From: Monodelphis domestica
Taxonomy: Eukaryota
Length of the DNA stretch: 64,000 nt
Direction: 5' to 3'
Assembly (NCBI RefSeq): GCF_027887165.1
Contig: NC_077230.1
Coordinates: 289,142,949 to 289,206,948, forward strand
Shown here: positions 1-64,000 of the stretch, one piece after another
How the letters are laid out: the number at the start of each line of letters is the position of its first letter
Numbering within the stretch: the stretch's first letter is position 1
Position numbers and translations under genes: made by a program
The notes under the pieces: generated by a model
What the model was told of the DNA's origin: nothing
What the model saw: the letters and a program-made list of their open reading frames with translations, nothing else
Databases searched by the model: none

Positions 1-94
1 GAAACAAATTTACAGAAGACACCTTCCCTCTCTCCCCCTCCAAAAAAAGCATGGAATGAGAATCTTAGCACACCTGGGGAAAAGTCCCCCCCCC

Positions 95-278
95 CTTTTT
101 TTTAAACCCTTACCTTCTGTCTTGGCTCCAAGGCAGAAGAGTGGTAAGGGCTAGGCAATGGGGGTCAAGTGACTTGCCCAGGGTCACACAGCTGGGAAGT
201 GTCTGAGGTCATATTTGAACCCAGGACTTCCCGTCTCTAGGCCTGGCTCTCAATCCACTGAACTACCCAGCTGCCCCC
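95..278 (-). mobile_element. tRNA-derived SINE, family A (antisense; T-tail at left)
   Basis: tttttttaaacccttaccttctgtcttgg...caatccactgaactacccagctgccccc; same element recurs >12 times in the window. Confidence 0.8.
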
Positions 279-599
279 GAAAAGGGCCCTTTAAGAAACT
301 TTTTTTTTTTTAATCACATTCAGTATAGTGTCATTTCACCAAATGTTTTCACTGCTGCCAATATCACATCCTCAAAGTCTACTGAATGATACCAAAAAGT
401 TAATTTGCTGGTTTGGAAAGTGACTAATCTTTTTCTTTTGTTTTGTTCCCTCTCCCCACGCTCCCTATCCCCGAAGCCAAGGATTTAAAAGCCTTGAAAC
501 CAATCATGACTGTTCCAAAATCATCAGTATCAATGCACATAAAGGGACCAAAAGCGAATATAAACGCTGAGGGGACTCTGTGGCGGAGGTTTAAAGCAG

Positions 600-1320
600 A
601 AATTCTTTAACGCCTCCAGCTGGACCCTCATCCCACCCCTGTGAAAAGTATCCGCAGGAAGTTACGACCAATCGGGGTCTCAGTGGAGAGGACGCCCTCG
701 CTGTCCCGCTTCTCCCCCAGGCCTCGGGACAGGACAACTTCAGAGCGGCCTCCCCATGGTCCTCCCGCAGAGCAGGGCGGGCACTGAAGCCTCACTGGGC
801 TCAGGACCTCTAGGAGAAAACCATTTCCCGCCCCAACCACAAGTATCCCAGGATCAATTCTGACACCTTTTTCCCCCACTCCCATCCCCCGCCACCATCC
901 TAAGTTACCGTTTTCGATCCCCGCAAGACCCACAGTCCACTTACAAACCGGCGCCACAGCCACCGCCACAGCCAGCGCCTCCCGCCCCATTTACAAATGA
1001 GCCACCGCCTCCCTCGAAGCCCCGCCTCCAACCCGCCGACGCCCCACCCGCTGGGGTCCCGAGGCATCTGGGAAGTGTAGTCTACTTTTGCCCGCGGGGT
1101 ACTGGACACAGGGCGTCACGAACTGGATTATGAACTACAACCCCCAGAATACGCCTCTGGTAAAGACGTTAGTGGTCCTTGACAGGATCAGGTTGCTTCT
1201 TCCGCTGGGACTAGAAAGGAAGACTGCGGCAGCAGGGGCGGCGGCGGCAGGGGCGGGGGAGGGGGCGGTTGGCCGTTCCCTATTTTTCCTGAATGAGAAC
1301 CGTTTCCAGAAACAAACTTT
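600..1320 (+). promoter_or_regulatory. PARP4: CpG island / putative PARP4 promoter and non-coding exon 1 region (TSS and exon-1 donor not resolved; could be bidirectional)
   Basis: Dense CpG and GC-rich sequence (GC boxes GGGGCGGGG at 1250-1268), otherwise absent from this AT-rich window. Lies ~12.4 kb upstream of the ATG exon, which itself starts with a splice acceptor (ttttttttaacag|gataaccATGG), implying an upstream non-coding exon. Confidence 0.5.
1134..1154 (+). promoter_or_regulatory. ZNF143/SBS-like motif ACTACAAcccCCAGaAtaCGC within the CpG island
   Basis: Matches the extended ZNF143 consensus ACTACAAnTCCCAGnAnTGC in its core positions (ACTACAA..CCCAG.A); such sites are typical of CpG-island promoters. 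Confidence 0.3.
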
Positions 1321-1674
1321 CGTAGCAGATGTTTGCTCTTTGCAACTGACTGTTCTAAACACCTAGGAATATAGGAATGGGCCAACCCTTAAGTTATGGG
1401 GTCGGATGTGCAACCTTATGCAGGAACTGAAGCTGTCAAGCAAGGCCAGCCCCGCTTCGGGAGCTGACGATACAAAAGATAATAACTAACATTTATAGAA
1501 TGCTTTACAGAAGATCTCCAAAGAGCCGTCCATGTATATGATTTCATTAAAGCCTCATGAGCCTGTGAAGTAGGTATTACAAGTACTATCCCCATTTTAG
1601 AGATGACGAAACTGAGGTCCAGAGTTGTGAAAGAGACCTGTCCATGGTAATAGTGCTAGTGTCCTAGGAAGAGG

Positions 1675-1892
1675 TTTTTTGGGGGGTTTGTTTTTCAACC
1701 TTTACCTTCTGTCTTACAATTGATACTAAGTATCAGTTCCAAAGCAGAAAAGCTGGAAGGGTTAGGCAATTGTAGTCCTGTGACTTGCCCAGGGTCATAC
1801 AGCTAGGAAGTATCTAAAGTCGAATTTGGATCCAGGAACAGCTCTCATCTAAGCCCTCTTCTTCAACCTGACTACTAGCCTGGTACAGCCTC
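1675..1892 (-). mobile_element. tRNA-derived SINE, family A (antisense, diverged)
   Basis: cctttaccttctgtcttacaattgatactaagtatc...gacttgcccagggtcatacagctaggaagtatctaaagtcgaatttgg. Confidence 0.7.
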
Positions 1893-1894
1893 TT

Positions 1895-2765
1895 ATCACC
1901 TCACACCGGGTGTTTGATATTCCTGTCTCAAGTTTCTCCCTATTTCAGTCTATCCTCCACTCAGCACTCAGCTGCCAAAGTAATCTTCCTAAAGTAGAAG
2001 TCAATGTGTCAGTCCCCTATTTAATCAATGCCAGTGGCTCTCTGGTGCCTCTAGGATTAAATATAAAATTCTCTAGCTTTTAAAGCCCTCTACAGGCTCT
2101 TTACTCCTATCCTTCTGCTCCCCTGAAGTTTGCAACCAGTGACCCTGGCCTTCTTGCTATTATTATTCCTTGCACAGGCACTGAATCTCCCAAATCTAGG
2201 AATTTTCTTTCTTAAAAAAAAAAAAAGCCTTTCCTTCTGTCTTAGAATTGGTATTATCATTTTTAATTCATAATATATTTCTACATAATTAATGTAATAT
2301 AATTCATAATAATATAATAATTGATATTAAGCATCATTTCCAAGGCATAAAAATGGTAAGGGCTTGGCAATGGGATTTAAATTACTTGCTTAGAGTAACA
2401 ACAGCTAGTAAGTATATGAAGTCAAATTTGAATCCAGAATCTTCCATCTCCAAGCCTGGTGCTCTATCCCCAGAGCCATCTACTTCAGGGATCCATTTGT
2501 CTGTCCCCTATACCTAGAACTCTCTCCTCCTTTATCTCTGCCTCCTAACTTTTATAGCTTCCTTCCAAGGCCAAGCTAAAATCCCACCTTCTAATTCCAG
2601 TGCTTTCCCTATTTTAATTATTTCCTATTTATCCTTTATGTCGCTCCTTTGTATATATCTGTTTGCATGTTGTCTTCCCTATTACAAGGTAAGCTCCTTG
2701 TGAGCAGGGATTATCTTTTGTTTCTTTTTGTAGATATTTAATAAATGTTTATTGAACTAAATAAG
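1895..2765 (+). mobile_element. Unclassified ~0.9 kb interspersed repeat (family C), split by a family-A SINE at 2205-2490
   Basis: The body and the characteristic 3' end (...aggtaagctccttgtgagcagggattatc...taataaatgtttattgaac) recur at 14690-14960 and 16195-17085. Confidence 0.6.
2205..2490 (-). mobile_element. tRNA-derived SINE, family A (antisense) with an internal AT-rich insertion, inserted into the family-C repeat
   Basis: gcctttccttctgtcttagaattggtatt...[AT-rich 2260-2330]...catttccaaggcataaaaatggtaagggcttggcaatggg...gaatccagaatcttccatctccaagcctggtgctctatcc. Confidence 0.7.
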
Positions 2766-3094
2766 CCTTCCCTCTCTTGGTTAGTTCCAACTTAAATTAT
2801 ACATACTCTATCTTTCTTGTACATAGTTGTTTGCAGGGATGTGCTAACATCTAGTGGTCTAGAACAAAGTGTACCCTTGAATAAACACGTGATAGAGAGC
2901 ATTGCAAGATGAAAAATGAATAATTTTGAATACATTCAGGAGATTTGGACAAACAAGATTTGAAAGAAAGCAGAAAATTGAGGGGAAATTTTAAAGAGTT
3001 TTTGGGATGGAGGTCTCATATCCAAAATACATAGAAAATTTTGTCAAATTTAAAGGAAGATGAGCCATTCCTCAATTGATTTATGGTAAAAAAA

Positions 3095-3830
3095 AAACTA
3101 TGAATAATTATTGGATTAAGAACTCAAAACATATGAAAAAATGTTCTAAATCATTACTGATTAGAGAATGGAAATCAAAACAATTCTACAGTATTATCTC
3201 ACATCTATCAGATTGGCTAAAGTGATAAAAGGGGGGGAAATGACAAATATTGGAGGCAATGTGGAAAAATGGGGACACTAATACAGTAGTGGTGTAACTA
3301 TGAACTGATTTAACTACTTAGGAGAGTAATTTGGAATTATGCCTAAAGAGTTATAAAACTGTGTGTGCTGTTAGACCCAGCAATACCAGTTTGGGGTCTG
3401 TTTCTCAAGATGATAAGGGAAAAATGAAAAGAATCTATGTGTTCCAAAATATTTATAGCAGGTCTTTGTGGTACATGATTGTGACAGAATATTACTGCAC
3501 CATAAGAAATGATGAGCAGATTAAATTTTTGTTAAATGGAAAGATCTACTTGAAATTATGAAGTGAGATGAGTACGACCAAGAGAACACTCTATACAACT
3601 ATAGAATTAGTATTTAAAGAATAACCTGTGAATGTCCACCTCTATAGAAAGGACTGATAAACAGAAACCTGAAAGATATTATATATATGTATATATATAC
3701 ATATATATATGTATTTTTAAAAATTTGTTGTTGTTGGATGTTGCCTCCTTTGATGCAGGGAGAAAGAGGGGAGAAGGGGTGAGATACCTGGGAATTTTAA
3801 AGTAAAAAAACTAATATTTTTAAATGTACA
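3095..3830 (+). mobile_element. L1 3' end fragment (sense): ORF2 C-terminal coding remnant plus 3' UTR
   Basis: Near-duplicate of 8195-9350: ...caattctacagtattatctcacatctatcagattggctaaagtgataaaag...tggaggcaatgtggaaaaatggggacactaatacag...ccaaagagttataaaactgtgtg... Confidence 0.7.
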
Positions 3831-6800
3831 CTTGACACACTTTTGAGTTTAATCTGCATATTGTTATCTTCTTCTCTATCACTTAAGTCTCAACAATCAA
3901 CAAAAAACAATAAATAAGCCCTGATTTGTAGCCTCAGCTGATTTCAAAGATGTAAATTCTCTCATTGCAAATTTAATAACTGGCTCTCTAAAGAGGGTTT
4001 CAGCTGTCTTTTGACATTCCTGTTGTTTGTATGTTAATAAATGCTTGTTGAATTGAGGAAACTGACTCCTCTTTTGTAAAATAGAGATAATACTTTAAGG
4101 ACTAACTTCAAAGGGTTTTTAGGTTAACATTTGTAATCATAATAAACTAATAACTGAGCTATTAGAGAAGATCAGTATGGATTGGAGTATTTGGAGTTAA
4201 GCTAACTACAGAATTTTAAGTACATTGCAGAAATTTTAATCTCCCAAACCAAAAGTATAGTGAATTTTATTCCATATAAGAATTATCTTTGTCCCTTTAT
4301 CTCTCCTCTTCTACCTCTTTTTTAAAAATCTAGACCTGTGATTTCATCAGTGTGGAAATCCTTTGACTGATGAAGATCAACAACTCCTACTTTTGGGGTT
4401 GCGGGGTTTAGGGGACAGAAGTCACATCACAGAGTTAAAAGGCATTATTTGAATCTGGATCTTTCTGACACCCAAGACTAGCCCTCTCTATCCACTAAAC
4501 CTCTAGTTATTCCATTTATTGCCTTGTATATTTGAGAATTCAGTTTTAAATTTCCTTTGCAAGCAAAAATTTCCTTTGATACATTTTATTAACAATAACA
4601 ATATAGTACTATAACTGCATTCAAATATCCACCAGTTAACCAAGCATTTATTAAGTACCTAGGCACTGAGGAAACACACAAAGAATGAAATAATCCCTGA
4701 TCAGAGAATTTATATTCTATAGGAAACAAACACATGTGTATACCAAATAAATAGGGAATACATACAAAATAGTTAAAAACAAGGTAGTCTGAGGAGAGTA
4801 TTTATAATGAGAAGATGAGGAAATTCTTCCTATAAAAAAATGCTGCTCAAGCTATATTGAGGAAGAGCGATTCTATGGGGCAGAGGTAAGGAGGAAGTAC
4901 CTTCCATGCAGGGAGGGCAAGCCTACATAACCAGTGAAAATACTACTACCTAACTTCTGACCAAGAAGAGTTAGGAGATGAAACCAGGCAATTTCATTAA
5001 AGAGATCAGAGTCCACTGCTCAAATTTCCATTTGTTGAAAGTAAAATGTAGGCTCCATGAAGGCTAACTTCTCACTTTTGTATTTGTATACCCATCATCT
5101 AGCACAATAATAGGACCTTAATAAATGCTTGTTAATTAAATGACAAATATCTAACCTAACAATTAGAATCTTAAGTTAGAAAGAACCTCATAGGTAATCT
5201 AATCTAAGATATACTTCATGAAATAAATACAAAACAAGAATTTCCTCTACAATAGCCCCAACAAGTTATCATTCAGCCTTCACTTGAAGGCCTCTATGGA
5301 GGTGGAACCCACTACTCCCCATCGAAGACCTTTCCACTTTTCTAACCGGAAAAGCACTCATCAGGCTTCTTTTTTTTCCAAGTTCTCCTTTCTGATAAAA
5401 ACCAAGATTGAGTAGGTAAAGAATTTAGAGTTGGTTTTTTTGTTTGTTTGTTTTTCAGAAAATTACAGCAGACATAACTAACTGAAGAAGTAGTATGTCC
5501 AAGATAAATATGGATCAGTAAGCACAATATGAAACATTATTATGCAAAATTACAAGTATTATTCTATAAGCTTACTGGGGCATGGGGGGAGAGATGGAGG
5601 GGGACTCAGGGGAGGCCTGATTGCTTGAAAAATCTCCCAGTCGAGATAGCCAAAGTTCAGCTTGAAAGTTTTATTCCTACTTAGGATGTACAAAATGCAG
5701 GTTCTCACTTTGCCAACTGAAATGAGGTAGGTGGGGGAAGAGGTCAGGGAGCCTCTCCAAGAACTCTTAAACCCACCAACAAAATAAGAGTTTTTACATT
5801 TCCTTGGGTCTTATTTGCCAAGCACTTCTCAAAACGGGGAGCTGAAAAATCTTTTAATGTCAGGATACTTACTACATGTTTGACTCACGGAAAGTCTTAA
5901 CCTTTCTGGCCCTCAAGTTTCATCTGTAAAATAAGAGGGGCAGGGCATGGGGTCATGGAGTGAATCTCAATCCTACCTCTGGCACTCGCTACTTGTGGAC
6001 CTGGAAAGTCTCTTTGTGCTGTTTTCTCTTCTATATAAAATGAGGACGTTGGATTTGACAGACTGTGAGGTCCTTTCCAGCTCTCGAATCTCTCTGCCCC
6101 AGCAATTGTCGGGAAGAAGGAAAATTCTTGGGAGTAAGTTTCATCGTCCATCAGTGGAGGCCAAGTTACTAGGTCCTCTTGTAGTTCAGCCGGGGAAGGC
6201 GGAGTCTGCTCCCATGCCCCCACCCCTTTCCGCCCTCCATATACGCCCGCTAACAGGAGCATTCTGGGAAGGGAAAGGGAGTCTTTCCAAGTCCTTGGGT
6301 GTTTTCTTTCGGTTTTGAGGGTTTGGGTTTTTCCCCTGGTTCCGTAGAACAGTCTAGAACTTGGAAGCAGGAAACCCTCGGATAGAGGGGCATAAATCCC
6401 GCTGCCAGGTGTGTATGAGCCCTTCTCAGCTCCCTTTGAACTATCCTTTCCCTGAGTTGAACTTCCAGTCTTGCTTTTCTGTTGCCACCTATCAGCCAAA
6501 GTCTGACTGCTTCTAGCCGCTGTTCTGTGCTGCATCCCCAGGGTGCTTTTGCGTCTTCTTATGCTCTGTGACAGTTGGCGGCTTTCAACTACCCCCTCCT
6601 CCCTAGACTGATATGCCTCAAGTTCAAATGATAGGTTATTATTGTCTTTTAAATGCACCATATGTTTGAGGTCACTTGGTTCTTAAGCAAAGTTTCTCTT
6701 CGAGAAGATCTCTTAGTTCTCATAATCCTCAAAGTCGGGTGATTGTTTATTTTATTTTCAAGGGGTGAGGTAGGATTTTGAGGAAGAAGGAAATGGAAGG

Positions 6801-7002
6801 TTTGGATTTGATGTGGTGATACAGAAATATTTTAAATGAACACATCGCATGCCATTTTGTTGTTTGTTAAAACATTTCAATTTTGAAATGTGAGAATACT
6901 TGAAAAAGAAGTAGAATGGTTGTTGAGTGCCCATTGTTGGGAATTTAATATACTACACTTCCTGTCTAGTATATAATGTTTTAAGTTTGATCATATGGTT
7001 AG

Positions 7003-7022
7003 CATATATATATATATATATC
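7003..7022 (+). repeat. (TA)n microsatellite
   Basis: atatatatatatatatat. Confidence 0.85.
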
Positions 7023-8194
7023 CTTCTATAGAAATTTATATATACATATATAGATATGGGAGTGGTTGGATTTGAGGAGTGTAAGGTTCCCTTCAACTTT
7101 AAAGTATTATGGTTTTGTATTTTGTTTGTTTTTCATTATTAGTTGCATCTTTTAAAAGCAGTTCTGAAACTAAAATGTGGGTAGAAATGACCATTAGTTC
7201 CCTAACTCCTAGGCCTGATGATTTCAGGGAAAGTTTTTATTGTGGGAGGGGAGCTAAGGGAGTGTCTTGATGATTAAGAGTTAAGAAATGAAATTTGACC
7301 TCATCTTGATAACTGATGGGGGAGTGGAAATGTTTTTGCTCCTGCCTTATCTCTCTCCAGTATTATTTCTCCTTCTTAACCACTCTCCATATTCTACTTG
7401 TTTCCCAGTTGAGTTTGAGATATTTCTACATTAAACTGTGTATATATGTTAAACCCTCCTTTGACTACTTTCAGATCAGAGTGAAATTCACTGAATGGCC
7501 ACTTTCCTTACCCCTTCCTCTATACTTATTCTGACAAACTCCAAAGTTGAGAAAATAGCACTTTCTCCCTCCCATCCTTTCCTCCTTTCTACAATAATGT
7601 ATTCCTTTTGCTACCCCTGTCTTTTCCATCTTCAAATACTCATAACTAATCCACTTCCAGGGCCTCTTTTTCTTAATTATCCCCTGAATCCCCTTTGAAG
7701 ATGTTGAAGGATACTTATTTTTCTTCACATCTTAAAAAGTTATCACTTCCTTTCATGGGAAGCTGATACTTGTAACTCCTAAGAACTTTATCATATTATC
7801 ATAGAAAGAGTATACCTAGACAGAGGGCAAGGGTATGAGTTGAACATAATGATATGATATCTAAAAAGATAAAACTAAGGAGTGAAAAAGAGAAATGCAC
7901 TGAGAGAAGACTTAAGGGAGAGGCAGAATTGGGTAAATTATCTCAAATAAAAGTGACACAAAAGTGCTTTTATGGTGATGGGGAAGATGGGGTAGTTGGG
8001 GGTAGAGTGCTTGAACCTTACTGAAATCAGACTCAGTTGGTTATAGAAATCTATCACCTACAGGAAAGTAGGAGGTGAAGGGGATAAGAGAAAAGGAGTG
8101 GGGCAATAGAATGGAGGACAAATTGGGGAAAGTGGTGGTCAAAAGCAAAAGGCTTTTGAGGATAGACAGGGTAAAAGGAAAGAGTAGGGAAAAA

Positions 8195-9352
8195 AGATGG
8201 AGGTTAATACACAGTAATCATAATGGTGAAAAAATTATGTTTCTCTAATAAAAATCCTTATTTCTCAAATACATAGAGAAGTGAGTCAAATGTATAAGAA
8301 TATAAATCATTCCCCAGTTAATAATGGTCAAAGGATATAAAAAAGGCAGTTTTCAGATGAAACAGTCAAAACTATATATAACTATGTGAAAAAAATACTC
8401 TAAATCATTATTAGAAAAATGCAAATGAAACAACTCAGAGGTACCACCTCATACCTATCAGACTGACTACTATGACAGAAAAGGAAAATGACAACAGTTG
8501 GAGGTATGTGGGGAAATTGAGACACTAATGCATTGTGAGAGTTGTAAATTAATTGAGACTAGAAAGCACTTTGGACCTATGCCCAAAGAACTGTAAAACT
8601 AAATCTACCCTTTGACCCAACAATATCATTACTAGGTCTCTATCCAGGGAATAGGACCTATATGTACAAAAGGAAAAGGATATATATGTATATATATTAT
8701 ATTATTTATATATTTTATTATATATTTACATATATATTATGTATATATATGTAAAAATATTTAAAGCAGATTTTTTTGTGGTGGTAAATTGAAAAGTTAG
8801 GGGATACCCATCAATTGGGGAATAGTTAAGTAAGCTCTGGTATATGCTTCTAATGGAATACTGTATTGTGCTATAAGAAATGATGAGTAGGATGATTTCA
8901 GAAAAACTAGGACTTTCATGAATTAATGCAGAATGAAGTGAGCAGGAGAACCAGAAGAACACTGTACATTGTCATAGCAATACTGTACAATGAACAATTG
9001 TGATTGATTTAGCTGTTTTCAGCAGTACAAAGATCCAAGACAATCCCAAAGGATCAGGATGAAAATTGCCATCTGCCTCCAGAAAAACCCAATGCAGTCT
9101 GAATCCAAATGAAAGCATACATTTCACTTTTTTCATTTTTTAGTCATTTTCTTCCACAAAAGAGCCAATATGGAAAAATATTTTACATTGTTATTTGCAC
9201 ATGTAAAATCTATATCATATTGCTTACTGTCTCAGTGAAGTGTGAGAGGAAGGAGCAAGGGAGAGAAAACAGAAGTCAAAATTTTTTTTAAAAACCCAAT
9301 GTTAAAAATTTTACAAATAATTGGGGGGAAGAAAGAAAAAAAAAGCACTATA
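8195..9352 (+). mobile_element. L1 3' end fragment (sense), interrupted by a TA-rich microsatellite at 8680-8760
   Basis: ...aaatcattattagaaaaatgcaaatgaaacaactcagaggtaccacctcatacctatcagactgactactatgacagaaaagg...cccaaagaactgtaaaactaaatc...; translation resembles the L1 ORF2 C-terminus. Confidence 0.75.
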
Positions 9353-10004
9353 TCACCATCATCCAACTACTTCCATCTGCTCCAATAAATTTACCTTTCT
9401 TAAGTTTTGCTAAACTCTTGTGTTTATAGTTCAGTTCTTACTCAGCTCTGGTCTTCATCATAAGTGTTAGAATGTCCTTTGTTCATTAAACATAATTTTT
9501 TTCCCTTTGTAGGATTATATTTAGTTTTGCAGGACAAGTTTGTTGTAAAACTCCTTTTTGACCTTTGGAAAATTGTAAAATATTGGAAGATCTCCTTGGG
9601 TTTTTAGTAGAAGCTTCCAGGGTTTGTGTGATCCTGATTGTAATTCCAAAGCTAGCTAATCAGTCAATACATAATTACTATGCAAAGGACCAAGTATACA
9701 AAGAACTCAAAATCTCAAGGAGTTCACAGACTATCAGGAAAACAACATGAAAATAATTTATGTACAACAAGATATATACAGAAGAAAGTGGAGATAATCA
9801 ATAGGGAAAAGGTATTTGCATTAAGGGAGACTAGGAAAGGCACTGTAGAAGGTGGCATTTTAACTGGGCATTGACGAAATTAGGGGAAAGAAATAATGTA
9901 AGGAGACTAGAAGAAGGAGCAGGAAGATTATAAAAAACTTTGAGTACCAAACAGAGGATTTGTTTTCAGTGATTTTTCCCCCAATTACATGTAGAAGCAA
10001 TTTT

Positions 10005-10188
10005 TAAAAACCCTTACCTTCTGTGTTAATATCATTTTTAAGACAGAAGAATGGCAAGAGCTAGGCAATTGGGGTTAAATTATTGCCCAAGGTCACACAA
10101 CTAGAAAATGTCTTGAGGTCAGATTTGAACCCAGATCTTCCCAATTCCAGGCCTGGTGTTCTATCCAATATGCTACTAGCTAAACCCC
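10005..10188 (-). mobile_element. tRNA-derived SINE family A, inserted into L1, with a 14-15 bp target-site duplication agaagcaatttttaa
   Basis: Identical agaagcaatttttaa flanks both ends (9993-10007 and 10189-10203). Confidence 0.85.
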
Positions 10189-10384
10189 AGAAGCAATTTT
10201 TAACATTGATTTTTTAAAATATTTTGAGTTCTAAATTCTTTCCATCCCTCTGCTTCCCTCTCCCTGAGATAGTAAGCAATTTGGTATAGGTTATACATAT
10301 TCTAACATATAATGCATATTGCCATATTCATCATGTTATAGAAGAAGACACACATCACTAAAAGAAAAACTTTTGGAATCAATA

Positions 10385-10548
10385 CTGTGTATTGGTTCCA
10401 AGGCAGAAGAGTGGTAAGGGCTAGGGAATGGGGATTAAATGACTTGCCAGGGTCACACAGTTGGGAAGTGTCTGAGGCCAGATTTGAATCTCGGACTTTC
10501 CATCTCTAGGACTGGCTTTCAATCTACTGAGCTACCCAGCTGCCCCCT
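10385..10548 (-). mobile_element. tRNA-derived SINE family A (tail-truncated), second insertion into the same L1
   Basis: aatactgtgtattggttccaaggcagaagagtggtaagggctagggaatgggg...ctactgagctacccagctgccccc. Confidence 0.8.
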
Positions 10549-11002
10549 AAAAGAAAAACTGTTAAGGACGATAAAGTGAAAAATAGTATGCTTGGATCTG
10601 CATTGAGACTCCATCAGTTATTTCTTTGGTAATGGATAGCACTTTTCACCATGAGCCCTTTGGAGCTGTCTTATATCATTGTATTGATGGTAATAGCCAA
10701 GTCTTACAGTTGATCACTGTACAAGTATTGCTATTACTATGTAACAATGTTCTTTTAGTTCTGTTCACTTCACTTTGCATTAGTTCATACAAGTCTTTCC
10801 AGGTTTTTCTGAAATCATCCCAAATAAAGGATATTTGATCCTGGAGGTGACAGGAAGGCATTAGAGTTTATTGAGTAGGTGGAGGTGATAAATGGTCAGA
10901 TTGTGCTTTAGAAAGATCACTTTGGCAGCTGAGTGAGGGTGGACTGAAGGTGGGATAAACATGTGTCAGGGACACCAAGCAGCAGGTTATTACAATAGTC
11001 TA

Positions 11003-11222
11003 GTCATGAGGTGGCCAAATGATGCAGTGGATAAAATGCTAGGCCAGGAGTCAGGAACACCTGTGTTCTAACCCATCCTTAGACACTTACTAGCTGTGTG
11101 AAACCTAACCTCAGTTTGCCTCTGGAGAAGGAAATGGCAAACCACTCCAGTAGTCTTGCTAAGAAAATTCCATGGACAGTATGGTCCACAGGATCACAAA
11201 GAGTCAGACAACTGAACAACAG
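11003..11222 (+). mobile_element. tRNA/CORE-RTE type SINE (family B)
   Basis: ...acttactagctgtgtgaaacctaacctcagtttgcctctggagaaggaaatggcaaaccactccagtagtcttgctaagaaaattccatggacag...ggatcacaaagagtcagacaactgaacaac. Confidence 0.8.
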
Positions 11223-12952
11223 TTCATGAGGAGATGAAGTGGTAGTGTTGGAGGAAAGAAGGAGGCATGCTTGCAAAGGTAAAATCAACAAAACCTGGCC
11301 ATAGATTGGATATGGTAAGTGAGAGAGACTGAGGAGTTGAGTATGACATCTAGTTTTCAATCCTGCTTGACCAGGAGGATGTGGTAGCTGTTACAAGGGA
11401 ATCACTTTAAAAGACTGATATATATTAATTTAAGGTCGCCAAGGAATTCAGCTATGTAATTCCTAAATGAAAAACTCAAGTCAGCCGTCAGCCTTTTTTG
11501 GGGTTTAATTACAATAGGAGTAAGAAAGGAATTAGAGATAGAGAGAGAGAAAAATGGAGAGAAGGGAATAGGGCTTAAATACCCCTTCTGTTTAGGCTGG
11601 GCCAAAAGGCCCAAGCCCTTAGATAGCTGGGGCAAAGAAAAGAGATCAGTCCCTATTACTCACGTGTCCAAAATGGAGAAACAGTCTCAGAGGCCCCCAC
11701 CTTCAGCTTCCTTCAGAGCAAACCTTCTCAGAGCCCAGGAACCACACTGACCAAAACCTCAACCACCTCCTGGAGTCTTCAGACCCCCTATCTTTAAGGA
11801 AAACCAATCAAGTTCATCCCCTCAGTTCTCCCATCTACCAATCACTCTTCATCAATTTCCCTGTGCCAATGGAGGCTCTAGCTTAACCCAGGACCGCCCA
11901 GAGGTTTCTGGCTTTTGCACATGTCTGTTGAAGGTCATATTTTCAAATGATTAAATCTTTACTCCTTTGCTACAGCCCTTTCTAAATCCTGTTAACTTGA
12001 GTATGGTAGAGATTGGAATAATTAAATTTTGATCTAGGCTGCAGCCCTTACTCAATCCTATTAGGACTGAATAGGGTGGAGATTTATTCCAAGTATCTCC
12101 ATTGTATCAATTCTAAAATCAATCAAGACTCAAAGAAATTCCTGTTCTATGCTTAAGCATAGGTCAAAGTCTTTTCCATTGTTCAGCAAAGGGTTTCTGT
12201 CCTAAAGTAATCTTAAGAAGGGAAGAGAAAGAACCTCCCATGCCAATGGGGTTCCCATTCCAATAGACTATCAGTAAGAAATTTTCCAAGTATGAAATAT
12301 CCCAATGGTGAAATTTCCAACATTTATAAGTCTAAGGAAATTTGAGGTTTACATAGCCTCCATAGTAATAGGGAAGTTAGGAAGAGAGAAGGGTTTGGGA
12401 AGAAAGATAATGAGTTCTACTTAGGTAATATTAAATTTAATATGTCTATAGGATATTCAGTGCAAAATGTCCAATAGGCAGATGGAGAGGTGGAATGAGA
12501 GGTCAACACAGAGGTTAAGGCTGGCTAAGTAAATTTGAGAGTTATCAGTATGGAGGTGTGATAATTCAATCCAAGAAGATTGATGAGATCACCAAGTGAA
12601 ATGGTATAGAAAGAGAAGAGGGCCCAGAATAGATCCTTGAGGGACACTTATAGTTACGGGGTGTGACCCAGATGAAGGTCCAGTAAAAGTACTTGAAATG
12701 CTTTTTGGATACTTAAAGTATTTTTTTTTCTAATGCCTATGTTCTGGACTTTGGCTGTGACATTCATAGGATTTTTCCTTTTGGGAATTCCTTTCAGGAG
12801 ATAATCAATAGATTCTTAGTCCCCTCTGCTTCTAGTATATCTGAATACTTTTCTTCAATAATTTAAAAAAATATAGTGGTTATGGTTGTCAGGGAGTCCA
12901 GTGATCCTCAGATTATCTTTCCTTAATCCATCTTCCAAGTCAGTTGTTTTGA

Positions 12953-13150
12953 AAATCATTTATTTTCCTTTTAGGGAAGCTAGGTGTCATATAGATAGAG
13001 TGCTGGATTTGAGGTCAGGAAGACCTGATTTCAAATGAAGCCTCAGACACTCATTGGCTGTGTGGTCCTGGGCAAATCACTTAATCCCCTTTGCCTCAGT
13101 TCCTCATCTATAAAATGAGCTGGAAAAGGAAATGGCAAATGAATTAGGTC
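12953..13150 (+). mobile_element. tRNA/CORE type SINE (family B)
   Basis: ggaagctaggtgtcatatagatagagtgctggatttgaggtcaggaagacctgatttcaaatg...ctcatctataaaatgagctggaaaaggaaatggcaaat. Confidence 0.75.
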
Positions 13151-13254
13151 TAAAGCATGTGTACATTTTGACCTTTTTTTTGGTATATGATGTGAGATAT
13201 TGGCTTGTGCCTATTTTCTGCAAAATAGCTTTCTAGTTTTCCTGACAAATTTTA

Positions 13255-13690
13255 TCAAATAGTGTATTATTGCCCCCAAAGCTTGGATTTTTGAAATAGC
13301 ATTAAAATTTTTTGAGTTCCAAATTCTCTCCTTCACTCCAACCCCTCTCCCACTCATTGAGAAGGTAAGCAATAGGATATCCATTATAGATTCATGGTCA
13401 TGCAAAATATATTTCCATATTAGCTGCCTTGCACAATAAATAAATGAATAGATAAAACAAGAAAAATAAACTTCAAAAAGTATGCTTCAATCTGCACTCA
13501 GAATTCATCAGCTCTCTCTCTGGAAGTGGATAGCATCTTTCTGTAATGAGTCTTTTGAAAATTGCTTTGGATCATTAGATTGATAAAAGTAGCTAAGTCT
13601 TTCACAGTTGATCATTATTACAATATTGCTATTACAGTATATATAGTGTTTTCCTGGTTCTCTCCTCTTCATTTGTCTGCATTTTTTTTT
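13255..13690 (-). mobile_element. L1 3' end fragment (antisense) whose truncation point lies ~5-15 nt upstream of the acceptor of the PARP4 ATG exon
   Basis: 13290-13430 matches the antisense L1 3' terminus (aaattttttgagttccaaattctctccttcactcc...). 13490-13680 (ctctctggaagtggatagcatctttct...gtgttttcctggttctctcctcttcatttgtctgcat) is collinear with 61380-61560 (tctctggatgtagatagcattctttct...tgttttcctggttctactctttcactctgcat). Confidence 0.6.
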
Positions 13691-13702
13691 AACAGGATAA
13701 CC

Positions 13703-13828
13703 ATGGGAATGTTTAAAAATTACAGATTCTACTTGAAAGATGACAGTTTACAATACAAGCAGAAGAAATTCCTAAGAACTCATATTAAGAAAAATAATGG
13801 AAATGTTTCCTCTGTATTAACCCATAAG
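13703..13828 (+). CDS. PARP4: PARP4 start-codon exon (exon begins ~13696 after acceptor aacag; ATG at 13703 in strong Kozak accATGG); encodes MGMFKNYRFYLKDDSLQYKQKKFLRTHIKKNNGNVSSVLTHK
   Basis: Same length and pattern as human PARP4 N-terminus MVMGIFANCIFCLKVKYLPQQQKKKLQTDIKENGGKFSFSLNPQ (BRCT start); donor aag|gtatta at 13829; phase 0 into next exon. Confidence 0.82.
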
Positions 13829-14689
13829 GTATTATTAAACTTTATATCTTGAGCTTTTTAAAGTATTGAGAGGCTACCATAAGGAATTAAGAAATCATAT
13901 CATTTGGTTAGAGAGATGAACTGAAAAATTCAATTCTTTTCTGGAGAGGAATAGCACAAAAGTAAGGTAATAAATCAAGAAGAAAGCTGGAATAATCTAA
14001 GGGAAAAAAGACTTCTAGGACCTATTATTATCAGTCATTTATTAAACACCAACTATGTGCAAATACAAATACAAACAAAAAGAAAAATAATTTCTTAGCC
14101 CTCCAATTAGTTTCCAGTCTTACAGACTGTACAAAAAGATAACATAAAATTGGGAAACCAAAAAGAGAAAGTGGAGTTAAGAAAGGAAGTAAAGTCAGGA
14201 CATCAGAAACAGAGCCAGGTAAGAGCATGGCTGGCCAAGGCACTTCCTTAAGGGAAAATTCTGGGCAAGAATTCACTAAATATTTGAGAGAGCCGTGATA
14301 GTAATAGAGAGCATATAGAGTTTTAAGTTTTAATCAAAGCACTTTACATGCATTACCTTATTTGGTGATTTGACCCACCTAGTTGAAATAAAATGTTTAA
14401 TTTTAAACATATAGAAAATAAAAGCATGATTCTTCAAGTAATTGAATATGCAGAATAAGAGGCAAAGCTGAATTCTAGAGTTTCCTCTTTTGATTTAGCA
14501 AATAAACTTTTATATTTCCCTATAGCAAAGTTAGGGAAAGGAGACTTTGGAATCATCTTCATTATGTGCATTCAGAGTTGACAACAAAACATCCTGTTGA
14601 AATATGAGCCAAATATTATTAGAAATTAGCCTCCCCAAAACAGAGATGTACTGATCTCCACAAATATGGCTTCAAATCTTTAAATGCAG

Positions 14690-14960
14690 CTCTAATGTCT
14701 CTCCTAATGTTTAGTTTCTGTCACTAACTGCCTACTGTATCTTTTTACCTAGATGCACCAAACTCATCATGTCCAAAGCAATATTTCCCACTAAATTTCC
14801 TTTTCCTTCAAAATTCCCTCTTTTTTTGAGAGCACTCACCCAGGTTTAAAATCTCAAAGTCATTCTTGACTCTTCCATATACTATGACTTCTCATGTCCA
14901 ATCATTTGCTAAATCTATCATCCCTCCTAAGTGACTTCCCAGGTGCTTAAAGATCTGTAG
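14690..14960 (+). mobile_element. Family-C unclassified repeat, partial copy
   Basis: ...cacccaggtttaaaatctcaaagtcattcttgactcttccatatactatgacttctcatgtccaatcatttgctaaatctatc... parallels 16300-16420. Confidence 0.45.
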
Positions 14961-15701
14961 TGATAAGAACCAGTTCTACTTTTGGGCAGTTCTAGGTAGG
15001 AGACTCTTCTTTATATTAAAATAAATGTCATCCTGTTCTCATGCCAATTTAAAATTATATATGTAATTTAATATCTATAAATGAATTGTTAATATGCAAG
15101 ATATACTAAATTAATATAAATATTACATATAAGTATATAATTCATCACATTCTAATTTATGCATGTCTGGTTAATAAATATATAACCATTATAATAAATT
15201 AAGGATTATCTTTACCTTTCAAAAAAAAAATCTTTCCCTCCTCCACACTTCCCAGTTTCTGTTGAAGGTACAATTATCAAAAGGGAGTCTGAATGTACTT
15301 ATTCCTCATTTCTGCTTCCTTCAAACTTCAGTTCAAGTTTCACCACCTATGCAATGCCTTTCCCAAGAAAAAAATAGACAAGAATGACTTCAAAGTTGGG
15401 AATCTGGAGGACAAGGAAGAACTCATTAGCTCCCTCATTAGAAATGAGGAATTTTGTAGGAAAATGAAATTTGAAGAAAATGTGAATATAATATATAATG
15501 TAATATTAAAATTTCTTTTTATAGATTAAGATTACCTTTTAGATCAGAATATAATCAGAAATGGTATTGTTAGAGTGACAGGTTTCACTTCAATATAAAG
15601 AAAAATTGCCTGTCAATCAGAGCTGTCTAAAAATGGAATTGGATGCCTCAGAAAGTAGTTCCTCATTACTAGTGATCTTCAAGAGGATAACTACTCTTGA
15701 G

Positions 15702-15930
15702 CAGCTAGATGGTACCGTGTCTACAGTGGTGGGCCTGGAGTAAGGAAGACATGATTTCAAATGTGACCTCAATCATTTACTATTACTATTTACTATTACT
15801 CCCAAAATGGGAATAATAATAATTGCACCTACCTCCAAGGATTGTTGTGAATTCAAATAAGATAATTATAAAAAGTGTAACAGAGTGCCTGATACATAGT
15901 AAGAACTATGCAAATATTATCTGTTATACT
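15702..15930 (+). mobile_element. MIR-type SINE (tRNA head plus MIR core)
   Basis: gcagctagatggtaccgtgtctacagtggtgggcctggagtaaggaagacatgatttcaaatg...gggaataataataattgcacctacctccaaggattgttgtgaattcaaataagataattat...gtgcctgatacatagtaagaactat. Confidence 0.75.
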
Positions 15931-16194
15931 TTTTATTATTACTCTGTATCCTTTGCTGGCTAGCTAATCATGCCCTCTAATTGTGCGGTGTCCTCTAAAG
16001 TTCTATTGTAAGGCCCTCTTCATTTTTCCTAGTATACTCATTTTCAGAAACGTCATCAGCTTCCATGGGTTTAACTCTAATCACCAGGCAAGTAACTCAG
16101 ATGTATATACTATATATCTAGCTCCAGTAACATCCCTAAATTTCAGTCCCAAATCATCAATTACCTAATTGGGCATTTCAAACTGTATATTTCA

Positions 16195-17085
16195 GAGACA
16201 TTTCAACTTGAACATGTCCAAAATTGAATTTATTTTCTTTTCCCGAAATATCTTCCTCTTTCAGATTTTCCTATTTCTGATAAGGCAGCAGCATCTTCCC
16301 CCTGTCACAGGTCTGCTTATCCTCAGCTCCTGACTTTCCCACACATTCACTCAGTTGACACATTTTGCCATTTCTTTTCCATGAAATCTCCCCTCTACTC
16401 CACATTCCCACCTTAGGTTAGTTGAAGCCCTCCTCATTGGTCTCCCCAATTGTTTCGAATCTTTCCACTTTCTGTTCCATCCTTGATCCTACTGCCAGGG
16501 TAATTTCCCTTAGGTGCAGCTCTGACCATGCCGTTTCTCTACTCAGTCAGCTTGAGTAGCCCAGTTACCTCTAGTAACAAGTACAAATTCTTCTGTTTAG
16601 CCCTTCACAACATGGTCCCAGCTCCCTTTTCATCCTCAATGGCCATTACCTTCCCTTACTCTGATCTTAACAGGGCTTTTCTCTTTTTCACATACTTAAC
16701 AGTCCATATCTTGCCTTGGTACCTCTGCACTGGCTCCCCTTAGTCCCCCTTCCCTGGTTTCTTGCCTCTAAAATGTCCTCCCAACTCACCTTCACCTCAG
16801 TCCTATTCTGCTTTCAAACTGCAGCTTAAACATCATCTTATACATAAAACCTTTCCTGATGCCCTACAACTGCTGATGCCTTCCCTTCCAAACTACCTTT
16901 TATTTAGCTACTTTGTATTTACTTCATATTTATGCTATATATAACTTTATTTTTATCTTCCCCTTTACAATTAAGTGCCTTGAAAGTAGGGATTGTTCAT
17001 TATTTGTATTTCCCCCCCACCTCAAGTCCCTCATTTCCTGGAATGTAACAGGTATTTAATAAATGCTTGTTGAGTTATTAATTGA
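16195..17085 (+). mobile_element. Family-C unclassified ~0.9 kb repeat, most complete copy
   Basis: ...ccagctcccttttcatcctcaatggcc...ctgcagcttaaacatcatcttatacataaaacctttcctgatgccc...gccttgaaagtagggattgttcattatttg...ggtatttaataaatgcttgttgagtt; homologous to 1895-2765. Confidence 0.6.
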
Positions 17086-17515
17086 TAGGAGGAACCTAAA
17101 ATCTAAAATATGTTCTTTACCTTTTAGTTCAGATAGCCTCCAAAATTTCATTTGACACATTCTTAAAAATAGAACCATCATATCTGCATCTAAGACAGAA
17201 CTTCCTTCACTACCACCCTAAACTACTCCTTCCTTCTGGAGCTAAGAAGTTAATTCACTCAGTCAGACTAAGTTTACCTTGTGACCTAAGATTTCCAGTA
17301 GTGGTAGAATGACTAAATATTATGGTAGTATTTTCTTTTTGTTAACTTTTGTGTGTTCTAAAATTATTTTACTTTTAAAAGTTTGCTTTTTAAATTGGAG
17401 AAAGTCAACTGCAAAGTAATTTATAGATGGCTTTTAAAGGAGAAATGGTTAAAAACAACAAGCCAGGTTTTTATGAATACAAAATAGATTGAGTCTCCTC
17501 TAATTTTTTTGGTAG

Positions 17516-17717
17516 TGCACACATGTCATCTTAGATAATGATGCTGTTCTGAGTCCTGGCGAGCTGAGCACTGCCCAGAAGTATCATATCTCCATTGCAA
17601 ACATAGATTTTTTATGGGAGTGCCTCAAACAAGGAGAGCTCTTAAGTGTTGAGAATTACAAATGCAATGCATCGTCAGAAGTCACTCCACCTCCTTTTAA
17701 AAGGCCAAGCAGTTTCA
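17516..17717 (+). CDS. PARP4: PARP4 BRCT exon: CTHVILDNDAVLSPGELSTAQKYHISIANIDFLWECLKQGELLSVENYKCNASSEVTPPPFKRPSSF
   Basis: Aligns to human CTHIILDNADVLSQYQLNSIQKNHVHIANPDFIWKSIREKRLLDVKNY...PPP; acceptor ggtag|tgc, donor ttca|gtaagt; 202 nt, ends phase 1. Confidence 0.85.
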
Positions 17718-17887
17718 GTAAGTATTGTTATGAATATTCATTTTCATAGTCGTCATTGAGTATGTTCCAAGTGCCACCAAAAAAAACCAAAAACATTTGA
17801 ATTCTGTGTCAGAGGATTTTTGAAAACAAAGTTTGATATAAGAATACCAGTTTAATTTTTGTGACATTTGTTAAGCATGTGTTGTGT

Positions 17888-18095
17888 GGCAGATAAGTGG
17901 CAGAAAGACTCATCAAATTTGGCCTTAGACACTTACTGTGTGACCCTGGGAAAGTCACTTAACCCTGTCTGTCTGCATTAGGTCCTCATTTGTAAAATAA
18001 ACTACAGAAGGAAATGGGAAACCATTCTAGTATCTTTGCCAAGAAAATGGAGTCGCAAAGAGTTAGACACAACTGAAAAATGACTCAACAACAAA
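17888..18095 (+). mobile_element. Family-B SINE
   Basis: ...ggccttagacacttactgtgtgaccctgggaaagtcacttaaccc...ggaaatgggaaaccattctagtatctttgccaagaaaatggagtcgcaaagagttagacacaactgaa. Confidence 0.8.
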
Positions 18096-18436
18096 AATTG
18101 TGTGGAAATTGCCATACTAATCAATAGCAAAGATACAAAATGTAGATAATATAGCTATAAGATCCCTCTTAGAGTTTATAATTTAGTAAATATTAAACAT
18201 ATGTACAGATCACAAGATATCACAATACTTAAGGTAATCTAGAAATTACATATGGTAGCCATAAGAAATAGGGTCAAGAACTCTGTTAGAACTAAAAATG
18301 AATTTTAAAACTCTAATTTGATTTTTTGTTGAATTTTATTTTTTTAAGAAAAAAAGCCTATTTTATTCTCATCAATCCAACTTAAGTTAAATATTCTAAT
18401 TCACTACTGCTTAAATAAACTAATAATATTCTAGAA

Positions 18437-18880
18437 TTGTTAGGCAAGACAGTGGATCGAGTATTGGATGCAGAATCAGGAAAATCAGGTGTTTTGGTTT
18501 TTTTTTTAAACCCTTACCTTCTGCCTTAGAACCAATTTCTAAGGCAGAAGCATGTTAAGGGCTAGGCAATAGGGGATAAGTGACTTGCCCAGGTTCACAT
18601 AATTAGGAAGTGTCTGAGACTAGATTTGAACCCAGAATCTCCCATCTCTAGGCCTGGCTCTCAATCCACTGAGCTACCCATCTGCCCCCAAATTGTAGTT
18701 TAAATCCTGCTTCAGACACTTACTAGCTGTGTGATCCTGAACAAGTCAGTTAACTTTCCTGACTTAGTTTCTTTATGTCAAATACAGATAATAGCAACTA
18801 TTTCATAGGGTTGTTTGTGGGAATCAAATGAGATAACATTTGTGTAAAGAGTTTTGCAAATGGTATAGCATTGAAATTCT
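18437..18880 (+). mobile_element. MIR-type SINE, split by the family-A SINE at 18503-18690 (nested insertion)
   Basis: Head gcaagacagtggatcgagtattggatgcagaatcaggaaaatcaggtg before the insert, and ...gtttaaatcctgcttcagacacttactagctgtgtgatcctgaacaagtcag...gggaatcaaatgagataacatttgtgtaaagagttttgcaaatgg after it. Confidence 0.65.
18503..18690 (-). mobile_element. tRNA-derived SINE family A (antisense), nested in the MIR-type SINE
   Basis: tttttttttaaacccttaccttctgccttagaaccaatttctaaggcagaagcatgttaagggctaggcaatagggg...caatccactgagctacccatctgccccc. Confidence 0.85.
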
Positions 18881-19574
18881 TAAGGTCACATGAGGAAATA
18901 GATGACAGTATACCTACACTTTCTCCTCTTATAACTTAGATAAATCTAACAAAAAAGAAGTTAAGGAGATGAATAGGATTTTAGAAAAGTTAGGCATGAC
19001 AGGCCTCTGGAGACAATTGAATGGGAATAGAAAGGAATTTACATTTTTCTCAGTAGTACATGGCACCTACAGAAAAATTGACTATCAAAGCATAAAAATT
19101 TCACAATCAAATGCAGAAAAGAAGAAATATGAAATGTATCCTTTTCAGAACATAATGCAAAAACATTGTATTCAATAAAAGGATCATGGAAACATAGATT
19201 AAAAATTAATTAGCAACTAACAATCTACTTCTAAAGAATGAGTGGGTTAAAGAGCAAATTATAGAAAGTCAATAATTTTATTAAAAATAATGATGAGACA
19301 ATACACAAAAAGTTATGGAATGTGTCCAAAGCAGTTCTTGGGGAAAATTTTATATCTCTAAAAGCTTACATTAGTAAAAATATATCCATATTAATTTAAC
19401 ACATTTATGCATTGTACTGTTTAAGTAGATATATTCTTATAGGGTTTTTAGCATAGGACCATATGTTTTCATGATCTGAATTATCTGGGCTATTAATTAT
19501 TTGTCTATAGTTATCTTAGCAAACTTTTTACAATTAAATTATCTTGAATAGTAAATTTTTTTTTTTAATTCTAG

Positions 19575-19635
19575 ATGTGGAGGAGGACTTGCATAGTACC
19601 ACGGAGAATAATAAAGAGATCACAGAACACAAAAA
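19575..19635 (+). CDS. PARP4: PARP4 61-nt micro-exon (acidic linker N VEEDLHSTTENNKEITEHK)
   Basis: Acceptor ttctag|atg, donor aaaaa|gtaaat. It is the only exon between its neighbours that restores frame, carrying phase 1 in and phase 2 out so that the next exon reads ...IPHVPQDFEVAKY. Acidic composition matches human linker DSATEEEDTVELTEF. Confidence 0.65.
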
Positions 19636-20439
19636 GTAAATGCATTTCTAATCATCACAACTGTTTCTCTAGAGTTGGAAAAATCTTCTGCAAGTCTTAT
19701 GTAATTAACAATACATTCATCCAAAGTAGAATACTTATATTATTAGACTCTATAACCGAAGCTATCTAAAATGGGTCCCATCCAAATCCAAAGTCACCTT
19801 CTAACTTGTTTTCAGGCCTCTGCCTTCTCAGGTCTTCCTAACTGGGCCTGGAATCCTGGAGTCCAAGGTTCTCATGGTTTGAACTTATGGGCTAAAGACC
19901 CTGTTTTCTGCACCTAGAACTGAAAAGGATGAATGAAAAATGCCCAAAGGGCCTTAGTTGTGGGGACCTGTCCAGGTCAGAGATTTTAAGGGGAAAGGAA
20001 GATGGCCCTCAGGTATTTCTTTCCCCAGCTTGCTGCATGTTACCCTGCGGTGAGTAAATGCATCCTTTACCCCTGGACACTATTGGAAATGCAGAGATAT
20101 TCACCCAGTCAGGTAGTGTTAAAAACAACTAGTTCTAGCTATCAAATAAGTCCTCATTACCAATCAATGCAAAGAGGCCATTCCCAACTATGTGGTAGGC
20201 CAGTGCAGAATGTCCATGTCTCCTGTCTCACAGAAGCAAATTCCTGGTATCTCCCAGTTGAGGAAATCTGGACAGGTGCCAGACCCTATAACTACTCTTT
20301 TAAGAGATTTTGCTGTACAGACAAATGTTCGTTTCATGCTCTGTTTTTATTTAATGCCTTTTATTTGAAGAATTAAGGATTTATTTTATTTCCCAATATT
20401 CTAGAAAGTAGATGGAAAGAATAATAACATAGCAGTTAA

Positions 20440-20600
20440 TAGATTTGGATTCTAATCCTAGCTTTACCACTCTCCTTGTCACCACGAGTTACCTCAATCA
20501 AAGCATTTATTCTGTCTACACTAAATACTGGCATCCTCCTGCCAAAGGATTTTGTGAGGATTAATTTGAAGAAGGTTTCTTCAAAGCATACTATAAATCT
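20440..20600 (+). mobile_element. MIR fragment
   Basis: ctagctttaccactctccttgtcaccacgagttacctcaatcaaagcatttattctgtctacac...ggattttgtgaggattaatttgaag resembles the MIR core (...gggttgttgtgaggattaaatgag). Confidence 0.55.
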
Positions 20601-20642
20601 TTTACATAAATAGTGTATCAAAATTAATTATTTTAGCAATAG

Positions 20643-20690
20643 AAAAAGTAGTAGGAAGAAGAGGAAGAGAAGGAGGAGGAGGAATAATAT
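20643..20690 (+). repeat. Purine-rich (GAA/GGA)n tract
   Basis: gtaggaagaagaggaagagaaggaggaggaggaataat. Confidence 0.8.
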
Positions 20691-21390
20691 TATAATGAAA
20701 CAGTAGCGATAGGATCTGTGATTTCAGTGGTACAGAAACCTCCCAGGTGAAGAAACTCCTTCTACCAATGCAGAGCAGCATCTTGTCTGTAACTTAAGTC
20801 TTAGAGTTGTCTAGAGCAGTAAGTCACAAAGCTGGTGGTGTTAGAGGAGAAACTTTATCCAAGCTAAGTTTTTTCACTTGGAGGCCAGCTTTCTTATCTG
20901 TTAAACCATGCTATCTCTCAGTATAAAGAAGAAAGGACAAAATTTAGAATAAGGACTATAAATTAGTTTTTATTTCACTAAGACCAATTTCTTAAGCTCA
21001 TTTTATAAATTTTCATTCTATTTTACTTAGTATGACATTTTATCATGTAAGACTTCTCTCAGGAAAAACTTACATCTGTCCTATTCTATCAGATACAAAT
21101 ATTCATGCTGTTTTAATATATGAGGCAGGAATATGGATTATTTGGCAGTCTCACCATTGCGATAATGCATAAATGGGCACTAGGCAAAGGTATGATGTCA
21201 CTTATAAAAGAAGGAAGTTGGACTAGTTGATTTCTAAAGCTTCTTTCCACTTAAATAGGTTATGGGTCAACATATTTATGAGTGCATAAATCTACCAGAA
21301 CAGGAGTCTATCATAAAAATCTTGGATGATAATGCAAAATTTTTCTCAAAAACATCTTAAATGTTTAAGAAATTATTATTTAAATTTCAG

Positions 21391-21466
21391 ATTTTGTACT
21401 GAAGATGACAATATCCCTCATGTTCCTCAAGATTTTGAAGTTGCAAAGTATAGCATCCTGGAAAAA
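21391..21466 (+). CDS. PARP4: PARP4 exon: (K)FCTEDDNIPHVPQDFEVAKYSILEK
   Basis: Matches human NVEIPHLPQDFEVAKYNTLEK; acceptor atttcag|att, donor aaaaa|gtaaga; ends phase 0. Confidence 0.85.
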
Positions 21467-22189
21467 GTAAGAATTTAATTTCTAGTATGTGAAGTTAATA
21501 GTTTTAAAATATTTTGTTCAATAATTTTTCCTTACTGATTTTGAAGACATCAGCCTCCTCAGCTTAAAAGACAGATTTCATAAAGCCATGTTAAAATTTG
21601 GCCGCAATTGCACTTAGAAAAAAAGTTTTGCTTTTCAAAGTCAGCTTTCCACAACGGGAAATAGATATCAAAACACTGTTGCACTGGGGAAGGCTTGGGT
21701 CCCCTCTGAGACCTAGAACTCTCTTCATAATTTTGTTTTTTAAACTAGAACTGTGATTTCATCATGGTAGAATGGTCCTTTCTCTGTCTATACTGGTTGG
21801 CACTTTCTCTGTAACTTGTAGTCTCAGAGAACTATCTGAGGCACCAAAAGGTTCACTTGACTTCCTCCCATATCTCACCACCAGCTGTTATCAAATTCAG
21901 TCTTTAAGGCTAGGTTGGATTGACTCCAGACCAGTATCACTACTCACTCCTTGGTGCTCCTAGGTCTCTGCCCCATTGCCTTCTCTCTTTCTCCTTATCT
22001 CCATTTGAAAACTATTTTTAGCATTCCAGAAATACAAAATTGCTACACAGAGATCTACAGCAGAGCCAAACCAAGAATTCTATGTTGAATAAAATTCTTT
22101 AAAAAACAGAAAGTAAATATCACCTTGTAGTTTTCTTAAAAGGACCCCCAAAAGTGACAATCTAGAATATCATACTGTGCCTTTTCCAG

Positions 22190-22303
22190 ATTAAGTCGGA
22201 GAGAGACAAAGAAATTGTAGTGGTGGAATTGCAATGCTTCCAGGACCATCCTGAATTTTCTTTTCTTGTATCTGCGAATTTCCTGCTGGCAGGAGGAGTT
22301 AAG
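22190..22303 (+). CDS. PARP4: PARP4 exon: IKSERDKEIVVVELQCFQDHPEFSFLVSANFLLAGGVK (alternative donor 6 nt upstream at 22297|gttaag)
   Basis: Matches human VGMEGGQEAVVVELQCSRDSRDCPFLISSHFLLDDGME. Acceptor ttttccag|att; donor aag|gtacag chosen because it keeps the length equal to human. Confidence 0.78.
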
Positions 22304-23057
22304 GTACAGTATTTCTATTGCTTCATATGTGCTCATAAGATAGTAGAGGTTATTTCTTGGACAAATTTTGTCAACAAATCATCTTCGTTTCTTAGGACTT
22401 TACCAATTAACAGTTGATACAAAGGGACGGCATCACCAATACTATTAATAATTATGAAGTTCAAATGTTTTATTTCTATTAGCATTTGCCACAAATTCAA
22501 CAATTGTGCTGGAACTTCCTATCTCACTCCCTACTCATTTCACATGTACGGTACAGGACTTTGATGACTCCTGAATAGTTAGGAAAACTAGCATGAGGTT
22601 TAGTGATAACCACAGCCCATTAGGAGGGGGATTAGGTCAAATGGACTGGAAAGAAAATTACTTAGAGAAGTCAGAACATCTTGATTATTCTGGATTATTT
22701 ATAGGCATGTTTGTAATGGTTAGAGTTAGGGATGGGCCTACATTTTCATCAGCAGAGAGAACTCCCCCTGTCATTGTAGGTCAGCATCTTCTTTGCCACT
22801 TAAGAGTCTTAGAGAAATTCTGAGTGCCCTGAGAGGTCAGGTGACTTGCCTGAGGTTACATAAACAGCAAGTGTTAGAAGTAGAACTTCAGGTCTTCCTG
22901 AGTCTAATCACTATGTAATGCTGCCCATTATAACCACTATAAAATGGCTGTTCATTTTCAAACTGATTAAGACTTTTCATTTAATTAAGTACTTGGAAAA
23001 ATTTCATTATCCTCTCTCAATTCCTCAGTTTTTCAAGATATCATTTATTTAGAAATA

Positions 23058-23286
23058 GTAGCAGTTGCAACTCTTCATGACTCCGTTTGGGGTTTTCTTG
23101 GCAAAGATACTAGAGGGGTTTGCCATTTCCTTTTCCAGCTCATTTTACAGATGAGGAACCGAGACAAAGAGGGTGGAGTGACTTGTCCAGGGTCACACAG
23201 CTAGTAAGTATCTGAGATCAACTTTGAACTCAGATCTTCCTGAGTCCAGGTCCAGTGCTCTATCAACTGAGCCACCTAGCTGCCTC
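23058..23286 (-). mobile_element. Family-B SINE (antisense)
   Basis: ...cttggcaaagatactagaggggtttgccatttccttttccagctcattttacagatgaggaa...gacttgtccagggtcacacagctagtaagtatctgagatc...tcaactgagccacctagctgcctc. Confidence 0.8.
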
Positions 23287-25149
23287 TAATAGTAACAAGT
23301 TATACTAGAAAACACAGCAGGAAAAACTTTGCCCCTTGGCTTATTTTCCTCTGGTCTTTGGGAAAAGTTCTGCTTTAGGCATCATCCTACAGCCCAGAGA
23401 ACAGTTGTCCCATATGAGCTGATTTCACTGTTCCATTCAGAGCAAAAGTTCAAAAGTCTGGAACCCAAAGAGTGACTGAAAAAGGTTTAAATGGTGGCTA
23501 ACAATTAGAATTCTGAGCAACTAAGGATAATTTGAAGTTTACTACCTAAATTAATACTTTAAAACCATTGAGGAAGTCTGCCTCTCAGCCCTTTGTCTAC
23601 ACAGCTTTCTTGTTTTTCTTTTTGCCTCTGTTTTTAGGAACTTTTTATTTCTGTTTCTCACAAGGGAATTCAGTGTTGGGAAGGTGTTATCACTTACATG
23701 CTTTTTCTACTACCTTTCCAGTTATTTATAAATAAATTTCCAATGAATAAAAGATAAACACACATATTTAATAAAGAGAATAATTTATCTAAACTTTAGC
23801 ATTTCATAGAATGACTAGTTAAAGGAAAAAAGGGAAAAAGAGAATGAAGGAAAATATGTGCATTTTTATTTTATTTAACAACATCTAAAAAAACAAAGAG
23901 CGCAATTCCAATCTTAGAATCTCAAAAACTTCTGAAACTTATTTCAGATGAGGGTATATATTATGACTTTATTTCTTGGCTTAAAGTTGTACCAACATTA
24001 GCAAGAATAATTTCTAAAGGACTTGGGTACATTTTTTCCAGGATACATTTTGATTTATTTAAATGAGAAAAATAATTAGAATACATTAATATCTCAGTAG
24101 GTTTGTGGTCTCATCTGAGTGGGTAAAGAGCAGATGTCCAACCATCCTGCATTCCTTTCATGTGCATTTCTTGTCTGTGTCCTATAAATCTTCCATGGAG
24201 TCCATCTAACATGCCAAAGCCTTCTGGGTTTTTTCCATCTCTTTTGTAACATAACCAGGAACCTCCTTTTCCTACTATACACCTAATTACTGATGTCTTT
24301 TATGTTCCTTTTAGTCTGCAGTTCATTGCTGAAAATAAATTAGAGCCTTTTGACACCCATCCGCATCTTTCCACTGCCATTTGGATGATCATAATTTTGA
24401 TTCTTCAAAATTAGTTATAGTAGCCCATGATCTGGTAAAACATCACTGGAAGAATACTTGCATGAAAATAGGGCTTTTTTTGTTTCAGGATAAAACTTGG
24501 GTTTGTTTAAAGTGCTACATAATTTCTCAAATGCTACCTCCTTTCACTTCTTGGACAGTCAGTCATTCATTATCCATCAGTGACTATCTGAGTTATATAT
24601 ACTGACAGCCTAACTCTTTCTGCTGAATATGCAGCTATGTATTACAGTCTGAACAAGAGGCATCCTTCATCTACTTGATTTTCCTATTCTGGTTGATTAA
24701 ACTTAACTTTTTTGAATGATTATTGGTATCATTTAAGAGGTTTAAGGCATATTGCAAATACCATGGGGGTGATTGAGGAATCTCCTGAAATTATTTCCTG
24801 TGGAGTTCAGCATGAGCTTTAGTGCCTTGCTGTGGGACCTGTTTTCATCCCTTGCTGAAAGTCATGTTCCTTATGGAGATGTTACAAGTAGCTCCTGATT
24901 GATTACCAGTAACAAGAAGTGCACTGAAGATGACTTGCTACAGAGTCCAGAGGTACCATCCACTTAGTGAGCTAAAAAAATTGTTGGGGAGAACCAGCCC
25001 CACTTCTTTCTAAGACTCTTCCAGTACTTCCTCTCTGTTGGACTTTCATTCATCTACTATTCCTTTCCTCTGGGGCAATGGTGACTAGAATTTTATGGCA
25101 CCAAGAATATATGCTGGCCAAAGTGAGCCTAAGGACTTGGCCACCATCT

Positions 25150-25380
25150 TCTGCTTTCTATTTCCCTCCTTCCCTCCCTCCCCCTCCCTCCTTCTCTCTT
25201 TCCCTCCCTCTGTCCTTCCCTCCCTCCTCCCCTTTCCTCTTCCCCCCTTCCCTTCCTCTTTCCCTCCTTCCTTCTCTCCTTCTTTCCTTCCCTCTTTTCC
25301 TCTGTCCTTCCCTCCCTCCCTCTTTCTCTCCTTCCTTCCTTCTTTCTTTCCTTCCTTCCTTCTTTCATTTCCCTTGTCAT
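25150..25380 (+). repeat. Polypyrimidine compound microsatellite (TCCC/TTCC/CTTT)n, ~230 bp, sitting at the tail of an antisense SINE
   Basis: tccctccttccctccctccccctccctccttctctctttccctccc...ttccttccttctttctttccttccttccttc. Confidence 0.9.
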
Positions 25381-25500
25381 CTGTCTTAGAATCAATACTG
25401 TGCATTGGTTCCAAGGCAGAAGAGCAGTAAGGGCTAGGCAAGTGAGGTTAAATGACTTGCCCAGAGTCACATAGCTAGGAAGGGTCTGAGGGAAGATTGG
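25381..25500 (-). mobile_element. tRNA-derived SINE family A (antisense, head-truncated); its tail has expanded into the upstream microsatellite
   Basis: gtcttagaatcaatactgtgcattggttccaaggcagaagagcagtaagggctaggcaagtgaggttaaatgacttgcccagagtcacatagctaggaagggtctgagg. Confidence 0.75.
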
Positions 25501-26487
25501 AATGCTTTTTGTTTTCTTCTTTATAGGTTAACTTCTCTCAATTTAAAACTGTATATTTATAGCCTTAAACAAGAGTCATTGTAAATGCTCATGTATCTTA
25601 GCAGTTACAAATGGTATAAAATTACAGATAATAATTAAAAGTAACAATTATAAGCTGAAATGGCTGGAGCTAGGGAGTTGCAGTCTTCCATTCCCTTCCA
25701 CTCCCTTCTTTTCCTCTCCACTATTAGGAGGAAGAAAGAGTAAGAAAAATAGTCAGGCAAAAATAATCCCAGTCACACACCTCCCCATCTCATTTGCATC
25801 TGGTTAGCATCTGGGTCTCAGGTGATTAGCTGATCACTCTTTTACTCTGCTCATAGCTAAGCATCAGATGTTACCAACCTACATTATTCTGCTCCCCATT
25901 CATATGTCCTGGCCATCATGGAGTTAGGCCACATGGAATTCCAAAACTGGATTTCTTCCTCTTTCTTCATATTATATAGACCCCTGACTTCTCCTTTGAA
26001 GGACGTTACCCTCCAAAGTCAAAGGCACTAGAAACTGGATAGAACTTGGGCTCTTTTGTATGCCCACAGTTACTGTTCCCTAAGACACTCTAACAAACAG
26101 TAACAATGCCTCTAGGGGAGGGGTTATACATTCAATAATGTTATCTACAAATAGGGAGATGCTGAGGGCCCCTCCATCTAAAGGGAATTCGACTTCTATT
26201 TGGATTCCATGTTAGATGCCTTACCTCGGAGAGCATACTCAATTTTGTGCTGGCTTATTGTTAATAGTCAGAAGGGGTCCAACAGTACTTTCTGTTCTTA
26301 TGGTAATCAAGGTATCTTTTATTATGTTACAAGGGTTTCTCCACATGTTAGAAGAGATCATTTAAGACAGCATTTTTCTCTACTGACTCAAAATTTTTTT
26401 TAATGATCACAAAAAAATAAGCACATTTGGAATTCAAATTCTTTGAACATTTCAGTCAATTTTGTGACCATAAAGATATGACCTGTT

Positions 26488-26540
26488 TAATTGGCCTTAT
26501 TATAATAATATAATATAATAATAATAATATAATAAGTGAG
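26488..26540 (+). repeat. (TAATA/ATAAT)n AT-rich microsatellite
   Basis: tataataatataatataataataataatataataag. Confidence 0.8.
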
Positions 26541-27194
26541 ATATTCCGCTTACTTAACTTTTCTAGATTTTATCTGAAACACCCCTTTAAATATCAAAAA
26601 TGTTCAATTTTAGACATGATAGATTTCCTTTTGAAATATACTAAGTATTTATCTGACTTAAACTGTACTTTGAATATAATTTAATATTTTCTCAAGATTA
26701 TTGTGAATATCAACTAATATGCTGTACTGTTGATAACCTTGGAATTATTGAAGCATATAATGATGTGTGCCCCTATGAAATCATAGTCTGCTTTAAATTC
26801 TAGACTGCTCTGCCTTATGAATTCCTAGGTCTGCTTTTTGTGGCTTTTCTGCCTTCTTACTTTGCCAGTTGTCATTTCTTGCTTTTTATTGGTATCACAG
26901 TATCAAGGAATAGTCTTTTTCTCTTCCTTTATTCGCTTGTAATTGTTGCTTTTAATCTGCCCACAATTGGAAAACCTAATAACCAAATTTGTTAGAACTG
27001 TATGTGAAACAAAAATAAATAAGTATGACCTCTAAAACATGGACTTTGAAATTCATTTTTGTTATTCAAAGAATTTTTTTCTAACCTCATAATTTTTGAT
27101 GTTACAAATAGTTGAGATTCCTGGATAAGTAAGTAACTGCTAGATAAATAAGGTACTCTTATTTTAACACTTTCATATGTACTGTAATTCACAG

Positions 27195-27347
27195 ACTAAA
27201 AGACATTTATCCAGAAAAAATACATCTGAAGAAGCAAGTGAATACTTTGAGAATTACATTGAAGAATTGAAGAAACAAGGATTTCTGCCATCAGAAAATT
27301 TTCCACCTGAAGCAAACCTAAAACTAGCATCTGAGAAGTTACAAGCA
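27195..27347 (+). CDS. PARP4: PARP4 exon: TKRHLSRKNTSEEASEYFENYIEELKKQGFLPSENFPPEANLKLASEKLQA
   Basis: Matches human TRRQFAIKKTSEDASEYFENYIEELKKQGFLLREHFTPEATQLASEQLQA; acceptor attcacag|act, donor gca|gtgaga. Confidence 0.9.
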
Positions 27348-27898
27348 GTGAGACTGATTTATTTTTTGTCTTTGTTCACACCACAAATCATTTATGTTCT
27401 TATTTTAATATTAAGAGAAAAGATGTTTTGTTTAAAAAAATGAGAGAATACAAAGGAATTGTAAAAGTAGAAGAAAACCCCATAGAAATAAGAGTTTATT
27501 GATCTTGATTAAAGCCATAAAAAAGCTATAAACAGCAGACCCTAATTAGTTTTAAATAATTTAATTATCTTCTATAAGATGTGTCAGGATATGTCTTTTT
27601 AGGCCAGAGTACCATTAATTTAACAAAGATGTGCCCATAAGAATTAATAAAGGACTGAAAAAACAGCAAACCTAAGGAAAAGAAAAGGAAGAAGAGAGAA
27701 CTAGAGAAAGCATCTGGAAATAAGGAAAGAGTGAGAAAATAAAAATTCCTACATGATGGAGAGTCATAGAATGCCAAGAATAGCATGTTACCTCTCCCTA
27801 CTCTAGAACGTAATAATGATTTCTCTTCACTTCCTTCTCATTCTCAGGTTGGTTTTCAATATGTTCACTTTTGTAACTTGAGTGTTTTTTGGTTCCAG

Positions 27899-28036
27899 TT
27901 GTTGTTGGAGGATGTTTTAGGTAGAGATAATGTAAGTGAAGATGTGAGTACCTTAGTGGAGTTGATTTGGATGGAAGCTCTTGGCCATCTGAAAAACATT
28001 CTTCTCAGACCAGAAAACAGCATCAGCCTAAATGAT
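27899..28036 (+). CDS. PARP4: PARP4 exon: LLLEDVLGRDNVSEDVSTLVELIWMEALGHLKNILLRPENSISLND
   Basis: Matches human LLLEEVMNSSTLSQEVSDLVEMIWAEALGHLEHMLLKPVNRISLND; acceptor ggttccag|ttg, donor gat|gtaagt. Confidence 0.9.
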
Positions 28037-29312
28037 GTAAGTCAATGATTTTGGAAAATATGAACTACCAAAAAATGTCTTGTCTGTTGTTTTTTTTTCA
28101 AAATAGCAACTTAAGAAATAAGAATTAGATTCAGTTGTAATGTATACTGACTGAAATAAAATTCTGCCTGTGATTTAGAAAAGCAAGTTGAGTTGTCAAG
28201 TCAATATTATGGTGAGGGTTCTATATTTGAACTAGTTTGAGAGGTAGAGACAATATTTATTAATATTATATTTAATAAGCTATGGAAACATTGATACTAC
28301 CATTAATAGCACAGCACCATATATTGCCAGGGGCCATTTTTCATGTGAAAGAAAAGAAAAAAATTTCTTAGGCATTCTATGACTGTCAGTTATTAAATAT
28401 GCAAATGATATTGAATTAGTAGTTTGGTGGTCAGGAAGGACCCCTATAGCTTTGTTGAACTCCAGTTTGTTACTCTAATTTAATAGATATGGCCAGTTTA
28501 TTCAGTAGAGATGAGACTTTAGAGAAACTGGCTTATTGTGTGGAGACTCAAAAAAGTCTGATTTGTACTAGAAAGTTAGTTTAGTATTTTCTAACATCTC
28601 TTACCAATAGAAAAAAAAATTAATGATGATTATTATATCTTGAACTTTTTGAAAATAAATTTACTATAATAACAACTATAGTTATATGAATAATAATTTT
28701 TAATTTTATATTTCTCTATTGTATTCTGTTATTTTATCATGTTAGGATTATAAAATGAATTTGGCTGAATTTCCCTGTAATTTTATGTTAGAAACCACAT
28801 CAGTATCTGGGGATCAAGGATAGCAACTCTCTTTTTAGTGACAGTGTTACTATTTATCACAAAGTACAAAAAAGATAAAATTTTACCCTCAGTACAGTTA
28901 AATCCATGGTATAGCAAGGCACTGTATTGCTCTTACTTTTTTTTATTCTTATGTCCTGAGCTTTTTCTATTTTGAAAGGAAAATAGTTTACTATTAGAAA
29001 ATAGTACACTTCAAAAAACTTAGGTTCAATGACTCTACTAATGTGCTGTTGATACCTCTTAATAGTAGAGGATAAGCCCATGTTCTCAAAGGCTGTTGAC
29101 AGCAGGGCAGAAGTGCTGAGATACTATTTAGGTGAAAAGGCTTCGAGTACATACCTGGAAATGGACTTCCATGATTGTCACTCAAGGATCAACCTAGCTA
29201 AAACTAAAGTGGATCACTCTCCTATAGGACCAGCCACCAGGAGATGGTTTTATTTTGACCACATACATAAAACTGTCTAAGGCAGAGATTCTTAATGTGG
29301 GGTCCATGAACT

Positions 29313-29455
29313 TTTTTTTTAATTCTTACCTTTTGTCTCAGAATCAATCCCAAGTATTGGTTCCAAGGCATATGGGTGGTAAAGGCTAAGCAATTGAGGT
29401 CAAGTGACTTATCCACATCAAGAAAGTAGCCACCTAGTCACCCCAGGTCAAGAAC
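29313..29455 (-). mobile_element. tRNA-derived SINE family A (antisense, partial)
   Basis: tttttttttaattcttaccttttgtctcagaatcaatcccaagtattggttccaaggcatatgggtggtaaaggctaagcaattgaggtcaagtgacttatcc. Confidence 0.7.
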
Positions 29456-30806
29456 TTAAAAAAAATAGTTGGTATTTCAGTATAATTGGTTTCTTTTATA
29501 ATGCTTATGTGTTTTATTTTATTCATTTCAAAGAGTTTTTATGAGAAGGGCTCTATAAGCTTCACCAGTGTCCCAGAGGGGTCTGGGACATAAAAAAGAA
29601 TAAGAACTCTTAGACTAAGACCATGAAGCCATGACATCCTTGCTGGAGGGGGCTTCTCTGTTCCCCCTCTTCACAGTGCCTGAGGACAATTTTCACATGC
29701 CCCATCCCCTCTGTCCAGCAGCCCAATTCAAGCACTTCTGCACTCTGCTCTCTGGGGTAATGGGGAATGGGGGACCCACAGGTGGCTTGAGGGTATAGTT
29801 TGGGCACAAAATCTCTAAAAGGTTCACCAATGCTGGACTAAGGTATTTGGGAGTAGTTTTATAGTTGTACTTATTCACTTAATTCTGACATCTTCCTACA
29901 TTTATTTTGTGAGAGAGAAACCTCCCCGCCCCCTTATATGAGGATTAGATTTTAATGTTAGCAGTAGTCTTGAGATAATCATAATTGTAATTCCAAGATA
30001 GCTAAATAATGTTAGCATAAGTGATGATTTTAGTAGGCTTTTTGTGAATATTCTAGTATAAATATAAAGGTTTTAAATTAAATAACTGCTTTCAGCATGG
30101 GCCCTAGTATCAGTCCCACCCTTCAAAGTTGATATATCATTCACCCTAACTCGTGATCCAGGATGTGTTATTAGGCCTGGCTCAGAGTTTAGACTTAGGT
30201 ACTATCCATCACCATCCACTCTTATCTTGCATGTCACTAGCCCAGGAATATCTGCTCCCCCTGATATCCATCAAGTAACTCTTTAAGTCATGGTCAAATG
30301 ATTTCTTTTACCAAATAAGGAGTGCTTCCTAGTTGACCTAACCAGTGAACATTGCTTCTGGGTGTCTCTATTCTCAGAGGGGTATGACTATTTTCTTGTA
30401 CTGTTTTTGTACTGACATAAAAATTTGTCTGATTCTTTGGGGGTATTAAAGAAGGTCTCTTACAGTGCTCAGGATCCTTCTGATCTTGGCCAGAGATCCA
30501 GCTTTGTTGTGGGATCAGTGCCCCCCCCCCCAGAAAACTATCATTTTTTATGGCTTAGAGACTTTGTTTATCATTTGTGTACCCGTGTTTAGAAAAATTA
30601 TGCAACAATTTGAAAAACAATTCTCCCAAAGGTTAAGTAATACTTATCAAAAAATTGGTATCTTCTTTTTTCTAATCTTTGTCCAATTTTTTGAAGAATC
30701 CTGTTCCTTTCATCTTTAGAATGAATAGTTACAATGTAGCAACCAAAGATTGGATTTTTGTGCTCTGTTTCTCAAGGTTTTATTTTAATGATATTCTGTG
30801 TTAAAG

Positions 30807-30977
30807 GTGAGCAAAGCTGAGGGCATTTTGCTTCAAGTTAAGGCAGCATTGAACAAGGGAGCAACAACAGAAGAGTTGAAAAAAATGATGTCAAAATTCT
30901 ACCAACTTATACCTCACAGAAGAATGGAAGATGAAGTTAACCAAAGCCTATTATCTAAGAAAGAAGATCTCTGCCAG
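30807..30977 (+). CDS. PARP4: PARP4 exon: VSKAEGILLQVKAALNKGATTEELKKMMSKFYQLIPHRRMEDEVNQSLLSKKEDLCQ
   Basis: Matches human VSKAEGILLLVKAALKNGETAEQLQKMMTEFYRLIPHKGTMPKEVNLGLLAKKADLCQ; acceptor ttaaag|gtg, donor cag|gtattt. Confidence 0.9.
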
Positions 30978-31171
30978 GTATTTCTTTGAAATTCATAGTT
31001 ACATTGAAATGTTAAAAAATACTTCTATGAAGACTTTTAGAAACTTTGACAAATTGATGTTTAAGTCCCTTAGATTGGATTTTTAAAAGTCTCTTTAAAA
31101 GTATGTTGATGTGGTAACTTAAATGCAGAAATATATATGGTAAAGACTCTATGTTTAAAAAAAAAATGGAA

Positions 31172-31290
31172 AGGCAGTGTTGTGTAATGGATAGAGAATT
31201 GGCCTTATAGTCCAAAAGATTTGGGTCACAACCCTGCCTCTGATGCATATGGGACTGCATGACAACTTCTCCTATCTCTAGGTAAGCCTT
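31172..31290 (+). mobile_element. tRNA-like SINE head fragment
   Basis: ggcagtgttgtgtaatggatagagaattggccttatagtccaaaagatttgggtcacaaccctgcctctgatgcatat. Confidence 0.5.
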
Positions 31291-32002
31291 GAATATTAAC
31301 ACAGCAGGAAAAGGACACTATAGATAAGATGCAGTTAGAGGAAGCTCAGTGAGGTCCCTACCACATCATGCTTTCCAAGAAACACCTATGTCTATTGTGA
31401 CATATTTTTAGGATCATCAGATTTAGGAATGAACATCCTAAAGTTTTGGCTTATCTTTGTGGAATCTGAACTTGGAACTTTGAATGAACCATTGTGATGC
31501 TCATCAGCTGTGCTAATGAGATAAGTTGAATTGCAAATAAAAGCAGAAGCTAGGGAGCCCCTAAATCAGAGAAGCTTCAAGGCTCCTTCCAAAATCTGTC
31601 TCTATGTGTCTTTCTGTGCCTTTTTTTCCTTTTCTCTCTCTTTTCCATATTGTCCACAGGCTTCTCTTACAGATTAAGAACTCTGGTCTTTTTATGGTAA
31701 CATTATATGTTACCAAAATTGGTGATTATCCAATGAGCCTTATCAATGCCTTGAACCGGCCTCTCTGTAGAGCTCAGTATTAAGTGATTTCCTAAATCCT
31801 AATTTTATTCTCAAATATCCATTCGATCCAATAGACAAACATTTATGAAGAGCATAGTGTTTTGCACATAGTATGAAAAGTACTATAGAGAACATAAAGA
31901 TGAATAAGGCCTTTTTTTTTTTGACCCCTGTGCTCAAAAGTTTGCAGTCTCATAGAATAGAGAAATTGTCCAATGAATGTCAGGCTATAAAAGAGAAGAA
32001 AG

Positions 32003-32240
32003 GGCAGCTAGGTGGCACAATGGAAAGAGCACTGAGCTTGGAATGAGGAAGGCTCATCTTCATGAGTTCAAATCTGGCCTCATCTACTTACTAGCTATGT
32101 GACCCTGGGCAAGTCACTTAACTTCTCGCCTCAATTCCTCATCTGAAAAATGAGCTGGAGAAGGAATAGCAAAACCACTCCAGTGTCTTTTCCAAGAAAA
32201 CCCCAAAGTAGGTCATTAAGAATCAGATACACCTGGAATA
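32003..32240 (+). mobile_element. Family-B SINE (full length)
   Basis: gggcagctaggtggcacaatggaaagagcactgagcttggaatgaggaaggctcatcttcatgagttcaaatctggcctcatc...ctcatctgaaaaatgagctggagaaggaatagcaaaaccactccagtgtcttttccaagaaaaccccaaag. Confidence 0.85.
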
Positions 32241-33117
32241 GCTGTAGACCAAGAACAATAAGAATACAGTAGGAATTCAGAGGAGGAAAAAGTTAATTCC
32301 AGCTGGATAAGGGAAGGCAGCGTTCACAGTGGGTCTTTTGAAGGGTGGTGACAGGTTCTATTCAAAGTGACCAAGTGACTTGAATGATTTGCTAGTCACC
32401 CTAAAAGTCCTCTTCCCCTTGACTTACAAATTCCCAATTGCAAATTCAGGTAATGCTCACCATCCGCTTTCTCCATTTGTTCAGAGTTTGAACATTCATG
32501 CAAATTTGCTCATAAAATAACAGGTATTCCATAGAGTATATTGAAAGGGCTAGCTGAGGTACTGCATAGTCAGTTCAGGATTAGGGCCAAGCTGAATAGA
32601 TGTGAGAATTGGAGGAAATACAGTTCTCTTTTGGTTACTTGGGAAAAACAGATCAAAGAGGCAGAACGTTAAGAGATGAGCCTGAGAGACCTACCAGCCC
32701 TGGGTACAGGTGATAGGGAACCAGAAGGGCAATGGTGAGTACAAGGTTTTCTTATTGAAAATTTTTGTCCTATAAATTTCTACCAAGTAACATTTGAAAA
32801 GTTGATGAGTTGGTGTGCCCCGCTCTTAACTTCCTCAGCTGCTGAACCTGAGTAACTAAAAGAAGCAGCCTCTGCGGGGTGGAGTGGGGAAAGTCTGGGG
32901 AATCAAATCCCTTCAAAGGGATGGCCCAGGTTTGGGACCTCAGTTTTCTCAGTAAAATGGCAGAAACCACAGCTTCTGATAATAGTATGCAAGTTGGATA
33001 GGTTACATGTAGCAAGTTCATCAATAATCATAAATACATGATTCAATACTGTGCTGTCACTGGACAATGAAATGATATGAAAAGCAATAGGGTATAGTTT
33101 AAAGCATCCTATTTTCA

Positions 33118-33240
33118 AAAAACATTTATTAAGCACTTACTGTATGCCAGGCCCTATTAAGTTCTCAGAATACAAATATAAGCAGAAAGGCAGTCCTTGT
33201 CTTCAAGGAATTTCTATTTTAATAGGAAAGTTGAAATTTA
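33118..33240 (+). mobile_element. MIR-like fragment
   Basis: catttattaagcacttactgtatgccaggccctattaagttctcagaatacaaatataagcagaaaggcagtccttgtcttcaaggaatttctattttaatagg. Confidence 0.55.
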
Positions 33241-33246
33241 GTTATT

Positions 33247-33450
33247 TCAGTCGTGTCCAACTCTTTGTGACCCCATTTGAGGGTCTTCTTGGCAAAGATA
33301 CTAGAGTGGTTTGCCATTTCCTTCTCCAGCTTATTTTTATATATGAGGAAACTAAGACAAACAGGGTTAAGTGACTTACCCAGGGTCATAAGTTAGTATC
33401 TGAGACCAGATATGAAATTGCTTTGTCCACTGTGCCACCTAGCTGCCTCT
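33247..33450 (-). mobile_element. Family-B SINE (antisense)
   Basis: ttcagtcgtgtccaactctttgtgaccccatttgagggtcttcttggcaaagatactagagtggtttgccatttccttctccagc...ccactgtgccacctagctgcctc. Confidence 0.85.
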
Positions 33451-33939
33451 AATAGGGAAGACAACATAAAAGAGTAGGAAGGAGATAAAGATTCCCAATC
33501 AGCATGGCAAAGAAGGTCCAGTACACTTGAAGAGAGCCTAGAGAAGAATAAAAGTCTAGCTGGAAAATGAAGGTCCCAAAAGGAACCAGCCTGACAGCGA
33601 GAGAAACTGCAGAGAGAAGGTATTTCTAATGAAAGAAGTAGTCAAGAAATAGAATAAACTTGCAGGGTAAAGATATTTTTATGGCAGGGAATCAATGATC
33701 CTAGGATCTAAAAGAGTTAGCCTCATTATGCTGACAGCAAGAAATATTGATATTTTTCTTTTTTTAATATTGATATTTTTCAAGCAAAGTTTTTCTTTTT
33801 AAAAGTTGTGTATTTTTCTCATCCTAATGAGAAAACTGAAGGTATGTTTTATTGACATGCACATATATACACATATGTACATAAAATATAGTGACTTGAC
33901 ATGTGATCATTTTAGTCTTTTTGCTATTTCTTTCTATAG

Positions 33940-34100
33940 CTTATAAGAGATGTGGTTAATGTGAATGAAGCAAATCTTTCAAGACCTAACCCACCTTCTT
34001 TTGCCAAATATCGAGCTCTGAGATGCAAAATTGAGCACATTGATGAAAATACTAGAGAATTTTACAATGTTAAAGAAGAGGTATTACAAAAAAATTATGG
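33940..34100 (+). CDS. PARP4: PARP4 exon: LIRDVVNVNEANLSRPNPPSFAKYRALRCKIEHIDENTREFYNVKEEVLQKNY(G)
   Basis: Matches human LIRDMVNVCETNLSKPNPPSLAKYRALRCKIEHVEQNTEEFLRVRKEVLQNHH; acceptor ttctatag|ctt, donor tatgg|gtaagc; ends phase 2. Confidence 0.9.
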
Positions 34101-34899
34101 GTAAGCAAAAGAATAAGTTTTTTGCATTGTGTAATTACATAATAGTGTATCAGATACAATGTAAAAGCGTCATACTACCAGAACTGGTAATAGGTAATCT
34201 CAATTAAATCCTGACTCAGTCTACTGTTGCAATTCAATTTCTTTCTTTTCTGTTAGCAGCAAATTCTCTGAATTTTTGTGCTTGATCTCCTACCTTATTA
34301 CCTCACGTTTTCATTTTTGCCATAATCACATCTTTTTGATATGTTTGATATTACATTTCTGTTACTAATCATTAATCTCTTTGCTATTGAATGATTGAAA
34401 AATCAGGATTAAAAACAAAGAAAAAAGTATGGGGCTGCAATTTGGATTTGGAATTAATTTCCTTTTTTAAATGTGGCATGAAAAAATTATAACTGTAAGC
34501 TTGGCAAAAATACATCTGGAAAAATCCTGGCCTTCTGTGCTATGCATTGTGCTTTATCTTGTCATTCTCTAGTTTTATGATGTATATATATGGTGCTGTG
34601 GAAAAGAGGGAAGGATTTGGGAGTCAGATGACCTTGGTTTCAATGTTAGCTGTGCTAATTATTGCTTGTGTGAGCTTGGGAAAGTCTCTGTAGTCTATCC
34701 TATGATCTTTACAATTATCTTTGCAAGAAACTTTGGATTCTTTTAATGAGGCCACACTGTAGATTTAGGGAAAGTATTCACTTTTTTGCTACATATACGC
34801 TATCTAACCATGAGCATGAGATGTTTTTTATTTATTTTTATTTTTCAGTTTTTATTTATTCAGTTCCTCAATACAAGTCTCTTAAATGTCATACTTTTT

Positions 34900-35240
34900 A
34901 AAATCAATTAATTTTTCCAATTACATGTAGAAACAATTTTTGACAATTGTTTTCTGACATTTTAGGATTCAGATTTTTCCCTCTCCCTCACTTCCCCACT
35001 TCACCAAGACCTTAAGTAGTCCCATATAGGTTATACCAGGGCTTTCATGCAATACATATTTCCATATTGCTCATGTTGTGATAGAAGACACACATCACAC
35101 ATGTAATAAAACATTCATTAAGGAAATAAAGTGGGAGATGGTATGCTTTGATGTACAATCAAACTCAAAATTTCCTTCTTTGGCTGTGGATAGTATTTTT
35201 TTTTCATCATGGGTAATGTCACAATAAATTAATTCTCAGA
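34900..35240 (-). mobile_element. L1 3' terminus fragment (antisense)
   Basis: atttttccaattacatgtagaaacaatttttgacaattg...cagatttttccctctccctcacttcc...gatagaagacacacatcac...tggctgtggatagtattttttt parallels 9963-10600. Confidence 0.65.
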
Positions 35241-35919
35241 CATTTGATGTAATTTTAGAGTAAAGAATCTTTCTTCCTATCTCTTTTCCTTGGCTTTTTA
35301 GGGTAGTCTTTAGAAATACCGATGATTTTTGCCCTAAACAGATTGGATGTGTAATTATTTTCATTTTGTCATTTGGTCTCTACTAAAGTTCCTCAACAGA
35401 GCCACCACAAGGTTAATGGAAGACTTCCATAGCAACAGTGTGGGCTTTTGAGTATGAAAAGAGGCTTTAGAATTGTGAATAATGGGAATTAACTTTTAAG
35501 TTTTCTGGGTTGTGGAGTACATGGAGTATGTAATACTAGTTTATGGTGCTAATGACCTTCAGAAGTCATGAATTTACTTGATATTTAATTTTAAGTGATT
35601 TTAAAAGGGAAAATCAATTTTCTTAGGGAATAATTATTCTTAGAAGATTTTCCCCATGGGTCTAGAATTTTCATCAAATGATAGAATCAGTACTTGCTGT
35701 AATTTTAACAAGCACATTGGGAGGCCCACTTTAAATAAACAGACCTACCCTCATATCAGTATGACTAACCATTGTGATCAGAGGACCAGTATTTAGTAAG
35801 AATAAAAATGAACACATTCTATAATGCTTCTAGGAAGTCACTTGTACTAATAACATGCCCGGTTTTATTTTGCATAAGTTAGTAACATAGTCTTAAGATT
35901 TCTCTCATAATTTTTGCAG

Positions 35920-36057
35920 GAAGAATTCAGTAGACATCTTAAATATATATCGAATTGGCAGAATTAATGAAACTTTGGAATTTCAAAGCAAGCTTGGCAA
36001 TGTGCAGTCTTTATTACATGGAACACCTGGGAGAAATATTGTTGGAATTCTTTCCCG
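35920..36057 (+). CDS. PARP4: PARP4 catalytic-domain exon: (G)KNSVDILNIYRIGRINETLEFQSKLGNVQSLLHGTPGRNIVGILS(R)
   Basis: Matches human KSPVDVLQIFRVGRVNETTEFLSKLGNVRPLLHGSPVQNIVGILCRG, including the catalytic His in LLHG; acceptor ttttgcag|g, donor cccg|gtaata. Confidence 0.9.
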
Positions 36058-36273
36058 GTAATAATATTCTATCTTTATTTCATCAAAGCTCTTTCAGCTT
36101 GTTTTTAAAAAGTTTTCTACAGTTAAGAATTTTCTTTGTTTCTAAAAATTATTTTCAACTTAGCTCTATAATAATTATATAATTATACATATAGAAAAAT
36201 CTGATAGGAAAATTAGTCTTTTTTTTGTTGTTTCAGCCGAGGAAAAATTCAGTACCCTTGCTGCTCAAATAGA

Positions 36274-36460
36274 TTTTTTTTTTAAACCCTTACCTTCCAT
36301 CTTGGAGTCAATACTGTGTAGAGTGGAAGGGGCTAGACAATGGAGGTCAAGTGACTTGCCCAGGGTCACACAGCTGGGAAGTATCTGAGGCCAGATTTGA
36401 ACCTAGGACCTCCCGTCTCTAGGCCTGACTCTCAATCCACTGAGCCACTCAGCTGCCCCC
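36274..36460 (-). mobile_element. tRNA-derived SINE family A (antisense, full length) with a ~14 bp TSD caaatagatttttt
   Basis: caaatagatttttt at 36264-36277, and gtcaaatagattttttg again at 36461-36477 immediately after ...cactcagctgccccc. Confidence 0.85.
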
Positions 36461-37069
36461 GTCAAATAGATTTTTTGAAAAATTAAGTTGAATAAAAGTG
36501 AAATATAAGAATTCTTGGACATACCATTGATATTAAGATATGTATATGCGAATTATATATATATAATCATATATATGACTCAGGTGAGCATTTGAATCAT
36601 TGAAATACTTTAAAATAACAATCATATTCCAAATTATTTTAAACTGTAAGATTTTAATTAGAAAATAGAAATGTCTTTATTTTTCAACCAATTAAGCAAT
36701 TAGGAATTCTTATCTTTTTTTGCAATATGGATTTATATAGCCTTCTCATTTGTATCATATGAAGCTTGAAGGAATTTAGAAGCTGCGAATGATTATAAAT
36801 TTTCTCTGAGTCATAGAGAAAGTTCATAATAAATGAAAAGGATTTTTTTAATTGAAGAAGATTAGTAAGGAATTTATGGGAAAGGAAACAGAGATTGAGG
36901 GTAGAGAGAACAGCTAGGAGACCATTTCTATAGTCCAAACATGGAATTATTATATTGATTCTAATGTGATGAGCAGCTAGGGGTAAAACTTTTAAATTTA
37001 AATAGTACCCTAGTGCCTTTTTTCTCCTCTGTGATTAACTTGAAATGCATCTTAAGATTTATTTTTAAA

Positions 37070-37101
37070 AATGTGTGTGTGTGTGTATGTGTGTACATGT
37101 G
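37070..37101 (+). repeat. (GT)n microsatellite, imperfect
   Basis: gtgtgtgtgtgtgtatgtgtgtacatgtgtat. Confidence 0.85.
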
Positions 37102-37173
37102 TATACTATAATTGAGTCTGAGATGAAACATAGTTTCTCTCCTATATGACTATGACATTCTTTCTTTTTATAG

Positions 37174-37272
37174 GGGATTGCTTTTGCCCAAAAGACTGGT
37201 TGAAGATTATGGCATAGAAAGAACAGATTTTGGAAATCTTGGTAGTGGAATATACTTCAGTGATTCTCTCAG
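37174..37272 (+). CDS. PARP4: PARP4 catalytic-domain exon: (R)GLLLPKRLVEDYGIERTDFGNLGSGIYFSDSL
   Basis: Matches human RGLLLPKVVEDRGVQRTDVGNLGSGIYFSDSL, including the catalytic Tyr in GIYFSD; acceptor ttttatag|g, donor ctcag|gttaat. Confidence 0.9.
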
Positions 37273-38179
37273 GTTAATACTATATTACAAACTATGTTTC
37301 TTTGTCTTTCTCGTTAGCAGTGAATAATTGAGTACCTGCTAGATACTTTACGTTTTTCCTTTTGTTTATAAAATTTCCCTTCAAAGTAACTGATGTACTG
37401 AATGTGACTGATATTTTTTTAGCACAGTATAGTTAAGTCTTTGGGGGTTCGTGAGTGTTGAGAGGCTTTTAGGGAAAATGCTAGGTCCCCCTTCCTTGTT
37501 CTGGGTGGAAGAGCCCAGACTCCCATAATTTTTACTCTACCATGAAATACAGAATCTTTTACATGCTCAGTTTTTCTAGCTTTGGGCTAGTTCTTCCCTC
37601 CTTAGGCAGTCTGGTGGCCCCTACTCTGGGGACTTACTGTTCTGGTGCTAGCTTTAGTACAGACACCCTTTCGCTTGAGCCCATTGCATTTCAGAACTCT
37701 TAAACTCAATCAGTCTTCAGCCTTCCCAGCAACAAGGATTACAAGTTTATGCCAATATACCTTACTTATGTCTTTTGTTTACATAGATTTAGATGGGGAT
37801 GGCTTTTCAATAATATTAACTTAATATTAAGTTATTCATACATCATATGTGTAATGAATATGCAATCAGACTATAAGGAAAAGCTATTTCTTCCTTTATG
37901 CTCCTATTTGGATTTGCCTCTATGTAAAATACTTGATTGGCAATTGGGGTGAATGGTAGTATTGTCCAATTTAGTCAGCTCTCCAAAGTGAATTTTTCCT
38001 CACAATGATAATTAAACCAGTTTTCTCTAGATAAACTACCAATGAAACCATAACTCATTTGACTCTTTAAGAAAAACTAACAAAATTAGAAATTTTAATT
38101 AATTTAATTAATATTTAAAAATTTATTTACTTGTTTGTTACATTAAAATTCCCAGGTATCGCCTTCTCTCCCTCTCCTT

Positions 38180-39560
38180 TCTACACTAGAGAAAGCATCA
38201 TTTGACAAAAAGATACATGTGTTTATAAAACTATTTCTTGCTTATTTCTGTTTATCAGTTCTTTCTCTGGAAAACACAAATCATTCTTCAAGCAGTATTT
38301 CTGTTGCTGTACATAATGTTCTCTTGGTTCTGCTCATTTCACTCATAATGATTTCATATATGTCTTTCCAGATTATATGCAAATTTGTTTAGCCATTCCC
38401 CAGTTGATGGGTTCCTTTAATTTCCAATTCTTTGTCACCACAAAGAGAGTTGCTATAAATATTTTAGAACATAGAAGTTCTTTTCTTTTTTTCCCCTGAT
38501 CAGTTTAGGAAATAAATCTAATAGTGATTTTAGTGGGTCTCAAAGTATACATAGTTTTATAATTCTTTGGGCATAATTCCAGATTGTTCTCCAAAATGGT
38601 TGAATCAGTTCACAGTTCCACTAACAGTGTATTAGTGTCCCCATTTTCCCACATCTCTACCAGCATTTGTCATTTTACTCTTTTAGCATTTTAAGCAATC
38701 TGATAGCTGTGAGATATCTCAGACTTATTTTTATTTCCACTTCTCTAATCCGGAATGATTTAGAGGGGGCAACTGAGTGGCTCAGTGGACTGAGAGCCAG
38801 GCCTAGAGATGGGTGGTCCTAGATTCAAATCTGGCCTCAGACACTTCCCAGCTGTGTGACCCTGGGAAAGTCCCTTACTGCTCTTCTGCCTTGGAACCAA
38901 TACACAGTATTGATTCTAAGACAGAAGGTAAGGGTTTAAAAAAATTATATAGCACTTTTATATAGTTATAGATTGCTTTGATTTTTTCATCTTAAAACTG
39001 TCTATTCATATCTTTTGATCATTTTTCTCTTGGGGAATGGCTTATATTTTTATATATTTGACAAATGTTTTAGATATGAGACCTCTGTCTGAGAAACTGT
39101 CTATAAATTTTTCCCTCAATTTTCTGCTTTCCTTCTCATCATGACTACATTAATTTTATTTGTACAAAACTTTTTTAGTTTAATATAATCAAAATTATTC
39201 ATTTTACATCTTACAATGCTTTATTATCTTGTTCTTTATGAATTCTTTTCCTCTGTCTATAAATCTGATGATTAATACATTTTTCTAATTTGCTTATGAT
39301 CTCCCTTTATGACTACCTCATGTATTCATTTTTATTTTATCATAGTAAAGTGTTATAAGATATTGACCTATACCTGGTTTATGTCAGGCTATTTTCTAGT
39401 TTTTCCAACAGTTCTTACCAAATAATGAGTTCTTATCCCAAACTCTTGGATTTAGTCAAACACAAAGTTTGAATAATTTTGTTTGTTGTGTGTCTGTTTT
39501 ATTCCACTGATCTACTTTTCTACTTCTTAGACTATTAGTTTTGATAATTATTAATAATAA
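38180..39560 (-). mobile_element. L1 ORF2-3' fragment (antisense, ~1.2 kb), interrupted by the SINE at 38765-38945; antisense L1-like sequence may continue to ~39900
   Basis: ...gctgtacataatgttctcttggttctgctcatttcactcat...tttgtttagccattccccagttgatgggttcc...gtcaccacaaagagagttgctataaatatt... and ...cttttgatcatttttctcttggggaatggcttat...gtacaaaacttttttagtttaatataatcaaaattattcattttacat... are collinear with 61560-62300. Confidence 0.7.
38765..38945 (+). mobile_element. tRNA-derived SINE family A (sense) nested inside the antisense L1
   Basis: ggggcaactgagtggctcagtggactgagagccaggcctagagatgggtggtcctagattcaaatctggcctcagacacttcccagctgtgtgaccctgggaaagtc...caatacacagtattgattctaagacagaaggtaagggtttaaaaaaa. 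Confidence 0.85.
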
Positions 39561-39927
39561 TAATAATTCAAAGTAAACACTGATTGTGAAATATTAATGT
39601 ATTGGGTTCAATTGTAGCAGAGACCTTTGTTGTTTCATTTATGCCATTTAAAAAGGTAGTCTAATCTGATGCTTCTGGATTTTTTACTACCAACATAGCT
39701 TCTTGAAAAGTTCTATATGCTTTGAGCTCAAATCCTATCCCTTAATTTTGCTAAAAAGAATAAACATACCTCCAAAAAAGAAAGTAATTTGCTCAGATTT
39801 CATAAATTCTTAATATTTTTTACTAACACGACCAAGTATAATGATAGGATGTTTATGTTTTTATATTGTCCCTTAATAACCAAAGTATACAAGTACACTA
39901 TAATGGAATATATTCTTTCATATATAG

Positions 39928-40111
39928 TACAAGCATTAAGTACACACAACCAACTCAAACAGATGGCACTAGATTCCTGGTTGTTTGTGATGTTGCCCTT
40001 GGATCCTGCATGAATATGCACAAGAAGGATTTCTCATTAACTGAGCCACCACCAGGTTACGACAGTGTGCATGGAATTCAGAAAACAGAACATGTCATCT
40101 CAGACTTTGAG
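39928..40111 (+). CDS. PARP4: PARP4 catalytic-domain exon: (S)TSIKYTQPTQTDGTRFLVVCDVALGSCMNMHKKDFSLTEPPPGYDSVHGIQKTEHVISDFE
   Basis: Matches human STSIKYSHPGETDGTRLLLICDVALGKCMDLHEKDFSLTEAPPGYDSVHGVSQTASVTTDFE; acceptor atatag|t, donor gag|gtattt. Confidence 0.92.
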
Positions 40112-41448
40112 GTATTTATATACTGATGCAATCAGGGCGTCTATCGAATAATAGAAGAAGGGTCTTTAGTTATCGATCCCCTTGAATTAAATATATTGAT
40201 GTTTAAATTAACACAGTGCAACAAACTTATATTAAGTGTTCATGACAAACAGAACACTATGCTAGTCCTTGGGGCAGATGAAAAATTTAGATCATACATG
40301 GCTCTGCCCTAAAGGAGCTAGTTGAACTAGTAGAAAATGGATTCAGAATTATGAGGTAAGTCAGAATTAATATAGTACAACAGGCCTCTTGCCCCCATTT
40401 TCTAATTGAGAAAACTAAGTCTCAGAGAAGGTAAGGGATTTGCTCAATATCCCTGCCAATATGTGAGAGAGTGGGGATTTGAACCTGTATTCTTCACTCC
40501 ACATTCAGAACTCTTTCCTTTGCACTCTGATATCTTCCAAGTTGACAAGACATGGTTACATATGGCTATAATATATAATATTTTGTGGTAGATGCCTTAA
40601 AAGCACACAGAAGTGTGGTGTGTCAGACATGAAGGAGAAGGACATTATTGATTGAGGGAATCAGAGAAGACTAAAAAGTTGGGCTTTAAAGGATAGATAG
40701 AAATTCAACAAGTAAAGTGGGGAAAGAAGATTTCCAGGAAAAAGGAATTCTGGTAGCAATGCCATGGAGACACATTGTGTATCTAGTGGACAGGAAGTTA
40801 TTATTTGGCTGAAATACAAAGTATAGTGTAGAGAGATGGGGACAGGGAAGGGATCTATGATGTCAATGATGTTAAATTCCCAAGTGAGGAAATTCCCTGT
40901 GCCAGCATAGGTCAATACCTTCTCTGTAAATTCTCTTTTTTTCCCTATGTTTTAGTGATAATTTTTTTTACATCATCATAATTTCTCTCAGTATTCCTGT
41001 CTCTCTCCTTCCCAGGAAGCCTTCCCATATAAAAGTAATATTTTTGAAAGAAAAAATAATTAAAAAGTAAAAGAGAGGAAAAACTTAAATTCTTAGAGAA
41101 TTATCTAGGTGTCCAGAGAAGTTAAGCCAGGATACATGTAAGAGGCAGGATTAGATCCCGGATCTTTCTGACTTCAGGGTCCCACTCTCTGTCCACTACT
41201 CCATGCTGCCTGGAAGGGAGTGTAATACAAAATTGGAAAGACAGGGTTTCATAAAATGGATTTCTTATGTGACCTTAACTTTCTGTATCCTCAGATTATT
41301 TCTGTCAATTATAGTCATGAAATCCACATCATCATAGGTTGACTATATTAACATCAAATTTTAAAGCTGCTTATATTTTTATGGAAACATCTGCTGCTGT
41401 AATTTTTTTCCCACCAATTTATTAAGGATTCTATTTTATTTGTCCTAG

Positions 41449-41608
41449 GATGATGAATTTGTTGTATACAAAACCAGTCAGATTAAAATGAAATACCTTG
41501 TTAAATTTTGCATTTCTGGGGACCGAGTAAAGGACTTTTCTCCTTGTGCTGTTACTGAGTGGGAGGAAAACAGACCTGAGCTTTTAAATGATCATACACA
41601 ACTTGAAG
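41449..41608 (+). CDS. PARP4: PARP4 exon: DDEFVVYKTSQIKMKYLVKFCISGDRVKDFSPCAVTEWEENRPELLNDHTQLE
   Basis: Matches human DDEFVVYKTNQVKMKYIIKFSMPGDQIKDFHPSDHTELEEYRPEFSNFSKVE, including the catalytic Glu in DDEFVVY; acceptor gtcctag|gat, donor gaag|gtaaga; ends phase 1. Confidence 0.9.
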
Positions 41609-42496
41609 GTAAGAGTCTCTTCTTTAGTTTAATGAATTCATTCTTTTTATTCAACACATTTACCAAGTGCTTATGTTTGATAATATATATATATAGAACA
41701 AAATCTTACTCCAAAGTCTCCTCATTGGGTGGAGGTAACCAAGATGTAGGCCAATGAAGTGCAAGCTTCTGCAATTCTACCATGCTGGAAAAACTTTGAG
41801 TATGGTCTTAGTGAAAGACTGTCAGCTTTAGGTCCAGGCTAGCTATATGTGGAGATGTTGAACACTACTAAATTGACCATTTTGGTGCTGAATTTCTTGG
41901 GCCATGGCAACCCACAAAACAAAGAAAAATATTAAATGGCCTCCAGCTTTATTTGACCTTTTTCCCCTTCTGCAGAGAGACCAGTGGGTACTGAAAAAAT
42001 GGGGGGAAGAAATGCTAAGAATCAGAGTTTTTTAGACTTTAAATCATAATTGTCAGTACTGTCCAAGAGAGATCTTAGTCTGAAGTCAAAAAGTTAGTAC
42101 TTCTGGAGGAAATGAATCATATCAATCTGAAGACAGAAAAAAGTTGTAGTTATATTGAAGGAATAGAGATAATGGCTTCTTTCTTCTTGGGGAGGCAAAT
42201 AAAGGAATTGACAAAGGTTGCTTTATTATGTGTCCAAAAGAAAAAATATACATCATTTCATTAAGTATTTTCTCATCATATATATCACAGTACTCATAAG
42301 TATTTATAAAAAGACTAACATGAAAATAATTTCATTTATGTACTGATATTTGTAACATCTGTTGCAAAGGATGAAGAGGTAGAGATATTCTATGAAGATC
42401 CTTCTAAGGCTTTCCAAGTTAAATCAACATATATACTTTGATACTGTATTAGGGAATTACTTTGAGGGAGATGGTGATTGAAAGATCAGATTTGCC

Positions 42497-42570
42497 AACC
42501 TCCTCCCTTCCTTCCCTCCTTCCTCTTCTTCCCTCCTCTGTTTCTTTCCTCCCTCCTCCCTTCCCCCATC
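42497..42570 (+). repeat. Polypyrimidine (CCTY)n low-complexity tract
   Basis: cctcctcccttccttccctccttcctcttcttccctcctctgtttctttcctccctcctcccttccccc. Confidence 0.8.
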
Positions 42571-43074
42571 AATTAGTTCTACAGTTGGTATCACTGAAAA
42601 TCGGCTCTGAGTGAGTATCTTGATATATCAGGCAGATAACTCTCTCTTTGATAACTTTAAGCAAAAGGGTTTTATTTAGAAGGGGAAAGGTAAAGAAGTT
42701 GAGGGGAGAGAGGGTTTGGGTTTCCCTAATCCTAAAATTACTCTTAAGTTGAAGGATAGTGAAATAGTCTAGATTTGGGAAAATGGCTAACAGTTTTGAA
42801 GATTTAGTCACTTGAGTCCTGTAGAGAGAAACCAGAGGGAGCAGGATCTTTCATCCTTACTCCTTTCTGTCCCAAGGGCAAAGAGACCAAGGTCCTCAGC
42901 TTGGCTGTTCCTTCTTCAACAGTCCTTCCTGGTCACCATTCCATTTAGAATGCTTTCCTTGGTTGACTGTTCTGCAGGTCTTGCTTCTCCAGCTCTGCTG
43001 CAAGTTTTTCCCATTCTCGCATCCACAATACTCAGATATTTCAACAAAGCTGGCAGTTGGAAGGTACCTTATTG

Positions 43075-43530
43075 TTGTTTAGTCATTTAGTTGTGTCCAA
43101 CTCTGTGACTCCATGGGTTCTGCCCATAGGCTTTTCTTGGTAAAGATACTGGACTGATGTTGGAGTAGAAACGCAGAAGAAAAACATATGATTTATCACT
43201 TGTATATATCGGTATATGATTTGGGGTTTTGATTTTAAAATACTCTGTTACAAAAATGAATAATACAGAAATAGGTTGTAAGTGATAATACATGTATAAA
43301 CCAGTGGAATTTCTTGTCATCTCTAGGAGAGAGAAAATGAGAGGGGAGGGAGAACATGAATCATATAACCTTAGAAAAATATTTTAGAAATAAATAAATT
43401 TTTAAAAAATAATTTTAAAAAAGATACTAGACTGATTTGCCATTTCCTTTTCCAGTGTGTTTTATAGAAGAGAAACTGATGTAAATAAAGGTTAAATGAC
43501 TTTCCCAGGGTCATACAATCCCCTTTGGTG
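43075..43530 (-). mobile_element. Family-B SINE (antisense), split by a ~260 bp A-tailed insert (probable L1 3' fragment, 43161-43421) flanked by a 15 bp TSD aaagatactRgactg
   Basis: ...ggtaaagatactggactg|atgttggag...aattttaaaaaag|atactagactgatttgccatttccttttccag; the duplicated aaagatact(g/a)gactg brackets the insert. Confidence 0.65.
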
Positions 43531-44003
43531 AATAAGATTTTTTCTTACAATCTGAGATTCACCCTTCCTCCAAGGGACAAGTTTTATAGAGCTATATAGA
43601 TGATACAGAGTAAAATTCAAAAACTTATTGGTTGAAAGGGCTTGAGACAAGGCTGGGATAGCCAGTCATTTGGGTGAATAGGCAAGGAATAGATCATCTA
43701 AAGAGGTCATAGGAAAGGTGATTCCCTCTGTTGCACAACAGAGGAAGATGACAAAGGCCAGAAGCTTCATTTATTTGTGTGTGTATTTTCAGTAATATTT
43801 TAGTATTTAACCCTTTTTTGGTAAATTCATATGGGTCATTCAGTCATTCTATTGTCAGAATACCAACTACATGCCCAACATTAGGTAGGCTAAGCACTGA
43901 GGATGCAAAGACAAAAGGCAGTCCTTTTTCTCAAGATGCTCACAATTAAATGAGGGAAATAACATGAAAACCATGTGTGAAGGATATATGCGTAGGTACA
44001 TAC

Positions 44004-44005
<2 letters not shown>

Positions 44006-44048
<43 letters not shown>
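44006..44048 (+). repeat. (TG)21 microsatellite
   Basis: Perfect tg dinucleotide run. Confidence 0.95.
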
Positions 44049-44049
<1 letters not shown>

Positions 44050-44257
44050 TTGGAGATAATCATAGAGGAAAGTCTAGTATGAAGGGGGATCACAGCTAAC
44101 ATTTTAGCTGGGACATGAGGAAGCCAGGGAAGTTAGAAATTAGAACTGAAGAGATTCCAGTTGTGGGAAATAGCCAGAGAAAATATTTAGTCAGGAGATG
44201 GAGTATCTTGTGCTATTTTTATGTTTGCCATAAAATATAAGTTTATATATGTTGAGG

Positions 44258-44365
44258 CAGCTAGAGGGCTCAGTGGGTAGAACACTGGGCCTAGAGACAG
44301 AGACCTGAATTCAAATCTGTCTTCAGTCATATACTAGCCAGAGTAAGTAAGTCACTAAACTTCTA
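44258..44365 (+). mobile_element. Family-B SINE head fragment
   Basis: ggcagctagagggctcagtgggtagaacactgggcctagagacagagacctgaattcaaatctgtcttcagtcatatactagcc. Confidence 0.6.
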
Positions 44366-44369
44366 TATG

Positions 44370-44815
44370 CTTAGGAGGCAGCTAGGTTACTCAGAAGATG
44401 GAGTATTGGGGGCAGCTGGGTAGCTCAGTGGATTGAGAACCAGGCCTAGAGACTGGAGGGTCCTAGGTTCAAATCTGGCCTCAGCCACTTCCTAGCTGTG
44501 TGACCCTGGGCAAGTCACTTGACCCCCATTGCTTAGCCCTTACCACTCTTCCTTCTTGGAGCCAATACACAGTATTGACTCCAAGACGGAAGGTAAGGGT
44601 TTAAAAAAAAAAAAAAGAAGATGGAGTATTGGACTTGAAATCAAGAAAACCTAAATTCAAATCCAACCTCAGACATTTAGTAGCTATGTGATTCTGGGCA
44701 AGTCATTTAACCTGTCTTTGCCTTAATCTATTGAAGGAAGAAATGGCAAACCACTCTAATATCTTTGCTATGGAGACACAGAGTTGAACACAACTAAAAG
44801 ACTGAACAACAAATA
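44370..44815 (+). mobile_element. Family-B SINE, split by the nested family-A SINE at 44409-44617
   Basis: ggaggcagctaggttactcagaagatggagtattgg | ... | acttgaaatcaagaaaacctaaattcaaatccaacctcagacatttagtagctatgtgattctgggcaagtcatttaacc...ggaagaaatggcaaaccactctaatatctttgctatggagacacagagttgaacacaactaaaagactgaacaacaaataag. Confidence 0.75.
44409..44617 (+). mobile_element. tRNA-derived SINE family A, full length with A15 tail and a 17 bp TSD agaagatggagtattgg; nested in the family-B SINE
   Basis: gggggcagctgggtagctcagtggattgagaaccaggcctagagactggagggtcctaggttcaaatctggcctcagcc...caatacacagtattgactccaagacggaaggtaagggtttaaaaaaaaaaaaaa; the TSD is present at 44392-44408 and 44618-44634. Confidence 0.9.
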
Positions 44816-44917
44816 AGTTTATAAGATTAAAGATAAATATCAAAGGGCTAGGTAAAAAAGGTTTTTGCTAAGCAAAGATACTTTTTAAGAACTAACAATT
44901 AAATTATTACTGTTTAG

Positions 44918-45042
44918 ATTATACGTTACCAGATACTGACCCTTTCATCAACATAAAAGCTGGCCTTCAGGATGTCTCTGGGATTCCAATCCCTCTTGAA
45001 GAGATTCATATCAAGGGAAGGATAATGGACTTTGTAGCACAG
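44918..45042 (+). CDS. PARP4: PARP4 exon: (D)YTLPDTDPFINIKAGLQDVSGIPIPLEEIHIKGRIMDFVAQ
   Basis: Matches human DYQLPDAKTSSSTKAGLQDASGNLVPLEDVHIKGRIIDTVAQ; acceptor tgtttag|at, donor cag|gtatgg. Confidence 0.9.
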
Positions 45043-45619
45043 GTATGGTTTATATTGTTGTACTGTATTTAATAAATAACTGCCCTCAAATAATCTAACA
45101 TTAGAGATCCTTCGAATTTATTCCATTTTTGTGATCTCTTTGAAATACATACTTTTCTAAAAGTAAATTATTTTGTCTATAGTTACACACATTATTGGGT
45201 CCTGACACTAATTGCCTGAACTACAACTTTAAAAAATCTCTTAGGAAAATAATAGACTTAGGATCACATAATCATAGTCAGAGAATCTCAAGAGTTAGAA
45301 GATCCCTCAAATGCCATCTATGACTGACCATGAAACCCCCCTATTCTATCAATAACAAGTGATTATCCAACTTTTACTTGAAGACTTTCAGTTAGAGGAA
45401 ACCCGTTACTTCCCAAGGCAGCCTATTTCATTATTAGACAGCTCTAATCTTAGGGCATTTTTCCTTAAATCAAACCTAAATCTGCCTCTGTGCAACTTCC
45501 ACCTCTTACCTCTGGTTTGATTCACTGGGACCAATGTAAGGAATTAAATTTAGGGATTTGACTAAATATATGAGAATTCTAAAATAATATTGTGGTCACC
45601 AATTTAAAATATTATAGCT

Positions 45620-46700
45620 CAAGTCAAAATGACTTTTAATAGATTTATTTACAAAGAAGTGGAAAGAGTGAAAGTAGAGAAATGTAAAAAGAGGGTAGAG
45701 AAGATGACTAGCCTATCACACTAAATATTGCTTGGGTGCTCAGCTCAGCCCAGCAAGGCTTGTTAACCCTTGACTGGAGGACCTAGTATTCCATCCACAT
45801 GGCCTTCTCCAAGAGGGGAAAGCCTCTCCAGAAGCCAGGAAAGGAAGGCCAGCTACTCACTCACACAAAAACGAAGGTCCTAAGTCAAAGCCAAGGTCCA
45901 AGTCCAAAGTCACCTCCAGGAGGCAGGGCACCAGCCAAAGCTCCAAGCTGAAGACTCAAGCCGAAGACCCCAAGCCAGAGAGGTTCAGGACCTTTTATAG
46001 TCCTTTTTTCCACATCACTTCCTTTCCCTTCCCCTCTTCACAGGGACCAATCACAGTTTCCAAATTCTCTAGTACTGCCCAGGGGGGGAAGTGTCTGTGG
46101 GATCCATCTCTCATCCTCTGAAGGTGTCAACTTTTATCAAAGGATTCACAAGTTTCTGATTAATTGGGTTAAAAGGGTGGAGCTCTCCAAGTAAGTGACT
46201 TGTGAATTACCTTATTTGATGGCTTACAAAGTGTTAAGTAGTAATTAAGTAGGGGTCTCTTGATTGATTAACTCAAAATAGACAAGGAGAATAAAGAATT
46301 CCCTTTTCACACCAAGCAGCACAAGTCTAAACCTCTTCTACCTAAAAGTCCTTCAGATAACTAAAAAATATTTATTAATTCCCCAATTAGGGGAATTAAT
46401 TCCCCATTAGGACCTTCTCTTTTCTAATCTAAACTTCTATAATCCTTCAACTGATTCTTCTATGGTGTGGTCTCTCCAATCCTATCACAAACTCTGTTTG
46501 CTCTCTGCTGGACATATTCTAGTTTGTCTAAGTCATTCTAAATATGAATTTACAGATGTGACAAAAATGCCTTCTATGGATTCATCCAAGTCATTGACAG
46601 AAATATCAAGCCTTACAAGATCAAGTGCAGATCATTGGATTATCCTAGGGATCTTCCTCCAGACTGGCTTCACCTTGTTTATGATTAGGCTTTTAGTTCA
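45620..46700 (+). repeat. Unclassified low-complexity / possible LTR-like repeat block in the intron
   Basis: (caagNcaaag)-type degenerate repeats at 45890-45970, CCAAT-like and TATA-like strings, and a 16-bp perfect palindrome ggggaattaattcccc at 46390-46405; there is no second copy in the window to confirm. Confidence 0.3.
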
Positions 46701-47264
46701 ATAACTGAGCCATTTCTGAGTCTAATAGTACTGTCATCCAACCTTCATCTTTCCATATTATCCAGAAGTCTAGTAGTGGGAGATACTTTTTGAATACTCT
46801 ACTGAAAATATATTATATCAACTTCAATTATTTTAACTTTTTAATATATATTCAAAATGTATGAGTTTGGGGAGGGGAATGGAGTGGTTTATTTTGAACA
46901 GTCACTGAGAACTCAAGAAAGAGCCAATTAATGGTTCATGACACTCACACAATTTAATATCAGGTTGATGACCATTTGTCATCAGAGAGGTAGTGACCTG
47001 CATTGCATATTTTGTTATAAGTTGATAAGACTTCTGCTATAGAGAAATTTGCCCCTAAATTATTGACACTTCAATATTTCAGGTAACTGTGTGTTTTTGT
47101 TATAGGTACTCCCACTATACTATAGAGATTGTAGCCCTTTTATAACTTAATAAGCAATCTTTTGTGAGTTGTCATGCTGAAAAACTCATCACCCAGCAAC
47201 CAGCCTAGTAATGAGTCTGTCTCCACTAAACTAGGCTTTCCCTCAGATGTCAAACATCTAGTCC

Positions 47265-47657
47265 AGAGGCCCCCAAACTTTTTACACAGGAGCCAGTTCA
47301 TTGTCCTTCAGACCATTGGAGGGCTGGACTATGAAAAACTAACCTTAACCCTAACGGGGCAGCAGTATATACAGTGCAGAATCCCCTCCCCCAGATTGCC
47401 GCTCACCATGCTGACGTCTTCCATTGTACAGCCACATAATCCTTTGCGCAGTGCCTCGTTTTAAGGTGCCACTCAAAGGATTATGTCACCAGAAGTAGTG
47501 CTGTATGTGAGCGATGCCATGCTTTGCAGTGCTGCCACATATAGTGCTCCTCTCACCACCAATGAAAGAGGTGCCCCTTCTGGAAGTGCAGTGGGGGCCA
47601 GATACATGGCCTCAGGGGACTGTATGTGGCCTGCAGGCCATAGTTTGGGGACCCCTG
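47265..47657 (+). mobile_element. Candidate TIR-flanked (MITE-like) element
   Basis: Left end agaggcccccaaactt versus the reverse complement of the right end aggggtccccaaactatgg (13/15 match); an internal perfect 13-bp hairpin acataatcctttg(27 nt)caaaggattatgt at 47434-47486; GC content is higher than the flanks. Confidence 0.25.
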
Positions 47658-48346
47658 ATCTATTCCATTGCTAGGCTTAAAGTCTTTCCAACTTGGAAAG
47701 ATCTACCAGTGTTTGTGTTCTGCTGTTCTTGCCTTTGGGAGCCCAGGGTCACCTCTGTGTCATAATGAAGCATTGGAAAAAAGGACTTCAGTAGAGGAAG
47801 TTACTCATACTTTAAAAGAAAACAAAAAAAAAACCTTTTAGTTGAATTTATGGCTGGGCTGGGCTTCCAGCCCATAGACTGCCCTTGACCTACAAACAGA
47901 AACTCTACAATCATGCAACTTTGTGCTTTCCCTGTGCATTTTTTCTCTAAGCTAGAGATATTTCTTCTTGGAATGAGATCAGTATTTGTATCTTGTTAAT
48001 TTTATGGCCTCTGCCAAGGTTATATGACTTATTCTGAAATGAAAGGAACTGAGATGCCAAGTAACTTGGCAACTTACTTTTCAACCTTGCTACATCATCA
48101 GAAATTGGTGCAATTTCTGTCCTAGCAAAAGTACTTTTTTCTACCATTATGAAAAAAATTATCAAGCAGCTAATTAAGAGAACCACGCAGGTGTAGTTCC
48201 TGACCTTTTTGAGTTTGTAATCAAGGACACAATAGCACAAATACATATACATAAGAAACATACAAAATAGAACAACTACATTAAACCTAAGTTGTGAGTG
48301 GTTCATTGGCAAAGCACATCCAACAAATACAGGTTTCAAGTAAGTA

Positions 48347-48375
48347 TTTTGTGTGCGTGTGTGTGTGTGTGTACA
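48347..48375 (+). repeat. (GT)n microsatellite
   Basis: gtgtgcgtgtgtgtgtgtgtgtac. Confidence 0.85.
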
Positions 48376-49301
48376 GTGCAAGGGTGAATATCAGAAAAAG
48401 TAACCATGAGTGTTCTAAATGTAGCCTTTACTAGAAGTTCTCATTCTTAGTAGGATAAACTGTGGACTAGGTGGTAAAACAGTTGGCCTTTGTTTGAAGC
48501 CCTCTAGATTATTTCTCTTTTTGAAAACCAGGGCCATGTTTTCCCATCTCAGGTGAATGTTGTGATGATAAGTTTAGAGCTGGAATATTGGGGTTTTTTT
48601 TCCTGTTCCCCACTGAGCTATCTTTTCTTTAAAAAGGCTTTATTAATGCCCTTATCTTTCTTTTTTTAGCCATCCCTATTACTTCCCAGTGATTCCCTCA
48701 TTTGCTAAATGAACCTTTTTTAGAACAATTAAGTACAGTCAAGCAAAATAAATCAACAAATTGGCCAAATCTAAAAATGTATGCCCTTTTCAGGCCTGTA
48801 GTTTAACACTTCTCTGCCAAAAGGCAGGAGGCAGGTTTTACTATCAGACCTTTAGAGTCCTGTTAAGTCACTTCAGTGATCAAAATTCTGAAATCTTTCA
48901 ATATTGTTTTCCTTGATCTTATTGTGACCATTAAGTGAAATATCCTTCTTGCTCTTATCTTACTTCATTTTGTATCAATTCATACAAATATTCCCAAGTT
49001 TCTCTAAATTCTTAATATTCAACATAGCATATAATATCCTATTACATTCACATCCCAATTTGACCAACCATTCCTAAATCAATGGACATATACTTTGTCA
49101 GTCAATAAATATTTATTAAACACCTTCTATGTGCCAGTCACTGCACTATGTGCTGGAGTTACAGAAAAAGGCAAAAGACAGTCCCTGCTTTCCTTCCAGT
49201 TTTTTACAACTACAAAAAAATTCTTCCATAAATATTTTTTCATGTGGCTCCTTTACTCCATATTTAATTTCTTTATTTTACAAATACCTATTAGTGGTAT
49301 C

Positions 49302-49521
49302 GGGGCAGCTAATTGGCACAGTGGATGGAGTGCCATACCTATAATCAGGAAGATTTGAGTTCAAATCTGGTCTCAGTCTGTTTTAGCTATGTGACCCTGG
49401 GCAAATCACTTAACTCTATTTGTATCTGTAAAATGAGCTGGAGAAGGAAATGACAAACCACATCATTATCTTTGCCATGAAAACCCCAAATGTGGTCATG
49501 AAGAGTCAGACACACCTGAAA
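49302..49521 (+). mobile_element. Family-B SINE (full length)
   Basis: ggggcagctaattggcacagtggatggagtgccatacctataatcaggaagatttgagttcaaatctggtctcag...gctggagaaggaaatgacaaaccacatcattatctttgccatgaaaaccccaaatgtggtcatgaagagtcagacacacctgaa. Confidence 0.85.
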
Positions 49522-51323
49522 TGTGTAAACAACAATTATCACCAGATCAGAGGATGTACATTTTAGTGACTTTTAGGGATATAATTCCAAATGCTTTCCC
49601 AAAATGGTTGGACAGATTGTCTCCTGCAGTGCATTTAGTATGGCTGTTTTCCTACAGCCTCTCCAGTATTTATTTGTCTCTTCTTGTCTTTCGTGTTTCT
49701 TTTCATCTTTCCCAGTCAGGTAGATATAAAGAAGAGAACTTCAGACTTGTTTTAATTTGCAGTTCTCTTATTATTAGAGATTTGGAGCATTCCTTAATAT
49801 GGACAATGATAATTTACATTTTTTTCCTTGTAAAATTTTCTTTTCATATATTTTGACCCTCATAAATTTTCAGAGATCAAGGATGGCAGCTCAGACATGA
49901 CACCCCTCTGTTCTTTTAGCACTCTTAATGTAGTTTGTGCAGATTTGGTGACTTGTACTCATTAATGAAAGCTGGATGTGTTCTAGTCATCTCCTCACAT
50001 TTCTTGGTACAAGATATTTTAGGCTAACTGTCTTTTAAGGAACCCTAAGAGTTTCATGGGGGTATATTTTACTATACTACATAATAGACTTGGGCATCAG
50101 ATATTTTAATGAAATTGCTGATATAAAAAAATTTGAAGTTGGTATTACCATTTGTTTTTGGTAGGGGGAGTTCCCTCACCTGGAGTTCTCTCCATGAAAT
50201 TACATATCTAACAAAAAAAAAATTACTGTTTGTTTCTACTGTGATGAAACTAGGAGTAATATTAATAAGAAATATGAATTGTCTTATAATTCATCACATT
50301 TATTACAAAATTCCATTTGTGTTTAATATGACTAATAATTATATTTTAATGTTTTCAATGCTTACCCTCCCCTATCAGAGATAATTGATTATAGAACAAT
50401 ATAAATTTCCCCCCTTGTCATTTGTAATGTGTACAGACACACACATATATATATGCATACTAAATAATTACAATTTGAATGCTTGAAGTTTCTTTGCTTT
50501 AAAATTTTTTTTTCTATGACTTAAAGATTGAAAATCTCCTTGAGCAATAGGTAGCAATTGTAGATTTATTAGTAGATTGACCTTTCCAATTATCATGAAA
50601 GTAATCTTAGAATGATAGGCTTTAAAGTTAGAACCGTAAAGCTCACCTAGTTTAAGCTTATCATTTTATAAATGCAGAAACTGACACTCAAAGATGTGAA
50701 TTGTTTTGACCAGTTCACATCAGTTCTAGCAAGTGGCAGAGCCCTGGCTTTCCTTTACAATGCTTTTTCTTTAAAAAAAAAAGTTTGTTAATACAGTTAG
50801 TATTTACTCTCATTTCTAAATTCCTCCCCTCCCCTTATATTTTAATCTCCCTCTTGTGACAAAGAAAATCAAGCTGCACATGACTGTATACACTTATAAT
50901 CTCTGCCTGAAGCTAGCAAGTCACTTGAGTTCAGGAGTTCTTAGCTGCAAAAGAGCTAAAGCCAATCTGTACTAAGATTGTCTGTTCTAAGCCCAATCCC
51001 AATATGACAGGGTAGGGGGAATGTCAATCTTCTATATAAGGGTCCAACTTGCTGTCCAACTGGTCAGAAAGAAAGCAGGGCAAAGCTTCCCTGGTGATAA
51101 GCATTTGGGTCAATGCACTTGCAGACTGGACAAGATAGGGAGACCCAGACTCAAAACCAAACCAAAACATTGAACAAACATATTTGTTCTAGTAACTATA
51201 TTTGACAGTATATACAATGTTCAAAGCTAGTCATCTACTGCCTCTCTGTAGTGAAAAAGGTTTGATTCATTATCTGTTTTCTAGATCTTTGTCAATTTTA
51301 CATTTAATCAGACTTCAATTCAT

Positions 51324-51501
51324 TTTTTTTCCCAAAAGCCTTACTTTTTTTAGCATTGGTTCTGAGTATCATTTCCAAGGCAGAAGGGTGGTAAGGGCTA
51401 GGCAACTGGGGTTAAGTGAATTTCCCAGATTAACACAGATTTCAGCCTAAGACCTCCTATCTCCAGGCCTGTCTCTATCTACTGAGCAAACTAGCTGCCT
51501 C
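51324..51501 (-). mobile_element. tRNA-derived SINE family A (antisense)
   Basis: ttttttttcccaaaagccttactttttttagcattggttctgagtatcatttccaaggcagaagggtggtaagggctaggcaactggggttaagtg...ctactgagcaaactagctgcctc. Confidence 0.8.
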
Positions 51502-51526
51502 TAGTTCAATTCATTTTAAGCTATTT

Positions 51527-51572
51527 TCACACTCACACACACACACACACACAGACACACACACACACAAGA
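51527..51572 (+). repeat. (CA)n microsatellite, imperfect
   Basis: cacactcacacacacacacacacacagacacacacacacacaag. Confidence 0.9.
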
Positions 51573-51809
51573 GTACTTTTCCCCACTATAACGTTGTATT
51601 AGTTTTATGGGGATATGGCATGTGTTTCAGACCCTGCATTGCAAATGTCAGCCCTCAGTCTACAGGGCCTACAAGAAAACTAAGACACATGACACAACTA
51701 CTACCGGTACAGCTTAAATCCCAAATACCCAAAGTTTGTGTCAGCAGCTTTTCACAGAAATATTTTTGATAGCATTTTATTAACCAAGTGAAACTTGTTC
51801 TATTTCCAG

Positions 51810-51941
51810 ATCATTGTTTTTCAAACATATACCAATAAGAGTCATCTGCCTATTGAAACAAAGTTTGTCTTTCCCTTGGATGACAAAGCAGCTGTGTGTG
51901 GATTTGAAGCTTTCATAAATGGCAAACATATAATAGGAGAG
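51810..51941 (+). CDS. PARP4: PARP4 VIT-domain exon: IIVFQTYTNKSHLPIETKFVFPLDDKAAVCGFEAFINGKHIIGE
   Basis: Near-identical to human VIVFQTYTNKSHVPIEAKYIFPLDDKAAVCGFEAFINGKHIVGE; acceptor atttccag|atc, donor gag|gtaaag. Confidence 0.93.
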
Positions 51942-52193
51942 GTAAAGGATAATGAATTTATACTCATCTGTTCTTTCTCTCTGCTGACCTACTCTTTTAT
52001 TGGTCTCATGTAATGGTTTTATGAAGAATGATTTTACATGTAATGGCTACTTTTCAAGTTTGCATTCATTTAGACTTTTTTTTTCATTTCTGAAATGTAC
52101 ATTTCCAGGATTTGAATTTGAATAATTAGCTGTACTATATGAAATAATGAAGTTACTATATGTATCATGACATTTTAACATGCTCTTTTCTAG

Positions 52194-52280
52194 GTTAAAG
52201 AAAAGGAAGAAGCCCATCAGGAGTACAGAGAAGCCATCAAACAAGGTCACGGAGCTTACTTGATGGATCAGGACACTCCT
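52194..52280 (+). CDS. PARP4: PARP4 VIT-domain exon: VKEKEEAHQEYREAIKQGHGAYLMDQDTP
   Basis: Matches human IKEKEEAQQEYLEAVTQGHGAYLMSQDAP (29 aa in both); acceptor ttttctag|gtt, donor cct|gtatgg. Confidence 0.88.
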
Positions 52281-54790
52281 GTATGGCATGCTATTAATTT
52301 GTTAGTTTCCATGTTAATCAGAGTTAGAAAAAAGTTTTAAAATCTTTAATATATATAATACCCACTATAAAGTAAAAATTAAAAATATATGTAATCCCCA
52401 CTATCAAGTGAAAATTAAAAATATTTTCTACTATCAGAGAGAAACCTTGCCTAGGAATTCAGCATGTCCAGTACTCTTTGGCATGTCATTTGCATCTCTG
52501 AATCAGTTACGGAATGTAGACTTTGACAATAGTGAATTCTTTCTTACTTTACATGAATTAATATTTTATAATCTAAGTTTAAATTTATCTTGGATTTAGA
52601 CCCCGTCAACTTCCAAAAGTATGTAAAGAAAATTATAAGATAAAGATGATCAAATTGGTGTTATTATAAAGCTAAATGAAAAATAAGAGAAATAATGTTT
52701 TTGCTATATGGACCATGTAGTTTAATGACTAGGGTTCTAATGTTAATTGAAATCAGAATGACTAAGAGTCCACTCTTACGTCTCCACTGTAATTTTGTGG
52801 CAAGTTGGATGTATGAAAAACAAACGGAAAATTTGAGTATGGAAAAAATAATATTCTAATAATCAAGTTTCTGAGAAGTGAAATGCAATAGTGGAAAGAA
52901 TTGGACCTTGAAGTCAGGAAAATCTGGATTCAAGGTTGGCCCCTGACAAATAATACTTTTATAAAACCTTGGGAAAGGGACTTAATGTCTCAGTGTACTC
53001 AGGCAAGCCATGAAGACAAAAGTTGACAGACAAGTTTCCTATTTGTATCTTCTTCTATGGAATTCTCTAAATTGTCCAGTGAAGTCTGGTCTGGGCAAAA
53101 ATCTCTAGTAAACAGATGATCAGAAAACCAGATTGTTAGAAAATCAGAATCTTTTCTATGGTTTAAGCATTCTGACCAGATGTGATCAAAACTTTGCAGA
53201 GGCAAAATATACACATTGATCTTCCCTTTGGAAGTTGAGATTATGTGAATCCACTAACATCAGCAGTGTGTACTGAACCCAGCTCTACAGGACAAGTCTA
53301 GTTCTTTCTAAGGAATGAAATTTCTGGGCTTCATAGTCCAGGTTTCAAAAGAAGGTTTCAAAAACCATGTTAACTAGAAACACAAAATAATCACATTTTA
53401 TGGCTACAAAGAATGATATTCAATGGATTTTGATTTGAGGAGGAGTCCTCAACTTCACTAGAATTTGGGGAGGGTGGATTTTACCCACAGAGATAGGAAG
53501 ATTAGTTTTATTGTTTAGCGGGAATATATTTGCATCAAGCTTCATATGTAAGACAAGATTTTATAATTGATTGATAGGAAACTTTGGGTGTGAAGAATAT
53601 TAGGCAAGATTCTCTATAACAGAGAATGCTAATTAAGATCTAGATCCTAATCATAAATTTTATTTTGATTTATCTGAAGACTACCCAAAGGGAATTTCCT
53701 ATTTATCTTTAGGACCACAAAAGCAAAAAGACTGCTTTGAATTGATTGAATGCAGTACAATTTTCCTGTTCATGTAGGGAGTTGTTGGAGTTGTTAGCCA
53801 CTGGAATTATAATGGGTCTTCATTATGACTATGAATTTGTAAATTTGTCTATTGGTGGGTGGGCTAACTCAGCAAGGTATGGTGATTTCCATCCTGAAGA
53901 CCTTGTTGAAAAAAAAATACTGTTATCAACCAACATCTTTGCTTCCTTGATAATGAAAAGTAATTGTGGAGCACTAAAGAATCTGAGAATGATTTTAAAT
54001 TAATTCCTTCATAGGAGGTAAATCAGATTGTAAATTTACCAATGTAAGTGGATTATGCTAACAAGTAATTGTCTTTTATTGTTCCTCATTATAAGTAACC
54101 TTATAGAGAATAAAAGAATCTCAAGATTTAGGAGTCTCTGATATTGTTTAGTCCAACTCAAATATTAAAAGAAGTTTCCTCACAATGTACCCAATAGGAC
54201 TTAAATAGGTGTAGTAAGGTGTAGTAGTAGTTCTACTGTCTAGTTGTAGTGCTTGTAGGACCTCTGAAGAATCAACAGTATGAGGGAGTGAGAAAGGGAA
54301 GGAGGAAGATATTTCTCAATCATTGACCAGACTCTCCCATTTCAGTTAATATTTCCTTTTCTCCATTAAAAAAAAAGTAAAATTTTAATACAGCAAGTAG
54401 ATTCACCAAAGGTCAAAGCAAGGTCTTGATCTAGGCTAAAAAACCTACAAAGATTTTGGCAACCTGGAAAGACTTCATGTAGAGGCCTGTGTGTGTTATC
54501 TAAGAATCAACCTATTCTAAGTTCAGAAAGGCTTAAGTCTACATTGGCAGGTAATGAATTTCTTGGCTACAATAATTTATTAAGGCATAGAAGGGATCAC
54601 AGGATCACAGCCTGAGTTGATGGAAGGAGTGCCAGCCTCAGCAAAATTATGAATCTTCAAAATGAGCTTTAACACTATCCCCAGTTTCCTATCTTTATTA
54701 TTTGAATTAGTTATTAATGTAGACCATTAAATGGTGACCTTCAACTAGATAAGTCTTAGATTTGCAAAACATATAATGCTTCCATTTCAG

Positions 54791-54955
54791 GACGTCTTTA
54801 CTGTGAGCATTGGAAACTTACCGCCTCAGGCCAAAGTTCTTATCAAAATTACCTATATCACTGAGCTCAGTTTTCATCATGGATGTGCCAGCTTCTTCAT
54901 GCCTGCTACTGTAGTACCATGGCAACAGGACAAAGTGTTAAATGAAAATTTGCAG
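54791..54955 (+). CDS. PARP4: PARP4 VIT-domain exon: DVFTVSIGNLPPQAKVLIKITYITELSFHHGCASFFMPATVVPWQQDKVLNENLQ
   Basis: Matches human DVFTVSVGNLPPKAKVLIKITYITELSILGTVGVFFMPATVAPWQQDKALNENLQ; acceptor catttcag|gac, donor cag|gtttgt. Confidence 0.93.
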
Positions 54956-55169
54956 GTTTGTGTATTAACATTACATTATGCATTATAGTTTCTTTAGATT
55001 TGTAGCTTTAAAATTAATTATCAAAAGAAATCGAATGTCCTTGTTATAAATAGGTAAATGTTTCCTAATGTTTTTGGCATAAATAGGTAATGGTTCCTAT
55101 TTAGTATGCATGTTAATGAGAAAAATAAGAAAAAAATATATTTAGTTTCTCTGTTTTAGATATCAATAG

Positions 55170-55450
55170 CAATTAGATGCAGCCAGATAGCAATTAGATG
55201 CAGCCAGATAGCACAGCAGAGAGAGTACCCATCCTGAAGTCAGGAAGACCTGATTTCAAATCCTACCTAAAGGCACTTAGCTGTTTTTTTGGCCCCAGCC
55301 AAGCATTTAACCTGTTTACCTCAGTTTTTACATCTGTGAAATAGAAATGATATCATCTAACTCCCAGAGTTGTGAGAATCAAATGAGATAATAATTGTAG
55401 TGTTTAACATATTAGTAAGTACTACATAAATGTTGGCTGTTGGTTGCTAG
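55170..55450 (+). mobile_element. MIR-type SINE with a 21-bp tandem duplication at its head
   Basis: agcaattagatgcagccagat repeated twice, then ...gaagtcaggaagacctgatttcaaatcctacc...tcagtttttacatctgtgaaatagaaatgatatc...gttgtgagaatcaaatgagataataattgtag...agtaagtactacataaatgttggctg. Confidence 0.7.
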
Positions 55451-55712
55451 TTCAATAACTTTTCTGAGTACATTACTTAATAATTAATTGAACTGACAGT
55501 GACTTACTCTTCAAATGGAAAATGCATGATGTTTGCAAACCATAGAAATATTTCAGATGTGCAAAGTTGCAAACTAACAGCATTATTTATGTTGCAATAA
55601 TTCATTGATGTGAATATATTCAGTGACTTAACATTTACTTTATATACCCATTGTTGTATTAGACCCACCCTGAAACTTCATGAATACATGATGATATTCT
55701 TATTTTTCACAG

Positions 55713-55759
55713 GATACAGTAGAGAAAGTTTGCATTAAGGAAGTAGGAATGCAGCAACG
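55713..55759 (+). CDS. PARP4: PARP4 47-nt exon: DTVEKVCIKEVGMQQ(R)
   Basis: Matches human DTVEKICIKEIGTKQS; acceptor ttttcacag|gat, donor acg|gtaagt; ends phase 2 and is completed by the first nt of the next exon. Confidence 0.82.
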
Positions 55760-56059
55760 GTAAGTAACTGAAATTTAAAACTTTAATATGTCATGGCTGA
55801 ATTTAGTGGACATTAGTATCATATTTTAAAGTTCCATTTGAAATGTCATATATACACATAAGTATAATACAAGGTAGAGTGTCATTGGGACAAAGAAGAG
55901 GACCAGGAGGTTCTAGTAAAATTTTAGGGGAGAGAGAATACTTTCACATGAAGAAAATCAGGTAAAATCCTGCAAAAGTGGTGGCAACTCAGCTGATCTG
56001 AGAGAGTGATGAAAAGGATGTATTCTAGGCAAGGGAGATGGTCTGTGCAAATTCTTAGA

Positions 56060-56215
56060 GGGTGTGATCAATACATAAGCATTTATTAAACACTTATTAG
56101 GTGCTAAGCAGTGTGCCCTTAGGTGATGCAAACCCAAAAATGAAATAATAATTGCCTTCAAGGAGCTTGCATTCAATAGGAGACAAATTGTACTTATAAG
56201 TTTATTCAAAATAAA
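56060..56215 (+). mobile_element. MIR-like fragment
   Basis: catttattaaacacttattaggtgctaagcagtgtgcccttaggtgatgcaaacccaaaaatgaaataataattgccttcaaggagcttgcattcaataggagacaaattgtac. Confidence 0.55.
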
Positions 56216-56361
56216 TACAAGATAATTTGAAGGATGCTACAGCTAGCATATAAAATCTGGGGAACAATTTGTGGTTTCTTTTGTTTAAAATACAGAGTAT
56301 GTGAAGGGAACTAGTATCTCTTTGCATATTAAATTGAGATTCTTTTTTTCATATTTGATAG

Positions 56362-56440
56362 ATTCTTTTTAAATATGTCGATTGAGATGCCACATGTAAT
56401 TGAGTTAATTACCAGTGATACACATAAACTCAAAATAAAG
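56362..56440 (+). CDS. PARP4: PARP4 exon: (R)FFLNMSIEMPHVIELITSDTHKLKIK
   Basis: Matches human SFSLTMSIEMPYVIEFIFSDTHELKQK; acceptor tttgatag|att, donor aag|gtatgt. Confidence 0.85.
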
Positions 56441-56939
56441 GTATGTAAATCTTTCTCTTTAAAACTTAATTATCATTATTTTGAAATGTCATTATTTTGA
56501 AAATAATTTCATATTTTTAAAAATGTTGCCATCAGTCAAGGTTATTCATAAGAATTTTTAAATTGTAAAATTTATAAGATATGATAAAATGCTATATGTG
56601 ACTGATATATGTTGGACCAACTTAGATAATTCAAGGAAAGACATATTAGAGGACAATCTGTATCTACTATTATCTACCTTATGACTTAATAAGTGTCCTT
56701 TTCCAGTTTGGTTTGACTTTGTAGATGTATACAAATTTTGAACTTCATTATATGTCTGAATGTGACTGAAATCAAACACTTACCCTAAGAATTCATATCT
56801 TTCAAGTGATCAGAAACCCATAATGTTAGAATTTATTTTTTAACTCTTCTTTAAACTATGCTTTGAAAAATATATATGCTACAGTTACTGGCAAGAATGG
56901 AAAATGTTCAATTAATTTTTTTTTCCTTTTGTCATATAG

Positions 56940-57077
56940 AAAACGGACTGCAAAGCTGTTATCAGCACCTTGGATAACAGTTCCTTAGACAGCAAAGGCT
57001 TTTCTCTCCAGATTCATATAGGAGATGCTTACCTCCCAAGAATGTGGGTTGAAAAGCATCCAAACAAGAAAAGTGAG
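56940..57077 (+). CDS. PARP4: PARP4 exon: KTDCKAVISTLDNSSLDSKGFSLQIHIGDAYLPRMWVEKHPNKKSE
   Basis: Matches human RTDCKAVISTMEGSSLDSSGFSLHIGLSAAYLPRMWVEKHPEKESE; acceptor tcatatag|aaa, donor gag|gtaaat. Confidence 0.9.
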
Positions 57078-58687
57078 GTAAATCCCTTTTTAATGGAAAA
57101 AAATATGACTATCAACCAATTTAATTGTTTAAGAAACATTTTGGAAGAAAAATGACCAAGTCCATTCCAGTTTCATTTGAATTCATTGTCAGTTGGCACC
57201 ATTACAGATAATCGAATACAAAAATCAACAACCTTATGCTTGCTGAACAATTTTTTTTATAATTATTACATGGCTTTGTGTAATGGACAAAAGAATATTA
57301 ACTAATAAATTGATATCTACCTAAAGGGAAATCTCTAGAATAGTAACACAGTTGGCCTAGTTCAGTTAAAATTTTTTTTTATCAGTAACTAAATTGAAAT
57401 GATGAAGACACAGATGATGTATTTTTCAAATTTATACGTGAAATGAAACTATGAGGGATAAATAATACAGGAGCTAAAAATATCAACAGATTAGAATGGT
57501 GCTGAGAAGAACTTAAGCTTAGAAAATGAAACTGAAGAGAGGTCAATGCAAAGGTCTATTTTGAGAAAAAAATCTCAATTGCACAAAGGATTAAAAAACA
57601 TGACTATGTAGCAATTGATATGAAAAAGAACTGAGGATTTTTGTAAACTGCAAGGTAAAAGTGAATCAATTGAGTGAAGTGGCTTCCAGAAGAGCTAATG
57701 TGATCTACTACATTAATAGAAGGATATTGTTGAGAGCGAGAAAAATGATAATGCCACTGGACTCTTCCCTGATCAGACTATATCCAAAATATTGTAATCA
57801 ATTCTGGTAGTAGATTTTAAATAGACATAAGCAAGTCAGATCAAAGAAACCAAAATGGTGAAGGAACTTGAAATAATTCCATAAAATGATTCATCAAAGG
57901 ACTGAGGATGTTTAGACTAAAGAAAAGAAAACTTTTCCAAAGATGTACTCTATTTGTCTTTAAAAAATATTTTTAAAGAATTGGAAGAATGTAGAAGTGC
58001 AACTAGTTTTGTGGTGTTTATCCCAGAGTAGTAATTACAAAGAGGTCAACTTCACTAACTAATATTAGAAAGATCTGCGTAATAATTAGAGCTGTTCAAA
58101 AACTAAGGGGACTAAGTTCTCTATCACTAGATGTCTTCCAGTGGAGACTGGTTGATCACTTGTCAAAACTATTGTATAAGGGTTACCTGTTTTGAATAGG
58201 GATTAGGCTAGATATCCATTGAAGCCCCTTTTAGTTTTAAAATTCTGTGGTTCTATTCTTTGACCTTGCAGCATTTCTCTACCCCTCTCCACAAGCATGT
58301 CATTGGAAAGTTTGTCAAATAACTTTACCAAAATCTTTGCCTATTACATTCTCCTGTTCCATGATCAGTCTTATAATCCTATGCATTAAACATGGAAATG
58401 AAATTAGGATGAGCTGCTCTGTTCTTGTTGAACTGATTCTAACTGATAATGATTAATTATCCATTCTTTAACTGAGAGCTTGTCTATAATACATTGTAGA
58501 AAAATAAAAAATAAAAAAGTAAATAACACATTATAGAGGTTTATCTGAAATTACTCAGACTTATTGTTCTATAGTTTGAAAAAAAATTCTTCCTTGTTTT
58601 TTAAATCAGGAAAATTTCCAAGCTTTAGTTCCATTTTCTTTTTTCTGAATAGGCAGTCTTTTTTTTAATGTTTACTTGTATAATTAA

Positions 58688-58856
58688 TACTCTGTGTGTT
58701 CTGATTCCAAAGCAAAAGAGCGATAAGGGATAGGTAAATGGGGGTTAAGTGACTTTCCCAAGGTCACACAGCTATGAAGTATCTAATTCTAGATTTGAAC
58801 ACAGGACCTCTCATCTCTAGACCTGGCTCTCAATCTACTGAGCCACCTAGTTATCC
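58688..58856 (-). mobile_element. tRNA-derived SINE family A (antisense, tail-truncated)
   Basis: ctctgtgtgttctgattccaaagcaaaagagcgataagggataggtaaatgggggttaagtgactttcccaaggtcacacagctatgaagtatc...caatctactgagccacctagttatcc. Confidence 0.8.
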
Positions 58857-59949
58857 TATAGGTCAGTTTTATTGTCCTTCATTCCCCCTACACAACTCTC
58901 ATTCCCCTTGAGATCTTCACCCAAATAACTCAACTATATTTCTCTTTCAAGTTAATGGCTTCCACATAGGTATGCATATTCTTAATATATAGTGTTATTC
59001 CACCTCACCTTTTATCCATTCTGTCCCTTTTCAAAACTGAATTTTTATTGAGATCTTGTATTTTTTGCATCACCAGTATTTTTCCTAGTGACCCTCTTCT
59101 TCCTACTCCCAGAAGGTTTTCCTGTAAAACAGATAATAGTTAATCCATTCCTCTCAAATAAGATATGTCTTTGTTTCTGTTTCCATTTGAATTAAATACT
59201 TAAATTATTTGGTTTTCTCTTGCCTCCTTTTTTTCTTCCAAGTTCTCAGCCTCTTTGACCCATTCCTCTGTTGTTTCAAAACTGTTGACAATATCTTTCA
59301 TTTCCTGCTGTGATATTTGACGTTGACTTCTGTCATGGAGGATAATTGAATTTCTCTGCTAACAAGCCCTAAAACCAGCAGAAGCAAATGGTATAGAATG
59401 TTCGGTTGTTGGCCTTCAGTAATCTTATCACAAGTCTTCTATTTGTGACAAGTTTCTGCTCCTCAATTTTCTAACCTGTCAAGATAATTTTGAATCCATT
59501 TTTCAGTTATCTACTATGGTTGATTGTCTTTTCAGATTCTGTGTCATCTGCAGAACTGATAAGTATGTGCTGCTGGAGACTGACAAATTATTGACAGAAG
59601 CCAAGCATTAAGCTTTGTGGCCTCCCTCATTGGCTTTTTTCTGGGCTGACAATGATTACGAGTCACCATTCTTTGGGTGCGATTGTTTAACTCCATAAAT
59701 CCATCTAATTTATTATAACCTAGCCCTTATTTTTCCATCTAATCCACTAAGATAATATAAAAGATTTTTGTCAAATGATTTTTAAAAAATCAAATATACC
59801 ATGCCTGTGGCATTCTTCTGACTTAGCAAGTCTACTAAAAAAACAGAAGGGCATTATGGAATTCCTCACAACATGTAGACTAATTAAACAATTGCATGTT
59901 AGATATGTCTGACTCTTTTGACCTCAGTACTGACTCTTTGAAGGAGGGA

Positions 59950-60130
59950 AAAAAAATAAGGTATGGATGGTGTGTTTGAAGTCAAGGACATAGATTCATC
60001 CCCAGCTCTGCCATTTATTCCATTTGTTATCAGAGCCAAGTCACTTGAATTCTGAGTCTTAGTCATTTCATCTGTAAAATGAAGGCATTGGACTGGATGA
60101 CTTCCAAAGTCCTTTCCCATTCTTAATTTA
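59950..60130 (+). mobile_element. MIR fragment
   Basis: ...cagctctgccatttattccatttgttatcagagccaagtcacttgaattctgagtcttagtcatttcatctgtaaaatgaaggcattggactggatgacttccaaagtcctttcc. Confidence 0.65.
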
Positions 60131-60194
60131 TCTTTGTGTGAAGATACTAATTTAATTACTGTGATAGAACACATTCTCATCCTGTCTCTGCTTT

Positions 60195-60434
60195 GTTGTC
60201 AAGTCATTTTTCAGTCATGTCTGACTCTTGATCCCATTTAAGATTTTCTTAGGAGAAATACTGGATTGGTTTTCCATTTACATCTCCAATTTATTTTACA
60301 GATGAGGAAACTTGAGTTAAGTGACTTGCCCAGTCACACAGCTTAATAAGTTTCTGATGCCACATTTGAACTCACAAAGGTGAGCGTTCCTGATTTTAGG
60401 GCCAACACTTTATTGACTGTGCCACCTAGGTGCC
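60195..60434 (-). mobile_element. Family-B SINE (antisense)
   Basis: ttgttgtcaagtcatttttcagtcatgtctgactcttgatcccatttaagattttcttaggagaaatactggattggttttccatttacatctccaatttattttacagatgaggaaacttgag...gactgtgccacctaggtgcc. Confidence 0.85.
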
Positions 60435-61124
60435 TATTTGACACAGTGCTTTACACATAGTAGACATTCAGTAAATATTTGTTCAGTTGAATTAAATCGA
60501 ATTACATTATTAGTAACATGAGAAGTTTGGATTCACCTTTAGTTAATTTTTACTCAACTATAAAAGATCAGGTAATCAGTAAAATTCCTTCTATTCTAAA
60601 TCCTGTGATTCCTTTGACTGAATGATTTCTAATCTTTTCTATTTCTAAAATTCAGTAAGGTTGTGGGAGACTCTCTTGATATTAAAGGGGAAATTGCAAA
60701 GGTGTTTTTGGTTGTTTCTTTTTTTTTAACCAATTAACATTAGGCAGTTATCTCTTGTTCCAAGAAACTCCTTTCATAATACTTAAATAAATAACTAGAT
60801 TTTAGAACTGGAAAGAAACTAACAGACCCTATAGCCCAACTCCCTCATTTTATTTATTTTTCAAAATTTATTGGTAATTTTTGTTTTCAAATCATAGTCA
60901 TTTCTGGAGATACCAAGTCACTCAGTGAGCCTTTTCTTATAACAAAGGAAACAACCTGAGCAAAACCATTGGAGCCAGGAGCCACATGGCAAATGCTTAA
61001 TTCCCCATCTGTAGTCGCCTATTTCTCCAAGGAACATGAGGAGTCATGCTTCCATAACTTTTCTCCTAGGCCTAGACTATACATTGTAGTTACACAGCAC
61101 TTGGATTTGTTTTATTGTTCTTTT

Positions 61125-62585
61125 TCTTAAAAATTATTTATTTATTTACTTAGAATTTTTTTCCATGGTTACATGATTCATGATTTATCCCTTCTTTCTT
61201 CCCTCCCCCTCCTGGAGCTGGTGAGCAATTCCACTGGGTTATACATGTATCATTGCTTAAAACCTATTTCCATGTTATCCATATTTGCAATAGAGTGATT
61301 TTTTAAAATGCCAATCATATCCCCATTGAGCCATGTGATCAATCATATATTTTTCTTCTTTGTTTCTGCTCCCACAGTTCTTTCTCTGGATGTAGATAGC
61401 ATTCTTTCTCATAAGTTTCTCTGAATTGTCCTGGATCATTGCATTGCTGCTAGTAGAGAAGTCCATTATGTTTGATTGTGCCAAAGTATATATCAGTCTC
61501 TGTGTACAATGTTTTCCTGGTTCTACTCTTTCACTCTGCATCAATTCTTGTAGGTCTTTTCGGTTCACATGCTTTTCAGCACAATAGTATTCTATCACCA
61601 TCAGATACCACAATTTGTTCAGCCATTCCCCAATCAATGGACACCCCCTAATTTTCCATTTTTTTTGCCACCACAAAGAGCGTGGCTATAAATATTTTTG
61701 TACAAGTATTTTTCCTTATTATCTTTTTGGGATACAAACTCAATCATGGTATGACTGGATCAAGGGGCAAGAATTCTTTTTAAAGGCCTTTGGGCATAGT
61801 TCCAAATTGCCTTCCAGGATGGTTTGACCAATTCACAACTCCACCAGCAATGAATTAGTGTCCCAATTTTGCCACATCCCCTCCAACATTTATCACTTTC
61901 TTTTGTTGCCATATTGGCCAGTCTGCTAAATGTGAGGTAGTACCTCAAAGTTGTTTTAATTTGCAGTTCTCTAATCATGAGGGATTTAGAATACTTTTTC
62001 ATGTGATTATTGATAGTTTTTATTTCATCTTAGAACTGCCTATTCATATCCTTTGACCATTTGTCGATTGGGGAATGGCTTGACTTTTAGTAAATTTGAT
62101 TTCATTCCTTATATATTTGGGGAATTAAACCTTTATTAGAGAGTTTTGTTATAAAGATGTTCTCTAAGTTTGTTGCTTTTCTTCTAATTTTTGGTTTTGT
62201 TTTGTTTGTACAAAACTTTTTAATTTGATGTAATCAAAATCATTCATTTTACATTTTGTAATGTTCTTTACCTCTTGCTTAGTCTTAAATGCCTTCCTTT
62301 CCCACAGATCTGACAGATATACTATTCTATGTTCACCTAATTTATTTATGACTTCATTCCATATATTTAAGTCATTTACCCATTTTGAATTTATCTTGAT
62401 ATAGGATATTGTTCTTTTTAGTCATATAATTGTGATCATTGTATCTGTTGCTTACCTGGTTCTAGTTGCTTCCCTCAGAACCAGTTTGTATATCTTCCCA
62501 TGTTTTTTTTCTGAATTCTTCTACATCATTTCTTGCAGTACAATAATATTCCATTACATTAATCCATGAACATGCATTTGTTAAA
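61125..62585 (-). mobile_element. L1 fragment (antisense, ~1.45 kb) spanning the 3' UTR and the C-terminal part of ORF2
   Basis: Minus-strand ORFs 61760-62002 (MKKYSKSLMIRELQIKTTLRYYLTFSRLANMATKESDKCWRGCGKIGTLIHCWWSCELVKPSWKAIWNYAQ) and 61275-61676 reproduce the conserved L1 ORF2 C-terminal motifs (MIREMQIKTTLRYHLTP...KCWRGCGE.GTLLHCWW.C.LVQP.WK.VW); the L1 3' terminus is at 61125-61300. Confidence 0.85.
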
Positions 62586-62669
62586 CAGTTATCATGTGCC
62601 AAGTACTGTGGAAAGTTCTAGAGATACAAAGCAAAAAGCAAAAACAAAACCCAGGCTATGTAGGCCCTC

Positions 62670-62885
62670 TATTATTTTTTCTTTTCTTTTCTTTTCTTTT
62701 CTTTTCTTTTCTTTTCTTTTCTTTTCTTTTCTTTTCTTTTCTTTTCTTTTCTTCCTTCCTTCCTTCCTTCCTTCCTTCCTTTCTTCCTTCCTTCCTTCCT
62801 TCCTTCCTTCCTTCCTTCCTTCTTTCCTTCCTTCCTTCCTTCCTTCCTTCCTTCCTTCCTTCCTTCCTTCCTTCTTTCCTTCTTT

Positions 62886-62971
<86 letters not shown>

Positions 62972-62990
62972 CTTCTCAAAAAGATCTCTT
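62670..62990 (+). repeat. Compound polypyrimidine microsatellite (TTTTC)n-(CCTT)n-(CT)n, ~320 bp
   Basis: (cttttc)x~18, then (ccttcctt) runs ~130 bp, then (ct)~45; one strand is entirely pyrimidine. Confidence 0.95.
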
Positions 62991-63472
62991 TTATGCTTCT
63001 TCTCTCTCCCTCAGTGGGCAAAAACTCTACCAAATATGCATAGTTAAGGAAAACAAATTTCCAAATTGGCCACATCCAAAAATTGTAGTGTCATTCTGTA
63101 CCTTAAATTCACCTCTGTACTAAATCCATCACCTCTAATTCAGAAAGCAGCTTACATGCTTTTTCCTTAGGCCTCTGAATCATGGTTGGTCATTGTTGTA
63201 TTGGTTAGAACTCTTAATTTAATCAAAGTTCTTTTTCTTTACAATGTTGTTATTGCATAAATTGTTCTCCTGATCTTTGTTACTTCACACTTCTATATTT
63301 ATTGTGTTCTTTATGTCACCCAAGTTAATTTTGCCTTCATTTTAGAACTTAAAACTGGAATTGTCAGTCTTTTAAAATGAAATTTTATGGACCAATAACT
63401 TAAGTAGCTCAAATGAGGTCAGGAAGAGTCAGATGCAACTGAAAATCAAACAAATTACTAATATTATTTAAG

Positions 63473-63722
63473 GGCATTTAAGTAGCTCAGCGGATGGAAA
63501 ATTGGATTTTGAATCAGGAGAATGAATCTTCGTGAGTTCAAATCTAGCTTTAGACACTTACTTGACCTGGCCAAGACATTTCATTCTGCTTCAATTCCTC
63601 ATCTGTAAAACGAGCTAGAGAAAGGAATGGCAAACCACTTCAATATCTTTTCCAAGAAAATCCTACATGGGGTCATGGAGAGTCAGACACAACTCAAAAT
63701 GACTAAATGATGATGACAACTA
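63473..63722 (+). mobile_element. Family-B SINE (full length), ~140 bp upstream of the exon at 63860
   Basis: gggcatttaagtagctcagcggatggaaaattggattttgaatcaggagaatgaatcttcgtgagttcaaatctagctttagacacttacttgacc...gctagagaaaggaatggcaaaccacttcaatatcttttccaagaaaatcctacatggggtcatggagagtcagacacaactcaaaatgac. Confidence 0.85.
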
Positions 63723-63859
63723 CCTCAAGAAGCAAATTTAAAATTATTTTAATTTTTAAATGGAAGACCAACTGAAAGTCATAATAAAGACTTCATTTCC
63801 AGTTGAGGTTATAGGATACATTTACTACATTTCAGCTATTGTCTCCTTTTTCCTTCTAG

Positions 63860-64000
63860 GCCTGTATGCTTGTATTCCATCCAGATTTTAGTACCGAACT
63901 ACCTGAAAGGTCACAGACTAGTGAAGTTATTATTTGTCTGGATTGCTCCAATTCTATGGAGGGCTCAGAATTTCTACAAGCAAAGCAGATTGCCTTACAT
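63860..64000 (+). CDS. PARP4: PARP4 exon (truncated by window end), start of vWA domain: ACMLVFHPDFSTELPERSQTSEVIICLDCSNSMEGSEFLQAKQIALH
   Basis: Matches human ACMLVFQPDLDVDLPDLASESEVIICLDCSSSMEGVTFLQAKQIALH; MIDAS-type DxSxS (DCSNS) retained; acceptor ccttctag|gcc. Confidence 0.9.

Follow-up and report, generated by a model that had tools for sequence, protein, structure and literature searches.

An antisense LINE-1 fragment at the acceptor of the PARP4 start-codon exon in Monodelphis domestica

How does an exon that carries the start codon of its gene continue to be spliced when a retrotransposon lies only a few nucleotides from its 3' splice site? PARP4 raises this question in the window analysed here, which is the whole 64,000 nt stretch of AT-rich eukaryotic DNA from Monodelphis domestica. 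The 5' half of the gene lies on the + strand of the window in approximately 20 collinear exons that encode BRCT, PARP, and VIT domains. Around the first coding exon, positions 13676-13705 read tctgcaTTTTTTTTTAACAG/GATAACCATGG (a slash marks the exon boundary), with the AG of the acceptor at 13694-13695, the first exon base at 13696, and the ATG at 13703. The original prediction placed the end of an antisense L1 about 5-15 nt from this acceptor, and the gap proves to be 12-13 nt, consisting of T7-8 followed by AACAG. Our preferred answer, which we regard as moderately probable, is that the truncated end of an antisense L1 (~390 nt) came to lie 12-13 nt from the acceptor in intron 1 by direct insertion and that signals derived from the L1 sustain splicing of the exon. 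The features on which the argument turns are the following.

12965-13139, + strand: SINE fragment (..ttcctcatctataaaatgagctgg..), cut off at 13139, with more than 15 in-window matches on both strands
13140-13291, - strand: second antisense L1 piece, from the middle of ORF2 (approximately residues 915-975 in human numbering)
13292-13683, - strand: L1 fragment A, antisense to PARP4; secure core 13304-13683, left end approximate
13647-13693, + strand: AG-free stretch of 47 nt, 81% pyrimidine; the previous AG ends at 13646
13671, + strand: predicted branch-point adenine at -25 in TTCAT, which fits yUnAy; the only adenine in -18 to -45
13684-13690, + strand: proximal polypyrimidine tract, nine T counting 13682-13683; aligns with the T-rich tracts of primate and grebe
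13691-13695, + strand: AACAG 3' splice site, AG at 13694-13695; position ancestral
13696-13828, + strand: first coding exon of PARP4, with 7 nt of 5'UTR, ATG at 13703, 42 codons, and donor AAG/gtatta at 13829

A truncated L1 fragment and its neighbours

Pfam returned no match for any L1 piece of the window, and the name of the repeat was instead obtained by sequence search against solved structures of human ORF2p. Collinear L1 copies are found in both orientations at 3136-3388, 8380-9345, 10195-10820, 13304-13683, 38240-38765, and 61375-61999. The consensus of the in-window copies matches residues 1107-1269 of human LINE-1 ORF2p (E 6e-30), and the related protein P0070 matches residues 1044-1266 (E 1e-78). 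On the strand complementary to PARP4, the consensus translation reads ..CWR..CGKIGTLIHC..AIWNYAQRTIKLCLPFDPAISLLGLYPK..GEWLNK..EYYCA..DLHELMQSEVSRTRRTLYT.., and fragment A carries the last ~16 codons of ORF2 (sense strand MQTNEEERTRKTLYIL, then the stop) together with most of a 3'UTR that is collinear with copies B and C described below. BLAST within the window pairs fragment A with 9287-8925 on the opposite strand (68% over 388 nt, E 2e-24) and, on the same strand, with 10571-10781 (72%, E 1.5e-20) and 61375-61463 (73%, E 2e-6). The last two were among three collinear antisense copies proposed originally. The third, at 38240-38420, belongs to an antisense L1 spanning 38240-39510; it gave no significant BLAST match to fragment A and is collinear with it in the multiple alignment only, at 55% identity. 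Fragment A differs from the other copies by 27-32%, and because of this divergence of roughly 30% we read it as an old, fixed insertion, which in turn counts against a currently harmful effect.

All alignments of fragment A end at 13682-13683. The copies compared across this edge (B, 10660-10835; C, 8860-9040 as its reverse complement; D, 61420-61600; and E, 38240-38420) stay mutually similar for at least 30-45 nt beyond 13683, where they read GCATTAgTTCATAnAAGTCTTTCCAGG, and two external L1 relatives with intact ORFs, the ENA contigs L003 and L004, also run on past the edge of fragment A. A profile HMM was built from these six sequences, leaving fragment A out. In nhmmer, the profile aligns to 13477-13682 (E 7.7e-31) from node 231 of 436, and 230 profile positions remain unused where the alignment of fragment A stops at 13682. 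Since the other copies and the profile both continue beyond this point, fragment A is truncated on its L1-5' side at 13682/13683, a point at which the element does not naturally stop. The edge can be placed to within 2 nt, as the two T at 13682-13683 fit both the GCATT of the L1 and the T-run that follows. The profile match and the ORF2p homology of the consensus bear out the original reading of the repeat as an antisense L1. The sharp end to the similarity that had been noted at 13680 is real as well, but it lies 2-3 nt further to the right, at 13682-13683.

On its L1-3' side, fragment A abuts the piece at 13140-13291 with no poly(A) between them, and the two are not collinear with each other. 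This second piece matches 39319-39453 (E 8e-5), an interval collinear with the rest of the antisense L1 at 38240-39510. Its translation matches residues 928-959 of human ORF2p (E 0.02-0.03), and all five matches listed are L1 ORF2 chains, one of them deposited as 'RNA-directed DNA polymerase'. The interval originally drawn for the L1 started at 13255; its right part is fragment A, but 13255-13291 belongs to this separate, non-collinear ORF2 piece. Further upstream, the second piece gives way to the SINE fragment, presumably a MIR/MAR-like marsupial SINE. No T-run that could represent a poly(A) tail occurs at the L1-3' side of fragment A (~13292-13304), whereas copy C retains its tail at ~9330-9345. 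The missing tail is no bar to an L1 origin because its loss is expected for an old, rearranged copy. The flanks likewise offer no pair in which to look for a target-site duplication: the right flank is the T-run, another repeat has taken the place of the left one, and with a mosaic of repeats on that side no duplication is recoverable.

Three other readings of this side were considered and set aside. An L1 3' end at ~13273, suggested by a 'TTGGGGG' common to copy C, was rejected because the alignment to 39290-39510 assigns this stretch to the adjacent ORF2 piece. For 12700-12970 on the minus strand, an ORF1-like reading drew no support from Pfam or PDB. Twin priming was dropped because both L1 pieces have the same orientation. 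In a region as rearranged as this one, a later deletion could just as well have produced the right-hand L1 boundary.

The ancestral acceptor and the arrival of the L1

The age of the acceptor relative to the L1 was approached by comparison with the PARP4 5' regions of the primate Pygathrix (L001) and the grebe Podilymbus (L002). The aligned acceptors are as follows.

Primate acceptor: ..cttttttcctacag/GATGATGATGGGAATC; junction ..cctacag/GATGATGATGG
Grebe acceptor: ..cctttctctttaacag/GACAGCAATGACAATC; junction ..tttaacag/GACAGCAATGA
Window acceptor: ..gcatttttttttaacag/GATAACCATGGGAATG; junction ..tttaacag/GATAACCATGG

In all three species, the AG stands 7 nt before the aligned ATG (M-G/T-I/M-F codons). 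The acceptor position and TTTAACAG/GA are common to window, grebe, and primate, and TTTAACAGGA is identical in grebe and window. Similarity among the three species extends from the T-rich tract through to the donor, with none upstream of the tract. Over 40 positions across the junction, the grebe matches the window at 27, a value that was reached in 0 of 20000 shuffles. Because the short T-run/AACAG stretch and its position are common to primate and grebe, the acceptor is ancestral and not derived from the L1. The proximal T-run is probably ancestral and non-L1 too, and it may be a surviving copy of the target site.

This boundary bears directly on how the L1 arrived. The consensus target of the L1 endonuclease is TTTT/AA, where the slash is the nick, as Feng in 1996 and Jurka in 1997 are said to have described. 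A T-run is to be expected beside an acceptor anyway, so that a match to the endonuclease site in such a place is weak evidence. For an antisense insert, target-primed reverse transcription predicts on the sense strand a (T)n-extended [..TTTT], then the reverse complement of the L1, then [..TTTT]AA... The order observed at the junction is L1 end, T-run, and AACAG up to the exon; the T-run/AA junction, TTTTTTTTT/AACAG, directly follows the truncated end and is on the strand predicted for an antisense insert. The AA that precedes CAG is ancestral, being common to the grebe. As the junction fits TTTT/AA and its AA is ancestral, the simplest history is one in which the tract of the acceptor was itself the endonuclease target, and this suggests direct insertion into the old pyrimidine tract. 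In such a history, the endonuclease would have nicked the sense strand of the gene inside the acceptor's own pyrimidine tract, at TTTT/AACAG, and target-primed reverse transcription would have put the L1 just upstream of the T-run. The T-run and AACAG would have remained beside the exon, with the duplicated T-run keeping a working tract by the AG, and the original branch site would have been displaced by at least 390 nt. Further hits on the regenerated T-run/AA site may also have occurred and would account for the antisense L1 pieces stacked upstream. With neither a duplication nor a tail preserved, and with rearrangements close by, the case for direct insertion is weak.

A different history would have the L1 inserted further upstream in intron 1 and then brought up to the acceptor by a deletion that took its 5' part, the intervening intron, and the old branch site. 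The irregular other end of the L1, which lacks poly(A) and runs into a non-collinear L1 piece with a truncated SINE beyond it, speaks for such a juxtaposition, as do the deletions or rearrangements that occurred nearby and the target-site duplication that was not found. Against it, L1 copies are most often 5'-truncated already when they insert, the T-run/AA at the junction is exactly what insertion by the endonuclease should leave, and it would be risky in its own right for a deletion to stop 12 nt short of an essential acceptor. We consider juxtaposition by deletion unlikely, although it is a serious competitor.

Branch site, pyrimidine tract, and tolerance

Direct insertion at this position would have moved the old branch site away from the exon. 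Branch points usually lie 18-40 nt upstream of the acceptor in the consensus yUnAy, and by the AG-exclusion rule the interval between branch point and acceptor is free of AG. The only adenines between -8 and -50 are A13671 and A13681, and both are in the L1. A13681 lies at -15 in TGCAT and does not fit yUnAy; A13671 is the only yUnAy match within the usual branch-point range. The scarcity of candidates sets this acceptor apart, with 1 adenine in -18 to -45 versus 5-14 at the other 19 PARP4 acceptors in the window. Other L1 copies have CTTCAC at the same place, which makes the motif native to the L1. Every adenine from -8 to approximately -400 is in L1-derived DNA, and the 555 nt upstream of the T-run/AACAG are repeat-derived throughout (L1 pieces 13140-13683, SINE 12965-13139). 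Because all of these 555 nt are L1 or SINE, the branch point should be repeat-derived, and the branch site of the start exon lies almost certainly in L1-derived DNA. The original prediction had proposed that the branch point be predicted, and motif and geometry put it at A13671 (-25, TTCAT). The branch point is most probably this adenine, a call that rests on a loose motif together with geometry.

The pyrimidine tract has two apparent sources. Except for its last ~10 nt, the AG-free stretch is the antisense strand of the purine-rich end of ORF2, and the whole of 13647-13693 would act as an extended pyrimidine tract. We part company in one respect with the original prediction, in which the tract and probably the branch point sat inside or at the very edge of the L1. 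This holds for the distal tract and for the predicted branch site, but the proximal T-run and AACAG are non-L1. We infer that the L1 supplies the branch point and the larger, distal portion of the pyrimidine tract.

Alternatively, the L1 could be a passive neighbour, with the signals in use not derived from it; for example, recognition could depend on nothing but the T9 tract, paired with a branch point that is very distal or not an adenine. Branch points can indeed be non-canonical or distal. However, the non-L1 sequence before the exon amounts to only 12-13 nt, and any branch point at the usual distance would therefore be repeat-derived, with the same source extending over the 555 nt upstream. 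We regard passive proximity as very improbable.

If L1-derived signals are in use, the antisense end of ORF2 would have supplied both an AG-free tract that is 81% pyrimidine and a ready branch motif, TTCAC in copies elsewhere and TTCAT here. Four circumstances would account for the tolerance of the insert: it is short, it is antisense, it would have preserved the proximal signals, and small shifts of the acceptor would be harmless to the reading frame. The last follows from the layout of the exon. Its first 7 nt are 5'UTR, and the stretch 13547-13702, the 155 nt upstream of the start codon, is free of ATG, so small acceptor shifts would spare the reading frame. Weak AGs borne by the L1 lie at 13637 and 13646, and their use would only lengthen the 5'UTR. 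In its most specific form, the proposal is that a constitutive, essential exon came to be spliced via A13671 and the antisense ORF2 tract after an endonuclease hit that moved the ancestral branch site by ~400 nt or more. We see the chances of this detailed version as evenly balanced.

The exon, its gene, and known parallels

The interpretation presumes that the exon at 13696-13828 is the one that provides the PARP4 start codon, as was claimed from the outset. A human PARP4 sequence used solely as a probe aligns by tblastn in ~20 collinear pieces on the + strand, from 13697 to 64000, and consensus AG and GT sites flank every piece in the window. The spliced window translation passes the Pfam cut-offs for BRCT (from residue 4), the PARP catalytic domain, and VIT. 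Its best database matches are proteins named PARP4 by their sources, with identities of 58-59% to eutherians and 45-50% to most birds. Such values, in an L1-rich genome, agree with a marsupial origin. The collinear exons, the PARP4-named matches, and the BRCT domain that begins at residue 4 all agree with the claim. The matches of the 574-residue spliced query are eutherian, bird, reptile, amphibian, and fish PARPs, along with a few invertebrate or unnamed metagenome PARPs, with no marsupial protein among them. The 42-residue peptide of the start exon found no match in the protein collection searched, and neither did two degenerate-pattern scans of metagenome contigs for the start-codon exon. 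The lack of a marsupial PARP4 in that collection, which seems to contain nothing much longer than 1000 residues, leaves some room for another ATG exon or acceptor in this species. Yet the exon is open, its homologue in primate and bird PARP4 is the exon that encodes the N-terminal BRCT, its splice sites are consensus and stand at positions conserved with the primate and grebe orthologues, and ~19 intact exons follow. We accordingly give the use of another exon or acceptor little credence.

That the acceptor and first exon bases are themselves L1, by exonisation or by replacement of the ancestral acceptor, is scarcely credible: copy B does match 18 of the 40 nt after the L1 break in register (shuffle p ~0.011), and MAFFT gives 56% identity to copies B and E, but copy C matches only 11 of 40, the grebe reaches 27 of 40 with TTTAACAGGA identical, the profile HMM stops at 13682, and the acceptor has the same codon-relative position in primate and bird. 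A continuation of L1 homology through the acceptor was thus passed over in favour of bird and primate orthology, and the leftover L1 resemblance after 13683 is treated as compositional chance. With an acceptor and exon orthologous to those of primate and bird, and an L1 profile that ends at 13682, the locus is not a case of TE exonisation.

The comparison with exonisation is nevertheless instructive. As in the exonisation of antisense Alu and L1 elements, a poly-purine or A-rich retroelement read on its antisense strand offers the spliceosome usable pyrimidine-rich sequence and branch-like motifs. In those cases, the TE supplies the tract, the branch site, and the AG of a new exon, whereas the AG, proximal T-run, and exon of PARP4 appear ancestral, and the part of the L1 would be limited to taking over the upstream signals of a constitutive exon that already existed. 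A second parallel is with disease-causing L1 and Alu insertions near acceptors, which also place a retroelement in or next to the tract or branch region, often at T-rich endonuclease sites. Those insertions are recent and harmful, leading to exon skipping or mis-splicing, while the PARP4 L1 appears old (~30%) and fixed, is antisense, and is compatible with an intact gene. If a branch point in the L1 were confirmed, the locus would be a clean natural example of a retrotransposon tolerated inside essential acceptor signals. It would mean that the antisense coding end of an L1 can stand in for a branch site and pyrimidine tract, an exaptation of a retrotransposon as a core splice signal and not as a new exon. 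Such a case would help to calibrate predictions of harm from intronic TE insertions; it leaves knowledge of L1, of splicing, and of PARP4 unchanged.

How unusual the arrangement is can be judged against genome-wide surveys and within the window itself. Zhang, Romanish and Mager (2011, PMC3088655) found LINEs to be under-represented near exons, out to 50 bp in human and to 100 bp in mouse, with the depletion strongest within 20 bp of acceptors. Where TEs do come within 20 bp of an exon, they show a strong bias towards the donor side, and the depletion at acceptors was attributed to the 20-50 bp of signals located there (PMC3088655). The TEs that persist in this exon-proximal 'underrepresentation zone' are shorter and show a stronger orientation bias, which for LINEs is antisense, and four of five mutagenic L1s were sense-oriented (PMC3088655). 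The PARP4 fragment resembles these persisting elements in being a short antisense LINE within 50-100 bp of an exon. It differs from most of the cases in that study in its distance of less than 20 bp from an acceptor, which places it in the rarest sub-class, in its marsupial host, and in its position at a start-codon exon. The arrangement is uncommon, yet it belongs to the recognised tail of a known distribution and does not represent a new mechanism. The original view that a TE so close to an acceptor is unusual agrees with the human and mouse depletion (PMC3088655) and with the other acceptors of the gene. By self-comparison, which detects repeats over 15% of the window and underestimates the true repeat content, of the 20 PARP4 acceptors, that of the start exon alone has a detectable repeat within 100 nt. 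The repeat lies 13 nt from this acceptor, and the next nearest distances are 100, 152, and 307 nt.

The acceptor and the repeat mosaic before it

Whether L1 sequence continues from the antisense fragment at 13304-13683 through the acceptor of the PARP4 ATG exon was assessed by aligning the acceptor and exon start (13684-13723) in register with 10784-10823 of copy B, another L1 copy in the window. Of the 40 aligned positions, 18 are identical (p ~0.011 by shuffling). We judged this likeness to be chance because the orthologue from the grebe Podilymbus is a far better match to the same stretch and copy C, an L1 copy on the opposite strand to copy B, does not match it. The final ~1 kb of PARP4 intron 1 (12600-13700) is a mosaic of pieces:

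Pieces at the end of PARP4 intron 1
12700-12970, minus strand, ORF1-like reading, without support from Pfam or PDB searches
12965-13139, truncated SINE
13140-13291, antisense, middle piece of L1 ORF2
13292-13683, antisense, L1 3' end

The two L1 pieces share an orientation, but their order is not that of one continuous L1, an arrangement that could be explained by repeated insertion at the same T-run/AA site or by deletions. Insertions are present within two other L1 copies: a SINE (ggggcagctgggtagctcagt...) lies in the 3'UTR of copy B (10340-10560), and an AT-rich, microsatellite-like insertion interrupts the ORF2 remnant of copy C (8680-8765).

Protein relatives of the L1 copies and of PARP4

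Among proteins, the window's L1 is most closely related to ~150 short unnamed sequences from ENA metagenome assemblies, of which 120 were listed, and the ORF2 C-termini are intact among these listed matches. Two ENA contigs carrying such relatives are ERZ27259999 (L003) and ERZ27260069 (L004). These metagenome sequences look like host contamination with a marsupial-type L1. For PARP4, no matching protein in the searched collection exceeded ~1004 residues, compared with a full length of ~1700 for the family. No full-length (marsupial) PARP4 was found there, since the collection seems to be without long proteins.

Base composition and open reading frames

The stretch at 600-1400, ~12 kb upstream of the PARP4 ATG exon, resembles a CpG island (GC 0.54-0.62, CpG observed/expected 0.58-0.86), in a window that has 35% GC and is poor in CpG elsewhere. 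This stretch is plausibly the PARP4 promoter together with a non-coding exon 1. No ORF of the window is longer than the one at 5897-6661 on the minus strand (254 residues), which falls within PARP4 intron 1 and is overlapped by a 123-residue ORF on the opposite strand. Long simple or low-complexity repeats with a purine/pyrimidine bias (GGAAG/CTTCC-like and GA/CT) occupy 25085-25470 and 62566-63123, and spurious ORFs of 110-185 residues arise from them on both strands.
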